NCBI GenBank assembly: GCA_048881705.1
Contig: JBHLSH010000022.1
Location: forward strand, 11,928-45,438
DNA length: 33,511 nt
Reading direction: 5' to 3'
From: Candidatus Heimdallarchaeota archaeon
GTDB lineage: Archaea; Asgardarchaeota; Heimdallarchaeia; Hodarchaeales; Hodarchaeaceae
Below the pieces are notes generated by a model. It was not told the DNA's origin and did not search any database. It saw only the letters and a program-made list of their open reading frames with translations. Each line of letters starts with the position of its first letter. The stretch's first letter is position 1. The translations under genes were made by a program, and so were the position numbers. This document shows positions 1 to 33,511 of this stretch, piece after piece.

Positions 1-179
1 GATTGGGAACCCTCGCATGTTACATAGAAATACGGGAGACAACCAGAGGAATTCTCTTTGTGTCAAATTACGTTGTTTTTCTGGATCAAGAGATTAAAAA
101 AAGCCAAATAACTTTCGTATTCAATCAAACGACCCCAGCAAATTGGGGGGCAGCTAGGGTTCACGAACCAGCATATTAA
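1..179 (+). CDS. 3' end of a gene truncated by the left window edge (hypothetical)
   Basis: The frame from nt 3 is open (LGTLACYIEIRETTRGILFVSNYVVFLDQEIKKSQITFVFNQTTPANWGAARVHEPAY*) to TAA at 177-179. It overlaps the convergent DegT stop in the shared TTAA (176-179). The other two + frames close early. Confidence 0.5.
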   Translation, partial: LGTLACYIEIRETTRGILFVSNYVVFLDQEIKKSQITFVFNQTTPANWGAARVHEPAY

Positions 180-1330
180 TGAAAAACATCCTCTAGAATC
201 CTTTTAATGACCCGAACTTCGGACTCGCTAACACCGGGATGAATAGGAATTTCGAAGTGGGTTTTTGCGACATAGTCGGTGTTGGGTAATTTTACCTGGG
301 AATAATTTGGATAAGATACAAACTGGCTCCACCTCCAATTTCTAATACCTTCTAAATAGGTAGGCTGCTGATGACATGGAATTTTGTAGATTTGTCGTGA
401 ACCGATTCCTTTGCCGTTCAGCATTTCCACAACTTGCGGCGCTGTCATATTACCTCCGCTGATTGTAGGTGCGCAAATGTAATCGCTATGAGTGAAACCA
501 GCAGGGATTTCTTGATTGTGAATGTTATCCAATTCTTCAATCACTTGTCTGACGTATTTTGCATTCCTATGCCTTTTTTCCAGCATTTCGGGAAGTTTTC
601 TAAGCTGGACCAGTCCGAGAGCGGCTAATGGATCTGCTAAACGGAAATTATACCCTATAACACTATGATAATACCCCCCTTTCTCACCTCTACCATGATT
701 TTTCAGACTTCTGATTCTTGCTGCCAGTTCATCGCTATCTGTTACAATCATCCCTCCTTCTCCGCTAGTTACATTTTTGGTAGCGTAAAATGAAAAACAC
801 CCAATATCCCCAAACGATCCCACATGCTTGGATTCTATATAAGCGCCGTGTGCCTGGCAGGCATCTTCTATAACAAACAAATCATGATCTTCTGCAATAT
901 CTAACAGTGCGGGCATGTTTGCAGGAAGGCCGAAAATATGTACTGGCAGAATTGCTTTCGTTTTAGATGTTATTAACTTCCCAACAGCTTCTGGGTCTAT
1001 ATTGTATGTTCCTCGTTCTATGTCAGCAAATATTGGAATATTGCCACAGAAACTGATTGCATTTGCGGAAGCTATGAATGTGAATGCTGGAGTTATAACT
1101 TCGGACCCTGGCCGAATTCCTAATCCTTCTAAAGCCAAATGGAGAGCAGCGGTACCGTTTACTGTTACAATGGCATGTTTCACCCCAGTAAACCTTGAAA
1201 ACTCTTCTTCAAGCGCACGGGCGTATTTCCCCTCAACAAATCCCTTTGATCGTATTGCCTGACCAACTAGTTCGATTTCATCTTCATCAATTTGAGGTTG
1301 CGCAAAATGCTTCACGATATTACTCTCCAA
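176..1330 (-). CDS. DegT/DnrJ/EryC1/StrS family PLP-dependent sugar aminotransferase
   Basis: Motifs NGTAALHLAL, TPAFTFIASANA, ILPVHIFG, IEDACQAHGA and FSFYATKNVTSGEGGM (Schiff-base Lys). TTG start, with an in-frame stop 30 nt upstream. Confidence 0.93.
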   Translation of the reverse strand: MESNIVKHFAQPQIDEDEIELVGQAIRSKGFVEGKYARALEEEFSRFTGVKHAIVTVNGTAALHLALEGLGIRPGSEVITPAFTFIASANAISFCGNIPIFADIERGTYNIDPEAVGKLITSKTKAILPVHIFGLPANMPALLDIAEDHDLFVIEDACQAHGAYIESKHVGSFGDIGCFSFYATKNVTSGEGGMIVTDSDELAARIRSLKNHGRGEKGGYYHSVIGYNFRLADPLAALGLVQLRKLPEMLEKRHRNAKYVRQVIEELDNIHNQEIPAGFTHSDYICAPTISGGNMTAPQVVEMLNGKGIGSRQIYKIPCHQQPTYLEGIRNWRWSQFVSYPNYSQVKLPNTDYVAKTHFEIPIHPGVSESEVRVIKRILEDVFH

Positions 1331-1356
1331 GGGTAGTGAATCTGGAGGAGAGCAAC

Positions 1357-1375
1357 CTTAAAAACAGTTTTAAAA
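1357..1375. promoter_or_regulatory. Divergent TATA-like elements between the DegT gene and yggS
   Basis: TTAAAA-ACAG-TTTTAA inverted repeat at 1358-1373. TTTTAAAA (1368-1375, +) and TTTTTAAG (minus strand, 1357-1364) lie about 30-45 nt from the two start codons. Confidence 0.45.
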
Positions 1376-1414
1376 AAACACGAAAGACGAAAAGTATCCG
1401 AGGTTGAGTTTCCG

Positions 1415-2137
1415 TTGAATCGGGAAAAGATTGATAATTCCTTGGTTTCACAGGTTGTACAGAACTATAATAACGTCCGTTCACAGCTGGCTCTCCATGC
1501 CCGTTCGGAGATAATCCCCCAAATTATCGTCGTTACGAAAAACCAGCCAGTTCAATTGATAAAGCGGTTGATAACTCGTTTAGCTCATCCCATCTTTGGT
1601 GAGAACCGAATTCAAGAAGCTCTTCCGAAGATTGAAGCGTGTCAAACTGCTCCCCAGAGCGTAGAGTGGCACTTCATCGGCACCCTCCAACGGAACAAGG
1701 TTAAAAGGGCTCTCGGAAAGTTCTCTTTAATCCAATCATTGGATCGGCTTTCCCTAGCCAAGGAAATCGATAAAAGAGCTGGACAACTGAATATTGACCA
1801 AGTAAATTGCCTTCTACAGATTGATGTGATTAGGGATGGATCGAAATCAGGCATAATTCCTGATATCCATGTTATAAAGCAATTTCTAGAACAGTGTGAG
1901 GAATTGTCTCGCCTTCAGATCCTTGGATTGATGACAATGGCACCATGGCTACCACCAGAGGAGACTCGGCCCTATTTCAAACAAATGGCCCAGATATTTC
2001 TCACCTTGCAGGGTTTGTCGTTACCTTCAAATGTCAGGATGGAAATCCTTTCAATGGGAATGAGCAATGATTATTATGTTGCAGTCCAGGAAGGAGCCAC
2101 TATGATCCGTTTAGGGACGGTATTATTTGGAAAATAG
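1415..2137 (+). CDS. yggS: YggS/PLPBP (PROSC) family pyridoxal phosphate homeostasis protein
   Basis: IIVVTK (PLP Lys), FGENRIQEA, WHFIGTLQRNKVK, GLMTMAP and LSMGMSNDY..A..EGATMIRLGTVLFG are the family signatures. Confidence 0.95.
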   Translation: MNREKIDNSLVSQVVQNYNNVRSQLALHARSEIIPQIIVVTKNQPVQLIKRLITRLAHPIFGENRIQEALPKIEACQTAPQSVEWHFIGTLQRNKVKRALGKFSLIQSLDRLSLAKEIDKRAGQLNIDQVNCLLQIDVIRDGSKSGIIPDIHVIKQFLEQCEELSRLQILGLMTMAPWLPPEETRPYFKQMAQIFLTLQGLSLPSNVRMEILSMGMSNDYYVAVQEGATMIRLGTVLFGK

Positions 2138-2192
2138 TAAATTAGTTTAAAAATCATTTAGGAAACATTCTATATTTCTCATTTGCTTCTTA

Positions 2193-5100
2193 ATGATTGA
2201 GACAGGCGTGAAAAAAATGTCAGAAGTCAAAAAAACGTATTCTATGTCGAAAGATGAAATCAAAATATACTCAACTCTTCAAAAATATGGTTCACAATCG
2301 AGACAGGAATTATTGCTAGCATCTGAACTCCAAGCTGAGAAAGCGGAAAATGCGCTAAAACGTCTCCTTGAGATTGGTTTTGTACAAGAAGATGGAGAAA
2401 TGCAGCTTATATCCCCTGTAATCCCATTTGATAAGATAACGGAATTATTAGATTCAAATTTGAGTAAGATAGTATCTGTTGGTCGAGATCAAAACGAAAC
2501 AATACAGCATTATCGGAAAAAGGCTGAAGAAAGTATTGAAGAATATCGAAGCAACCTAGAATCCAAACTAGGTACATATCAAGATCTTTCAGGAGCATTG
2601 GTATCTGAACTGCAAGAGAGTTTGGGGAACTGGGAATCCGAACAGATCGAACAGACAAACGGGCTATTTGAGGAGATAAAATCTACACTTCAGGACAAGT
2701 TGGCACTCAATAAATCCATGGTTCAGCAAGTAGTGGCTCAAAAAGTTGCTTCATTAGAAAAAAATTGGACAAGTGCATTAGATGAACTTCAACGAGTCCA
2801 ATCTACTGGAGTAAGGATCTTCAATGAAGCAATGGGCCATTACGATCAAGATTTGTCTGAAGCAATTCAACTTGCCAGTGAAAAAATTTCAGATCTGCAT
2901 ACCCAACTTTCAGAAATCACGAATACTCTAGAATCAGTCTTTTCCTCTCAGGTTCAGGAATTTTTTTCTTCAGCTGATGTAATGGCAAAAGATTTCAAGA
3001 ATAACATCAATTCAGGCATACAGGAGTCGTGGAAAAGAGAAGAGGATTTTATAAGTGGGATCCGACAACAGGTTCAGGTTTCTCTGGTTAAAAATGTGAC
3101 TAATGAACTTCAGAAAGTGGTGAATACTCTTAGTAAGGATCTAGATGCTGATATAGATAGGATAATGAAGAATATTCATGATAAGACTGAGGAAATAATT
3201 AAAGATCAAAATAAACACCTAGAAGCACAATTTCAAAACTTCAAAGAGAATGCAAAGGAATTGCTACAGGAACAAAAGGTTCCGTTAAGCGTTCTACAGA
3301 AAGAAGTTACTGAAATCTCGAGTGGTCAAAAACTTGATAGATCCATGACTACTTTCCTTCAACAGCTCGCTGCACAGTTTACTGCAGAGTCGACTTCTCT
3401 TGAGGCTAATTATCGCCAGATCCAAAAGTCCGCAATGGAAACGTTGGAGGAAATCAGGGACAAAACCAAGAAAAACCTCCTAGACCAGAATTCCGAGTTT
3501 GAAAACCTTATTGGTATTATTACTGAGGAATTCGAAAAAATCGTCGCAAATAAAGAGCGAGACGTTTTTACATCCCAACAGATAGCTCAATCTTTGAACC
3601 AATTCCTAGAAAACCTATTAGTCTCTATTCCCATGCGGGCCACGCAGTTAAAGTCATCAGCTAGAGAAGCTCTTGAAGACATCCCTACGGAGCTTAGGGA
3701 AAATCTCCAACGGTCAACTGTTGAAGCTGTTAATAGCCTTCATTTGTCTCTTACCGAAACGCAACAGAGGGTTGAAAATACGTTTAAGGAGAATCAAGAA
3801 GAAAGCCAACGAGAATTCAGTAAGCTCCTCACATCATCTGAGCAACTTTCAACAACAGTATCAAGTCTTAGAACCTCCTATACTGAGACCATTGAAAATC
3901 GATTTGCCCAGCGAGCTAAAGTAATGAATACCGAACTGGAGGCGATTTCAAGAAACTTCCAGCAAGTCTTACACGGATTCGAGGATGGAGTAGGTGATAT
4001 GAAAGGAAGGTTATCTGCTGAAGGGGAACTTCTAGGTCTTGAAACTTCCCTTCAAACCTCTATAAATCAGATAAAAACTGATCTTGATCAATCCTATTCC
4101 CAAACATTGTCAGATTCCAAAGAATATCTTGACTCGGTTAACTCAAGCCTTCAATCATCTCTCGAAGAGACCTTAAATGTCATTAGAGAGGGAATAACAA
4201 ATCTCCAATCAGATTTCAAGAAAAACAGTGATCTTTTCCTTGATCACTTAAAGGAAAATAGTCAAAAACAACAAGGAAGCGTGATCCAAGGGTTGGATGC
4301 AACAGGAACGAAAATATCTGATCAAATCACAGGATTCAAAGAAAACTATCAAAAGATTATCGAAGAAAACCAAAAAAGTGTTGAAGATTACCTTGTGGAA
4401 GGACGCAGGGGCACAGAGGAAGTCATTTCGTTACACAAGGCCAACATTGTCAAGTACCAAGAAAAAGGCCCAGCAGATGTCCTATCGTTTATTACACAGA
4501 TAGAAACGGAGGTTGCAACCCAAAACAAAAATCTTACCGATGCTTTAGAAGATCTCATAAGCGCCTACTCTGGCATTTCTGAAGCAACGTTCGGAGATAT
4601 ATCTGGAACTTTTACTCAATTTCACGAAAGCGGTGATAGGCTCTCATCTGCGACAGATGAATCCATCCAACTGATTTCCAGTGCCATAGGTAAGGCCAAC
4701 GACTCTATTGATCAGTACTTTTCAGATACGATCACGGAACTAGAGAATCAGATAAGCGTCGCAACAGGGCTAATAACCTCTGAAATATCAAGTTCGGCAG
4801 GTACAGTTCGCAATGAAATCAATAAATCTCAACAAGATTACGAAGTAATCATTAAGCGATTGAATTCAGAGTTAAGCGCTAGCCTGTCTCGTCAAGAAAC
4901 AGAATTCATAACTAAAATTCCTGAATTGGAAAAAGATCTATCCTTGATCTTTAACCAGGCTCTAGAAGAACGTGAGTTATCCAGTTCCACCTTAGAGAAG
5001 AGAATAGCTGAAGATTTGGAGGAATTGAAACAGAATTGGCTCAAACAAATTGGAAATGCTGAGACCAAGATCCAAGACCTAATTTCAGGCGTGACAGAGG

Positions 5101-6377
5101 CCGTCGATGCCAACACAGAAAATCTTGAGAAGCATATCCAATCCAATATTGAGCAGATAGCTAAGCAGATCGTAACGCTTTACAGTTTTTCCCCTAAGGA
5201 GGACGTCTTTGAGCTCACGTCGATAAATGATCAGGTGAAAGCGGCCAATAAGCGGTTAAAAAGTGGTATCACAGAGGGTCTAAGGCCTCATATTGAGACT
5301 TTGGATCAAAAATTCCCCGAGTTATTATCAGAACACGATGCTATGCGTAACCAGATAGAAGAGGATCTTGATACCTTTGTGGACGATTTTAGAGACAATT
5401 TATCAAGTGTTCAATCTTCAGTAAGCAATCAAATTCACACCTTTATGAAAGATGAGCGAAAACAAATGAATTTTGCGGATGAAAAAGACGAGCTTAATAC
5501 AATAAGTAAAAATTTTGCTGAAGCTAGTAAAAATCAAAACGAAGCTTTCTCGGAAGATTTAGCAGGATCCATAAACCTTTCCGCCACATCTGTTTCAAAA
5601 TCGAAATCAGATGCTTTGGATTCTATATCAAATATTCCGGAAATATTTACCGGGAGCATTAGCAACCTCAATGAGGAAGTGATTCTGATTACGGATAGCA
5701 CGCGGGAAAAACTGAAGGAACTTGGCCAGGACACAAGAGCAGATATGAGAAAAAAACTTGATTCATTCAGAAGCGATTTCGAAAAATCTGTACGATCTAT
5801 GATTGATGGATCTCATCAAGTAGTTCGTGATGAAATCGAAAATATGAATACCCGACTAATCGAACTAACGAATAAATCCGAAAATACCTTCAAAGAGATC
5901 ACTGATGAGACAAGTGAATTTAAAGACGCCCTTCGGACGATTTCGCTAGAAACGGGTAGAGCAAAGCCGCTTGATTCAATTCGATTTGTTCATATTCCCA
6001 ATGATGCCGCCAATCAGGACTATTTATCCCGTCTTATTGAATCTACTACTAAGCAGTTGACAATATTCGTATCGGATCCTCCACGATTCCTTTCTCTCCC
6101 TGCGTTAAAGAGAATTCCACCTGAAAAAAGGATATGGATCTATACAAACTATGATTTCTCAAAAAAGGGGAAAAAATGGTTGAATGAGCTTGGAAAACAG
6201 GTAAATGTAAATCTACGCAAAGCTAAAACGGATAGGAAAATCACGGGATTGATCGGTGTTGTTGATTCAAAATTGGTTCTGATACTTCCCGATACAATTG
6301 GAATTGTTTCATCGGATTCTAATCTAGTGGAAAACATTACAAATTTATTATCACTGCTTAAAGGGGCTCCAATATAG
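2193..6377 (+). CDS. Giant TrmB-like protein: N-terminal winged HTH, ~1150-aa helical/coiled-coil region, C-terminal TrmB effector (PLD-like fold) domain
   Basis: The N-terminus MSKDEIKIYSTLQKYGSQSRQELLLASEL...ALKRLLEIGFV fits a TrmB wHTH. The middle is E/Q/K/S/L-rich and nearly Pro-free. The C-terminal alpha/beta domain (YLSRLIESTTKQLTIFV...IWIYT...GVVDSKLVLI) resembles the TrmB C-terminal domain. The second ATG at 2217, preceded by AGGCGTG, is the likelier start. Confidence 0.7.
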   Translation: MIETGVKKMSEVKKTYSMSKDEIKIYSTLQKYGSQSRQELLLASELQAEKAENALKRLLEIGFVQEDGEMQLISPVIPFDKITELLDSNLSKIVSVGRDQNETIQHYRKKAEESIEEYRSNLESKLGTYQDLSGALVSELQESLGNWESEQIEQTNGLFEEIKSTLQDKLALNKSMVQQVVAQKVASLEKNWTSALDELQRVQSTGVRIFNEAMGHYDQDLSEAIQLASEKISDLHTQLSEITNTLESVFSSQVQEFFSSADVMAKDFKNNINSGIQESWKREEDFISGIRQQVQVSLVKNVTNELQKVVNTLSKDLDADIDRIMKNIHDKTEEIIKDQNKHLEAQFQNFKENAKELLQEQKVPLSVLQKEVTEISSGQKLDRSMTTFLQQLAAQFTAESTSLEANYRQIQKSAMETLEEIRDKTKKNLLDQNSEFENLIGIITEEFEKIVANKERDVFTSQQIAQSLNQFLENLLVSIPMRATQLKSSAREALEDIPTELRENLQRSTVEAVNSLHLSLTETQQRVENTFKENQEESQREFSKLLTSSEQLSTTVSSLRTSYTETIENRFAQRAKVMNTELEAISRNFQQVLHGFEDGVGDMKGRLSAEGELLGLETSLQTSINQIKTDLDQSYSQTLSDSKEYLDSVNSSLQSSLEETLNVIREGITNLQSDFKKNSDLFLDHLKENSQKQQGSVIQGLDATGTKISDQITGFKENYQKIIEENQKSVEDYLVEGRRGTEEVISLHKANIVKYQEKGPADVLSFITQIETEVATQNKNLTDALEDLISAYSGISEATFGDISGTFTQFHESGDRLSSATDESIQLISSAIGKANDSIDQYFSDTITELENQISVATGLITSEISSSAGTVRNEINKSQQDYEVIIKRLNSELSASLSRQETEFITKIPELEKDLSLIFNQALEERELSSSTLEKRIAEDLEELKQNWLKQIGNAETKIQDLISGVTEAVDANTENLEKHIQSNIEQIAKQIVTLYSFSPKEDVFELTSINDQVKAANKRLKSGITEGLRPHIETLDQKFPELLSEHDAMRNQIEEDLDTFVDDFRDNLSSVQSSVSNQIHTFMKDERKQMNFADEKDELNTISKNFAEASKNQNEAFSEDLAGSINLSATSVSKSKSDALDSISNIPEIFTGSISNLNEEVILITDSTREKLKELGQDTRADMRKKLDSFRSDFEKSVRSMIDGSHQVVRDEIENMNTRLIELTNKSENTFKEITDETSEFKDALRTISLETGRAKPLDSIRFVHIPNDAANQDYLSRLIESTTKQLTIFVSDPPRFLSLPALKRIPPEKRIWIYTNYDFSKKGKKWLNELGKQVNVNLRKAKTDRKITGLIGVVDSKLVLILPDTIGIVSSDSNLVENITNLLSLLKGAPI

Positions 6378-6394
6378 ATCAAAATGGGCGATTT

Positions 6395-8215
6395 TTAAAT
6401 CGAAATCAATCCCAGTAACCCTGTTTGCTCCAAGGTTTTCCCTTTAACCAATCCATTCTTATTAACCCCTTTTATGTGATAATATTCATTCACGAGTTTG
6501 CTCATCGTTTTATTGAAATCAGGGCGTTTGGGTAGGAAATAATCAAACTCATCTTCCTTCCTACTCATTCCCATACGAGTATTGAAGACGCGTTCAACTA
6601 GGGTAATTCTTTGGCCAACTTGGAATATCTGCTTCCAATGCCATGGTATCTCTAAAACGTTCTTTAGAATTAACTCGAGTCTGCCAAAAGATAATCCAAT
6701 TTGGCTTACCATTGGCTTTGACAGGTACTGGAACATGAAGCTGAGAATCCTTTTCGGAAGTATCTTCCAAAAAGGCTTAATACGAAGAAAAAAAGGTAGA
6801 TATCGGCTGCAAACAACCAACGAGTCAAGAAAAGCTATAAGATTTTCAAAAAGTACAACGGTCCGTGCTTTGCCATGTGAACTAAGGGGATCGAGCTTAA
6901 AAGGATAGCCCATAAGTTCTGGCCAGATCATGTAGTCGGAGTGAAAATGCGCACTCCCGAAGGGAGATATTGCTGTAGCCAACGCCAATCCGAGAACTTT
7001 CGGATAATAGAACATCGATCCTATCTGAGATTTGATGAATGGTGCGGGTTCATTTGTTAATTGGTATAAATAACTCTCTCCTCTCGCCAACTGTTCCCCT
7101 AAGTTACGTCTGAAGATGATATCTTCTATTCTTTTATACACATTAATATTTCCCCATTCGTACTCGGTTTGTAACTCCAATAATTTTCGCCGGTCTTCTT
7201 GTATATTTGATAAGGCCGCTAGAGCAGCACCCGTTGAAAGGGGGTCGAGGGCTTCCCTTTCACATTCAGAAATGCTTTTTTGGATCAGGGGAAGATCGAG
7301 AATCTTGAGATTGGGACCAAGGGACACAAAAGCCTGATAGGAATTGCGATTACAGCGAACTGGACATTGCCAGCATTGATATTCTTTACCAAAGCCATTA
7401 AAGGATGAAATCTTCAGTGGATCTAAATTCAGAACCCTAGAAAGATTTTTTGCAGGAAGAACACCATTTTCGATTGCTTCGAAGATTAAACCGAACGTTC
7501 CGTGATTTTGCAGCAACGTATGCCATTCATGAGATTCTAATTCTTCAATCAAAACATCCAGAATATCTGTCGAAAGTCTTTTATCCTGTCGTACCTGTGG
7601 AGCTTCAGTGATGACGATAGCTTTCAGGTTCTTGGACGCCAAAACAGCTCCGAGACCCCCCCGTCTAAAAAAATTTATTCGGTCTACTGCTGCTCCTGCA
7701 AAAACGATTTGATTAACTGCCGCCTGCCCAATGGTCAATATGCACGCAGCATCGCCATATCTGTTTCGTAACCAGTCGTCTGACTCTATAATGTCCTTTT
7801 TCCAAATTGACCGAGCATCCCTAAAATTAATATCCGCAAATTCATCGATTTCCAAATATATTGGGGTTTTAGCAGCTCCATCGATTTGGAGGAAGTTTAA
7901 TTTTTGATTCTCCAAGGCGCCTCCAAGTTTTCCTGTACAGGTTGAAGTGAACAACGTATTGGTGTGGGGAGACTTGAATGTTGCTGTAACATTGCCTCCA
8001 GACGGAAAAATACTGCCAGTTAATGGTCCAGTTCCTATGATAATCGTATTATCGATACCACGAGCGCTCGTATTTGCAGGAATGGCATGATATGCGAGAA
8101 ATACTCCGATTCCCCTACCGCCAAGGAAATTTTCAATGATTTTCTTATCAATTGGTACTTTGGGCGGTATTTTCTCTTCACTTAGGTTGATTGTTTGTAA
8201 TTGCGGCCTCCACAA
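6395..8215 (-). CDS. Aldehyde:ferredoxin oxidoreductase (AOR/WOR) family protein with degenerate active-site motifs
   Basis: FLGGRG, GTGPLTG, KSPHT, RGGLGAVLASKNLKAI, the CWQCPVRC Fe-S triad, ALDPLSTG, GSAH and DSLVVC (fourth Cys). 606 aa, TTG start. Confidence 0.88.
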   Translation of the reverse strand: MWRPQLQTINLSEEKIPPKVPIDKKIIENFLGGRGIGVFLAYHAIPANTSARGIDNTIIIGTGPLTGSIFPSGGNVTATFKSPHTNTLFTSTCTGKLGGALENQKLNFLQIDGAAKTPIYLEIDEFADINFRDARSIWKKDIIESDDWLRNRYGDAACILTIGQAAVNQIVFAGAAVDRINFFRRGGLGAVLASKNLKAIVITEAPQVRQDKRLSTDILDVLIEELESHEWHTLLQNHGTFGLIFEAIENGVLPAKNLSRVLNLDPLKISSFNGFGKEYQCWQCPVRCNRNSYQAFVSLGPNLKILDLPLIQKSISECEREALDPLSTGAALAALSNIQEDRRKLLELQTEYEWGNINVYKRIEDIIFRRNLGEQLARGESYLYQLTNEPAPFIKSQIGSMFYYPKVLGLALATAISPFGSAHFHSDYMIWPELMGYPFKLDPLSSHGKARTVVLFENLIAFLDSLVVCSRYLPFFLRIKPFWKILPKRILSFMFQYLSKPMVSQIGLSFGRLELILKNVLEIPWHWKQIFQVGQRITLVERVFNTRMGMSRKEDEFDYFLPKRPDFNKTMSKLVNEYYHIKGVNKNGLVKGKTLEQTGLLGLISI

Positions 8216-8236
8216 CTATTTTGACACCAGGGGATG

Positions 8237-8383
8237 TCAGTGCCACCGCCATAGATCCCCTAGATCGTCGATCTTAGGTTCCTTGCCAAATTTTCGCTCT
8301 AAAGGGTTTAAATCCTTAGTTATATTTTCCTTATCTCCCTCAGCGTACTCCTTTTCATCTTTGTTTGGCTTTTCTCTCGACAA
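8237..8383 (-). CDS. Small 48-aa charged protein (not in the ORF track)
   Basis: TTG at 8383 to TGA at 8237 gives MSREKPNKDEKEYAEGDKENITKDLNPLERKFGKEPKIDDLGDLWRWH. AGGTGGA lies 10 nt upstream and a TATA box 23-32 nt upstream. It ends 21 nt before the AOR start on the same strand. Confidence 0.5.
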   Translation of the reverse strand: MSREKPNKDEKEYAEGDKENITKDLNPLERKFGKEPKIDDLGDLWRWH

Positions 8384-8405
8384 AAGAAAACAGTCCACCT
8401 TTCTA

Positions 8406-8415
8406 TTTATATAAA
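8406..8415. promoter_or_regulatory. Palindromic TATA box (TTTATATAAA), possibly bidirectional
   Basis: Perfect self-complementary 10-mer in the divergent intergenic region between the small-ORF/AOR unit and the TPR gene. Confidence 0.55.
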
Positions 8416-8496
8416 GTCCTCAACCTTAATATCTTGACGTCTTCCGCCCATTAATAAACTCTTCGGGGCTTCTGCACTTCTTGATTTTTCTAGGGT

Positions 8497-10029
8497 ATGG
8501 CGAAAAAACTTGGGTCAAAAAACACCATGGATAGGGAAATAAGAAAGTTATGTTTTTATTTCGGTTTTTTTTGTGATTTAAATGCTGTGCCTAGAACTAA
8601 AACCCAGAAAAATCCAGTAAAACTAGTGAGATCGGGTTTATTTCACCTGAAGCGCAAGAATTGGAATAAAGCCCATAAGAAATTCGAAGAAGCTTTGGAA
8701 GATGAAGATCTCCAACAAAATCCGGGCGTTTGGTCTAATTTTGGAATCAGTTTGGCGAATTTGAACAGGTTATCTGAAGCGCAAGAGGCCTTCATGCGTG
8801 CGCTCACTCTTGACAAAAAAAATCCAAGTATTTGGATTAAAAAGGGATTAATAGAATACCAGCTAGAACGGTTCAAAGATGCAGCAGTCAGCTTTGAAAA
8901 AGCCAGAAACTTGGACAAGAAGGATTTTGAGATCCCTATTTTCTTAGCCCGGGCTCTCTACAAGCAGAAAGCCATCAAAAAATCAATCACAACCCTTGAA
9001 AGAGCGATGAACAGATTTCCACAATCGCATAAGATTCGGATCGAACTAGCCAAAATTTATTCCCAGGAGGAGGAAATGAAAAAAGCTGAGGAAGTTCTAG
9101 AGGCCGCTATCGGCAGCACGCCTCATCCCGAGCCTGGCTTAATCCTGGGACAGCATCTTCTTGACCAAAAGGATTACAATAAAGCCATAAAGATTTATGA
9201 GCGAGTTTTAAGCCAATTTCCGAATTCCGTTCATGCTCAATACGGACTAGGAATAGCAAAACACGCCCTAGGGGACTGGCCCTCTGCAATTTCCGAATAT
9301 AATAAGGCACGTATGATGTTCCGCCCGAATAAACCCCCCCAAGGTTTCTGGATAAATACAGCTCGGGTATTGAAACAACTAAAACGGTACAATGAGTCCA
9401 TAGATGCTTTGTACCGGGCAAAAAAAACAGGTAAACCCCCTCTCGAAGTTTTTATTCTTCTAGCAGAACTATATCTTGAGAAAGACATGCCAGAAAAGGC
9501 TAAAGAGGCCTTGGAAGAGGCATCAAGAGTTGATAAGGCTAATCCCCTGATTCCTTATTATATGGGACTGATTGAACTTCGTTACGGGGCTGTAAACCCC
9601 GCCAAAGAGCATTTTAAATGGAGCTTGGAACTCGATACAGATTTCATTGATAGCAAATTTCAACTGGCATTTCTTACATCGCGAGAAAACGCGCGAGAGT
9701 CATATATTTTGGCTTTGGAAATCTTAGATCAAGATTCGAACTATTATCCTGCAAGAAAATTGGCTGCTCGGCTGGCTTTCGGTTTTAAAGAATATAGAAA
9801 AACAATAGATCTCCTTGAATTGGCAATCGTCGAGGATCCGCCAAATCGATCAGATGATATTGAAATCCTCCTTAGGGCTTGGCTTGAGAATAATGAATCT
9901 GAAAAGGCTATTACTTTTTTTAAGCATCTTTTTAACAAAAACCAGTCTATTCGAGATCTTCTGATCACCAGTCCATTCGTGGCTCAATTTCTCAATGAAA
10001 ATGGTTTCCAAGAAGAAAATGACTTATAA
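8497..10029 (+). CDS. Tetratricopeptide repeat protein
   Basis: Many tandem 34-aa TPR-like units (e.g. VWSNFGISLANLNRLSEAQEAFMRALTLDKKN, AQYGLGIAKHALGDWPSAISEYNKA, IPYYMGLIELRYGAVNPAKEHFKWSLELD). The true start may be downstream, e.g. GTG at 8587. Confidence 0.85.
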   Translation: MAKKLGSKNTMDREIRKLCFYFGFFCDLNAVPRTKTQKNPVKLVRSGLFHLKRKNWNKAHKKFEEALEDEDLQQNPGVWSNFGISLANLNRLSEAQEAFMRALTLDKKNPSIWIKKGLIEYQLERFKDAAVSFEKARNLDKKDFEIPIFLARALYKQKAIKKSITTLERAMNRFPQSHKIRIELAKIYSQEEEMKKAEEVLEAAIGSTPHPEPGLILGQHLLDQKDYNKAIKIYERVLSQFPNSVHAQYGLGIAKHALGDWPSAISEYNKARMMFRPNKPPQGFWINTARVLKQLKRYNESIDALYRAKKTGKPPLEVFILLAELYLEKDMPEKAKEALEEASRVDKANPLIPYYMGLIELRYGAVNPAKEHFKWSLELDTDFIDSKFQLAFLTSRENARESYILALEILDQDSNYYPARKLAARLAFGFKEYRKTIDLLELAIVEDPPNRSDDIEILLRAWLENNESEKAITFFKHLFNKNQSIRDLLITSPFVAQFLNENGFQEENDL

Positions 10030-10068
10030 TCATCAAAAAATCGGGAATTATTACCACTGGTGACTTAA

Positions 10069-11421
10069 TTGAGACAAAATTACGGAAGAGGTATTGTTAT
10101 AGTTGGTACACAGTATGGAGATGAAGGAAAAGGTAAGATTGTAGATTACTATGCCTCAAAACCATATATCGATGCAGTTACAAGATTTAATGGTGGGGCA
10201 AATGCGGGACATACAATCATAACAAAGGAGGAAAAATACGCCCTAAATATGTTACCTTCAGGTATAGTGTATGGCAAGCCCTCTTATATAGGAAATGGGT
10301 GTGTCATAGACCTCGAGAGGGTAAAAGAAGAACTCACCCAGTTTCCCGACAAACACCATTTGCTCCATATTAGTGAAAGGGCGCAATTGGTTTTACCCCA
10401 CCACAAGATACTGGATCAATATCAAGAAATGATGAAGCAGAAAAGAACACTTGAAGTGGGAACAACCAGACGGGGAATTGGGCCCGCCTATCATGATAAA
10501 AGTTCTAGATTTGGCATTCGTTTTGGAGATCTATGGGATGAGGAACTACTGAAACAGCAGGTCGATCTACTCTCAGAATATTACCAAGGATTTCCTTTGG
10601 AAGTGCCCAAAGCTGTTCAACCAAACCATTTAATGGGCATATTTAGCAAGTGGAAAGATTCTTTTGAACGAATGTTGTGTGATACTGGCGTGATTCTTTC
10701 TAAGAAACTCGCCCAAGGAAAGAATGTACTTTTTGAAGGTGCCCAATCTACTCTACTGGATTTAGACCACGGTGTCTATCCTTTTAGCACCTCATCAAAC
10801 TGCGTGGTAGCATCTGCATCTACGGGAACAGGAATAGCTCCCCAAAACTTGACTGAGAGAATTGGCGTCGTTAAAGCATATACCTCCCGAGTGGGTGGAG
10901 GCCCCATTATATCGGAAATCAGCGACATTCCCGAAGGAAAAACACTTCAGAAAGAGGGTAGAGAGTTTGGTACATCTACTGGAAGACCTCGACGGATGGC
11001 CTGGCTGGATTTGATCGCAGTGAAATATGCTAGGCGATTAAATGGTTTAACGGGGCTCGCGCTGACGAAAGTAGACATCCTTGGACATTTAAAGGAGTTT
11101 GAGGTTGTAGTTGAATACCAAGGATACGAAACAGATTCAGATTTCCCCTCATACCCAATGAGAATTTCCGATATAAAAAGGATAAAACCCGTTACAGAAC
11201 TCTTACCTAGTTGGGGTACTTTGTCCCAAGAAAACTGGCAAGAGCTTAGGCTGAAAGGTTGGGATGCATTTCCTTCAGAGCTGAAGTCGTTGGTAAAGAT
11301 GATAGAAGATCGCATCGGAATTCCGATTTTATTGGTTGGAATTGGGCCTTCTAGGTCTGAAGTCGTTGAACGGAATGACCTAGAATCATTCATTTCCGTT
11401 CCTTCTCCTTACGGGGATTGA
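10069..11421 (+). CDS. purA: Adenylosuccinate synthetase (long bacterial/eukaryote-type form)
   Basis: QYGDEGKGK, RFNGGANAGHT, GTTRRGIGPAY, LFEGAQ, LDLDHGVYPFSTSS, REFGTSTGRPRR and LTKVD. TTG start with a GGTGA SD 5 nt upstream. Confidence 0.97.
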   Translation: MRQNYGRGIVIVGTQYGDEGKGKIVDYYASKPYIDAVTRFNGGANAGHTIITKEEKYALNMLPSGIVYGKPSYIGNGCVIDLERVKEELTQFPDKHHLLHISERAQLVLPHHKILDQYQEMMKQKRTLEVGTTRRGIGPAYHDKSSRFGIRFGDLWDEELLKQQVDLLSEYYQGFPLEVPKAVQPNHLMGIFSKWKDSFERMLCDTGVILSKKLAQGKNVLFEGAQSTLLDLDHGVYPFSTSSNCVVASASTGTGIAPQNLTERIGVVKAYTSRVGGGPIISEISDIPEGKTLQKEGREFGTSTGRPRRMAWLDLIAVKYARRLNGLTGLALTKVDILGHLKEFEVVVEYQGYETDSDFPSYPMRISDIKRIKPVTELLPSWGTLSQENWQELRLKGWDAFPSELKSLVKMIEDRIGIPILLVGIGPSRSEVVERNDLESFISVPSPYGD

Positions 11422-11428
11422 AGAATTT

Positions 11429-12229
11429 ATGACAGGCTTTTTTCTTAGGAATAAGGAAATAATTTTATTGGATTGCGATGGTGTAATATGGCGAGGCGAA
11501 CAACCAATACAGGGGGCGAGGGAAACATTAGATTGGTTACAATGCGCTGGATTTCGCCTTGGATTCGTAACTAACAATTCCTCACTTTCCAGATCTGGTT
11601 TTAAACAAAAATTCCACCGATTAGGATTTGATCCGAGGCATTTTACCATTATAAATTCAGCTTATGGCGCAGCATTATATTTAGAAGAGAATGGTTATAA
11701 TAAAGTGTTTATAATTGGAGAAATCGGACTTAGAGAAGAGCTCGAACTTAGAGGTATTAAAGTCGTTGAACGTTATGAACCAGAACTTCACGCAGTTTGC
11801 ATCGGTTGGGATCGCCATTTGACCTGGCAAAAACTGGCTGATGCAATGCGAGTGATATTGGATGACAACGGTGCATTCGTCGGTACCAATCCAGATAATA
11901 ATTACCCCATAGAGGAGGGAAGACTTGCCCCTGGGGCAGGTGCTGGCATAGCCGCCCTAGCAACGGCATGTAATCGAAAACCTGATGTCGTACTTGGTAA
12001 GCCCAACCCTTATCTACTAAAACTGGCGCTAATTGATATGAATTCACCCAATCCCTCCAAAGCAGTCTATATTGGTGATCGCCTCTCAACCGATATTATG
12101 GCAGGATTCAACGCAGGAATAGAAACAATTCTAGTTAAAACTGGTGTATACGAAGAAAACATTGACAAAAGAATAATACCTACATATGAGATTGATTCAA
12201 TTGCCCAGATTCCGGAATTAATGAGATAG
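11429..12229 (+). CDS. HAD-IIA family phosphatase (NagD/PGP/Pho13-like)
   Basis: Motif I DCDGVIW, motif II FVTNNS, GTNPD, motif III GKP and motif IV IGDRLSTDI. Confidence 0.93.
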   Translation: MTGFFLRNKEIILLDCDGVIWRGEQPIQGARETLDWLQCAGFRLGFVTNNSSLSRSGFKQKFHRLGFDPRHFTIINSAYGAALYLEENGYNKVFIIGEIGLREELELRGIKVVERYEPELHAVCIGWDRHLTWQKLADAMRVILDDNGAFVGTNPDNNYPIEEGRLAPGAGAGIAALATACNRKPDVVLGKPNPYLLKLALIDMNSPNPSKAVYIGDRLSTDIMAGFNAGIETILVKTGVYEENIDKRIIPTYEIDSIAQIPELMR

Positions 12230-12247
12230 ACCTAAAACAACTGACCG

Positions 12248-14989
12248 TTGGACGTATTTCATGTGTCTACTATAAAGAACCTTAGGCGGCATATCATTAT
12301 TGTGATTATTTTGTTCATGCCAATTACCAATTTAAGCCTACAACTGATTTGGTCAGAGGATATTTCACAGAAAGGTCAAAAACTTCAAAATTCGAGAATA
12401 CAGATCACAGAGGAATTTTTTCCACCAAAAAGCCCACGGTCTCTAACTTCAGATCTTCTTCCGGAATCATTGTGGCATCTTAACCATCCTACGGATATTG
12501 AGGACGAATTCAGAAGAATTTATTCCCAGATTGATCCTGAAACGGCTGATCAAGAAGGTCTGAAAGGCAAAAACGTCACAATTGCTGTTTTGGACACTGG
12601 TGTAAATCTTAACCCGTGGATCACTTCTGAACAATTGGTAGGAAATTATACGACCGTTTTTAATTCAACTTCAACGTCGGATGAACGTGGACACGGGACG
12701 ATGGTGGCTTCTATAATATCCAAGATCGCACCAGAAGCTCACATAATCAGTATACGAATTTCGAACGAATTAGGAGAAATAGAACCTACATGGTTTCGCA
12801 AAGGATTGGAATTAGCCCAGAGCCTAAATGTATCCATAATTCATGCCTCTGTTGGAACCGATGACTTAGACTCATTGAATTCGTCTTTTTTCTCTGAATT
12901 AGATGATCTAAATGTCACTACTGTCTTTGCAGCGGGCAATTTTGGTAGTAGTGGTCTGAGTTTGACAGCTCCAGCTGTATATGATGAACCAATCGCAGTA
13001 GGCATGGCCTATAATCGTTCAATTGTACCTCCCGTTAGTTCGGTAGGTCCGAGACCATCTGGACTTCTAGGGCCAGACATTGTTGCGCCAGGTGTTAATA
13101 TTTCAACATATGATCACAAAGGAACTCCCGTCCGTGGCTCAGGTACGTCATTTGCTGCTCCATTCGTTACTGGAGCAGTTGCTCTCCTTCGAGGTATTGA
13201 TGCATTCCCCAAAGCCCCACCTAGCCTCATTAAAGCCGCCTTAATGGAGACAGCAATGATTTTGAATGATACTCCACCAATTTTGCAAGGAAACGGTTTT
13301 CTGAATATTTCTGGAGCCTATCACAGGTTAAAAAACCTATCTCTGTCCCCATTGTTCTCATTCTCCCCCAAAACAATATCATCGAGTTTTCCATATTTCG
13401 GCCATGGAATAAACGGTATTTCGCAGAAATATCGGATTAGTTTATACAGCTCACCAAGAAATATCACTCTAAAATCAATAAATTCCTCCTTTATAAACCC
13501 CATAGAAGTATCCATTGGTCTGTTACCCCTTTCTATTTCTAGGGGAGTCAATTTCCTGAATTTGTCTCTATTCATTCCTAGGGATGCTACTATGGGCCTT
13601 TACAAGGGGCCCATAATCTTTAGTTTTGCCAATGAAAGCATGGTATGGAATATCAATATGACGGTAATGATAAGAAATCATTACCAAGGAGGAAAGATTC
13701 TGTTCTATCAAGGCTATGATAATGACACCTTTAGGTCATCAGGACCTGCAGGAACATATAGTCAATTACAGCTGTTCTTATCCGAATATTACGGAATGTC
13801 GGTAACTGGATTAATTCCTCCTGAAATATCCTTATACCTGGGAGGATCCCTTGTTGGAACTCCTGAGCGAAAACTGACTTCCGAAGATCTAGAGGGTTTT
13901 AATATCCTTGTTTTGGCTGATATTGAATGGGGAATTTCAGATGATGAGATCGCCCTTATTCAAGATTGGGTGGCCGATGGCCATTCTTTGTTTGTTCTAT
14001 CATATCCGTCATGGACAAACAACAAAGGATCGGAAAAATTCTCAAACCAAACGGCAATAAACCGACTTCTTGAACCCTACGGAATAATGATAGAGGATGA
14101 TCCTTCACTTACAGAGACGCAGAATCCTTTGTTTCCTCGGTTTAACGAGGCCAAATTAACCCCCACAAATCCATTAACGGCAGACGATCAGGTGAAAGAA
14201 GTCGTATTCAGCTATAATGGAACGTCCTTATCATTGAATCAAACTAGGGGGGCAGAAATCCTAGCAACGGCCCCTGATCTTACAAATAATTCTTTTGAGG
14301 TTCCTGTCGGGGCCTATTGGCAAGATAATACTTCTATTGGGAAGGTGATAGTTTTTGGGAGTGAACTTCCATTTAGAGATGGTAGTTACTCCCTAAGCAG
14401 TGCGGCATCGAATATAGTAATCGCTATTCGAACATTCCGATGGTTGATTGAAGATCAACAAATCCCAATTGAATTAATTCTCACCTCTAATCCAGTTGTA
14501 GGGGCTGCAACCACCATTCAAATCCAGATAGAGGATCCAGGTTTTTTGGTCTCTCAATTTAACGGAACGATTGTTGAATCCAATGGTTCCTTTAGTCAAA
14601 TAGTATTTTCAAAATCGATCAATGTATATGTTGGTTCATGGATACCCAAGGCACAAGGGTTTGCATTTCTTTGGCTAAATTTGGATTCCTCGGACGATAT
14701 TCAAACTGGTGGTCCTTTTATCATCGAAGTGATGGATCCTGCATCATCAAACCTCCTTTTCTTTATGATTTTTGGAGGCATTGCTTTACTGGGCCTTTCT
14801 TTCTATCTCTATTCATCCCGGCAGACGCCTCAAGGCTCCCCCCTCGATAGAAGACTTATGATTCTTCAAAAGCAAAAAAAGGGGACCAAAAAGGTCAGTC
14901 TAGAAACCGCTTCGATTTGTACAAAATGTCGTACCCCACGCTACAAAGATAATTCCAAATACTGTTGGAAATGCGGGAAGGAACTGTAG
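12248..14989 (+). CDS. Membrane-anchored S8 serine protease with GATase-like ectodomain, C-terminal TM and cytosolic zinc ribbon (site-1-protease-like)
   Basis: N-terminal hydrophobic signal. Triad IAVLDTG / GHGTMVAS / GTSFAAP with oxyanion AAGN. GATase-like segment (KILFYQGYDND...EIALIQDWVADGHSLFVL...GKVIVFGS). TM LLFFMIFGGIALLGLSFYLY, then CTKC...CWKCG. More than 20 N-x-S/T sequons. Alternative start GTG at 12263. Confidence 0.88.
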   Translation: MDVFHVSTIKNLRRHIIIVIILFMPITNLSLQLIWSEDISQKGQKLQNSRIQITEEFFPPKSPRSLTSDLLPESLWHLNHPTDIEDEFRRIYSQIDPETADQEGLKGKNVTIAVLDTGVNLNPWITSEQLVGNYTTVFNSTSTSDERGHGTMVASIISKIAPEAHIISIRISNELGEIEPTWFRKGLELAQSLNVSIIHASVGTDDLDSLNSSFFSELDDLNVTTVFAAGNFGSSGLSLTAPAVYDEPIAVGMAYNRSIVPPVSSVGPRPSGLLGPDIVAPGVNISTYDHKGTPVRGSGTSFAAPFVTGAVALLRGIDAFPKAPPSLIKAALMETAMILNDTPPILQGNGFLNISGAYHRLKNLSLSPLFSFSPKTISSSFPYFGHGINGISQKYRISLYSSPRNITLKSINSSFINPIEVSIGLLPLSISRGVNFLNLSLFIPRDATMGLYKGPIIFSFANESMVWNINMTVMIRNHYQGGKILFYQGYDNDTFRSSGPAGTYSQLQLFLSEYYGMSVTGLIPPEISLYLGGSLVGTPERKLTSEDLEGFNILVLADIEWGISDDEIALIQDWVADGHSLFVLSYPSWTNNKGSEKFSNQTAINRLLEPYGIMIEDDPSLTETQNPLFPRFNEAKLTPTNPLTADDQVKEVVFSYNGTSLSLNQTRGAEILATAPDLTNNSFEVPVGAYWQDNTSIGKVIVFGSELPFRDGSYSLSSAASNIVIAIRTFRWLIEDQQIPIELILTSNPVVGAATTIQIQIEDPGFLVSQFNGTIVESNGSFSQIVFSKSINVYVGSWIPKAQGFAFLWLNLDSSDDIQTGGPFIIEVMDPASSNLLFFMIFGGIALLGLSFYLYSSRQTPQGSPLDRRLMILQKQKKGTKKVSLETASICTKCRTPRYKDNSKYCWKCGKEL

Positions 14990-14991
14990 GA

Positions 14992-15915
14992 ATGCCTCCC
15001 ACTACCAGCCCACGAATTTTGACACATACTGATATGGATGGCGTTTGCTGTGCGGCCCTCTTCCTTCGTAAGTACGGAACAGACCTAGACGTAACCTATG
15101 CATCAGTAAAACAAGCTGGCGATCTGGACAAATCTGGGAGTTCGTTTGATTTTGTATGTGACCTCCCAAAAGTAGGAAATGCCATTAATCTGGATCATCA
15201 TAAATCGAACCACGACAATCTGGTTGCCAAAAATCGTCTTTCATCTGATGACATTATAGATTCAAACTCCCCTTCTGCAACCGAAATAGTATACAGTCAT
15301 TTAAATCTTGAGGGTGACCCAATAGCGAGCGAGATCAGAAAACTTGGGAATCTAGCCGATACGGCTCAACTCCCCTCAAGATTTCGTCCGTTAGATATGG
15401 TATTAAGCATGTATGCAGATGCACCGAAGATTCTGAGAGAAATTAGCGTCCTTTTGGCACAAAAAGGTGATAATATCCTCCTTTCCCCATGGTTAAAGCA
15501 GAAAGTGAGCGAGATTCGGGATTCATTTGACCAAACTAACAGAATAATTGAAAAATTCCTTATGAAGACTCCTAAGCTTGCCCCGATTCTTATTCTGGAT
15601 ACAAGGAACGTAATTCCAGGAAAGTTGGCGAAGGAGGTTATCAAACCGATTTTCGATTTAGGAGTCGCAGTACTTGCCGTGATATATCATAAATCCTCGG
15701 AGGAACCCATAAGAACGTCGCTTCGTGTGACTAAATCAAAACAGCAGGATTATGACGTTTCTCTTACCGCCATGGCCTTCGGAGGAGGTGGACATCGCAT
15801 GGCCGCTGCTTGCTCTCCAGACGAAATTGATATTCCCAAAAACCTCAAGAATGAACTCCAAAAGATCGCTCTTCCAGGAGACACTATTCAATACTTGCGG
15901 CTCACGGATGTTTAG
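14992..15915 (+). CDS. DHH/DHHA1 family phosphoesterase (NrnA/nanoRNase-like)
   Basis: THTDMDG, CDL, LDHH and a C-terminal GGGGHRMAA. The ATG at 14992 lies 2 nt after the protease stop and is preferred over the overlapping TTG at 14965. Confidence 0.88.
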   Translation: MPPTTSPRILTHTDMDGVCCAALFLRKYGTDLDVTYASVKQAGDLDKSGSSFDFVCDLPKVGNAINLDHHKSNHDNLVAKNRLSSDDIIDSNSPSATEIVYSHLNLEGDPIASEIRKLGNLADTAQLPSRFRPLDMVLSMYADAPKILREISVLLAQKGDNILLSPWLKQKVSEIRDSFDQTNRIIEKFLMKTPKLAPILILDTRNVIPGKLAKEVIKPIFDLGVAVLAVIYHKSSEEPIRTSLRVTKSKQQDYDVSLTAMAFGGGGHRMAAACSPDEIDIPKNLKNELQKIALPGDTIQYLRLTDV

Positions 15916-15918
15916 ATC

Positions 15919-17115
15919 TTGCGAATCGGAATCTTCTCAGATTCTTGGGTACCAAATCTCAATGGTGTTGTTATTTCAATAATTAACGAGATAATGAATC
16001 TTCGTAAAAAACATGAATTTGTAGTTATTGTCCCAAAACTAAAACAGAGCAGCAGATTTGGTATAGAAGGAATCCCGATTTACGAGCTCAAAAGTTTTCC
16101 TTTCCCCCCTTATCCTGGCTACAACATCGCTCTCCCTGACAGGAACCTAAGACATGCAATACGCGATGAAAAACTAGATTTCATACATTGTCATTCTCCT
16201 TTTTCCCTAGGATATGCAGCCGTGCTTAGTGCACGTTTGTTTAATGATTTGCCATTGATGAATACCTACCACACAGACCTGGTTAAATATTCAGGTCATT
16301 TAATAGGAGGATTCCAGGCAAAAAGATTCACACGATGGTTTGAACGTTTCGCATGGATTTACGTTCGTTGGTTCTATAAATATTCTGATGTAATAGTAAC
16401 TCCTTCAAAAACTTTGCAGCAAGCTCTGAGTTCCCATGGGGTTTTCCCGGTTTATTCCCTCCCAAATATGCTATCTAACGTTTTTTTCTCAACACCAAAG
16501 AAAAATGAAGTTGAGGCTTTTGAAGAACATATTCGTGATAAATTTTCCATTCCGGCTACTTCCAGAATAGTTCTCTATTGTGGTCGTGTTTCCTACGAAA
16601 AAAAGTTGGAAGTCCTCCTGAATGCATTTAAACGGATAGAACGGGAACTAGAAGATGTTTATCTACTAATCATTGGTGATGGACCTCATTTACAGATGTA
16701 CAGAAACCTTGCAAAGACTTTGAAGCTCAAACAAATTGCCTTCACTGGTTTTATTAGCCATACAAAACTTCCTCTAGCCTATCGAATGGGGATGTTTATG
16801 GTTACCCCATCAGATACTGAAACCCAGGGCCTTACTGTTATCGAAGCTATGAGCCAAGGGCTACCTGTTATTGGAGTTTCGGGGGGAGGAGTAATGGATT
16901 ACATCGAAAATGGAACCAATGGATTTTTGGTACCACCTGGAGATGATGAAGCGCTTGCCAAGGTGATTGTACGGCTATTAAATAAACCTGAATTGGTTTC
17001 TGAGTTCAGCCGAGCAGCTACTAGAACTGTAAAGAAATTCTCTAGAGATGGATTTATTACTCAACTAGAGCGTGCGTTCCAAATCACTATTTCTCGCCAC
17101 AATGGAAGGGATTAG
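15919..17115 (+). CDS. GT4 glycosyltransferase, monoglycosyl-diacylglycerol synthase-like (LafA/BgsB/MGS type)
   Basis: MRIGIFSDSWVPNLNGVVISI, IHCHSPFSLG, TYHT, YCGRVSYEKK, IGDGP and PSDTETQGLTVIEAM. TTG start 3 nt after the DHH stop. Confidence 0.85.
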   Translation: MRIGIFSDSWVPNLNGVVISIINEIMNLRKKHEFVVIVPKLKQSSRFGIEGIPIYELKSFPFPPYPGYNIALPDRNLRHAIRDEKLDFIHCHSPFSLGYAAVLSARLFNDLPLMNTYHTDLVKYSGHLIGGFQAKRFTRWFERFAWIYVRWFYKYSDVIVTPSKTLQQALSSHGVFPVYSLPNMLSNVFFSTPKKNEVEAFEEHIRDKFSIPATSRIVLYCGRVSYEKKLEVLLNAFKRIERELEDVYLLIIGDGPHLQMYRNLAKTLKLKQIAFTGFISHTKLPLAYRMGMFMVTPSDTETQGLTVIEAMSQGLPVIGVSGGGVMDYIENGTNGFLVPPGDDEALAKVIVRLLNKPELVSEFSRAATRTVKKFSRDGFITQLERAFQITISRHNGRD

Positions 17116-17133
17116 ATTCCTTAGTCTTACTCC

Positions 17134-17140
17134 TTTTTTT
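17134..17140 (+). terminator. Oligo-T terminator candidate
   Basis: A T7 run preceded by pyrimidines, about 20 nt after the GT4 stop. This matches the archaeal intrinsic terminator pattern. Confidence 0.4.
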
Positions 17141-17216
17141 CGAAACCACCAATAGAATTAAATCCAATCTCGTTATAGCCCCTGACACTTAATACAGAAC
17201 ACAAAACATTTGGATT

Positions 17217-17663
17217 GTGAAAAATATGATTCTTCAACAGAATATCGATTTGAGTGATATAACTACACTCATCCTTTTGATCATTGCGATAATCTTGGTC
17301 GCAATATATCTATATATTGGAACTCGGTTAATCGCTGGGAAAAAAGAAACCGATACTGGATACATAATACGCTTGTTACTAGTTGCCGCAATAATCGTGA
17401 TATTGGTCGCAGTCGTAATCGGCACGATCGTTGGGGTTGTTAGCCCCATACCCTATGTTGCTGAAGCTGCCGCGGGCCTTATACCTGTTTTAATATACCT
17501 TGCAATTGTCTATCTAATTAAATTTATTCTAATCCCGGAAAAGAGCGATGTAACAAAGTGGAGTGCGTCAGTTTGGATTGGAGTCATTACTCTCTTTCTG
17601 ATATATCTTTTTAACGCGATCACTACCTCCCTTGGTTTTCCAAACATTATCGGAGGAATCTAG
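17217..17663 (+). CDS. Small 4-TM membrane protein, function unknown
   Basis: Four hydrophobic stretches separated by short charged loops (GKKETDTG, PIP, PEKSDVTKW). Start is GTG 17217 or ATG 17226. Confidence 0.75.
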   Translation: MKNMILQQNIDLSDITTLILLIIAIILVAIYLYIGTRLIAGKKETDTGYIIRLLLVAAIIVILVAVVIGTIVGVVSPIPYVAEAAAGLIPVLIYLAIVYLIKFILIPEKSDVTKWSASVWIGVITLFLIYLFNAITTSLGFPNIIGGI

Positions 17664-17697
17664 AAAGGTTTTTGTCTTACCAAACTTTTCCTCCCCC

Positions 17698-17704
17698 TTT
17701 TTTT
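17698..17704 (+). terminator. Oligo-T terminator candidate
   Basis: A T7 run after a C-rich stretch, 35 nt after the membrane-protein stop. Confidence 0.3.
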
Positions 17705-17715
17705 GGTTAGGAAAG

Positions 17716-18501
17716 ATGAAATTGTATCCGAAAATATCACGTCATCCGTTAGGTGTCTTAAAGTCATTACTTGTGATTTCGGATTGGATCCATTTTGCTG
17801 ATCCCGAAACCTCATCCTGGTCGTACAGAAATCAGTCTGTTACTTCAGTAGATCAAGCTGTGTGTATCTTCATCCCAGTAGATTTTAACCGTCTCATCGA
17901 AAATGGCACAACTTATCTTCTGTTGTATGGAGCAGGAATTTATTGGACTCAATTCGTTATTACACAAGGGATATCGACAGATTCACGTTTTCTTTCAGCC
18001 TTGGTGGTTAAGGAGGAGAAATGGCTAAATAATCATTTCAACACTGAACCTTTTGTTTTTCCTCCTGATTTTCCTGGAATCGTCTCGGAAGAGATGCAAG
18101 AATTTCCATTCGCTGCATTACAAAAACAGAACGATACCGCTAGTTACGGGAGGCGCGCATTTGGAAGGGGACTAATTCTAGCACAATTGGTATTTCCGTT
18201 TAAAGAGCCATTGACGATGTTACGAAAGGCGGCACAGAGTTATGAGACATTTGATTCCCCCAATGCGCCAATGAGAGTGCTGGTTTCTGGTTATGGCAAC
18301 ATTTCAAACGAAATTATTGTTGAAAATCCAGATCCAAGGTATGAACTGACAATTCCGGGGATCCGTCGTACTCGTGCCGCCTTAAGAGACGTTTTTCCCT
18401 CTCAATGGAGCAATAAACAGTACCTACAAGGGATAAAGCGTGAAACAGCAACAATTGCAAAAGATTTCGCGTATATAGGAGCACCTATGATCCTTGATTA
18501 A
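17716..18501 (+). CDS. Hypothetical protein (261 aa from ATG 17716)
   Basis: Long ORF with no competing ORF on the other strand. ATG 17716 avoids overlap with the upstream gene. No motif recognised. Confidence 0.65.
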   Translation: MKLYPKISRHPLGVLKSLLVISDWIHFADPETSSWSYRNQSVTSVDQAVCIFIPVDFNRLIENGTTYLLLYGAGIYWTQFVITQGISTDSRFLSALVVKEEKWLNNHFNTEPFVFPPDFPGIVSEEMQEFPFAALQKQNDTASYGRRAFGRGLILAQLVFPFKEPLTMLRKAAQSYETFDSPNAPMRVLVSGYGNISNEIIVENPDPRYELTIPGIRRTRAALRDVFPSQWSNKQYLQGIKRETATIAKDFAYIGAPMILD

Positions 18502-18514
18502 GGAAAAATTGAAA

Positions 18515-18892
18515 ATGGGATCAATCGAAGATAAATCTGTGAATTCGGGAACCTGGAATGAGGATCAACGTAAGTTGCTGAAATATAGCCTCTCCAACAT
18601 TATGGCAACATATGCGGATGAGCCACGATATCGATCTAAAAGGTATTTTCTTGCAACACCTTTCCACGAGGCATCTGGATACCAGCAATTTGACGTAGAG
18701 AGTAATTCTCTGGAAGAAATGCTATTTAAGGCAACGGAAATTTTGAAAACCAATGATTTTACTTCTCTGAATCTGGAAACAGAGGAGGGTATTCCGATCC
18801 TTAGAGTTCAATTACGAAAAGCAGAAGAACGGTACACCGTAATTGTCCACGACATCGTAACAGATTTAAAAGTCTGTAGTATCCTCCTTTAG
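18515..18892 (+). CDS. Hypothetical protein (125 aa from ATG 18515)
   Basis: Follows the previous gene at 13 nt. Protein-like composition, no motif recognised. Confidence 0.6.
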   Translation: MGSIEDKSVNSGTWNEDQRKLLKYSLSNIMATYADEPRYRSKRYFLATPFHEASGYQQFDVESNSLEEMLFKATEILKTNDFTSLNLETEEGIPILRVQLRKAEERYTVIVHDIVTDLKVCSILL

Positions 18893-19405
18893 TTCCTGAA
18901 TAGTCAATTGCCTTAAATCTAATCGAACTAGGACGGTACTTGCCGTTCCAAGATGATCGAACTTCTTAAAACCCCATTTTGAGTAAAATCGTCGTGCAGC
19001 TATGTTATTGTCCTGGACTCCAAGCTCAATCGCGATTTTACCGTGGCCAAGTGCTTCCCGAATTATATATTTCATTAGATAACCCCCGATATGCTGCCTC
19101 TGCCAGCCCCTTTTTATTACAATGGCTGTGATCCAAACAAGCTGGGGCTCTTCATTAAGCCAAAGGTAGCCTATGGCTTCCCCTGTGTTTTCTATGACAA
19201 AAACCCTGTGATATGAGTTTGTTATTGCTTCTGCTACATCTTCAAACCATTTTGACCAATTAAATTTGCCTCGCCAAGCTTCTACCACTATTTGCTCCAT
19301 TTCCTTGAAAGAAACTTCTTCGATAAATCCCATGTCCTCGGAAGTTGCGCGTCGCAGAATAATTTCGGGATTTTTGGAAATTAATATTGAATCAATGTTG
19401 TACAT
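18866..19405 (-). CDS. GNAT family N-acetyltransferase (RimI-like)
   Basis: ILRRATSED, IGYLW, ITAIVIKRGWQRQHIGGYLM (motif A Q/RxxGxG/A) and IELGVQDNNIAARRFYSKWGF (motif B). Confidence 0.88.
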   Translation of the reverse strand: MYNIDSILISKNPEIILRRATSEDMGFIEEVSFKEMEQIVVEAWRGKFNWSKWFEDVAEAITNSYHRVFVIENTGEAIGYLWLNEEPQLVWITAIVIKRGWQRQHIGGYLMKYIIREALGHGKIAIELGVQDNNIAARRFYSKWGFKKFDHLGTASTVLVRLDLRQLTIQELKEDTTDF

Positions 19406-19592
19406 TTTCTGCTTTCACATTTCTCTTGATTTCTTGGAATGAAGGGCTTGTACAACACCTTTTAGGATGAAATTAATAAATTGCTGCCGCCGCTCTATGA
19501 ACCTCGGCAAATGAATAAAAGAAACCGCGAGCTCTATATTAACTGCCGGCAAGACCTTCTTCTTGCCATCTCTTACATCAGGCGATTGGACC

Positions 19593-20630
19593 TTGCGCGT
19601 AAATTTCATTCTGGATATGGAAAAGAGTCTCCGTGGTAGCGGGGTATATAGTTCTGCAGTACGGTTTGCTAAGGAACTTGAAAGGCTCGGAGTTGATGTA
19701 GTTATTAATGGAAAATCCACCTCCTATGACGTTTTCCATTTCCATACCTCGTTACCACAGTCGCTACTTAAAGCTCAACTGATAAGACGGAGGAGGGGTA
19801 CTAGTACCAAATACCCTCAGATAGTCATGACTGGACATACAACAATAGAAGACTTTCATGATAGTTTTCTTTTTTCTAATAAAGTGGATTTCGCACTTAT
19901 CCCCTATTTGACGAAGTTTTACAGCCTGGCCGACCATCTGGTGGCGGTCAGCATGTATAATCGCTCAGTTCTTACGCGTTATGGTTTTAATTCAGACCAA
20001 ATCCACGTTATTTCTAACGGGATTGATTTAAACCGAATTAGTAAAAATAAGAATCTTAGAACGTTGGCAAGAAAACATCTGCAAATAAATGAAAACCAAT
20101 TTTTGATAGTAAATGTGGGGATCTGTATTTATAGGAAAGCACCTGATATGTTCGTTGATGTGGCTTTGAATACTCCTGAACATCGATTTCTTTGGGTTGG
20201 GAAGTATTGGCCGCTAGGAATTATTGCCCATTCACCATACCTTAGAGAAAAATTCCGGTTGGCAAGAGAGGCCCCAAATATCCAATTTGCGGGGTATGTG
20301 TCTCGACGGACACTAGAAGCCCTATGGAATGCTGCGGATATATTTCTTTACATGAGTAGAGAGGAAAATCAAGGAATCGCACTTTTGGAGGCAATTGCAT
20401 ATGGAAAAATTCCAATTGTCCGAAAACATCCTGTCTTTGACTGGTTAACGCATAAAAGGGACTGTTTGAAGGGCGAAATCGTTCAAGAGTTCACGGATTT
20501 GATAAGAGATCTGGGAGACCATCCTGATGAATTCCGGAAAATCCGGAAAAACGGACAGCACATCGTTCAAAATCACGACATTCAAAACTCAATTCGTGAA
20601 CTCGCAGATTTGTACGCTGAAATCTGTTAG
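19593..20630 (+). CDS. GT4 glycosyltransferase, diglycosyl-diacylglycerol synthase-like (LafB/BgsA/DGS type)
   Basis: MRVNFILDMEKSLRGSGV, HTTIEDFHDSFLFSN, YSLADHLVAVS, ISNGID, VGICIYRKAPDMF and SREENQGIALLEA. TTG at 19593 is preferred over 19563. Confidence 0.82.
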   Translation: MRVNFILDMEKSLRGSGVYSSAVRFAKELERLGVDVVINGKSTSYDVFHFHTSLPQSLLKAQLIRRRRGTSTKYPQIVMTGHTTIEDFHDSFLFSNKVDFALIPYLTKFYSLADHLVAVSMYNRSVLTRYGFNSDQIHVISNGIDLNRISKNKNLRTLARKHLQINENQFLIVNVGICIYRKAPDMFVDVALNTPEHRFLWVGKYWPLGIIAHSPYLREKFRLAREAPNIQFAGYVSRRTLEALWNAADIFLYMSREENQGIALLEAIAYGKIPIVRKHPVFDWLTHKRDCLKGEIVQEFTDLIRDLGDHPDEFRKIRKNGQHIVQNHDIQNSIRELADLYAEIC

Positions 20631-20733
20631 GTCGGGGGTCGAAGTTGGAGGTAAAAAATGTCCGGCTCACCCCATTATCGAACTATTCTTGCATCGCTGA
20701 TTTAAAACATCCATATTAGACGAGACAAACCAT

Positions 20734-23643
20734 TTATTGAATCGATCTGTTGAATCTTAACATAAATCCAACAAATATAATACTTACTAGGATGAAAAAT
20801 CCGAAACCTACTGTTCCTATGACCAGGTCGACAAGGGAATCACCATCAGCTTGAGAGATAGGTGGAGCAACCACCTCGAAGGATATTGGAGGTTGGAGAT
20901 TCCGATTCCCGATTTTAATCATGAGCGAGTAATTGCCAAGAGCCATCTCCAGATCCGTGTCAATATCTATCTTATAAACACCAGATTCTTCATAAACCAC
21001 AAGATCACCTAAGGAAGTATTGGATTCTATCAAGCCTACCAGACGTAATCCGCCAAGTAACCGGTCATTATCTGCCAATAAAACGCTGAAATTAATTGTA
21101 GTTTGATCCCCCTGCTCGATCTTGAAATCGGGAACAGACCACTGTACTGTAAGGGAGCCCTTTAGTTCAAAAACAACCTCGCTAATTGGCAAGAAAGCCT
21201 GATCGCTTACATTGAGTATGAATGGCGTCTCCCACCTAATTTTGAGGCTATAGAACCCAGGAGTAAGATGTGGGTCAATTCGATCTAGCCATAAGATGGT
21301 CTGGCCAATAGTGTTAAAATGAAACCTTTGAGCGAGATCTATTACGACAGGTGTATTATTCAGATCGTCCAAAAAGACACTGAACCTGAGATCTTTGATC
21401 GGTATGCCAATCCTTGAAGTGATATTGCGATTCGGAAAGTCATCTTCCAAATTATCATTAAAGTTGAGAAAGTCCAGGCTAATATTTCCGTCTATATAAT
21501 CGGTTAATACATATTCGGGGTTACTTGGCAATGTCTCAGCAGTGATATTAATATTAAACTTTACATCGGGTAGATTTACTGAAACATTAAGCGCTAAGGC
21601 AATTCCACCCACTCCGCCAGGCCGACTGTTATTTGAAATCAATAAGAATGAAATTAACCCCGATATATTTCCAAAAATCCCACGTTTTGGTACTTGAAAG
21701 TTCAATCCAAGAGTTGTTTTATTGTCCAAAGGAGCCGAGAAGTTTCCGTCCAAAAGAGTGTGAGCGTCCCTATCATTCGCGATAAACCCAAAAATTGTCC
21801 ATGTTATATTTTCTTCACCATGGATTGGATTTTGCCACGTGTATTCTGTCAATAGAGAGCCAATTTTCAGGAAATCAAGATCATACCACTCAGAAGGAGT
21901 AGAATTAGCCTCCAGAAATCCTAGAAGGGTTACATTATCCCCTGGTGAGATTACAGAGACTGACGTTTCCTGTTCAAAGTATTCGGTGAAAACCGAAGCG
22001 TTATTGATGGTTTGATTCGTAGATCCACGAAGAAGGTAGGTGTCCTGAATGACGAAATTCATCGCATCTTGAACAATAAAAGAGAGGTTGATTAATCTAA
22101 TTGGCTTAATTGGGATGGCCTGGTCATCTTCCTGGTGAATCTTGAAAACAAAAATCCAGGAACCGAAGTAGATCTGGTGACTCGGAAGCTGAAGGCGTAT
22201 AGTGGCGTGACTATCAGCATAACCAGTTTCATCAGGGCTATCTGCCTTGATATTGAACTGGCTGGTTAAATTCTCACGGTAACCCCGATGAAACCAAGTT
22301 GAATTAACCTCACCAAGGGTACGTTGTTGAGAAATGCCAGTTGTCTGGCCCGGTTTTGTCGCAAAATTGACAGCTATATTATCAATATTCCAATATGCAG
22401 TGGTAATATTGGTAAGATCGCTACCATCTTGAAGGATAAATCGGAATGTTTTGGCGATTGGCGGAGCCGATGCAGCCAATTCAACATCATATAGAACAGA
22501 ATCCCATTCATGAGTTCCTGATGTTAATGTAGTGTTTACCCACTTATTTCCCTTACCCCAGTATGAAAACACAAGTGTTGGCGGTACCTCCGCAAGAACA
22601 ACTTCATCCAAACTTCCAGAATAAAAACCGTCAGCTTGTGGACCAGAATCAAGACCACTGAAAGATGCACGAAGTTTTGTGGTGTTTTCGGGGGGAAGCC
22701 AACGTAAAATTTTTAGAAAAACATATCCCTTATCGTCTGTTGGCTGATTTAGGGAATCTGAAGACTGTGTAGAGCCGATAAGGTGGCCAGTGGAATTGAA
22801 AGCCTCGATTTTAAGGCGCCAATAATTTGCATTAGTTGTTCCAGTTGCTTTCGCAGAAAATGTAATTAGCCTGCCCGGAGTCCAAGACGTAATATTCTGA
22901 TATAAAATGCTTTGGCCTTCTGTGGCGTTAATTTTAGCATAACTGTTACCTTCAGAAGCATTTTCCGGTTCATTCGGTGTAGAGACATTTCCAAGGTCCC
23001 CCGACCAGTCAGATAGACCATTTTCAAATCCAGAATTATTCACGAAATTTGATCCTTGTGAAAAATAATCAAAGGATACAAGATATCTTGGATTAAAAAA
23101 TCCATAGATGGGATTACTGGGATTATAAAAGTAAATTTCATCTGGATCCAGATCAGCATCGGAAATTTTAGTCAAATTAAGAAATCCATTTGTTGCTTCA
23201 ATTGCTCCAGTCCAATTGACTGTTGCCCAATCCGGAATGGCGTTATTGTCAAATAATGGGTCCTGAAAAATATCTTGGTAACTACTATTGAAGCCAAACG
23301 CAACTTCACCAACAGGCGATTCCAGATACCATTCCAAGGAGCCATTCATATCATTTGTACGGCTGTTTGCCTCTATTTCTACCCAATCCCCAGGGGAATA
23401 TCTCTTCTTATCCGTGGTTAGATTCGTCTCTCCATCTGATACCACGATTCCTGCCTGAAGTGCGTTTCTTGACCCAGCTATGGTGTTGAGAGGAACATCA
23501 CTCCTCCCATTGGATGCCATCAGCCGCTGACTAGAGTGACTGAGTGTATCGGGAAGAATCAACGAGTAAAGCGGAATTATCAGAGTTGCAAGAATCAAGA
23601 GGATGAAAAGTAAGGAGATCGGCTTTCGGAACATTGAACTCAC
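20734..23643 (-). CDS. Large single-pass cell-surface glycoprotein (Ig/MG2-like and carbohydrate-binding-like beta domains)
   Basis: N-terminal signal/TM (LLFILLILATLIIPLYSLIL) and C-terminal TM with a short basic tail. TDKKRYSPGDWV is MG2/Ig-like and NNSGFENGLSDW is CBM4/9-like. About 35 N-x-S/T sequons by manual count. Start is GTG 23643 or ATG 23634. Confidence 0.8.
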   Translation of the reverse strand: MSSMFRKPISLLFILLILATLIIPLYSLILPDTLSHSSQRLMASNGRSDVPLNTIAGSRNALQAGIVVSDGETNLTTDKKRYSPGDWVEIEANSRTNDMNGSLEWYLESPVGEVAFGFNSSYQDIFQDPLFDNNAIPDWATVNWTGAIEATNGFLNLTKISDADLDPDEIYFYNPSNPIYGFFNPRYLVSFDYFSQGSNFVNNSGFENGLSDWSGDLGNVSTPNEPENASEGNSYAKINATEGQSILYQNITSWTPGRLITFSAKATGTTNANYWRLKIEAFNSTGHLIGSTQSSDSLNQPTDDKGYVFLKILRWLPPENTTKLRASFSGLDSGPQADGFYSGSLDEVVLAEVPPTLVFSYWGKGNKWVNTTLTSGTHEWDSVLYDVELAASAPPIAKTFRFILQDGSDLTNITTAYWNIDNIAVNFATKPGQTTGISQQRTLGEVNSTWFHRGYRENLTSQFNIKADSPDETGYADSHATIRLQLPSHQIYFGSWIFVFKIHQEDDQAIPIKPIRLINLSFIVQDAMNFVIQDTYLLRGSTNQTINNASVFTEYFEQETSVSVISPGDNVTLLGFLEANSTPSEWYDLDFLKIGSLLTEYTWQNPIHGEENITWTIFGFIANDRDAHTLLDGNFSAPLDNKTTLGLNFQVPKRGIFGNISGLISFLLISNNSRPGGVGGIALALNVSVNLPDVKFNINITAETLPSNPEYVLTDYIDGNISLDFLNFNDNLEDDFPNRNITSRIGIPIKDLRFSVFLDDLNNTPVVIDLAQRFHFNTIGQTILWLDRIDPHLTPGFYSLKIRWETPFILNVSDQAFLPISEVVFELKGSLTVQWSVPDFKIEQGDQTTINFSVLLADNDRLLGGLRLVGLIESNTSLGDLVVYEESGVYKIDIDTDLEMALGNYSLMIKIGNRNLQPPISFEVVAPPISQADGDSLVDLVIGTVGFGFFILVSIIFVGFMLRFNRSIQ

Positions 23644-23745
23644 GGTAGGGGTATGTTTTCTCGTTATCTCATTTGGCGTCTTATCTACTCGGTGTTGAAG
23701 ACGATATTGCTGAAGAAACGCTTAGAAGACGTCGGTCACGATGCT

Positions 23746-23763
23746 AAGTTTAAAACTTTTAAG
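23746..23763. promoter_or_regulatory. AT-rich quasi-palindromic TATA region between divergent genes
   Basis: AAGTTTAAAACTTTTTAA lies about 35-50 nt upstream of ATG 23797, which supports that start over 23653. Confidence 0.4.
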
Positions 23764-23796
23764 AACATCCCCACCACTTCCATTTGGAACCTAAAG

Positions 23797-25614
23797 ATGG
23801 ACCAACAAACTTTGCTGGTTCAAATCAACCAAGCTAAACAAGATCTCTACCAGACCAAATATGATAATGCAATTAAGGGGTTTATAAGGGCGATCGAGAT
23901 TTCTAGAAAAATCTCGCCCAATTTATCCGGGATTATTGGGATTTGCCATGCTTATTTGGCTGTAGCTTATGGTAAGATAGGAGAACGACAAGAATCACTT
24001 GAGAATATAACCTTGGCTGAAGCGGCTTTCTCGAATGAAACCAAGAATCCATCAGATTACGCTAAGATTATTCGAACTATTGGTAAGGAACTCCAAGATA
24101 TGATGTATTTTGATAGTTCTATCATAGGCCTTCGATTAGCCTTAAAACTTGCTCGCAATTATGAGGGAGAAGGAAAATTAGATTTAGTTTCCATTATATC
24201 GCGAGATCTTGGATTCTCTTATATGAAGGTGGGAAATCATCTTTCTGCCGCCAAATTATTCCGTATCTCAGGAGATTTGGAAGACGATGATTTTGATGCT
24301 GTCAACCTTTACCAAAATGCGGCCTACCTTTATTACCAAGAAAATAAACGAAATAAGGCGCTTAATACATTAGAAACGGCTTTTAACAAGGCAGGAATAA
24401 TAGGGAAACTCGAAATTCAGCAGGAAATTGCTCAGTTCCAATCAAGTATAGCCTATGATTTGTTTAGGGAGTCTCAGGAAAAGGAATCATTCGAAACAGC
24501 GATGGCTTATTGCGAGCTATGTCTAGAAAAACTTGAATTTCTCGGTAAAATGGAGTGGATTGTGAGAATAAGGTATGAACAAGCATTAACATATTCGCAA
24601 TTAGGCCAACGCCATCAGAGTCTTCAATTACTAAGCGAGCTTGCACTAAAGCCTCCAACCGTGGAAACTGAAGAGTATATCATAAAGGCCAATATTTTAA
24701 TGACCATTTACTCATTGGAATCTGACAAATACGGAGAAGCTACGTTTTATATCCGACAGATTTCTGAATCTCAATTTAAAAAGCTTGAGGAGACCAGACC
24801 CGAATTAACACAGAAGCTCGAGGCAATTCGCGCCTATTTAAAACGACTCGAGCGAAGAGGGCAAATCTCCACTAATATCAGATTCTCGCGAAAAAAGCTA
24901 GATCTTCCTCTAGAAGACTTGTTAAATGAGCTAGAACCAGTTCCCGAAGATCAACAGGTTTCTCCTGATTTGAAACTTTTACAGGCCCCCATCCTGGAAG
25001 TAACGCCTCCTGTAGCGAAACCGTCGCACACATATCAATCCCCAACAATCGAGACACTACAGGAATTATTTAAATCCACTGAAATCTCACAGAATGGAGC
25101 AGTTCATCCTGTCACTCCTACTATTTCCCCCAAAACGCCCCCCGTTGAAACACCCGCTTATATTGATCGTACTCGCCTGTTTAAAGCTCATCAAACCAAA
25201 GGTTCCCCAAAATCAATTGAACAGAAACGATTGACTTCGATCACGAGACAAGAACAAGCAATGCCTGAATATTCCCCAACAATAGATATGGATTCAACAA
25301 GCCAGACGCTGGATAAACGAACAGAGGTTATTACAAGACTTCAGCGCGCAGGATGGTCGATTCGTGTAAACTTTACTGATAGTTCCAGACGGACCGCTGA
25401 ACCTGACCTGATCGCTGAAAAAGGATTGATACGAAAAACACGACGTTTGGTTTTTTTTGCCGAGGATCCAACTGATGCAGAAATCTGTTCTTTCCTACTT
25501 CAATCTAGTCAAGATAGTGGTCAAAAGATAATATTCCTTCTAACTGGTGATCCCTTGGAGGCAAATATCTCTTTGGATGTCAAGATTTTCACACAGATAG
25601 ACCAGTTCTTCTGA
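23797..25614 (+). CDS. TPR/SNAP-like helical repeat protein with Pro/Thr-rich linker and C-terminal PD-(D/E)XK-fold domain
   Basis: Helical repeats (AAKLFRISGD, AVNLYQNAAYLYY), linker EVTPPVAKP...PVTPTISPKTPPVETP, and C-terminus LQRAGW...EPDLIAEKG...LVFFA. Confidence 0.7.
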   Translation: MDQQTLLVQINQAKQDLYQTKYDNAIKGFIRAIEISRKISPNLSGIIGICHAYLAVAYGKIGERQESLENITLAEAAFSNETKNPSDYAKIIRTIGKELQDMMYFDSSIIGLRLALKLARNYEGEGKLDLVSIISRDLGFSYMKVGNHLSAAKLFRISGDLEDDDFDAVNLYQNAAYLYYQENKRNKALNTLETAFNKAGIIGKLEIQQEIAQFQSSIAYDLFRESQEKESFETAMAYCELCLEKLEFLGKMEWIVRIRYEQALTYSQLGQRHQSLQLLSELALKPPTVETEEYIIKANILMTIYSLESDKYGEATFYIRQISESQFKKLEETRPELTQKLEAIRAYLKRLERRGQISTNIRFSRKKLDLPLEDLLNELEPVPEDQQVSPDLKLLQAPILEVTPPVAKPSHTYQSPTIETLQELFKSTEISQNGAVHPVTPTISPKTPPVETPAYIDRTRLFKAHQTKGSPKSIEQKRLTSITRQEQAMPEYSPTIDMDSTSQTLDKRTEVITRLQRAGWSIRVNFTDSSRRTAEPDLIAEKGLIRKTRRLVFFAEDPTDAEICSFLLQSSQDSGQKIIFLLTGDPLEANISLDVKIFTQIDQFF

Positions 25615-25689
25615 TAAGTTACTGAGAACCGAAAATCAACTCTGATGATCTATGAAATCTTTTCGTTATCTTGGGGTGATCGGGAGTTA

Positions 25690-26346
25690 TCATTTTTCTT
25701 TTTCAAACCGTGAGCTAATGATTCTATCCAATTCGTTTTGAATTTCTTCAATTGTACGATCGCCAGCTATGGGTTTTAAGACACCCAAACCCTTGTAATA
25801 TTCAATTAATGGTTTTGTCTGCCTTAGATATGTCTGTAATCTCTTTATAACGGTCTCCTCTCGATCATCAGTTCTTTGGTATAACTCGCCAGAACAGATG
25901 TCACAGATCCCTTGGATCTTTGGTGGGTTGAAGTTAATATGAAAAATGGCCCCACATTTCTTGCAGGTTCGTCTACCAGTTATCCGTTTAACAAGCGTTT
26001 TTTGCTCTGCCTCAATGAGGATGACAAGATCTACTTCCGCGATTTTTTCAAGATCTTTAGCCTGCTGCAAATTCCGCGGATAACCATCTAAAATGAAACC
26101 TGGCCTGGAGTCATCTTGAGAGATCCGAATTTTTAGTAGCTTCAGCACCACTGGATCAGGGACAAGGTTCCCAGCATCAATATATTCTTGTGCTAGTTGT
26201 CCCAATTCACTCCCGCTCTTAACAGCTGCTCTGAGAAGGTCTCCTGTACTAATCTGGGGCAGGCCAAACTTCTTTGCAATAAATTTTGCTTGGGTTCCTT
26301 TTCCTGAACCTGGAGGGCCTAGCATAACTAAAATGAATTTATCCAT
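25690..26346 (-). CDS. adk: Adenylate kinase, bacterial/eukaryote type with Zn-binding LID
   Basis: P-loop GPPGSGKGTQA, ISTGDLLR, GNLVPD, GFILDGYPR, LID CKKC...CDIC and RTDDREETV. Confidence 0.97.
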   Translation of the reverse strand: MDKFILVMLGPPGSGKGTQAKFIAKKFGLPQISTGDLLRAAVKSGSELGQLAQEYIDAGNLVPDPVVLKLLKIRISQDDSRPGFILDGYPRNLQQAKDLEKIAEVDLVILIEAEQKTLVKRITGRRTCKKCGAIFHINFNPPKIQGICDICSGELYQRTDDREETVIKRLQTYLRQTKPLIEYYKGLGVLKPIAGDRTIEEIQNELDRIISSRFEKEK

Positions 26347-26385
26347 AGTGATTTTCCATCCATCCTGGGTAGGATCCCCGGTGCC

Positions 26386-27129
26386 TTAATCCGGTTTTCC
26401 AGACTCGATTTTGGCATTGTTCAGCTTGAGGAGAATGTCTCGCGCTTTACTGGCATGTTCTTCACTTATAACGAAAGTTACAACAAGTTGATTTAATTGA
26501 TGTACTGTGTGTATTCGATAGAGGGAAATGGCCTGGTCAGCTAATAGAGATGATACATGGGCAAGTATTCCTGGGATTTTTTCTGCTTCCTGAGGTAGCA
26601 TTAAGCGGAGGTGACTCAGAGAATCCTGAAGTTTGATGTGTTCAACTACGTTTAATTCTGAGATTTGAGAGAGAAATGCTTCTTCCGCCATTTTTTTTGT
26701 ATATAGCTCTACGCCATTCCGATTGGGAAATGAGACATTACTAATAGATTCCTGATCTAGTTGATCCAAAATGAAGCTCAACGCGGAAATAATATCCGTA
26801 TCTTTTCGAAAGTTCAGTTTATAATGGATTTGGCCGTCTACGACTTCTGTTGTCCCTTTCCTAAGAATGTGATGCACTCTTTTTACTCCCAACAGTTCCT
26901 CTTGCCGTTGGCGAAGCTTTTTAAGATATCTTGTTATCGCGACGGCAATATTACCCTTCAGTTTGTCTTGATCTTTTTCAAGAAAGAGGCCTCTATCAAG
27001 AAGCTCGTGCATTATTCTTTCTGCAATCTCTTTTTGAGCGGTTTTTCTTTGTTGTAACGTATGAATCAAAGAGGGGTCTTGATCAAGAATTTCTCGAACA
27101 ATTTTTGATACTGGTTTTCCAGAAATCAT
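26386..27129 (-). CDS. Archaeal ACT-domain-containing protein with N-terminal helical (HTH-like) region
   Basis: The N-terminus VSKIVREILDQDP...EIAERI...IAVAITRYL matches the pattern of archaeal ACT-domain regulators. C-terminal ACT: IPGILAHVSSLLADQAISL...LVVTFVISEE. ATG 27129 is preferred over 27234. Confidence 0.72.
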   Translation of the reverse strand: MISGKPVSKIVREILDQDPSLIHTLQQRKTAQKEIAERIMHELLDRGLFLEKDQDKLKGNIAVAITRYLKKLRQRQEELLGVKRVHHILRKGTTEVVDGQIHYKLNFRKDTDIISALSFILDQLDQESISNVSFPNRNGVELYTKKMAEEAFLSQISELNVVEHIKLQDSLSHLRLMLPQEAEKIPGILAHVSSLLADQAISLYRIHTVHQLNQLVVTFVISEEHASKARDILLKLNNAKIESGKPD

Positions 27130-27308
27130 CAATAGCCTTCCAAACTGGAGATAATTCCAAATAATGTCGCCATTGGTGGAATTTATATAATTTCGTACTT
27201 TTATGTAATCACGGAATAAATTAAAAATAAGCAAATATATGTCGAAATCGGTATATATTAACCCCGAAGTTCAATTGATAGAAGGGAATTGAGCAAAGGT
27301 TTTTCCTC

Positions 27309-28079
27309 TTGCCTGGAACTGCAATGAATTTTTCAAACACATTTATACTAATCCCGGCATTTAATGAGGAAAAAAATCTGTTTCGACTTATCGATCAGCT
27401 AAAACGAGCTGGATTCAATACCTCGCACCTGGTTTTAGCAGATGATGGATCTACGGATCAAACGAGTCAGATAGGGAGGGATCTTGGAATTCGAATAATT
27501 AGATCCCCCACTAACTACGGAAAAGGGTATATTCTGTATCATGCATTCAATACGATATTGAATAGGTTCCCCTCGATTGAAAGTATCATGACGATTGATG
27601 GAGATGGCCAACATGATCACAGGGAAATCCCAGAGTTTCTAAAAGCCCTCGATAAGGACGATTCGCTTGGCATCGTTATTGGACGGCGTGACTTCAATAT
27701 AATGCCACGGATAAATAAAATTTCAAACAGCTTGACCTCGATGTGGTGTTTGTACTGGTTACAATGGGACATTCCCGATGTACAATGTGGATTTCGTGCA
27801 TATCGATCCTCCATTTTGCGACGGATCTTGGATTACGGAATATCCACCAGGAAATTTGATTTTGAAACAGAATTGCTTTTTATAACCTGGTTGTTGGGCT
27901 TCGATATTTCCTCAATTCCAATTCGTACGGTCTATATCCAAAATAACAGGAAATCATATGTAGTTCCGATTACAGATACTCTCAGATGGACCAGACTGGC
28001 CTTCCGTTTTGGTTTTAATCCTCAATTCATGAGAAGGATTTGGAAACAACGATTGATTTCAAAAGAAAGGAAGAGATAA
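27309..28079 (+). CDS. GT2 glycosyltransferase, polyprenol-phosphate glycosyltransferase (DPM1-like)
   Basis: LIPAFNEE, DDGSTDQT, NYGKG, IDGDGQHD, DVQCGFRAY and FDFETELL. ATG 27324 is an alternative start. Confidence 0.88.
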   Translation: MPGTAMNFSNTFILIPAFNEEKNLFRLIDQLKRAGFNTSHLVLADDGSTDQTSQIGRDLGIRIIRSPTNYGKGYILYHAFNTILNRFPSIESIMTIDGDGQHDHREIPEFLKALDKDDSLGIVIGRRDFNIMPRINKISNSLTSMWCLYWLQWDIPDVQCGFRAYRSSILRRILDYGISTRKFDFETELLFITWLLGFDISSIPIRTVYIQNNRKSYVVPITDTLRWTRLAFRFGFNPQFMRRIWKQRLISKERKR

Positions 28080-28217
28080 GAATCCTTGCTGATTTCGAAA
28101 ATGAAAAAAATACTCCTACGAGAAAATGCGATCTGAAGAGAAACACTCTTGTAAAAAATTTCAAAGGATGGATAATTGATTCAGGACTCTTATATTGCTG
28201 GAAGTGGCGTTCTACTT

Positions 28218-28760
28218 ATGAAGCAGAAGCTTGTGCTTAAATTAGTTCTTTTAGGAGACCCTGGGGTTGGAAAAACATCGTTGATTTCTCAATTTGTACA
28301 TGCGAGATTCAGAAATAGTTACCAGCTGACAGTAGGCCTTGATATTTCCTCCAAACAGGTAAAACTAGATGATGGTAGAGTCGTAACACTCAGCATCAAT
28401 GATATCGGCGGTCAAGCTAGGTTTGCCGCTATTCGTCATATGTTCTTTAAGGGGTCTCACCTAGCCATGCTGGTATATGATGTCACCAGGGAAGACACGT
28501 TACAGAATATAATTGAACCCTGGTTTACCGAATTACAGGAATTCTGCAATCAACCTGATGTATCAAAGGTACAGACGATTCTTGTCGGAAACAAGGCCGA
28601 TCTTGAAGACTATAGAATGATCGAAGAAGAAGAGGGAAATGTTATAGCAAAAAAAATCAATGCTATTGGTCATATTATCGCCAGCGCTAAGGAAAATCAG
28701 AATGTGGATGTCGCGTTTAAAACCCTGGCTGAAGCATACTTTAGAGAAACAAAACGGTAG
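28218..28760 (+). CDS. Rab-like small GTPase (Ras superfamily)
   Basis: G1 GDPGVGKT, G2 YQLTVG, G3 DIGGQ, RFAAIRHMFFKGS, LVYDVT, G4 GNKAD and G5 ASAK. No C-terminal Cys. ATG 28218. Confidence 0.93.
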   Translation: MKQKLVLKLVLLGDPGVGKTSLISQFVHARFRNSYQLTVGLDISSKQVKLDDGRVVTLSINDIGGQARFAAIRHMFFKGSHLAMLVYDVTREDTLQNIIEPWFTELQEFCNQPDVSKVQTILVGNKADLEDYRMIEEEEGNVIAKKINAIGHIIASAKENQNVDVAFKTLAEAYFRETKR

Positions 28761-28803
28761 CAAGACCATCTTGCCTTTTCCCTATCTAAATTCATGACAA
28801 GGA

Positions 28804-29694
28804 GTGATTGGTGTGGGCATTAACGCGGATTATTCATTTTTGGAGTATTTTCCCACGCAGTTATTTTCTGCACTAATCGAGGAATGGACAGGCCAGGACA
28901 AAAAGATTGATTTTACACCAAATGGTCTATTGTCACCAGATAACCGTGAAACCACTATAAGACTTGCTCAGAGTATCTCTTCAAACCGTCTTAAAGAATT
29001 ACAAAGACTTTCGAGATTTCTCGATTTTTCAGATATATGGTGGCTCGTATATCACATTCCGAGAACAAAACAGGTTTCAAATCTTCTAGAACTCGACACC
29101 TCAAGTTTCGATGTAGACAAATATTCTCCACAAGACGGCCCCAAGATAAATGGGAGAATAATTGTACATGAACTTTCGGAACATGCCGTATTCGTCGCAT
29201 TAGAGTTTCAATCGCGATCAAAATTTCTACGTCGTGCATTCAGACACCTATATCTCCCCTTTGCTAAAATTATTCTCGTAGAACCGCAGGATCAAGCGAT
29301 TGAGGTCTTGGAAAATGAACTCCTCCCATTTATAACTCAGGAACCAAACAAGCTTGCCCCCAGAAAGGCAAATGCTCGGTTTATCAAGAAACTGGCTAAA
29401 CCACAAAAAGGTGACGGTTTCTCTCTTGTATTAACGCATCTCAAAATCAAAATCACGCTAGAAACCAGCGGTATTGAAGGATTAACCCAGATAATAATCC
29501 AGGGCTCAGATGTAATTAGGGGAGCAGAAACTTTGGAACAACGACATGAGATCTCATTGAAATTCATGAATTCGGGCCCGTGGGTAGGAGTCGGAACAGA
29601 GGACTTTATTATTGAAGTTGGAAAAGGAGTCAAGATTCGACGTCTCGAAAGATCATCTCTGAAAAGCTTATCAGCAGTTCTTTCCGATATTTGA
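28804..29694 (+). CDS. Hypothetical alpha/beta protein (296 aa)
   Basis: Clean ORF between the GTPase and the protease. GTG 28813 has a GGAGTGA SD-like element upstream. No established motif. Confidence 0.72.
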   Translation: MIGVGINADYSFLEYFPTQLFSALIEEWTGQDKKIDFTPNGLLSPDNRETTIRLAQSISSNRLKELQRLSRFLDFSDIWWLVYHIPRTKQVSNLLELDTSSFDVDKYSPQDGPKINGRIIVHELSEHAVFVALEFQSRSKFLRRAFRHLYLPFAKIILVEPQDQAIEVLENELLPFITQEPNKLAPRKANARFIKKLAKPQKGDGFSLVLTHLKIKITLETSGIEGLTQIIIQGSDVIRGAETLEQRHEISLKFMNSGPWVGVGTEDFIIEVGKGVKIRRLERSSLKSLSAVLSDI

Positions 29695-29719
29695 GCTCCT
29701 GCTGTGGAGCAAGATACAC

Positions 29720-32194
29720 ATGAAGATAAAACCCTCTGGCTTGCTTCTAATACTAGTATTTGCTTTTTTTGTTCCAGTCATGCATTTTACTAACCCAGAA
29801 TCCCAACCGATTGTTTCAAAGTCGTCTGGAACTTTTAAATCGACAATCCCAACCAATAACGTTTTTGGGTACGAATATCTCGGATTCCTTGTGCAATTTA
29901 AGGAAAAGATACCTCCCTTGGAGGAATTTCAAAATTTCATTAAACACAAGTACTCCTTTTTGCCAGTTATCTTGATCGAATTCCCTAGCAAATCTATGAC
30001 TGATCGATTTCTTTCTTCCTGTGAGGAAAAAATTGTATCTGTCCTGCCCAATAGGGCATACCGGGCAGAACCTTCTTTATATCAGTCTAGATTTAGGGAT
30101 TATTTACCAAAATTAAAACAACAAAAGATAGTAAGCACGATACGTGATTCCACGGGAACAACATATCTTCATCAAATGAATCTTACAGGAAAGGGTGTTA
30201 GGATAGGTATAATCGATACTGGTGTCAATTCGATAGGAGAAATTGGATCTCGTGTTATAGATAGGGAGGTTTTCGTATCCAAGCAGTTTGGATATTCAAA
30301 CGATATTTCAGATTCTAGCGATGTGTGGGGGCACGGAACCAACGTAGCAACCTTCGCAGCAGGAGATTCATCTGGAATTGCTCCAGATGCAGAAATCTTG
30401 AGTGCAAAGGTAATTCACAATGCGGGGACTTTGGGGGCTGGAGGAGGTGGAGGAGAGGAAACTACAGCTGGAATGCTCGCCGCGATCGAATGGCTCGTTA
30501 ATCAATCTGCGGATATTATCAACATTTCTCTCGGCCAATACCATAATCTTCCAACTGGATTAAGGGATAGAGTGATTAACCAAATATCTATAGACCATAA
30601 CATCGTTTTTACAATATCGGCTGGCAATTCTGGTACTGGATTCGGAGATCGGGGAACACTAAATAATCCATCCACAGCTCTTCAAGCTATTGCTGTTACA
30701 GCAAGTGATATCGACGGTACGTTTGTTGCGAGTTTTGCTTCAAAGGGCCCTAAAGTAGATTATTCAATGAAACCAGATATTGCCGCGCCAGGTGTAAACC
30801 TGCCAGATCAGGGTACTTCATTCGCAGCTCCAATTGTTGCGGGTTCAGCAGCTTTATTGATAGAAGGTCTAAGAAATTTGAGTTTATCTTACTCAGCTTC
30901 TACCATAAAAGCCGCCCTTCTTGATGGAGCTCGTTCCATGGGATTTCCATCTTGGAAGGAGGGCGCTGGCTTTCTCAATGTTACAAACGCGTGGGAAAAA
31001 CTGAGATCTGCTCCCATTGAAAATAATAGGCCCGATCTGGTTTATTTACACCCAAAACAGTTACCGTTTGATCCTTACGAAGTCTTGTTCAAAGGTAGTT
31101 CCATTACTCTTAATCTTACAGTAATATCTGGGTTAGAGAAGAAAATTCAGGATGCAGTTTTATCGCCCAGTCTAGCTCCGTATATAAGCCTACCGGAAGC
31201 TCCGGTCGACATCAATAATTCCTTCCTACTACCTATCAATTTTACAATCCCGCTTGGTGCTGAAGAACAATTGGTACAGGGGAATCTGACAATCGGGACA
31301 GAAAGAATACCTGTTATCTTTGAAATAAGATCCCCTCAGGCCCGGATTCTATTTGATGAAAGCCTAAACAGCATCGTTCAACATGGGATTGGAACCACAG
31401 CTGAAGAAGTTAAAGGAGATACATCAAGTACTATCGGAATGTTCGCCGAGTTTACCAGATTTCTCGCCTATGATAACAATTATAGTGTCATACCGCATAT
31501 CAAAGGTGATTTAACGCTAAGCAAATTATCCAAGTTCGATGTTCTTATCCTTCCTGCACCGTTCTCCCTCGCTAGTGATATCTATATGGATTGGGTGAAT
31601 AATCCAGGAAATTCTTACCTTGTAACTTCGCAAGAAACCATCGATGCAGTCCATCAGTTTGTTTCAGAGGGGGGTGGACTTTTGGTTTTAAGTACAGATC
31701 AGGAAAACTATAATCTGACGGCCCTGAATGATTTCTTAACCCCATTTAACATTCAGATTCAATCGAGTTCAAGTGGGATTGTGGCTGATGCCATTATTAT
31801 AGATAATTCATTCAATTTCACCCAGAATGTCGATTCTTACCCGCATTGGGGGAACTATCTTTTAAAAATAGGAAATTCATCCAATGAAAGAGTATTAGCT
31901 ACTTCAAACGGGGAGCCAACACTTATTGCACATCTAAATCCCTCAGGGGGAAGAGTGGTCGTTTTTGGGTCTGATCTATTATTCGATAATATCGGGTTTT
32001 CTTTGGCGGCGTACGGTAACCAAGAAAGCAACAGGATATTTGCCTTCAATACCGTAGCATGGTTAAGTCAAAAAAGTTTAAGACCAACAACAACCGATTT
32101 GCCGGAGTTTCCCTTGCCCTTAGTGATATTTTTACTTTTTTCAGCTATCGCCATATGCTATATTATTTATACAAAGAAAATCAATACATCGTGA
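29720..32194 (+). CDS. Membrane-anchored S8 serine protease with I9-like propeptide, GATase-like ectodomain and C-terminal TM (site-1-protease-like)
   Basis: Signal peptide, then propeptide (LVQFKE...VSVLPNR). Triad IGIIDTG / WGHGTNVA / GTSFAAP, with SAGN...GTLNNP. ILFDESLN...GGGLLVL...ALNDFLTPF...GGRVVVFGSD. TM LPLVIFLLFSAIAICYIIY followed by KK. Confidence 0.9.
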   Translation: MKIKPSGLLLILVFAFFVPVMHFTNPESQPIVSKSSGTFKSTIPTNNVFGYEYLGFLVQFKEKIPPLEEFQNFIKHKYSFLPVILIEFPSKSMTDRFLSSCEEKIVSVLPNRAYRAEPSLYQSRFRDYLPKLKQQKIVSTIRDSTGTTYLHQMNLTGKGVRIGIIDTGVNSIGEIGSRVIDREVFVSKQFGYSNDISDSSDVWGHGTNVATFAAGDSSGIAPDAEILSAKVIHNAGTLGAGGGGGEETTAGMLAAIEWLVNQSADIINISLGQYHNLPTGLRDRVINQISIDHNIVFTISAGNSGTGFGDRGTLNNPSTALQAIAVTASDIDGTFVASFASKGPKVDYSMKPDIAAPGVNLPDQGTSFAAPIVAGSAALLIEGLRNLSLSYSASTIKAALLDGARSMGFPSWKEGAGFLNVTNAWEKLRSAPIENNRPDLVYLHPKQLPFDPYEVLFKGSSITLNLTVISGLEKKIQDAVLSPSLAPYISLPEAPVDINNSFLLPINFTIPLGAEEQLVQGNLTIGTERIPVIFEIRSPQARILFDESLNSIVQHGIGTTAEEVKGDTSSTIGMFAEFTRFLAYDNNYSVIPHIKGDLTLSKLSKFDVLILPAPFSLASDIYMDWVNNPGNSYLVTSQETIDAVHQFVSEGGGLLVLSTDQENYNLTALNDFLTPFNIQIQSSSSGIVADAIIIDNSFNFTQNVDSYPHWGNYLLKIGNSSNERVLATSNGEPTLIAHLNPSGGRVVVFGSDLLFDNIGFSLAAYGNQESNRIFAFNTVAWLSQKSLRPTTTDLPEFPLPLVIFLLFSAIAICYIIYTKKINTS

Positions 32195-32251
32195 AAATGA
32201 ATTTTAATTTACGGACCGCCATTTCCTTTCGTTCGGTGACTTACAGTTAGA

Positions 32252-33343
32252 ATGAGAGCCTCCGAAATGTCCGAGACACAATCCGATCGCCTCCGTACAG
32301 TTCTAATGCGTATCATTGAAGGATTTTCTGACTATTTCGTTTCAAGAGTTGCAGCTACCTATAATGATACGCCTTCTAAAGTCAATGTTCGAAACATATC
32401 CGCTGAAAGAAAATTGGGTACCACTGGAATCCATATCGTAAAAGTCAACCTTGACTCTGATCTGGGGGAAGACGAAGCAAGCATAGCAGTCAAAATCTAC
32501 GACCAAAAAGAGCAAGCTGCGGAAGTTGTAAAACGGATTAACTCCCTTCAGAAGCGCATCACACCGTATCATAGTTTGGGTGTTTCTTCTGCGGCAGTTA
32601 TCTTCTTTTCGGGAAGCGTGGTCATTATGGAAGGTATTCCAGGTGATGTATTTCGTGATTCGAAAATTCCTAGACCACAAAAGTATAGATACGCAGGAAA
32701 GGCACTAGCCGTGTTTCATGGAACCAAAAGGGAAAAAGTGTGGTTTGATAAGTATAAATTGCTGTTAAATCGTAGTTTACAGAGTTTACCAAATGAAATT
32801 CCAAATTCTGGTAAAATTTCCTTGAGAGACCGATTCAATGAAGTTTTACCTGTTGTTGAACGAGTTTCTGCGAACTCTGGGGCGGTTACATTTGGTGACT
32901 TTCACCCTGGAAATGTGATATTTGATGTCAAGTTGGGTAGATCACCAATGATTCATACACATTTAATTGATCCAGAGTTCCTAGATATGACGAGTACTGA
33001 TCATGATCGGCTCGAAGACATCTGTAACTTTTTTGCTGTAGAAACGGTGGATGTCTACAGACAAGATCCGGAACTAAGAACGCTTCGCTTAAACTTGAAG
33101 TCATTTTTATCTGGATACAAAGAGTTTTTGGCATTAAGGCAATCTTCCCTATCAGAGATGTATCCGAATGATAAGAATTACATTCCCATTAACTTTCATT
33201 TAGCATTGATGGTCTTGATGTCCATACTCAACATTCAAGGGATGGCTGATTTATTTGGGGGTGAGCAGGGACTCTTAAAGGAAATATCATTACGGCAGGA
33301 GCTAATTGAGAAGCTTTTGAAGTGGGAATCTTTCCCCGATTGA
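32252..33343 (+). CDS. Protein-kinase-like phosphotransferase (APH/choline kinase/MtnK-like)
   Basis: IAVKIYD (beta3 Lys), VIMEGIPG hinge, catalytic loop FGDFHPGNV and metal-binding LIDPEF. Confidence 0.8.
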   Translation: MRASEMSETQSDRLRTVLMRIIEGFSDYFVSRVAATYNDTPSKVNVRNISAERKLGTTGIHIVKVNLDSDLGEDEASIAVKIYDQKEQAAEVVKRINSLQKRITPYHSLGVSSAAVIFFSGSVVIMEGIPGDVFRDSKIPRPQKYRYAGKALAVFHGTKREKVWFDKYKLLLNRSLQSLPNEIPNSGKISLRDRFNEVLPVVERVSANSGAVTFGDFHPGNVIFDVKLGRSPMIHTHLIDPEFLDMTSTDHDRLEDICNFFAVETVDVYRQDPELRTLRLNLKSFLSGYKEFLALRQSSLSEMYPNDKNYIPINFHLALMVLMSILNIQGMADLFGGEQGLLKEISLRQELIEKLLKWESFPD

Positions 33344-33416
33344 CGAAATTGCTTTTTCTTATAACCAAGAACAGTATAACCTTGAGAAAAACCGAAATTC
33401 GTTGAGTATGGGAGAA

Positions 33417-33511
33417 TTAAGCATTTTCCCCGAGTCTGAAAGGTAATTTAAGGGGGAATATGCGATAATCGTCCCTCAAGAACGACTGGATCCGATTATC
33501 GAGTAAGTATT
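33417..33511 (-). CDS. Possible 3' end of a gene truncated by the right window edge
   Basis: One minus frame is open from the edge (YLLDNRIQSFLRDDYRIFPLKLPFRLGENA*) to TAA at 33417-33419. Too short to be sure. Confidence 0.3.
   Translation of the reverse strand, partial: YLLDNRIQSFLRDDYRIFPLKLPFRLGENA

Follow-up and report, generated by a model that had tools for sequence, protein, structure and literature searches.

A gene of a Thor-type Asgard archaeon was found to encode a protein of 1386 residues that is related to TrmBL2, a small protein of chromatin. Together with its homologues, this protein constitutes an undescribed branch of the TrmB/TrmBL2 family, the rod-TrmB proteins, known so far only from Asgard archaea. 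TrmB proteins are familiar from textbooks as small regulators in archaea, and TrmBL2 is part of chromatin; here, a head of TrmB type is carried on a rod that compares with an SMC arm and has no motor. The reading that we favor, tentatively and as a plausible rather than a secure one, is that the rod would fold back on itself into a hendecad strut or tether of ~85 nm with a TrmBL2-like head. Full-text searches of the literature found no account of TrmB-like proteins with giant rods.

The Gene, Its Relatives and Its Neighborhood

Within the window, i.e., the whole 33,511-nucleotide stretch of DNA that was analyzed, positions 2193..6377 of the plus strand form a single ORF of 1394 aa counted from the first ATG. 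The true start is probably M9 (nt 2217), which gives 1386 aa, because all orthologues begin there: the residue equivalent to M9 was the first in all 17 that were fetched, and also in P0003 and P0004. The ORF comprises a winged helix of TrmB type, an amphipathic helix of ~1175 residues and a 139-residue C-terminal alpha/beta domain. All three had a dN/dS of 0.09-0.14, and by these sequence comparisons the ORF is a genuine gene that evolves under purifying selection. It was present as one copy in 19 of the 21 genomes of the genus, and the 18 congeneric orthologues share only ~35% identity, with the rod (dN/dS 0.11) as conserved as the end domains. A check of the whole sequence revealed no Cys. 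As the original prediction had stated, there was no TM segment (hydropathy peaks at 1.65, within the beta-core of the C-terminal domain) and no Walker A pattern; a Walker B pattern and, in profile searches, a match to any ATPase family were also absent, and the claim that this is no ATPase was upheld.

Other Asgard clades keep the same architecture at other fixed sizes, 741-747, ~1231 and 1907-2084 aa, and in the class of 741-747 aa, from genera g9 and g5, 19 of the 21 proteins were exactly 747 aa and the remaining two 741 aa. In addition, the same genome encodes rod-TrmB paralogues of 767 and 812 aa, and its three rod-TrmB proteins ranked as the top three of its 556 long ORFs by 11/3 periodicity; a search of limited sensitivity through the genome, which is 91% complete, turned up no other ORF of 200 aa or more with strong 11/3 periodicity. 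A survey of 61 Asgard genomes with PF01978 produced mainly canonical TrmBs of 250-300 aa among the matches listed. Variable rod length, which had been envisaged for the Asgard homologues, was observed between clades and between paralogues, but rods of the same clade agree in length almost residue for residue. In public annotations, relatives appear as ‘hypothetical’, ‘TrmB’, ‘HTH domain-containing’ and ‘sugar-specific regulator TrmB’, and the naming of rod-TrmB proteins as hypothetical or as a sugar-specific regulator TrmB is misleading.

Directly upstream lies the gene for a YggS-like PLP-binding protein (1415..2137, plus strand; Pfam Ala_racemase_N), and the gene order DegT / YggS-like / rod-TrmB / AOR-like was kept in 18 of 18 genomes of the genus. 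A conserved operon partner was ruled out, as the neighbors in other clades differ; with no neighbor conserved across clades, the context gives no clue to function. An operon with a switch ATPase and another rod protein was found neither at this locus nor next to the 767- and 812-aa paralogues.

The Terminal Domains

Both ends of the protein matched the TrmB family when the termini were checked, the first by Pfam and PDB profiles and the second by Foldseek. The N-terminal winged helix-turn-helix (wHTH) that had been predicted was borne out as one of TrmB type (residues 17-80; 2241..2432, plus strand), with a PDB profile match to TrmBL2 and TrmB over the N-terminus and, when the protein is read from M9, a PF01978 score of 27.6 bits against a cut-off of 25.6 over residues 17-67. 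The whole 1394-aa ORF scored 23.3 bits, and homologues of the other size classes 19.8-39.8 bits. Whether this domain contacts DNA is a different matter. In the recognition helix (residues 46-58; 2328..2366, plus strand), alignment with the two canonical TrmBs that coexist with rod-TrmB in the same genome, whose helices read KIYR and RIYD at the Tyr-Asp position, placed Glu52-Asn53 at the site of TrmB Tyr50-Asp51; all orthologues have E/D there, and both the recognition helix and the wHTH as a whole are acidic. Tyr50 of TrmB matters for DNA recognition, and MreA is a regulator although it is missing this Tyr (PMC4158304), so its loss in rod-TrmB weakens the case for DNA binding without excluding it. 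Judged from these residues, DNA binding by the wHTH is doubtful, and with such an acidic helix it is possible that the head binds no DNA. Of the DNA-binding head originally proposed, the TrmB-type fold of the wHTH thus stood, but the binding cannot be assumed.

The C-terminal domain (residues 1256-1394; 5958..6374, plus strand; pI 9.9) is basic, in contrast to the wHTH. Sequence searches were silent on it, with no Pfam match at E<=10 in the last 175 residues, Regulator_TrmB PF11495 included, and none in PDB sequence searches, so it is by fold that the domain is identified. Its AlphaFold2 model (pLDDT 82) had TrmB 3qph and TrmBL2 5bpi as best Foldseek matches, and in VIA comparisons it matched TrmB residues 110-241 (Z 13.3, rmsd 2.5 Å, 121 aligned), TrmBL2 (Z 12.2-13.6), NucT/Nuc (Z 13-14, the PLD superfamily fold being common to both) and MITD1 (Z 6). 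As modeled, the domain has the PLD-like fold common to TrmB and TrmBL2, and it appears non-catalytic: the HxK(x)4D (HKD) motif of PLD superfamily enzymes such as Nuc, Zucchini and PLD3 is absent from the protein and the sole His of the domain, H1267, is unconserved among orthologues. A basic loop, DFSKKGKKW (residues 1321-1329; 6153..6179, plus strand), was invariant in sets of 11 and 18 sequences and is missing from the 747-aa class. The protein terminates after this domain, the structural match ending at TrmB residue 241, and the sugar-binding beta-barrel subdomain is absent. The earlier description of a TrmB-effector-like domain was therefore right as to the PLD-like fold, which is not the sugar-binding barrel, and this leaves no grounds for an effector or sugar sensor.

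These findings bear on a rival explanation, an ordinary sequence-specific transcription regulator of TrmB type in which the rod is a sensor or a mere spacer. It has in its favor a TrmB wHTH above the Pfam cut-off and the labels ‘TrmB’ or ‘HTH domain-containing’ given to relatives, but with the sugar-binding subdomain missing, the recognition Tyr-Asp lost from an acidic helix, two canonical TrmBs already in the genome, and a rod showing the domain-like conservation that a spacer would not, it is highly improbable.

The Rod

The amphipathic helix begins at about residue 81, right after the wHTH (residue 71 in the model of a 747-aa homologue). It had been described as almost Pro-free and rich in E/Q/K/S/L, and this proved accurate: the rod has 0.8% Pro, no Cys, an abundance of E, S, L, Q and K, and a longest Pro-free run of 285 residues. 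The suggested comparison of heptad and hendecad periodicity was decided for the hendecad, with a hydrophobic period of 3.64-3.67 and a power of 419 at 3.64 against a shuffle maximum of ~85; in every 110-residue window, the period was 3.6-3.7 and heptad power (3.5) was near background. A helical-wheel census of the 18 orthologues showed a narrow hydrophobic seam that takes up 3-4 of every 11 positions. The seam undergoes about six phase changes. The rod has a net charge of -79 per chain. Across the 18 orthologues, its length is altered at only seven indel sites, each of 1-2 residues, and there are conserved Pro/Gly breaks at 203/206, 275, 480, 599/601, 667, 759/760, 814, 859, 910, 1007, 1042 and 1205. 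Comparison of eight rod segments by hhalign gave one pair at 80% probability and all others <30%, so the rod is not a recent tandem array.

Profile searches led from the rod to apolipoproteins. PF01442 matched 7 stretches and scored 112.2 bits, where the cut-off is 90, and ApoA-I was a PDB profile match down to E 5e-6; most homologues scored 46-73 bits, below the cut-off, and one reached 92. These matches, together with weak Phasin/PhaP/ApoLp-III/REF matches in homologues, an 11/3 period typical of helices on lipid surfaces, and the membrane binding of PLD-like pseudo-enzymes such as MITD1, would suit a protein whose 11-mer helices cover the surface of a membrane, a lipid droplet or a PHA-type granule while its wHTH tethers this to DNA (PhaF/PhaM-like) or acts in sensing (PhaR-like). 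We regard this as very unlikely. The class-A charge pattern is missing, K/R being no commoner than D/E at the interface (helical wheel, 18 orthologues), and the non-polar face is narrow; the charge of -79 is unfavorable on anionic archaeal membranes, coat helices do not typically keep an exact length and a highly conserved sequence, the genome, 91% complete, yielded no PHA synthase (PhaC_N), and the wHTH looks ill-suited to DNA. The apolipoprotein-like lipid sensor of the original prediction thus found no support, and most likely the apolipoprotein match reflects periodicity and composition, not descent.

A Possible Fold-Back Architecture

The architecture that we propose has two arms of ~580 residues, an N-arm (residues 81-660; 2433..4172, plus strand) and a C-arm (residues 675-1255; 4215..5957, plus strand; it contains the best Pfam Apolipoprotein stretch, 931-1085), both hendecad-periodic and acidic, which would pair antiparallel around an apex (residues 661-674; 4173..4214, plus strand) with the invariant G667 in the motif VI(R/K)EG. 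The wHTH and the basic PLD-like domain would then meet in a TrmBL2-like head, from which a straight rod of ~85 nm would extend to the conserved apex G667 at its far end, a topology equivalent to that of an SMC/Rad50 arm without the ATPase.

The fold-back is supported, short of demonstration, by the pattern of conservation and by a model. In the protein's own orthologue group, conservation along the rod was mirror-symmetric at p+q ~1334 (r 0.60, 580 pairs), a value that 0 of 300 block shuffles reached; this sum matches the one set a priori by the rod ends, 80+1255, and puts the apex on G667. The most conserved block of the protein, RF.QRAKVMNTELEAI..NFQQV (residues 570-592; 3900..3968, plus strand), and a second block, EVI.LHK.NI.KYQ.KG..D.LSFI (residues 743-767; 4419..4493, plus strand), both defined in the orthologue alignment, lie opposite each other in the p+q=1334 register. 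The mirror signal after detrending had r 0.47-0.50, only about the 95th percentile of the null maximum, and in the 747-aa class it peaked at 649-650, near the expected sum and not significant. Register scans for covariation (charge, volume and hydropathy; 18 sequences) and for charge complementarity gave no signal at p+q ~1334. A mirror correlation of hydrophobic-moment amplitude was dropped after it failed on a control, and a symmetry of Pro/Gly breaks judged by eye (at 1512-1520 or 1335) was rejected as evidence, neither being clean. An AlphaFold2 model of the whole 747-aa homologue (pTM 0.31) had two equal helices (71-273 and 387-596) flanking a low-confidence middle, and its residues 72..586 matched the antiparallel Rad50 arm 7zr1_D (Z 11.6, 386 residues; VIA). 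Monomer structure predictions have a tendency to fold helices back on themselves.

Two other arrangements of the rod have to be weighed against this evidence. In a parallel, in-register homodimeric coiled coil, a pair of wHTHs and a pair of PLD-like domains would stand ~170 nm apart and bridge two targets. The helix after the wHTH is the dimerization element in TrmB and TrmBL2 (PMC4158304, PMC4877046), a seam of 3-4/11 suits a two-stranded coil, and the evidence for a hairpin is indirect. A parallel dimer nevertheless seems unlikely, as mirror symmetry about residue 667 is unexpected for in-register pairing, the modeled 747-aa homologue has equal-length helices around a distinct middle, and charges of -79 per chain would sit side by side. 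The rod could also be a chain of compact helical bundles between the Pro/Gly breaks, like those of apolipoproteins, spectrin or the talin rod, and so a large scaffold with many surfaces. The conserved breaks, the phase changes of the seam, the Pfam Apolipoprotein score with ApoA-I/A-IV among the PDB profile matches, and a high surface conservation that fits many interfaces would agree with this, but the internal repeats are weak, multi-helix bundles would call for a wider hydrophobic face and the 747-aa homologue was modeled as two unbroken 200-residue helices, all of which leaves the chain of bundles quite improbable.

Possible Roles

For the fold-back rod, we infer a role as a fixed-length structural strut or tether. 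Its head would oligomerize as TrmBL2 does and hold a polyanionic ligand, DNA or other, more likely via the basic C-domain than the acidic wHTH, and another partner would dock at a set distance, on the conserved surface and apex of the rod. The chromosome organizer or tether of the original prediction is likewise a conjecture. That rod length was kept to the residue over deep divergence suggests that geometry itself is under selection. A bolder idea, speculative and on balance unlikely, is that Asgard archaea built ATP-independent, fixed-length ‘molecular rulers’ from a chromatin protein, i.e., fold-back rods of ~30, 85 and 130 nm, several sizes per cell, with a TrmBL2-like head that grips the nucleoid or another polyanion and an apex that docks on the membrane, cytoskeleton or division apparatus. 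If true, such rulers would set distances inside the cells of the lineage closest to eukaryotes, and would be a functional analogue of the long coiled-coil tethers of eukaryotes. Several size classes and paralogues per genome occur in Asgard archaea, whose cell organization is relevant to eukaryogenesis and almost unexplored; the family may reveal ATP-independent spacing or tethering of cellular structures, and its members are concrete, expressible targets for further study.

Comparison with Known Systems

The closest known counterpart is TrmBL2 (TK0471 / PF0496; PDB 5bpd, 5bpi, 5bqt and 5box), the nucleoid-associated protein of Thermococcales, in which a wHTH, an amphipathic helix and a PLD-like domain follow one another in that order and which oligomerizes (PMC4877046). 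Rod-TrmB has the same domain order and likewise no barrel; TrmBL2 was matched by the N-terminal profile and was among the best Foldseek matches of the C-domain with its preceding helix. TrmBL2 has 264 aa and a linker helix of ~35 residues, whereas in rod-TrmB that short dimerization helix would have been expanded to ~1175 residues with an 11/3 period. In addition, rod-TrmB has Glu-Asn in place of Tyr-Asp, an acidic wHTH, a clade-specific basic loop in the C-domain and no detected PF11495. TrmB of P. furiosus and T. litoralis (PDB 3qph and 2f5t) has a wHTH of the same family, and the N-subdomain of its effector domain is likewise PLD-like, but its C-terminal beta-barrel, which bears most of the sugar contacts, is absent from rod-TrmB, where a giant rod is added and the helix after the wHTH is ~30 times longer.

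Beyond the family, exchangeable apolipoproteins (ApoA-I/A-IV/E, PF01442) and phasins have 11-residue-periodic amphipathic helices, as does rod-TrmB, which unlike the apolipoproteins is cytoplasmic and archaeal, lacks class-A charges, and has a narrow seam and an exactly fixed length. Bacterial long coiled-coil cytoskeletal proteins of the Scy / FilP type have a 51-residue repeat with ~3.64 residues per turn, and as they are described, rod-TrmB resembles them in being a very long non-heptad coil with a period near 3.64, but its wHTH and PLD-like end domains are absent there. With SMC, Rad50 and MukB there is no homology: the rod-TrmB repeat is hendecad rather than heptad, and it has no ABC ATPase head, hinge domain or zinc hook (there being no Cys). 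What it may have in common with them is the topology, in which N- and C-terminal parts form one head on a long antiparallel, intramolecular coiled-coil arm with a conserved apex.

Domain architecture and family

Both ends of the rod protein belong to the TrmB/TrmBL2 family, and its architecture is unprecedented; no paper describing TrmB-like proteins with giant rods was found in the literature. At the N-terminus, residues 17-67 matched the Pfam TrmB wHTH (PF01978; 27.6 bits, cut-off 25.6), and a PDB search with the family profile also led to TrmBL2 and TrmB by way of this region. The C-domain (residues 1256-1394) was more elusive by sequence: no Pfam family matched the last 175 residues, even at E<=10, and phmmer with the C-domain against 1.84 billion representatives returned only its own family, with nine clusters at E<1e-10, the short ones being mostly contig-end fragments. 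An AlphaFold2 model of the C-terminal part (11 sequences; pLDDT 82, pTM 0.68) showed a compact alpha/beta domain with a helix in front of it. When aligned by VIA against 48,161 chains, this domain matched NucT (Z 14.0), Nuc (13.5), FAM83B (13.4), TrmB 2f5t (13.3, rmsd 2.5 A over 121 residues, TrmB 110-241), TrmB 3qph (13.1) and TrmBL2 (12.2), with unrelated folds below 5, and Foldseek placed TrmB 3qph first and TrmBL2 5bpi third. This PLD-like domain has no conserved His and no HxK(x)4D motif and is therefore catalytically dead. Its basic loop DFSKKGKKW (1321-1329) is invariant.

In other Asgard clades the C-domain has more distant relatives, all of them in proteins that combine a TrmB wHTH, a hendecad rod and a PLD-like domain at other sizes. 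One class of 741-747 aa (19 of the 21 sequences fetched are exactly 747 aa) carries the NCBI label Heimdallarchaeota, and its records are named "hypothetical", "HTH domain-containing" or "TrmB"; hhalign linked it to the 1386-aa class with 97-98% probability. Further classes have ~1231 aa and 1907-2084 aa, and the ESM Atlas holds additional Asgard clusters with TrmB of 652-872 aa. The window's own genome (G000) has two canonical TrmBs (261 and 278 aa) and two rod-TrmB paralogues of 767 aa (C117:1621-3924, -) and 812 aa (C25:18116-20554, +), each with a wHTH, a rod of period 3.62-3.67 and a PLD-like end.

Gene start and genomic neighbourhood

The rod gene (window 2193-6377, +) is a single open frame of 1394 codons. 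Because every orthologue begins at the equivalent of Met9, the true start is likely nt 2217, which would yield a protein of 1386 aa; residues are numbered here by the 1394-aa frame. Public copies, from metagenome bins labelled Thorarchaeota, are annotated "hypothetical protein". The surrounding genes are housekeeping: a DegT-type aminotransferase (-), a YggS-like PLP-binding protein (Pfam Ala_racemase_N; 1415-2137, +) lying directly upstream across a gap of 79 nt, a downstream and convergent AOR-family (aldehyde ferredoxin oxidoreductase) gene (6395-8215, -) and, beyond that, a TPR protein, PurA and a HAD hydrolase. The order DegT(-)/YggS-like(+)/rod gene(+)/AOR-like(-) was kept in 18 of 18 genomes of the genus, the YggS-like gene always directly upstream of the rod gene and co-directional with it, and the YggS-like and rod genes may be co-transcribed. 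In other clades, YggS-like linkage to family members was absent; unrelated genes adjoin the other size classes, and therefore there is no conserved partner. Neither the rod gene nor its two paralogues adjoin a switch-type ATPase gene or a gene for a second rod protein, and a scan of limited sensitivity for ORFs of at least 200 aa revealed no additional strongly hendecad ORF in the window's genome, which is 91% complete.

In G000, a small Ras/Rab-like GTPase gene (C117:4146-4739) divergently adjoins the 767-aa paralogue gene. A 2084-aa family member in another Asgard genome (G305) is adjoined by a 388-aa protein (L024:80-1243, -) with Pfam E3_UFM1_ligase (1e-7), PCI and DDRGK matches, a predicted UFMylation-like eukaryotic signature protein in an Asgard bin. 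The 747-aa homologue of a third genome (G017) is adjoined by a 157-aa protein (L021:4172-4642, -) whose match to Fuz_longin_1, the FUZ/MON1/HPS1 longin domain, scores right at the Pfam cut-off.

A rod of fixed length

Within the genus, the C-domain was found in 19 of 21 genomes (from a search of 400 Asgard genomes), essentially in single copy, in open frames of 1390-1413 codons. The 17 full orthologues compared (1389-1404 aa) have rods only 33-38% identical to that of the window protein, apart from one at 87%, and despite this low identity the alignment of the 1175-residue rod contains only seven indel sites of 1-2 residues each. Taken together with the size classes and paralogues, these lengths show that rod-TrmB length differs among lineages and paralogues and is fixed inside each; the variable rod length for which the original prediction proposed a survey was seen between clades and paralogues, and not within a clade. 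Mean column conservation of the rod (0.64) was like that of the wHTH (0.63) and C-domain (0.69), and its dN/dS against the closest orthologue, 0.11 (wHTH 0.14, C-domain 0.09), means that the rod is no floppy spacer. Conservation across the entire protein is highest in the blocks 570-592, 660-670 and 743-767, all of them inside the rod.

The rod (residues 81-1255) has 0.8% Pro and no Cys, is rich in E/S/L/Q/I/K and carries a net charge of -79, in contrast to the C-domain with its pI of 9.9. Its hydropathy Fourier spectrum was dominated by a single peak at 3.64 residues (power 419 against a shuffle maximum of ~85); every 110-residue window peaked at 3.59-3.74, with power at 3.50 near background. 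The coil is of hendecad and not of heptad type, and is straight or almost straight. The coherent peak is at 3.64 and not 3.667, values resolvable at this length, and agrees with 51/14 or 40/11 and with a helix that is not supercoiled. Among the 556 open frames in the window's genome that are 500 aa or longer, the window protein and its two paralogues stood ~3-fold above all others in 11/3 power. Two features bear on a rival reading, a chain of helical bundles: the hydrophobic seam shifts its phase ~6 times along the rod, which speaks for it, and internal repeats are weak, which speaks against it.

Another rival, that the protein coats lipid or an inclusion, would find its evidence in a Pfam Apolipoprotein match (112 bits, cut-off 90) and in the matches of the family profile to ApoA-I/A-IV, which most likely reflect the periodicity of the rod. 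A helical-wheel census of 18 orthologues gave a narrow seam, i.e., three of 11 positions were 55-73% hydrophobic and two more ~30%, with K/R no commoner than D/E at interface positions, a pattern more in keeping with helix-helix packing than with class-A helices on lipid surfaces.

Topology of the rod

The whole chain was modelled with AlphaFold on a 747-aa homologue (21 sequences) in place of the 1386-aa protein. That model (pLDDT 68, pTM 0.31) ran from the wHTH through a helix (71-273), a low-confidence middle (274-386) and a second helix of equal length (387-596) to the PLD-like domain. Its residues 72..586 aligned in VIA with the antiparallel arm of Rad50 (7zr1_D; 386 residues, Z 11.6, rmsd 10.5 A), which is a hint at an antiparallel arm in this homologue and no more, because long helices score easily.

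In the window orthologue group, a mirror scan of conservation over all registers, p+q being the sum of two facing positions, was best at p+q = 1334 (r 0.60, 580 pairs), a peak reached by none of 300 block shuffles, with direct-shift controls at r <= 0.15. This sum matches the rod's own ends (80 + 1255), places the apex on the invariant G667 and brings blocks 570-592 and 743-767, the two with the highest conservation, face to face. With the broad trend removed, the peak was still the top one (r 0.47-0.50), though it reached only the ~95th percentile of the null maximum. Applied to the 747-aa class, this test gave no significant peak, and covariation and charge scans for an inter-arm register in the window group were null. 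On balance a rod folded back into two antiparallel arms is supported and moderately probable. Each arm would have ~580 residues and span ~85 nm, or ~30 nm in the 747-aa class; the rival arrangement, a parallel dimer, would extend to 170 nm.

DNA binding and comparison with TrmB and TrmBL2

Two recognition-helix residues of TrmB, Tyr50 and Asp51, are important for recognising DNA (PMC4158304). At this spot, K-I-Y-R and R-I-Y-D are kept in the pair of canonical TrmBs from the window's genome. The window protein and its orthologues carry E-K-A-E-N or a similar sequence there, an acidic residue replacing the Tyr, and have a net charge of -2 to -4 over their first 75 residues; these features make DNA binding by the wHTH uncertain. 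The 747-aa class has Lys at the Tyr position. The sole clearly basic part of the window protein is the C-domain (net charge ~+9). Among the proteins related to it in fold are some that bind nucleic acids (Nuc, Zucchini, PLD3), one that binds membranes (MITD1, Z 6) and pseudo-enzymes that bind proteins (FAM83). For a further rival, an ordinary regulator, the TrmB-type wHTH speaks in favour and its altered recognition helix against. Domain make-up, periodicity, conservation and distribution of the family are established; oligomerisation, ligand and role are inferred.

The PLD-like domain that ends the window protein is common to TrmB and TrmBL2. Unlike TrmB/TrmBL1, the protein has no sugar-binding beta-barrel subdomain, since its chain stops after the PLD-like domain, and its domain succession is therefore that of TrmBL2, i.e., wHTH, helix and C-terminal domain (PMC4877046). 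The best-supported reading is that it derives from TrmBL2, its pairing helix turned into a fixed-length hendecad strut. Folded back, as is probable, such a strut would hold a TrmBL2-like head and the conserved apex ~85 nm apart, and would serve as a structural spacer or tether that needs no ATP.

Follow-up and report, generated by a model that had tools for sequence, protein, structure and literature searches.

Site-1 protease (S1P, also known as MBTPS1 or SKI-1) initiates the SREBP, ATF6 and CREB3 pathways and the targeting of lysosomal enzymes, and to our knowledge it has been treated so far as a eukaryotic enzyme. A stretch of 33,511 nucleotides from a Candidatus Heimdallarchaeota archaeon (assembly GCA_048881705.1, contig JBHLSH010000022.1; hereafter the window) contains a subtilase gene, P0001, which an earlier note, made from the DNA letters alone, had likened to S1P over its whole domain order. 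The question raised by this locus is whether an Asgard archaeon possesses an enzyme of the S1P type and, if so, in what sense. Based on the results described below, we suggest that P0001 is probably a type-I membrane-anchored S8 endoprotease with a prodomain and with an ectodomain built and packed like that of S1P, belonging to the "EETT-loop" clade of an Asgard superfamily and encoded after a GTPase and a protein of no known family, p290. Our literature search found no paper tying S1P/MBTPS1 to Asgard archaea. In the 2024 cryo-EM paper on S1P (PMC11231238), both the sandwich and the GIFT subdomain are described, the GIFT subdomain being called poorly characterised; a prokaryotic counterpart is not mentioned there.

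Gene, topology and active site

The open reading frame of P0001 and the position of its GTLNNP motif are as the earlier note had given them (Table 1). About 85 full-length relatives were found, sharing 46–82% identity with P0001 and coming from MAG records named Hodarchaeales or Heimdallarchaeota. Hydropathy and the AF2 model indicate a type-I topology, namely a signal peptide, a prodomain, a single C-terminal TM helix and a short basic tail of seven residues; the helix and the basic tail had already been noticed from the sequence. In the AF2 model, residues 5–20 are helical and are followed by a disordered stretch, and the prodomain forms a beta-alpha-beta-beta-alpha-beta unit at residues 51–114 with pLDDT of 84–91. 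The linker behind the prodomain is not conserved in the relatives, and an RxxL-type autoprocessing site common to them was not found there. The ectodomain includes 13 N-glycosylation sequons and only two cysteines.

The catalytic domain matched PF00082 with an E-value of 1.4e-40 and 139.9 bits (cut-off 21.8). The Asp-His-Asn(oxyanion)-Ser tetrad is intact and stands in the subtilase order; in the alignment D166, H205, N303 and S367 are paired with D218, H249, N338 and S414 of S1P (numbering of PMC11231238). Between the His and the oxyanion Asn lies a Gly-rich loop, in which E246, E247 and T248 are invariant in the alignment of relatives (A1). S1P is gapped at this place in the phmmer alignment, and the EETT string is a marker of a 39-row clade in the tree. 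The strict LNNP string was almost confined, among 265 proteins, to this clade and its near neighbours.

Table 1. Positions in the window of the protease gene, its parts, the genes ahead of it and its paralogue
Feature	Position	Strand	Basis or remark
Paralogue, 913 aa: S8, beta-sandwich, GIFT, TM, zinc-ribbon tail	12248..14989	+	26% identity to P0001 over 135–789, E 5e-24
Ras/Rab-like small GTPase, first of three-gene run	28176..28760	+	Pfam Ras, 1e-44
p290, 296 aa, no known family, second of run	28804..29694	+	Ends 26 bp ahead of protease gene
P0001, membrane-anchored subtilase, 824 aa, whole gene	29720..32194	+	ORF list and translation; coordinates include stop codon
Signal peptide, N-terminal, hydrophobic (about residues 1–23)	29720..29788	+	Hydropathy >1.6 in windows 1–8
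I9-like prodomain (about residues 48–118), then linker 118–135	29861..30073	+	AF2, Atlas alignment
Peptidase S8 catalytic domain (residues 136–431)	30125..31012	+	Pfam PF00082
Catalytic D166	30215-30217	+	Invariant in 25 relatives
Catalytic H205	30332-30334	+	Invariant in 25 relatives
Gly-rich loop GAGGGGGEETTAG, clade-specific	30425..30472	+	Alignment, tree
Oxyanion N303	30626-30628	+	Invariant in 25 relatives
GTLNNP motif (residues 312–317), after oxyanion Asn; also in S1P	30653..30670	+	Alignment to S1P
Catalytic S367	30818-30820	+	Invariant in 25 relatives
P-like beta-sandwich (residues 432–540)	31013..31339	+	AF2 strands 441–537
GIFT (GATase1-like) domain (residues 541–785)	31340..32074	+	Fold and family sequence signatures both present
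C-terminal TM helix (797–817) and cytosolic tail TKKINTS (818–824)	32108..32191	+	Hydropathy peak windows 793–803; AF2 helix 799–823

Likeness to S1P in structure and in sequence

The structural comparison bore out the claim that the match extends across the whole domain order. The S8, sandwich and GIFT domains of P0001 fit S1P as one rigid body over 580 residues at 3.4 Å, and the sandwich falls on S1P 478–616 both in this whole-ectodomain superposition and in a module-only one of 311 residues. An Atlas alignment with the MBTPS1 model covers residues 21–817. A failure of the post-catalytic domains to superimpose on the S1P cryo-EM structures had been named in advance as a ground for rejecting the idea; they do superimpose. 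The Z-score of the GIFT domain was higher with IFT52 than with S1P.

In the phmmer search against the S1P chains of PDB entries 8uwc and 8uw8 (E-value of 4.6e-18), residues 147–489 of P0001 aligned with S1P 205–544, so that the alignment runs beyond S8 and continues without a break into the sandwich. The S1P strings that the earlier note had given for the catalytic half (LWQMGYTGANVRVAVFDTG, GNDGPLYGTLNNP, MKPDI, ASMKQALIASAR and NVTILNGMG) are present in it. S1P ranked second or third among the S8 structures for P0001, and in the search with the family profile both Tk-SP (3e-49) and Vpr (6.9e-49) scored above it (1.4e-46). The likeness to S1P that had been called "stronger" holds for the S8 half, for which S1P comes second in the PDB, but not as a sign of closer function.

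The MBTPS1-specific Pfam models for the two post-catalytic domains of S1P are MBTPS1_3rd (PF23094) for the sandwich at 479–616 and MBTPS1_4th (PF23090) for the GIFT domain at 617–998. PF23094 gave no match in the genome at E ≤ 10 and none in 25 relatives at E ≤ 1, and PF23090 matched neither P0001 nor any other protein of its genome. The best score of PF23090 was 26.9 bits (cut-off 27), reached only in the distant relative P0089, and the GIFT-type models IFT52_GIFT, OST48_N and DUF7408 outscored it. A family profile of the sandwich and GIFT domains did match S1P 552–858 (E 2e-4), and it matched IFT52 at E 6.8e-12, aligning GGRV.VFGS and ALN.FL. Since these motifs also align in IFT52, and with a better score, they mark the GIFT fold in general and not S1P, for which they had been taken at first; as a single sequence, the C-terminal module had no S1P match in the PDB at E ≤ 10 and nothing meaningful besides. 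The sandwich-only profile found no S1P match in the PDB, and among the best 150 hits of an exhaustive sequence search none was S1P and none had its TLNNP motif. At the level of sequence, the tie of P0001 to S1P is modest.

The whole outer part of the protein matches S1P domain by domain, and this match hints at an archaeal origin of the S1P body plan. Common ancestry with S1P over the whole ectodomain is the most economical reading, though not a proven one.

Asgard clades and the conserved gene run

The build of S8, sandwich and GIFT is widespread in Asgard archaea. The tree of the Asgard proteins placed P0001 in the EETT-loop clade of a superfamily with many clades, and an orthologue was present in 17 of the 21 genomes of its own genus that were searched. 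The Asgard genomes searched usually contained at least three matches to the family profile each, a count which includes other S8 proteins. The genome of P0001 has two full-build genes, both within the window, and two weaker module matches elsewhere.

The second of these genes, which had been pointed out at position 12248, is a real paralogue. It was annotated by Pfam as S8 plus IFT52_GIFT (9.8e-8) and belongs to a clade other than that of P0001, grouping with P0243 inside a clade of 1200–1330-aa proteins, several members of which are zinc-ribbon-tailed. The long clade has an Odinarchaeia-named relative, and extra C-terminal parts, including zinc ribbons, were seen in the three members scanned (P0002, P0089 and P0093). 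Further clades of the same build include one of 995–1005-aa proteins from records named Heimdallarchaeota and one of 657-aa proteins from records named Thorarchaeota. The modules of these other clades match the profile end to end (1e-30 to 1e-65), as in the build of P0001, but neither the EETT loop nor GTLNNP is present in these proteins. Other Asgard clades were also considered as bearers of a more S1P-like S8 domain; this was not so for P0157, for which S1P came 17th in the PDB. When carriers from beyond Asgard were looked for, one record named "Bathyarchaeia" (P0088) came up; its contig coordinates are the same as those of genome G289, which belongs to the class of our genome, and the protein closest to it bears the name Heimdallarchaeota, so that it gives no evidence for spread beyond Asgard.

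It is worth noting the two genes ahead of the protease gene, which are co-directed with it. The GTPase occupies the same position in loci L005, L006 and L011 and in all eight own-genus loci. For p290 no Pfam or PDB match was found, also with a five-sequence profile. It is single-copy in 48 of the 151 Asgard genomes searched, and its homologues lie beside three divergent protease clades, with identities of 32% (E 2e-40) and 29% (E 7e-21). The three-gene run is also seen with two other clades, with identities of 30–37%; among the full-build clades, the GTPase and p290 were observed as neighbours with the EETT-loop clade and not with the others. The fixed association of this clade with a Rab-like GTPase and a protein of no known family offers a concrete and testable handle on what both do. 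It is improbable, in our estimation, that eukaryotic S1P descends from the EETT-loop clade, found in Asgard archaea of the Hodarchaeales type, and that the archaeal protease forms a unit with the Rab-like GTPase and p290. If true, this would mean a primitive link of a membrane-traffic-type GTPase switch to proteolytic processing at the membrane, from which the S1P step of eukaryotes, gated by trafficking, would have been foreshadowed.

Possible function and comparison with known proteins

We propose the following mode of action for P0001. The protein would be exported and would remove its own prodomain. The catalytic domain, sandwich and GIFT domain would be held just above the membrane by the TM helix and the short basic tail, where the enzyme may cut exported or membrane proteins close to the outer membrane surface. 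As in S1P, the catalytic domain would be braced by the sandwich and the GIFT domain. The presence of several paralogues in one genome would be as compatible with bulk proteolysis outside the cell as with specific processing.

It is conceivable, although on balance unlikely, that P0001 is an ordinary cell-surface nutritional protease, anchored so that the released peptides are kept close to the cell, and that its S1P-like build was inherited without regulatory meaning. Tk-SP and Vpr, both degradative enzymes that act outside the cell, are among the best sequence matches of the family profile, and the many clades, the roughly three profile matches in most Asgard genomes searched (S8-only proteins included) and the two full-build genes and two weaker module matches of the own genome agree with such a role. 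The 13 sequons and two cysteines are likewise typical of archaeal surface proteins. However, an orthologue kept in most of the own-genus genomes searched, in a fixed run with a cytosolic GTPase pair, speaks against it, and the recurrence of this run beside two other clades is unusual for a scavenging enzyme.

We regard it as improbable that P0001 is a true S1P counterpart, by which membrane-tethered regulators are cut first on the extracytoplasmic side and then by S2P/M50 within the membrane, which would mean that regulated intramembrane proteolysis predates eukaryotes. As the first cut of such a pathway, P0001 is only a possible candidate. The whole-ectodomain match, an active site kept near the membrane by a short stalk and the tight linkage to a Rab-like GTPase gene, more in keeping with a regulated than with a bulk role, argue for it, as would the three M50 loci of the genome. 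These loci lie on contigs C9, C46 and C17 and none on the contig of the window. M50 was matched in each of the 14 control genomes and is therefore uninformative on a link to S2P; an M50 gene adjoining the protease gene was not found. S1P itself is characterised by autoprocessing and substrate cuts at R-x-hydrophobic-(L/K/F/T) and by sensitivity to PF-429242. For P0001, no substrate, tethered transcription factor or conserved RxxL site was found, and the same fold does not imply the same function. Moreover, bacteria use proteases unrelated to S1P, e.g., DegS and PrsW, for the site-1 cut.

Independent joining of S8, an Ig-like sandwich and GIFT in Asgard archaea and eukaryotes is less probable still: GIFT domains are mobile, occurring in IFT52, OST48 and bacterial GldG-type proteins (PMC11231238), that of P0001 is nearer to IFT52 and the MBTPS1-specific models fail, but three domains fit at once as one rigid body, the S8-to-sandwich alignment is continuous, the module profile reaches S1P and the signal, prodomain and TM-tail topology is shared as well.

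We retain the reading of P0001 as probably a membrane-anchored endoprotease with an S1P-like ectodomain. The Asgard-wide occurrence of the whole-ectodomain build would put S1P among the eukaryotic secretory-pathway components with archaeal forerunners. In addition, small archaeal models with only two cysteines could serve the study of subtilase control by the sandwich and the GIFT domain.

Among known proteins, S1P (PDB 8UW8, 8UWC, 9CSD; PMC11231238) has the same order of catalytic domain, P-like sandwich, GIFT and TM as P0001. P0001 is about 230 residues shorter and has a compact GIFT domain of about 245 aa, compared with about 380 in S1P. Its prodomain region is also the shorter one, with about 95 residues between the signal peptide and S8, whereas S1P has a two-part A/B prodomain; only five residues separate APGV from GTS in P0001, and many more do so in S1P. 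The clade-specific GGGGGEETT loop is absent from S1P, and P0001 in turn has none of the SPRING, SREBP or ATF6 context of S1P. The predicted location also differs, P0001 facing the cell exterior and S1P the Golgi lumen.

Tk-SP from Thermococcus kodakarensis (PDB 3AFG, 9UES) and Vpr (PDB 8JMW) have neither a GIFT domain nor a C-terminal TM anchor, and their post-catalytic parts are unlike those of P0001. The alignment with Tk-SP ends near model residue 467, and the fit of Vpr is loose (rmsd 5.6 Å). The GIFT domains of IFT52 (PDB 5FMR, 5FMS) and OST48 (8B6L chain N, 6S7O chain G) match P0001 only over residues 541–790 and are joined to neither a protease nor a sandwich; IFT52 is cytosolic.

Architecture of the P0001 protease and its relation to S1P

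P0001, a membrane-anchored subtilase, is encoded by an uninterrupted reading frame, for which the coordinates and motifs given in the earlier note were correct, with GTLNNP lying exactly at 30653-30670. Pfam placed Peptidase_S8 on residues 157-417 (1.4e-40) and matched residues 636-767 weakly to DUF4350 and DUF7408, two families of GIFT type. The catalytic residues Asp166, His205, Asn303 (oxyanion) and Ser367 were unchanged across 25 relatives. Hydropathy analysis revealed only two hydrophobic segments, one being the N-terminal signal and the other a helix at 797-817, which is directly followed by the tail TKKINTS. The ectodomain contains 13 N-x-S/T sequons, and the entire protein has only two cysteines.

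Features of the gene run (nucleotide positions in the window) and of the P0001 protein (residues)
Feature	Position	Strand	Remark
Ras/Rab-like GTPase	28176-28760	same as P0001	first in run
p290 protein, 296 aa	28804-29694	same as P0001	no Pfam or PDB match
P0001 protease, 824 aa	29720-32194	+	last in run
I9-like prodomain	residues 51-114		AlphaFold2 model
S8 domain	residues ~136-431		AlphaFold2 model
Beta-sandwich	residues ~441-537		AlphaFold2 model
Rossmann-like alpha/beta domain	residues 541-782		AlphaFold2 model
Terminal TM helix	C-terminus		AlphaFold2 model

The AlphaFold2 model was obtained from a 25-sequence alignment (pLDDT 81.8, pTM 0.81). Since the cryo-EM layout of S1P, the eukaryotic site-1 protease (MBTPS1/SKI-1), comprises S8 (187-478), a 'P-like' sandwich (479-616) and a GIFT subdomain (617-998) and ends in a TM helix with a short tail (PMC11231238), all three of its ectodomain parts are matched simultaneously by the predicted structure of P0001. 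Two further searches agree with this match. In the ESM Atlas fold search, a eukaryotic MBTPS1 cluster scored a TM of 0.70 over 685 residues (P0001 21-817), and the runner-up 0.49. By language-model features, the best matches were likewise eukaryotic MBTPS1 clusters (nine with that family set), at 0.94-0.95 with 181-187 of 256 features in common, against at most 0.87 for bacterial S8 clusters. The top cluster for the C-terminal module alone comprised the MBTPS1 3rd and 4th domains (0.86), which is a lead only.

At the sequence level, phmmer aligned P0001 147-489 with residues 205-544 of the PDB S1P chains (E 4.6e-18), extending past S8, and the S1P strings of the catalytic half that the earlier note had given were present in this alignment. 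S1P has been classed as pyrolysin-like (PMC6784293), and the family profile ranked the degradative subtilases Tk-SP (3e-49) and Vpr (6.9e-49) slightly above S1P (1.4e-46). The S1P-specific Pfam models MBTPS1_3rd and MBTPS1_4th found no match in P0001, its own genome or the 25 relatives; P0089, a distant relative, reached 26.9 bits with such a model (cut-off 27). S1P was not recovered by a profile of the family sandwich alone, and a search with the C-terminal module as a single sequence recovered nothing. The sandwich-plus-GIFT family profile matched S1P 552-858 at E 2e-4, and IFT52 better, at 6.8e-12. The C-terminal motifs GGRV.VFGS and ALN.FL, previously taken as marks of S1P, align equally with IFT52 and are thus GIFT signatures. 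Given these limits of the sequence evidence, the proposed relation to S1P depends mainly on the modelled structure of the whole ectodomain; it is further backed by the unbroken S8-to-sandwich alignment and a few common motifs (GTLNNP, MKPDI).

Distribution of the family and the paralogue P0002

A word-indexed search yielded about 85 full-length relatives of 46-82% identity, named as Hodarchaeales, Heimdallarchaeota or Kariarchaeaceae, with some labelled Thorarchaeota, and tiers further out at 31-38%. Exhaustive HMM searching with the profile of sandwich plus GIFT gave 3058 proteins at a threshold of E<=1e-3, of which 133 also passed E<=1e-30. Among the best 150 of the 3058, nearly all full-length proteins carried S8 and a hydrophobic segment at the C-terminus, with the module spanning about 430-870, and all named full-length ones were from Asgard archaea (Odinarchaeia, Thorarchaeota, Heimdallarchaeota). 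Matches at E<=1e-20, S8-only ones included, occurred in 280 of 301 Asgard genomes, and many families had matches spanning S8 through GIFT. Clear orthologues (>1000 bits) were confined to P0001's own genus (17 of 21 genomes, with the remaining four 71-86% complete); weaker ones (550-890 bits) were found within the same order.

A MAG labelled 'Candidatus Bathyarchaeia archaeon' (DATKZI010000052.1, L013) had matches at contig coordinates identical to those of G289, a genome of the same class as that of P0001. The nearest relative of its protease (58% identity) is in a MAG named Heimdallarchaeota, and the public label looks wrong.

In a FastTree phylogeny of 126 proteins with the S8-sandwich-GIFT build, P0001 belonged to a clade of 39 rows with an SH-like support of 100 (proteins of 750-930 aa), most members of which share a 'GGGGGEETT' loop (EETT clade). 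The paralogue P0002 (12248-14989, 26% identity to P0001) was placed in a separate 30-row clade with proteins of 1200-1330 aa, several of which have zinc-ribbon tails; that of P0002 is cytosolic. Its gene is flanked by HAD hydrolase and DHH-family genes, with no GTPase or p290 neighbours. The same genome contains two more weak sandwich-plus-GIFT matches, in a 1248-aa open frame (G000:C26:37252-37911, L009; E 1.6e-11) and a 427-aa frame (G000:C86:4071-4592, L010; E 3.6e-8, GIFT part only). Four giant cysteine-rich proteins of 3500-4000 aa (P0134, P0138, P0191, P0230), recovered by the exhaustive HMM search, have 2-8 stretches that match the profile in its GIFT region; they lack an aligned set of the subtilase D/H/S motifs.

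The GTPase-p290-protease gene run

The three genes are spaced by 43 and 25 bp. The run was found in 8/8 own-genus loci examined, beside P0001 orthologues of 52% and 47% identity, and beside P0069, a 35% identical protease whose 289-aa neighbour is 32% identical to p290 (E 2e-40). P0085 has a 233-aa p290 homologue alongside (E 7e-21), adjoining a Ras-like GTPase gene on the other strand. All three proteases of these run loci, including P0069 and P0085, belong to the EETT clade.

The p290 family is single-copy in 48 of the 151 Asgard genomes searched. Its gene directly follows that of a Ras/Rab-like GTPase in the own genus, in genome G025 and beside P0069, and in three more distant loci the GTPase gene adjoins on the opposite strand (loci compared: window 28176-29694; L005, L006, L011, L012, L015-L023). 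Outside the EETT clade p290 sometimes still adjoins a GTPase, but not a protease; therefore, p290 probably works as partner of a GTPase, a pair that the protease probably joined within the EETT clade. In five p290 sequences the conserved core was the C-terminal part (~165-290), with G223, G226, R239, G240 and G258-P259-W260 invariant.

The run also lies in a larger conserved gene-order block (window 23653-33343, L005 and L006; protein identity 47-52%), in the order TPR protein, adenylate kinase, unknown gene, GT2 glycosyltransferase, GTPase, p290, protease and APH-like kinase-fold protein. In the L005/L006 relatives the protease gene is followed by an inserted dCTP-deaminase gene, which the window lacks at this place.

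Possible function and comparison with S1P

The conserved gene run and the genus-wide orthologue point to a possible processing of specific targets by P0001, whereas the presence of several matches in a genome and the relatedness to degradative enzymes point to peptide scavenging instead. That P0001 acts upstream of S2P is no more than a possibility. Its genome has three M50 loci, all on contigs other than that of P0001; M50 was found in 14/14 control genomes, so its presence is uninformative. Our literature search found no paper linking S1P or MBTPS1 with Asgard archaea. On the best-supported reading, P0001 is a serine endoprotease that is exported, prodomain-activated and tethered to the membrane, where its targets are proteins at the outer face, and its ectodomain is homologous in build to that of S1P.
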